DNA of 10,800 bases, taken from assembly GCA_003144275.1 (NCBI GenBank), contig NJBF01000072.1:1-10800 (forward strand), read 5' to 3'. The notes under the pieces were generated by a model. It saw only the letters and a program-made list of their open reading frames with translations. It was not told where the DNA came from and did no database searches. The DNA comes from Candidatus Heimdallarchaeota archaeon B3_Heim. Its GTDB lineage: Archaea > Asgardarchaeota > Heimdallarchaeia > Hodarchaeales > Hodarchaeaceae. The position numbers and the translations under genes were made by a program. Positions 1-10,800 of this stretch are shown one piece after another (the first letter of the stretch is position 1; every line of letters starts with the position of its first letter).

Positions 1-1590
1 TGGAGGAGGAGCTACTAAAGGATCCGCAATAAAGGGACCACTTAAACAATCGGATGGTGTCCAGGTATACGTTAACCCACCTGTAGCCCTTAACTGGGCA
101 GTGTCTCCAAAACAACGGAAAACGGACTGAGATCCTGTCTCGACAACAATAACTGATCCCCTCGATTCTGCATAGTCTGAAAAATATCCGTACTTACAAC
201 CCGTTGTACTTCCTCCTTCAATCAAACCCAGATGAAAGACACTGGCTGAATTGGTGATTTTAACTACCTCATCTTGCGGGACACCCCCCCCGGTAGCATT
301 GACAAATAATTTATTCGCATCTTTCAAACATACAAAACCTGTAGCTCCAACCGGTTCAAACCAGCTTCCGGGGATATCAAAAGTACTTCCATCCTCATAA
401 TGCATCGTAAATGCATTTTTTGCAGGATCGGTTGTCATGATATTCAGGTAAAAACTTTCGTCTGTGGATCGGGTAAAGCTTACTTCCAGTGATCCGGTGC
501 ATCCGTCGATAGTTGGCAAAACAGCACCGCCAAACTCACATCCAAAACCTGATACATGCAATACCATAATAGGCTTATCGCCTTCGATATGAGTGGAATT
601 ATAAAGAAGTTCAAAATCTACCTGTTGACCCGGATTGGCCAGGTTGGCATAGGAAGCTCCGTCAATAAAAACCTCGGTATTAGGTTGCGTTGCCATAATA
701 AACACCCGTTCTCCAGATGGATCACCGTCATTAAGAGGGTTATTGGTCAGATTAATTTTACCCCGCATAACAATGTATTCATATCCCACAATACTGCGGT
801 TATCCGCACGACGTAACGGAACAGTCTGATCACCGACCAGGTCTCTGCAGCCTTTCGGTTCAGCCCATACTGAGTCATCTTTTATAGAAACGGCTATGGG
901 TTTGTTTGACACTATATGAGTGCCGCCTAAATGATCCGCTGCCAATTGGGTGGTTGTCACACAGGAGTATGTTTCTCCCCTGTTTAATGTTATATTAAAG
1001 GGAATTCCTGCCTGTCCCCCAATGATATCGGCTGTGGGAGTTATGGTAACTACGGTATTGTCTTCCGTTGCTACGACATCAATTGATGAATAGGGTTGTA
1101 CCGGGTTATAATTTCCATTCCGCCAGACTTCATTAAAAGGAGTATAGAATTCGTAACCAAGTGCGTTTTTACCCTTTAAGGCAAATATATCCCTGTTGTA
1201 ATATTCGTCTTCATCGTAATATACAGTAATCAGGTTTGTGGATGTAATATGAATCCCTTTGTTCAGGATGATACCCCCGGGAGAATTTTCCAGATCACCT
1301 ATCCATGGTGTTGCATCGATGGATACGGTAGTATTGGCAGGAACATAAAAGGTTGTATCGAAACCGGCAGGTCTTGCTGGTTGGTAAATCCTTACGGTAC
1401 TGGGCAGACCTAAGGCAGAAACCCGGAAATAAACAGGTTCTCCTCCCGGACATGTAGCACCTACGCAGTGACTTACGGTTACTTCAGGAGCTACAAACCA
1501 GAATTCATCATCAGTCTGGGAAAAACCAGTAACGCAGGATAAAAGGAAAATGAAAGAATAGAAAACCTTATTTATTCCTGACATATCCAT
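1..1590 (-). CDS. Secreted IgGFc-binding N-terminal-domain protein (IgGFc_binding/PF17517-like), probably a large T9SS/gliding-CTD surface protein; 3'-partial (continues beyond position 1)
   Basis: Hand translation of the minus strand from ATG 1590 (alternative in-frame ATG 1584; in-frame TAA immediately upstream) is open for 530 codons to the window edge. It begins MDMSGINKVFYSFIFLLSCVTGFS|QTDDEFWFVAPEV (signal peptide, Gln at +1). It contains KGIHITSTNLITVYY, DIFALKGKNALGYEFYTPF, IDVVATEDNTVVTITP, GGTHIVSNKPIAVSIKDDS, DLVGDQTVP, GYEYIV, ERVFIMATQPNTEV and GCEFGGAVLP, typical of Bacteroidota IgGFc-binding proteins. It ends in an Ig/SprB-like start (AQLRATGGLTYTWTP). It is missing from the supplied track, probably because there is no stop in the window. 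Confidence 0.9.
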   Translation of the reverse strand, partial: MDMSGINKVFYSFIFLLSCVTGFSQTDDEFWFVAPEVTVSHCVGATCPGGEPVYFRVSALGLPSTVRIYQPARPAGFDTTFYVPANTTVSIDATPWIGDLENSPGGIILNKGIHITSTNLITVYYDEDEYYNRDIFALKGKNALGYEFYTPFNEVWRNGNYNPVQPYSSIDVVATEDNTVVTITPTADIIGGQAGIPFNITLNRGETYSCVTTTQLAADHLGGTHIVSNKPIAVSIKDDSVWAEPKGCRDLVGDQTVPLRRADNRSIVGYEYIVMRGKINLTNNPLNDGDPSGERVFIMATQPNTEVFIDGASYANLANPGQQVDFELLYNSTHIEGDKPIMVLHVSGFGCEFGGAVLPTIDGCTGSLEVSFTRSTDESFYLNIMTTDPAKNAFTMHYEDGSTFDIPGSWFEPVGATGFVCLKDANKLFVNATGGGVPQDEVVKITNSASVFHLGLIEGGSTTGCKYGYFSDYAESRGSVIVVETGSQSVFRCFGDTAQLRATGGLTYTWTPSDCLSGPFIADPLVAPPP

Positions 1591-1780
1591 TTAGAAAAAA
1601 TTCAAATACAGTATCTTATACGGATTTGTCAGAAAATTGTTTGAAATTTTCAATTCGTTAAATTAAATTATATTTACCATAGAATCATAAACAGAGAAAT
1701 TCTGATAAATAGTGTGCGTGCAGAGAAGAAATGCAACCAAGGTCAATTATATTCGTATATATGGGTAGTATACAAGAATT

Positions 1781-4700
1781 ATGAGAAATATCATAGTATT
1801 AACAGGGGTCATACTCCTTAATTCAGCGTTTATTCAAGCCCAGGATACCATCTTTTTTGAAAATTTCGATGCAAGTCCCGGAGAAAAACCTCCAGATTGG
1901 ACTACAGAACTGGAAGGACCTCCAGCGTCAAAATGGGATTTTGTTAATGGAGGAGGCACAAAGTTCCCTGATACTCCGGGTAGCAGAAGACCTCCCAGCG
2001 CATATAGTGATACTGTAAATGCTTTGTTTTTTTTTGAAAGTCTGGGAAGTGAATCTGAATATCTGATCACACCTCCCATCGATCTGGAATTTGCTGTTAA
2101 AACGGAGCTGAGATTCCGGCATGCACAGAAAGAAGGTGATTTAGGTTTCGGTCTGGCCAATGATGAATTAAGAGTGTACTACAAGACCCATATTGACAGC
2201 CCCTGGGTTGAAACAAGAAAAATTGGGGAATATACCGATGCAGTGGAAGAATGGACAGAACAAACCATATTAATTCCATCTGAAGCATTCAGTCCTACCT
2301 GTTACTTTGGATTCAAGGCAACAACAAAATACGCCTGGGGTGTATGCATTGATGATGTAACTGTTGTTGAAACAGGTGTTTTACAAAGGCATGTAGACTA
2401 CGTTAGCATCTTTCATGAAAATACGTATCCGGTACCAACCGGTTCGAAAAATAATCCCGTATTACGGATTACCATTCGGGTATTAGGTAATACAGGAGAT
2501 GTAACCCTAAATTCACTAACAGTTAAATCCCTGAACTCCTCGGATAATGATATCCCTGCCGAGGGAGTTAAGTTATTTTATCATTATTCTTCCAAAAATT
2601 TTTATGCATCCGTTCCCTGCGATACGATTTCTTTGTCATCCGGGTATGGAACTTTCGAAGACATAAACCTGGCTTTACCTACAGGATATACCTACCTGTG
2701 GGTAACCTGTGATGTAAAATCCGATGCAATACATGGTCATTATATCGATGCAGCGATTGAAACAAATAACATTGATATAAACGGGAGTACCTATCCTGCT
2801 TCCGATGAATCTCCCACCGGAGAAAGAATTATCCGGGAGGCGGTTTTTTTCGATGACTTTACTATCGATCAGGGCTGGACACTTTCCGGTGATTTTCAGC
2901 GCAGCAGACCTCTCGGCCTGGGTGGAAAAGATATAGGAAATCCTGACCCTCAACATGCAGCAGGTGATACCATGATTATCGGAAATGATCTTACAGGCCT
3001 GGGTGCAATTGAAGGAGATTACGAACCAGAAGTAGCCAGGTATGACAATCTGGCAACTTCACCAACGTTTGATTTATTTTATTTTAATGATGTAAAATTA
3101 AGTTTTTTGAGATGGCTTAATGTTGAGAATTCCGATACGGCTTCGATTGAATTAAGTACAGACAATGGCAGCTCATGGGATGAGATCTGGTCAAATTCCA
3201 ACAATGTGATAACAGACAATGCATGGAATCAAATTAGTTTAAATATTCCGGATGCACACAGGAAATCGGAAACAAAAATTAGAATTAATCTGGGGCCCAC
3301 CACCTTATACAATCACTTTTCCGGGTGGAACATTGAAAATTTTGCTGTTACAGGCAATTATATTGAATATGATGTTGGACCGGTTACCCTGCTTGCTCCG
3401 GGTGATGGATGCGGGCACTCATCCGCTGATACGGTTACCATAAAAGTAAAAAATTACGGGCCGGGTTCCACACCCGGTAAAATTCCTGTTAAATATTCTT
3501 TCGATGGAGGCTCATCTTATACAAATGATACCATTAACGGAGCTATTCCTTTCGACAACGAGATTACGTATACCTTTAGTCTAAAAATCGATTTATCCGA
3601 TCCGGGGATTTATAATGTGATCATTGAAACCGCATTGGATGTGGATGAAGAAATAACGAATAATACATTTGATACAGTATTATACGTAGATCCTACTTAT
3701 CCTTTACCTTATTACCAGAATTTTGAGAACGGAGAGGATTTCTGGAGAGCAACCGGAACAAATGCATCCTGGGGATACGGAAGTCCCTCAGGATCTGTAA
3801 TCACAGATGCAGCTTCAGAACCAATGGCCTGGGTGACCAAACTGACAGGAAATTATAATAATGATGAAGATTCATATTTAACGGGTCCCTGCTTTGACCT
3901 GTCAGGTATTGACTATCCTGTTTTTGAATGCAACATATTTACGCATACAGAGAACGATATAGATGGAGCGAATGTGGAATATTCCCTTGATAACGGTACC
4001 ACCTGGGTTCGCTTAGGCGATAAAGATGACGGGGATACATACAATTGGAATTGGTATAATTCCGATGTTATTACAGCATTAACCGGAAATCATGGATGGA
4101 CAGGTGAAGGTCCAGGGTGGAAAACGGCAAGAATATTCTTAGATACAACGATTTTCAGAAACCAACCAGGTGTTAAATTCCGGATTCATTTTTCCAGTAA
4201 TGGATCTGACACATTTGAAGGAATCGGAATTGATGACATCAGAATATACGATGCACCAAGAGACGTTGGAGTTATTTCTATTGATAGTCCGGTTTCAGCG
4301 TGTGCCCAGGATGTAGGAGATCATGTTGTCATAACGATTCAAAACTTTGGGTTGGATACCTTAATGACGGGTGATACGATCATTGTGGGATATGATTTTG
4401 AATCGGATCCAACTGTAATTGACACATTTGAACTCACCAGCCACTTAATAAGAAATGAAACGGTACAATATACATTTAATAAATATTTCACTGTAACATC
4501 TTCTGGTACAAAAAATATAGAAGCCTTTACTTTACTGCCTGATGATATTGATTTTTACAACGAAACCACAACGAATGATACAACATCAACCACGTTCGAG
4601 GTGTGGATTACATCGTTTATATCGTTACCTCCACATATCTATACTGTACGGCCGGATACTGTTATCCTGAATGCTTATACAGGTATCCCCACCGATACCT

Positions 4701-6751
4701 ATTTATGGCAGGATCTTTCTACCACCGATTCTGTGTTTCATGTTGCTGAAAAAGCGGATGGTATCTATCATGTTGTGGTAAGTAATGGAATTTGTGATTT
4801 CCGTGATACAACGTATATCTATTTTCTTATCGCTGATGCAGGAGTAACGGAAATAATCCATCCGGTTTCTGATTGTGAACTTGGCAGTTCGGTATTACCC
4901 CAGGTAAAAATTAAAAATTTTGGTACGGATACGCTGCAAATAAACGATGAAATTACGGTAGGATATAAGGTTGACAGCGATCCGGAAGTAGAAGAAATTT
5001 TTACTTTAACCGACGTGTTGTATCCGGATAGTACGGTGATTTATACCTTTCTTACAGCTGTTGACATGTCTGACATTCAAACGTATTCGATTGCAGCCTA
5101 CACCATATTGACTGATGATGATACAACTTATAATGATACTACTATAACCAATGTTGAAGTTTATGGATATACAGCCATTGACCTTGGTTCAAATGTAGTT
5201 GTCAGAGCTCTTGATTATACGATTGATGCAGGTTCCGGATATGATTCTTATGAATGGCAGGACGAATCAACCAATCAAACTCTTACGGTGGATACTACCG
5301 GTTGGTATACGGTAACGGTGAAGCAGGGTACAAAATGTGAAAATTCGGATTCAGTGCATGTAACAATAATCATCCCGGATATAAAAATTGATAAGTTTTA
5401 TAGTCCAACCAATGCATGCGGACTTTCCACTACGGAGTCCCTTGAGCTGTATGTTAAGAATGTTGGTTCTGACACACTATTTGTAAATGATACCATTGCA
5501 TTCATATACCAGTTAAATGGCGGTTCAACAGTTTACGATACATTGTTTTTGGACAACCAGGTATTGCCCGGGGATTCTGTATTGTTTGCGTTTACCGATA
5601 AGGAAAATATGAATGCAACCGGAAGTTATAGTTTTGTTGTACAGGCAAATTACAATAAGGACCTTATTCCGGCGAATAATACAATAAATCAAACCGTTGA
5701 AGTTTATGGTGATACAACTGTTTCGCTGGGATCAGACGCAGTGAGCGATACAGTAAATTATACACTGGATACAGGTGTTGATTACGATTCATATTTGTGG
5801 CAGGATGGTTCAACGGAAAGGTATTATACGGTGAACTATCATAACCAAACAGCGAACCAAAATTATTCGGTGACGGTTACTGACGAACATGGATGTTTCG
5901 GCTCTGACACAATTCAGGTAACATTTTTCCTTCCGAATATTGGAATCAGTAATATCCTGAATCCTATCTCTAATTGTATTTTGAGTGATCAGGAGCAAAT
6001 CATTGCACATATCCGGAATTTTGGCAGCATAACGGTTGAAAATAAACAAACTCAGATTGGTGTAATGATTGACGGTGGAACTGCTATTATTGAACAAACG
6101 ACTATTTCTCAAAGTCTTGAACCGGACGAGTATATTGTGTATACGTTTGACGGTTTGTTCGATTTTTCAACACAAAAAGTGTACAATGTCAAAGTATTTA
6201 CGGTTTATGGAAATGACGGTGTCGCTACCGATGATACTTTAAATATAAACATCACACATTATAATCATCCATCAGTGAATCTCGGAGGTGTGAATGATAC
6301 AATTATATCATCACTACCTTATACACTGGATGCTGGAGCTGGGTATGAAAATTATGAATGGAATGGTTCTGAAGGAACACAAACGTATAATGTTATTGCG
6401 ATAGGCTGGTATAAAGCAGTTGTAACGGATACCAATGGTTGTACGGGATTGGATTCAGTATATGTAACAAGCCCGGCAAGCATACCTGGTGTTAAAGGCA
6501 TCCAGGGCGAATTAATCATTATTCCGAATCCGGCAAATGAATTTCTATATGTAGAATTTAAGGGATTAAAAACCATGAGTTATATTCTTGAATTGATCAA
6601 TGAAAGAGGCCAGTTGGTCTATATTAAGGAATATAAATTTGTAAACAGACTAAATGAATCATTGGATGTGTCACATCTGACCAGTGGTGTTTACTATTTG
6701 AGGATCAGGACCAATGAGCAGCAGGAAGTACGGAAAATAATTATTCAATAG
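1781..6751 (+). CDS. 1656-aa T9SS type-A sorting-domain surface protein (adhesin-like; jelly-roll, CARDB-like and Ig-like modules)
   Basis: Signal peptide MRNIIVLTGVILLNSAFIQA|Q. Three MAM/cleaved-adhesin-like jelly-roll domains (FFENFD...IDDVTV; FFDDF...WNIENF; YYQNFE...IGIDDIRI). One BNR_assoc_N-like domain (YPVPTGSKNNPVLRITI...YTYLWVTCDVKSDA). Five CARDB-like units (D-V/A-G...P...C...KNxG). Four short Ig units (LG...DAGxGYxxYxW...Y.V.V...C..SD). C-terminal IIPNPANEFLYV...LDVSHLTSGVYYLRI...RKIIIQ matches the Por/T9SS CTD. Confidence 0.93.
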   Translation: MRNIIVLTGVILLNSAFIQAQDTIFFENFDASPGEKPPDWTTELEGPPASKWDFVNGGGTKFPDTPGSRRPPSAYSDTVNALFFFESLGSESEYLITPPIDLEFAVKTELRFRHAQKEGDLGFGLANDELRVYYKTHIDSPWVETRKIGEYTDAVEEWTEQTILIPSEAFSPTCYFGFKATTKYAWGVCIDDVTVVETGVLQRHVDYVSIFHENTYPVPTGSKNNPVLRITIRVLGNTGDVTLNSLTVKSLNSSDNDIPAEGVKLFYHYSSKNFYASVPCDTISLSSGYGTFEDINLALPTGYTYLWVTCDVKSDAIHGHYIDAAIETNNIDINGSTYPASDESPTGERIIREAVFFDDFTIDQGWTLSGDFQRSRPLGLGGKDIGNPDPQHAAGDTMIIGNDLTGLGAIEGDYEPEVARYDNLATSPTFDLFYFNDVKLSFLRWLNVENSDTASIELSTDNGSSWDEIWSNSNNVITDNAWNQISLNIPDAHRKSETKIRINLGPTTLYNHFSGWNIENFAVTGNYIEYDVGPVTLLAPGDGCGHSSADTVTIKVKNYGPGSTPGKIPVKYSFDGGSSYTNDTINGAIPFDNEITYTFSLKIDLSDPGIYNVIIETALDVDEEITNNTFDTVLYVDPTYPLPYYQNFENGEDFWRATGTNASWGYGSPSGSVITDAASEPMAWVTKLTGNYNNDEDSYLTGPCFDLSGIDYPVFECNIFTHTENDIDGANVEYSLDNGTTWVRLGDKDDGDTYNWNWYNSDVITALTGNHGWTGEGPGWKTARIFLDTTIFRNQPGVKFRIHFSSNGSDTFEGIGIDDIRIYDAPRDVGVISIDSPVSACAQDVGDHVVITIQNFGLDTLMTGDTIIVGYDFESDPTVIDTFELTSHLIRNETVQYTFNKYFTVTSSGTKNIEAFTLLPDDIDFYNETTTNDTTSTTFEVWITSFISLPPHIYTVRPDTVILNAYTGIPTDTYLWQDLSTTDSVFHVAEKADGIYHVVVSNGICDFRDTTYIYFLIADAGVTEIIHPVSDCELGSSVLPQVKIKNFGTDTLQINDEITVGYKVDSDPEVEEIFTLTDVLYPDSTVIYTFLTAVDMSDIQTYSIAAYTILTDDDTTYNDTTITNVEVYGYTAIDLGSNVVVRALDYTIDAGSGYDSYEWQDESTNQTLTVDTTGWYTVTVKQGTKCENSDSVHVTIIIPDIKIDKFYSPTNACGLSTTESLELYVKNVGSDTLFVNDTIAFIYQLNGGSTVYDTLFLDNQVLPGDSVLFAFTDKENMNATGSYSFVVQANYNKDLIPANNTINQTVEVYGDTTVSLGSDAVSDTVNYTLDTGVDYDSYLWQDGSTERYYTVNYHNQTANQNYSVTVTDEHGCFGSDTIQVTFFLPNIGISNILNPISNCILSDQEQIIAHIRNFGSITVENKQTQIGVMIDGGTAIIEQTTISQSLEPDEYIVYTFDGLFDFSTQKVYNVKVFTVYGNDGVATDDTLNINITHYNHPSVNLGGVNDTIISSLPYTLDAGAGYENYEWNGSEGTQTYNVIAIGWYKAVVTDTNGCTGLDSVYVTSPASIPGVKGIQGELIIIPNPANEFLYVEFKGLKTMSYILELINERGQLVYIKEYKFVNRLNESLDVSHLTSGVYYLRIRTNEQQEVRKIIIQ
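4262..6470 (+). repeat. Four tandem intragenic protein repeats (CARDB-like + Ig-like), about 181-191 aa each
   Basis: Unit starts at 4262 (DVGVISIDSPVSAC), 4835 (DAGVTEIIHPVSDC), 5378 (DIKIDKFYSPTNAC) and 5936 (NIGISNILNPISNC), giving periods of 573, 543 and 558 nt. Each unit has xxNxG, N/D-D/N-T and a YxW motif (YLWQD, YEWQD, YLWQD, YEWNG). DNA-level identity is low, so the repeats are old. Confidence 0.85.
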
Positions 6752-6768
6752 ACTTTTTAAACAAATGG

Positions 6769-7178
6769 CTAACAAAAACTTATGTTGATGCTCTATTAGA
6801 TAAAATTTCTGAATTGGAGGCACTTACAACAACGTTTAAAGACTAAGACGGTCGAAATGTTTGTCCTGACAGCTGGCATGTGCCCAGTGATGATGAGTGG
6901 AAAGAACTTGAAATGTATCTCGGGATGACACAAGCACAAGTCGATGCAACAGATTGGCGTGGTACAAATGAAGGTGGAAAAATGAAAGAAACCGGCACAA
7001 CACATTGGCCCAGTCCAAATACAGGAGCAACGAACGAAAGTGGTTTTTCGGCCTTGCCAGGCGGCTACCGTAACTACACTGGCTTCTTCGGCAGCATTTT
7101 ATAACCTTCGGTATGTGGTGGTCGGCTGCCGAGTACGGTAGTCTCGAGGCATGGGACCGCAGACTGGATACTGACAAT
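6769..7178 (+). pseudogene. FISUMP / Fib_succ_major (TIGR02145/PF09603-like) domain gene remnant
   Basis: Frame +1 reads LTKTYVDALLDKISELEALTTTFKD*DGRNVCPDSWHVPSDDEWKELEMYLGM...RGTNEGGKMKETGTTHWPSPNTGATNESGFSALPGGYRNYTGFFGSIL*, with a stop at 6844-6846. It resumes in frame +3 at 7107 as FGMWWSAAEYGSLEAWDRRLDTDN. CPxxWHVPSxxEW, GFSALPGGYR and GxWWS...AWxR are hallmark FISUMP motifs. There is no start codon or N-terminus and no terminal GxSVRC motif. Confidence 0.9.
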
Positions 7179-7340
7179 ATCCTCGAATTAGTAATAGAAT
7201 TTATAATAATATTTATTGTCAGGGAATATCAAAAAGTCTTCCCTATGATCGAATAATTAAAACAGGAAATTGAAAAACTGAAAAACAGATAATCGTAGAT
7301 ATAGGTTATTTATAAAGCAATTCATACTTTAGCAATAAAT

Positions 7341-7676
7341 TCAGAGAGCTTCTTTAAACATTACCGTTGGATGAATTCCTCCCATTATCACATTTATTCC
7401 CCGTTTCCTGAATTCATCTGCTATCTCATACCCTCTTTTTGCAGTATGCGTAACTGCAGTGATACCAACAAGATCTGCCTTTTCATCGAAATTCACCGTA
7501 TCCCTGGGTTCTTGTATAATTTTTATCTCCCAATCAGGCGGCGTTAAACCTGCAAGCACTCCAAGAGCTAAAGGTGGAACATCAAAATATTCTTTACGAG
7601 CACTGTTCTCAAGAATTTGGAATTTTTTCTTTTGAGTTACCAGTTGGCTGGTAGGCTCAATTAGAAGAAGTTTCAT
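7341..7676 (-). pseudogene. Truncated B12-binding-domain radical SAM protein (cobalamin-binding domain only)
   Basis: MKLLLIEP...PPLALGVLAGLTPPDWEIKII...DLVGITAVTHTAKRGYEIADEFRKRGINVIMGGIHPT is the classic N-terminal cobalamin-binding domain of class B radical SAM enzymes. TGA follows EAL, there is no CxxxCxxC domain, and I found no convincing continuation in any downstream frame. ATG 7676 (poly-A upstream) is preferred over GTG 7688. Confidence 0.82.
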
Positions 7677-7853
7677 TTTTTTTCTCACTTAAATAAATGG
7701 TTTTTCCGAAGTCTCTGTAATAATACTTCATGGACCTTATTACATTTTCATAATTTATTGTCGAGTTTAAACGAAGCTATTAGTTTTAATAACAAATCAT
7801 AAGTTCCTTTGTTCTTGAGAAGTTGAGATGCGATTGATACTACAAAAATTTAA

Positions 7854-8651
7854 TTATTCGTACCATTTAGAGTGTTGGGTCTTACAAAGTACACGATAGA
7901 CAAGACCGGGAAAAAGGCACTGCAGGAAACTCGTGGTTTTACCAAGAAGTGTGAGCGTCATCATGAATCTTTTCTTCCTGATCATTTTGAGAACCGCGCA
8001 TGCAACTTCCTCTGCAGTTTGATGACCTTTTCTTTTTATACTAACATATGAACCATCCGGATAAAGGACTTTTTTATCAGGATAATTCTTGACAAAACCT
8101 GCACGAAGAAGACCGATGTGCACCTTGCTTTTCGCGAGCTCGATACGTAGCGATTGTGCAAGAGCAGTCAAGCCAATTTTTGCGACGCAATAAGGAGACA
8201 TGTTTGGTTGGCCGTGGATACTTGCTATGGTTGAGATAAAGATGATGCTCCCTTGTGTCTCTCGTATCGCAGGAAGTGCTGCTTGTGTGCAATAGACCCC
8301 ACTCATCAAGTTCGCGTCGACAACACTCTTGAAAAATTCTGCATTAATGTTCTCAAATCGTCCTCTCATTGAAAGGCCTGCATTGTTGATAAGATAATCA
8401 ATCCTGCCGAATTGTTTTGTTGTTGTATTAACAAGCCGTTTGCAATTTTGGGGTTTGGTGATATCGCCAACAATTGCCAATGGATGATACCCTTTGTTCT
8501 TGAACTCTTCCTTTATCGCATTGAGCTGTTCCTTATTTCTTTCATTGATGACGACATTCGCACCATGCTTAAGGAAAACAAATGCAATTGCCTTACCAAT
8601 GCCTTTGCTCGAACCTGTCACGATAACTGTTTTATTTTTGAAACTTTTCAT
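7854..8651 (-). CDS. Classical SDR family NAD(P)-dependent oxidoreductase (265 aa)
   Basis: Shows TGSSKGIG (TGxxxGxG), DYLINNAG, a catalytic Ser in FISTIAS, and YCVAK (YxxxK). Basic residues in the Gly-rich loop (K) and after beta-2 (R) suggest NADP(H) preference. Substrate is not assignable. Confidence 0.93.
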   Translation of the reverse strand: MKSFKNKTVIVTGSSKGIGKAIAFVFLKHGANVVINERNKEQLNAIKEEFKNKGYHPLAIVGDITKPQNCKRLVNTTTKQFGRIDYLINNAGLSMRGRFENINAEFFKSVVDANLMSGVYCTQAALPAIRETQGSIIFISTIASIHGQPNMSPYCVAKIGLTALAQSLRIELAKSKVHIGLLRAGFVKNYPDKKVLYPDGSYVSIKRKGHQTAEEVACAVLKMIRKKRFMMTLTLLGKTTSFLQCLFPGLVYRVLCKTQHSKWYE

Positions 8652-8901
8652 CTGTGATACACGTTCTCCTTAAACTAAACTTGATGTTGATAATAAAAGC
8701 AGGCAAAACGGCTAAAATTTAAAGTGTTTCACAAAATTGTTCCTCTTGGATATAGTCAGATATAAGAAAGCCTATTTTGAAAAATCATTTGAAACCATAT
8801 TTTATTTTGAAATCATAATACTAGTCTAAAATTATCCTAACCTTAACTCCTTCTTATGCAGCTTTATAAATAAAAAAAACGAAGTCTTGGAAAAAAAATA
8901 G

Positions 8902-8961
8902 AAATTTCAAAATCCAAAAATCAAAATCCCAAATAAATCCCAATTAAAGAAATCCCAAAAT
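8902..8961. repeat. Degenerate short tandem repeat tract AAAT(C)1-3AA
   Basis: AAATCCCAA is exact at 8924-8932, 8935-8943 and 8950-8958. Variants are AAATTTCAA 8902-8910, AAATCCAA 8910-8917 and AAATCAA 8918-8924. It resembles the TTTGGGATTT/AAATCCCAAA tracts I recall flanking four-helix-bundle genes in Bacteroidota. Confidence 0.8.
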
Positions 8962-8984
8962 GAATAATAAATTAATTTTGTTGC

Positions 8985-10634
8985 ATGAAACACAAAGATA
9001 AACTATGCAACCATTATAATGAAATTTTAGATGGAACCTATGACTGCATTGACAGATTAGTTCTAAATGGTTACTTTTCACAGGGTTGTTCACCTGGAGG
9101 TTTTAGAACCTGGTTCAGGGCTTTTAAAGGGTCAGACAAAGATTTGAATAATGCAACTTTAATGAGAATGGCCGGGAGGTTTAGCAGACGAATTAATGCC
9201 TTTTGCAAGAAAAGAAATATACCATTACATTATTTCAAAACTGGAGAAAGAAAACATGAAAAAGCCGAAGAATTATTGCCAACAGATAAAAACTTTACAG
9301 GAATATTTGCCATATTCGTAGCAAGAGCACCAGGATCAGTTTGGGATATAAAAGAATTTGATAATGGGAAAATAGACATTCGTAAGAAGAAACCTTTACC
9401 TTTTATCAACCATTATTATTTCCATATAATAGATAAAAAGTGGGGACATATTACAATAAAGATGGCAGGTCATCCACCATTTGGTACTCAAATCATGTTA
9501 AACGGTCATGAGTGGGTAGAAAGGAGAAAAGCAGTACAAAAACTATCAATAATAAAAGAAGGTAATTGCTTTACAAGTTTTTCCAGCGGTGAAGCGCTAT
9601 CGAGAATTGCAGATACCTTAAGTATACAAAAAGGGCAACTTGAGAGTGTGTGTAACCGCTGGATTTATAAATGCCTGTGGTTTGGGCTGGATAAAGAAGA
9701 ACAGGAAAGGTCTGGTTTTAGGTATCAGTATTCTATTTATCAAGTAGAATATAGTCGTAATCTATTATTTAAAAGAGGAACACAATTAGATCAAATGTAT
9801 CAAAACCTTATTACTCTTTCCCGTGAACGACTTGATATAAAGAGGTTAAAAACTATTTTTGGCAGGAAATATCGCCCTCATAATCGCAAGCAAAAAGGTT
9901 CTGGTTTTGAAATACGTATAGAGAGACCTGATTATAATTTGACAATCTTTAAGATACACTTTGGCAAATTGACACTCAAATTGTATGATAAAGGCGAACG
10001 GGTTTTGAGAGCAGAAGTTGTAGTACACAATGCCAAAGAATTAAAGTGTAAACGAAGCGTCACGAATTTTATGGAGATAGTCAGCAAGCTACGTGTAATC
10101 ATGAATAGTTTTATGGATAATCTTTGCTACACACATGTATCCCTTTTGAAAGATGGTTCATTTGAGCAATTAACCAACCCAAGCCAAAAAGGAAAACAAA
10201 GACTTGCAGGAGTGGATATAAACAAAAGAAGAAACTTAGCCATCATGGAGTGTGTATTGGCGCTAGCCATTAAACCGAATGGTTATACTGCAAAAGACAT
10301 AGCGACTTTAATGAAGGAAAAGCTGAATAAAAAAGAAGCAACAGTATATTCATCAATCAAAGCTGCTTATGACATCAAGAAATTGAGAGGCAAAGGGTTG
10401 GTAGAAAAAACAGGCAAAAGCAGAAAGTACAAAACAACCAAAAGGGGTATGGAAACGATAATAGCAGTGTTGTCTTTAACTCAGAAAACTATACCTGCAA
10501 TATTGTCTTCCATTAATAAAGATGTTTTGGCTAAAAACCCTGAAGAAATGTGTGAAATAGATAAACTATATATCAACATAAGAGAAGAAATTAAAGCTAT
10601 AAATCAATGTTATGGCATAAAAGCATCAGCTTAA
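8985..10634 (+). CDS. Putative transposase of a poorly characterised family (549 aa, basic, C-terminal winged helix-turn-helix)
   Basis: Motifs GTYDCIDRLVLNGY, NHYYFHIIDKKWG..TIKM..HPPF..QIMLNGHEW, QVEYSRNLLF, LKLYDKGERVLRAEV and AYDIKKLRGKGLVEK..KSRKY..TKRG match a widespread family. From recall, its members are usually annotated as hypothetical, MarR-like or transposase. Genomic context (an abrupt junction into another gene) supports mobility. Confidence 0.75.
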   Translation: MKHKDKLCNHYNEILDGTYDCIDRLVLNGYFSQGCSPGGFRTWFRAFKGSDKDLNNATLMRMAGRFSRRINAFCKKRNIPLHYFKTGERKHEKAEELLPTDKNFTGIFAIFVARAPGSVWDIKEFDNGKIDIRKKKPLPFINHYYFHIIDKKWGHITIKMAGHPPFGTQIMLNGHEWVERRKAVQKLSIIKEGNCFTSFSSGEALSRIADTLSIQKGQLESVCNRWIYKCLWFGLDKEEQERSGFRYQYSIYQVEYSRNLLFKRGTQLDQMYQNLITLSRERLDIKRLKTIFGRKYRPHNRKQKGSGFEIRIERPDYNLTIFKIHFGKLTLKLYDKGERVLRAEVVVHNAKELKCKRSVTNFMEIVSKLRVIMNSFMDNLCYTHVSLLKDGSFEQLTNPSQKGKQRLAGVDINKRRNLAIMECVLALAIKPNGYTAKDIATLMKEKLNKKEATVYSSIKAAYDIKKLRGKGLVEKTGKSRKYKTTKRGMETIIAVLSLTQKTIPAILSSINKDVLAKNPEEMCEIDKLYINIREEIKAINQCYGIKASA

Positions 10635-10657
10635 TTATCCATAACATGTTACCAATA

Positions 10658-10675
10658 AGGCTCTTTTAAGAGCCT
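10658..10675. other. Perfect inverted repeat / hairpin at the putative element end
   Basis: AGGCTCTT-TT-AAGAGCCT, extendable to 10654-10679 with one mismatch. It is preceded by the perfect palindrome TAACATGTTA at 10642-10651. Confidence 0.85.
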
Positions 10676-10678
10676 AAT

Positions 10679-10800
10679 TATGCAAGAATGATATTCTCCA
10701 CTTGAACCCAATGCTATATTTAAAAAATTAAGATATTCTTTTATACTTCGTCTTGAATATCCTTCTGCAATATTTCTACTGATACTATGAGAAGAATCAA
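10679..10800 (-). pseudogene. Four-helix-bundle protein (23S rRNA IVP / TIGR02436-like), interrupted; 5' part lies beyond the window
   Basis: The minus frame from 10798 reads DSSHSISRNIAEGYSRRSIKEYLNFLNIALGSSGEYHSCI. SxxxNIAEGyxRxsxxeyxxFLxIAxGSxxE is the family signature. After HSCI the frame runs into the hairpin (IRLLKEPYW*, stop 10649-10651) instead of the expected last helices. Confidence 0.88.

Follow-up and report, generated by a model that had tools for sequence, protein, structure and literature searches.

The Rep_trans (PF02486) proteins include RepC and RepD of pT181/pC221, RepSTK1, RepDE, RstA of CTXphi and the MOB_T relaxases NicK (ICEBs1) and Orf20 (Tn916), and Phage_CRI (PF05144) is a related family. 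To our knowledge, rolling-circle or single-strand transposition has so far been described only for HUH enzymes, and the transposase classes that we know of are few, each of them having opened a field. Reviews place Rep_trans proteins solely as initiators of plasmids, phages and conjugative elements (PMC5714925, PMC4797284, PMC13107129), with their motifs N′, I, II, III and IV catalogued in two of these (PMC5714925, PMC4797284), and our literature search found no report of a Rep_trans-type enzyme that acts as a transposase. Rep-Arvir/RepSNJ2 (DUF7845, PF25227), from archaeal pleolipoviruses and plasmids, shows that a TBP-fold nuclease joined to a MarR-like winged helix-turn-helix (wHTH) makes a working archaeal rolling-circle initiator (PMC13107129).

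Here we analyze a gene in the window, the whole 10,800-nt stretch of the Candidatus Heimdallarchaeota archaeon B3_Heim assembly under study. An earlier note had proposed that this gene belongs to an IS-like element with a Rep_trans-fold nickase, and checks of fold, residues and copies support the proposal in silico. We think it probable that the gene encodes the transposase of an IS-like element and that the enzyme is a TBP-fold tyrosine nickase, a distant structural relative of Rep_trans initiators fused to a winged helix, which would move the element by a single-strand or rolling-circle route.

A TBP-like domain with Rep_trans-type motifs

The gene and the codons on which the comparison turns are as follows.

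8985..10634, plus strand: putative transposase gene; residues 1-388, TBP-like/Rep_trans-like catalytic domain; 389-513, MarR/PadR-type winged helix; 514-549, C-terminal helices
9051..9053, plus strand: codon of Asp23, invariant, on the first β-strand (15-31); proposed metal ligand, putatively equivalent to motif N′ (RepD D46)
9432..9434, plus strand: codon of Asp150, invariant, where strand 140-150 ends; proposed as a metal ligand, putatively equivalent to motif I (RepD D142)
9978..9992, plus strand: K332-L-Y334-D-K336, with the proposed catalytic Tyr; KxYxK on strand 329-336, comparable to motif III (RepD R189-x-Y191-x-K193)
10008..10016, plus strand: R342-A-E344, invariant RxE on the neighboring hairpin strand, comparable to motif IV (RepD R212-x-E214, metal ligand)

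The 1650-nt reading frame is open throughout, and its 549-aa product, which is 100% identical to P0002 and contains LKLYDKGERVLRAEV, is basic (pI 9.80; K+R 102 vs D+E 57) and free of any H-hydrophobic-H (HUH) motif over its full length in a motif scan, just as had been described. In the AlphaFold model, residues 1-388 (pLDDT 90.8) form a TBP-like double repeat. Compared with 48,161 PDB representatives, it is matched best by TBPs (Z 9.1-7.3) and by the two Rep_trans representatives: VIA-align places 1mp9_B (Z 9.1, 179/189 aligned), 4cij_A (Z 7.3, 192) and 4cwc_A (Z 7.0, 181) all within the top 7 of the 48,161. 4CIJ is RepSTK1 and 4CWC is RepDE. Foldseek ranks 4cij first for the same residues (E 7.7e-4), the ESM Atlas returns the protein's own family and then Rep_trans, TBP and Phage_CRI clusters, and NicK is the top match in a Swiss-Prot structure search, so that RepSTK1, RepDE, NicK and TBP are the best non-self matches in the four structure libraries. 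Structural Z scores of 7-9 are middling, with TBPs slightly above the Rep_trans chains, and for this predicted model they show the fold class rather than prove homology. The predicted structure of residues 1-388 has neither an RNase H/DDE nor an HUH core; no RNase H-like or HUH protein stands among the best rows of the fold libraries, an absence that by itself weighs little. The earlier claim of no obvious DDE triad needs a correction: the acidic residues D23, D150, E255 and E344 are invariant, though they do not sit on an RNase H fold. Residues from about 389 to 513 match the wHTH domains of MarR, PadR and Rio2 (Z 9-9.7) in structure comparison, in line with the C-terminal winged helix that had been recognized. 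Prediction of an N-domain homodimer scored 0.00, a result that neither supports nor opposes a dimer.

Sequence searches of Pfam, NCBIfam, PHROGs and the PDB, with the protein and with profiles, return nothing past weak wHTH matches. The Rep_trans model PF02486 (Pfam gathering score, 29.6 bits) matches neither P0001 at E≤0.1 nor any of 47 homologues at E≤1, and comparing the family profile by hhalign with one built from RepD yields a probability of 0.3%, the RepD profile being shallow (its homologues are all at least 85% identical). No Pfam match to DUF7845 appears among the 47 members, leaving no sequence-level tie to Rep_trans or DUF7845; Y1_Tnp, Y2_Tnp and Rep are equally without a Pfam or NCBIfam match, and Tyr334 sits on a β-strand, not a helix. 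NCBIfam IS-family models give no match at E≤1, an ESM Atlas feature search gives no usable one, and the searched set of 61 related genomes holds no PF02486 protein. A tie between this protein and Rep_trans is supported at the level of predicted fold and motif order.

The order of conserved residues, D...D...T...KxYxK...RxE, is that of motifs N′, I, II, III and IV. Asp23, Asp150, Tyr334, Arg342 and Glu344 are invariant across 47 homologues with identities down to 23%, and K332 and K336 are conserved in at least 90%; the KLYDK...RAE motif singled out beforehand (Tyr334 at 9984-9986, Arg342 at 10008-10010, Glu344 at 10014-10016) is present and, with Lys336, conserved. D23 and D150 lie on strands in the right order for motifs N′ and I, motif I reading IxD without the Arg of the Rep_trans RxD; the spacing of motif II is unlike that in Rep_trans; the KxYxK strand of motif III is present, with the trailing Glu of YxKxxE not conserved; and motif IV (W/LxRxE) corresponds to L341-R342-x-E344 on strand 340-347, where the R and E never vary and the L is kept in at least 90%. 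Q253/E255 form a further invariant pair that has no described Rep_trans counterpart. The distance from YxK to RxE, rightly suspected to be shorter than in RepD, is 8 residues versus 21 in RepD and 15 in RepSTK1, because the predicted model has a tight β-hairpin here. Judged from strand positions, D23, D150, E344 and Y334 would cluster in space.

The family shares with Rep_trans a TBP-like double-repeat β-sheet domain, a strand-borne Tyr between basic residues (K/RxYxK) with RxE on the next strand and two conserved, putatively equivalent Asp before them in the same order, a separate DNA-binding domain and, by prediction, a cut site beside hairpins; it differs in lacking detectable sequence homology, in a domain of roughly double the length (388 aa) that has large insertions, and in being a multicopy chromosomal insertion sequence rather than a plasmid, phage or conjugative element. 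Rep-Arvir has the same three-part layout: a TBP-fold nuclease at the N terminus with acidic residues and an invariant Tyr, a MarR-like wHTH in the middle and an extension at the C terminus; it too is tied to Rep_trans at the fold level only, and it needs a downstream DNA hairpin (PMC13107129). The Tyr of Rep-Arvir stands in a KHYYM context, however, and Rep-Arvir is archaeal and replicates viral and plasmid genomes, whereas the present family is bacterial and transposon-like.

A mobile element could also lack a tyrosine nickase altogether, with D23, D150 and E255/E344 building, on a TBP-like scaffold, a metal-dependent site for hydrolysis or strand transfer and Tyr334 serving only in structure or DNA binding. 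Several invariant carboxylates, the absence of sequence homology with Rep_trans and the fact that the non-enzymatic TBPs score on a par with Rep_trans would fit such a protein; the KxYxK and RxE strands, which mirror the Rep_trans catalytic strands, and the lack of an RNase H-like match in any fold library do not, and the direct rather than inverted ends described below speak against a two-ended cut of the DDE type. We regard this alternative as unlikely.

Copies, contexts and mobility

More than 5,700 homologues, mostly on repeat-sized contigs of 1.7-2.4 kb, reduce to 4,039 representatives at 50% identity; family members number in the thousands, spread over at least six phyla. Of two MAGs built from long reads, in two phyla, one from Bacteroidia holds four copies and one from a deltaproteobacterium holds five; within each set the copies are 99.4-100% identical and all flanks differ. 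Copies at least 99.5% identical to that of the window occur in at least five different contexts, among them C17 of the same genome, L003, L014 and L050; the element is present in 17 public runs from at least six studies, and in run X1 its depth is about three times that of its flank. In the generic manner of insertion sequences, it carries only its own mobility gene, has near-identical copies at different sites and has defined ends. The homologues are multicopy and nonsyntenic and conserve their ends, the opposite of the single-copy, syntenic pattern that would have spoken against the earlier proposal. As a gauge of orientation relative to replication, local GC skew near nine copies in two MAGs lies between −0.03 and +0.03 with mixed signs, a weak skew in few copies, and co-orientation with neighboring genes is 0.46-0.87.

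The many copies on small contigs raise the prospect of a rolling-circle replicon that integrates (a minimal plasmid or satellite), in which the protein is a replication initiator, the joint of right end and left end is the origin, and chromosomal copies are integrated episomes. Fold and architecture are as in replication initiators, and joined ends would flank the cut site with hairpins on both sides, resembling a double-strand origin. Some copies, on the other hand, lie inside contigs of 0.16-2 Mb, the small contigs have differing flanks, and the terminal overlaps that mark circles are found in 0 of 38 whole small contigs; circle or tandem joints are not listed in the public contigs of four runs, and contigs drop rare forms, so that this does not show their absence. 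A replicon of this kind seems to us decidedly improbable; it would use the same chemistry as the transposon that we favor, the two differing mainly in the life of the circle.

Element ends and a proposed recognition word

The element and its surroundings in the window comprise, beside the gene, the following.

8866..8984, plus strand: remaining left end (LE) and 5′ untranslated region; element positions 58/73-177 of the 177-nt LE
10635..10676, plus strand: right end (RE), 42 nt; degenerate family-wide hairpin at 10637-10656, terminal hairpin at 10658-10663/10670-10675, terminal motif TAAGAGCCTA at 10667-10676
10677..10800, minus strand: flank outside the element; piece of a gene for a four-helix-bundle protein (TIGR02436 positions 34-71, E 9e-12), cut at the insertion point

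A full element measures 1869 bp (177-nt LE, 1650-nt gene, 42-nt RE) and has a single gene. No terminal inverted repeats occur in the copies compared, as had been noted for this one: the two ends differ and are direct, not inverted. On the LE side, two covarying hairpins follow the left junction, the first with compensatory changes in 7 of 8 pairs; on the RE side is a conserved main hairpin, with 82.5% of cells paired and a CG/UA exchange. The terminal hairpin reported earlier is there (arms AGGCTC/GAGCCT) and is real only in the window's subfamily; as a family-wide trait it was rejected, with 38% of cells pairing. The element terminates in TAAG-N-GCCTA (T60 A61 A62 G60 N G57 C54 C62 T63 A63 in 63 distinct copies), and the left flank carries a word in the same orientation, TAAG-NNN-CTA, whose first four bases at −10 to −7 are T37 A35 A49 G42 of 53; TA[AG]G stands at −10 in 28 of the 53 left flanks and in 2-4 at other offsets. 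The base 3′ of RE is A in 50 of 63 copies and T, G or C in the rest, which places the end of the element at CTA. A CTAA target duplication was dropped, the element ending at CTA with A as the usual next base. Judged by sequence alone, an element-borne CTA and a 3-bp target duplication look alike, and we prefer to read CTA as the element's end. RE directly adjoins LE in L063, L089, L114 and L105. Runs X2 and X7 contain an empty site, the right-flank sequence in uninterrupted form (...TTTATAGAAACTA/ATTATGC...), which has only CTA in common with the element end; in 30 relatives, no orthologous site lacking the element was found for the flanks of the window copy. Truncation of L019 at its 5′ end was considered and rejected: L019 is canonical, and it is its four companions in the MAG that have a 204-bp segment added on the left. 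Scanning the genome for further ends with a loose regex yielded noise for the most part.

The window's element DNA runs from 8866/8881 to 10676, which makes the unit larger than the reading frame that had been marked; the gene assignment stands. This copy has an incomplete LE, which lacks its initial 57-72 nt and with them the 5′ arm of hairpin 1 and hairpin 2; what remains upstream of the gene includes AAATCC(C) repeats and, at 8880-8898, one arm (the second) of a 19-nt inverted repeat. Matches to L003, L014 and L050 begin at 8866 in blastn, identity is solid from 8881 when aligned with four full copies, public contigs match the window only from 8874, and flank contigs diverge at 8880. On the right, the element stops at A10676 and the TIGR02436 fragment begins at 10677, the abrupt junction with an unrelated gene that had been described; public contigs pass out of the element and into differing flanks at 10675-10678. 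The right-flank fragment is itself high copy in public runs (depth 277-334 versus 24.5 for the left flank). Contig C81 ends 124 nt past the element, and C17 of the same assembly ends 121 nt past the left branch point, from which we read the window as unique DNA, a collapsed multicopy repeat and a k-mer-length tip. As its letters stand, the window copy, with its intact gene and RE, could supply enzyme, but it could probably not be moved by way of its own left end.

A structured noncoding left end upstream of the gene, the lack of inverted repeats and site-specific insertion are also features of IS110/IS1111, which pair a DEDD recombinase with a bridge RNA, and the two covarying LE hairpins could on that model belong to an RNA that moves or guides the family, the protein being some other recombinase. 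Pfam, NCBIfam and fold searches find no RuvC-like DEDD or Tnp C-terminal domain here, no serine- or tyrosine-recombinase fold was found, the variable NNN of the target has no obvious partner in the element, and the presence of the same word at the target and at RE is more simply explained by protein recognition. We consider guidance by RNA very improbable. The DDE/RNase H-fold transposases are set apart by their core, which has no match among the best rows of the fold libraries, and by terminal inverted repeats.

A candidate single-strand pathway

We return to the tyrosine nickase. The ends resemble those of IS200/IS605 (HUH Y1 TnpA, peel and paste) and IS91/ISCR (HUH Y2, rolling circle) in being unlike one another, hairpin bearing and free of inverted repeats; insertion takes place 3′ of a specific short word and leaves no evident duplication, the left cleavage word lies in the flank and the right one within the element, and miniature derivatives and head-to-tail arrays occur. 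The enzyme differs in having neither the HUH motif nor the RRM-like HUH fold and in bearing its Tyr on a strand rather than a helix, and the word is about 10 nt long and the same at both cuts. We posit that Tyr334 is the nucleophile, that Asp23, Asp150 and Glu344 hold a metal, and that Lys332, Lys336 and Arg342 line the site. One strand would be cut just 3′ of CTA in TAAG-NNN-CTA, a word that occurs in two places with like orientation, once in the flank that adjoins LE and once as the element's final ten bases, with the enzyme positioned by the hairpins beside each cut and by its winged helix. Either both words could be cut with a swap of partners, or rolling-circle copying could run from the first word to the second; both routes would free a single-strand circle whose RE-LE joint restores one complete site. 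In the reverse reaction the circle would be pasted 3′ of a comparable word at another location, in many cases where a further copy ends, and such pasting beside other copies' ends would give head-to-tail arrays without inverted repeats. Mobility, the anatomy of the ends, the class of fold and the conservation of residues are shown by the present data; the chemistry, the strand that is cut and the circle are inferred from them.

Implications

On balance we favor, somewhat more cautiously, the view that the family makes up a mechanistically new class of prokaryotic transposon, with a non-HUH TBP-fold tyrosine nickase related to Rep_trans, single-strand or rolling-circle movement and one word of about 10 nt at the element end and in the target. 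The family is invisible to Pfam, NCBIfam and ISfinder-type models, its members being annotated as hypothetical proteins or MarR regulators, and assemblies break unnoticed at its copies, as in the window. The proposed chemistry is testable with one protein and one oligonucleotide, and a compact, sequence-programmed single-strand DNA nickase-ligase with a 10-nt site could be useful in the way that HUH tags are. If the proposal is true, the family would add a further catalytic class beside the DDE, DEDD, HUH, tyrosine- and serine-recombinase enzymes, and one enzyme lineage would join insertion sequences, pT181-type plasmids, filamentous phages, MOB_T relaxases and archaeal Rep-Arvir replicons.

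Distribution and mobility

The 549-aa gene belongs to a mobile element. Its ORF (8985-10634, + strand) is intact and without an HUH motif, a pI of 9.8 bears out the earlier description of the protein as basic, and Pfam, NCBIfam, PHROGs and PDB sequence searches assign it no family. A word-indexed search returned 5,791 homologues, the majority on contigs of 1.7-2.4 kb, the signature of a collapsed repeat, and the MAGs that bear them are labelled Patescibacteria, Spirochaetes, Chitinophagaceae and Bacteroidales; an exhaustive HMMER search yielded 4,039 family representatives at 50% identity. Among species-representative genomes, the gene is present in several phyla, including Bacteroidota, Thermodesulfobacteriota, Chloroflexota and a MAG labelled Acidithiobacillus, among others. 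Counted as the earlier note had suggested, genome copies number exactly four in one Bacteroidia MAG and exactly five in one deltaproteobacterial MAG, and within each set they are 99.4-100% identical across ~1.75-2.16 kb and lie in unrelated flanks. At three loci elsewhere (L003, L014 and L050), copies that share at least 99.5% identity with the element in the window occupy other flanks. The window's own genome holds at least two copies and a solo remnant resembling the right end (RE): the second copy, on another contig of the assembly (C17:6489-6681), has a complete left end (LE) and runs off the contig end, and 4.6 kb upstream of it stands the remnant (C17:1861-1905, 87% identical, ending TTAAGAGCCTA). 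Of the 31-letter words sampled from the window, at least 78% recur in each of seventeen public runs, which derive from sediment, subsurface, cold-seep and vent samples in six or more studies; in one of these runs, X1, depth is 66-95 over the element vs 24.5 over the left flank.

The window is all of contig C81, and its parent MAG comprises 103 contigs of Bacteroidota type. A Pfam search finds a Por_Secre_tail domain in a gene neighbouring the 549-aa ORF.

Features flanking the element in the window
1-1590, - strand: protein of at least 530 aa with an IgGFc-binding-type domain; the ORF runs off the contig start
1781-6751, + strand: 1656-aa protein with a type IX secretion sorting tail and BNR/neuraminidase-associated and reelin-like domains
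7341-7688, - strand: small ORF of 115 aa with a sub-threshold match to a B12-binding domain (30.9 bits vs a cut-off of 32.1)
10677-10800, - strand: four-helix-bundle gene fragment in the right-hand flank at the contig end, TIGR02436 (23S-IVS-type) positions 34-71

The first two are large secreted surface proteins with no relation to the element; a short-chain dehydrogenase (SDR) gene (7854-8651) adjoins the 115-aa ORF.

Element ends and insertion sites

The full element of the window's subfamily measures 1869 bp (L050) and consists of a 177-nt LE, the 1650-nt gene and a 42-nt RE; as first read, it has no terminal inverted repeats. The RE is conserved family-wide, down to 45% protein identity. 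Its hairpin follows the stop codon (consensus ATCGACAA-N4-TTGTCGAT; 82.5% of cells paired, with a CG<->UA exchange at one position), and ~10 nt beyond it stands TAAG-N-GCCTA, with counts of T60 A61 A62 G60 N G57 C54 C62 T63 A63 in 63 distinct copies. The next base varies in the same copies (A 50, T 9, G 3, C 1), so the element ends at CTA. An empty site, in which the window's right flank reads through without the element (...TTTATAGAAACTA/ATTATGC...), is found in public contigs of runs X2 and X7 and has only CTA in common with the element end.

On the left, CTA precedes every full copy and is followed by two hairpins, the first of 9-13 bp with compensatory changes in seven of eight predicted pairs and the second GC-rich (GCCCC-loop-GGGGC). 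The abutting flank mimics the RE terminus in direct orientation: across 53 distinct flanks, some of them mutually related, positions -10 to -7 read T37 A35 A49 G42, and 28 of these flanks have TA[AG]G precisely at -10, vs 2-4 at other offsets, CTA itself being the search criterion and thus no independent evidence. The 5' untranslated part of the LE carries four to five AAATCC(C) repeats at 11-15 nt spacing (window 8905-8965), kept in L003, L014, L050 and L052; the repeats may serve as binding sites for protein or belong to a promoter region.

Arrays, composites and shortened copies

Copies also adjoin one another. The RE of another copy directly abuts the LE as its left "flank" at L063, L089 and L114, and L105 has the same arrangement on the right side. 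Four of the five copies in the deltaproteobacterial MAG (L018, L020, L021 and L022, positions ~2045-2248) carry an extra 204-bp left segment directly 5' of the canonical LE, with its own hairpin start CCCGGACAAGCCGG and end TAAGTTACTA; the fifth, L019, has the canonical form without it. The segment looks like a miniature element hit by a full element, both now moving together as a composite. A start similar to that of the segment comes after the RE in L105. One subfamily (L096, L100, L106-L111, L082 and L025) has a conserved module, GTTAGAGATAAATTCTCAGATTT-N6-TGTAAGAATCTA, ~45 nt left of the element and built like an RE (hairpin, spacer, TAAG-NNN-CTA); the module either is a favoured target for insertion or belongs to a longer composite. 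Copies shortened at the 5' side with an intact RE seem recurrent, although the protein-based search favours finding them: L005 and L053 lack the canonical LE and have just 22 nt from a TAAAGAGTCTA word to the start codon, and L055, likewise without it, shares only ~35 nt upstream of the ATG.

The window copy is itself shortened. Its identity to full copies starts at 8866 and is solid from 8881, and it lacks element positions 1-57/72, that is, the first arm of hairpin 1 and hairpin 2. It could be (i) a real truncated copy, which we consider probable, or (ii) an assembly artefact or minority form at the 8880/8881 junction, which is less probable but deserves weight. No public contig bridges the junction, and in X1 and X2 the SDR-side flank (window 8600-8880) continues beyond 8880 into unrelated DNA (ATGGATATATGTTTC...) that is absent from the MAG, so the locus differs between populations. 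C17, which bears a canonical left junction (AATAATAAGACACTA/TTTTTTTTCCAAG), runs for 121 nt after the two paths have merged and then ends; C81 ends 124 nt beyond the RE. Stops of this kind are typical of a de Bruijn assembler at a branched repeat; it is thus probable that reads from the source sample backed the junction, and the right-hand flank need not share a copy with the left junction. In public runs (X1, X2, X7 and X13), depth over the four-helix-bundle fragment is 277-334 vs 24.5 over unique flank, so this segment is itself high-copy or widely shared.

Predicted fold and proposed active site of the enzyme

An AlphaFold2 model built from a 47-sequence alignment (23-100% identity) has a pLDDT of 85.6, and the N-domain alone (residues 1-388) reaches 90.8 with a pTM of 0.89. 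The C-terminal winged helix that had been read from the sequence is recovered as a MarR/PadR-type domain (residues 389-513, Z 9-9.7). The modelled N-domain is a TBP-like double repeat, on which four structure libraries agree; neither RNase H-type nor HUH proteins are among the matches listed from them. Five of the best seven matches among 48,161 PDB representatives are TBP or TBP-containing chains (Z 9.1-7.3; 179 of 189 residues of the TBP-type match 1mp9_B are aligned), with the pair of Rep_trans representatives (4cij_A, Z 7.3, 192 aligned; 4cwc_A, Z 7.0, 181 aligned) making up the rest. The first Foldseek match is RepSTK1 (4cij; E 7.7e-4, probability 0.92-0.96), the best among Swiss-Prot models is NicK, the ICEBs1 relaxase, and an ESM Atlas shape search lists, after unnamed clusters of the family itself, those of Rep_trans, TBP and Phage_CRI.

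Five motifs make up the Rep_trans site (Carr et al., PMC4797284; Wawrzyniak et al., PMC5714925): a strand carries the catalytic Tyr, and three acidic residues coordinate the metal, one Asp each from N' and I and the Glu from IV (PMC4797284, PMC5714925). Their order is identical in the element family.

Rep_trans motifs and their proposed counterparts in the element family
N': Asp; in the family D23, first strand
I: RxD; in the family IxD150, Arg absent
II: T/SxY/ExG; in the family T320-x-F...G327, looser spacing
III: YxK (RxYxK in RepD); in the family K332-x-Y334-x-K336, strand 329-336
IV: W/LxRxE; in the family L341-R342-x-E344, paired strand 340-347

The motif LKLYDKGERVLRAEV is present as described, with Tyr334 encoded at 9984-9986. 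Tyr334, Arg342 and Glu344, to which the earlier note had drawn attention, are invariant in the 47-sequence alignment, as are D23, R24, G106, D150, G154, N173, N194, W226, Q253, E255, F262, R416 and Y462; K332 and Lys336 are at least 90% conserved. The note's worry about spacing was correct as to the distance, Y-to-R being 8 residues vs 21 in RepD and 15 in RepSTK1, but the shortness follows from a tight β-hairpin of strands 329-336 and 340-347, whose predicted geometry should place Y334, K332, K336, R342 and E344 on the same sheet face. At the profile level, hhalign against a shallow RepD profile detects no link to Rep_trans (0.3% probability). Judged from the model, what relates the family to Rep_trans is fold and site. 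The same is true of archaeal Rep-Arvir, a rolling-circle initiator demonstrated experimentally (PMC13107129) that has the same nuclease-plus-MarR architecture.

Proposed mechanism and relation to known systems

Both required cut places carry one and the same ~10-nt word in direct orientation; on the left it belongs to the flank, on the right to the element, and hairpins adjoin it at each. Such placement is characteristic of a strand-specific nickase, as IS200/IS605, IS91 and rolling-circle origins show, and not of a two-ended DDE enzyme. We posit that Tyr334 would attack 3' of CTA and become joined to the 5' end of the downstream DNA; that a swap of partners between the cuts, or copying that starts at the first and stops at the second, would free a circle joined RE-CTA/LE; and that the reverse reaction would send the circle in after a TAAG-NNN-CTA-like word. 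This scheme would account for why A is favoured after the cut, why copies land behind the ends of others, why miniature and composite forms occur, and why inverted repeats are lacking. The nickase chemistry, the strand cut, the circle and a dimer requirement are what we infer for the element.

Reviews place Rep_trans solely in plasmids, phages and conjugative elements (PMC5714925, PMC4797284). In PMC and bioRxiv full text, we came across no transposase described as Rep_trans-type or TBP-fold, and the NCBIfam IS-family models (June 2026) do not match the 549-aa protein. We therefore file the element as an insertion sequence that would work like IS200/IS605 or IS91, through an enzyme that resembles Rep_trans but stands outside PF02486.
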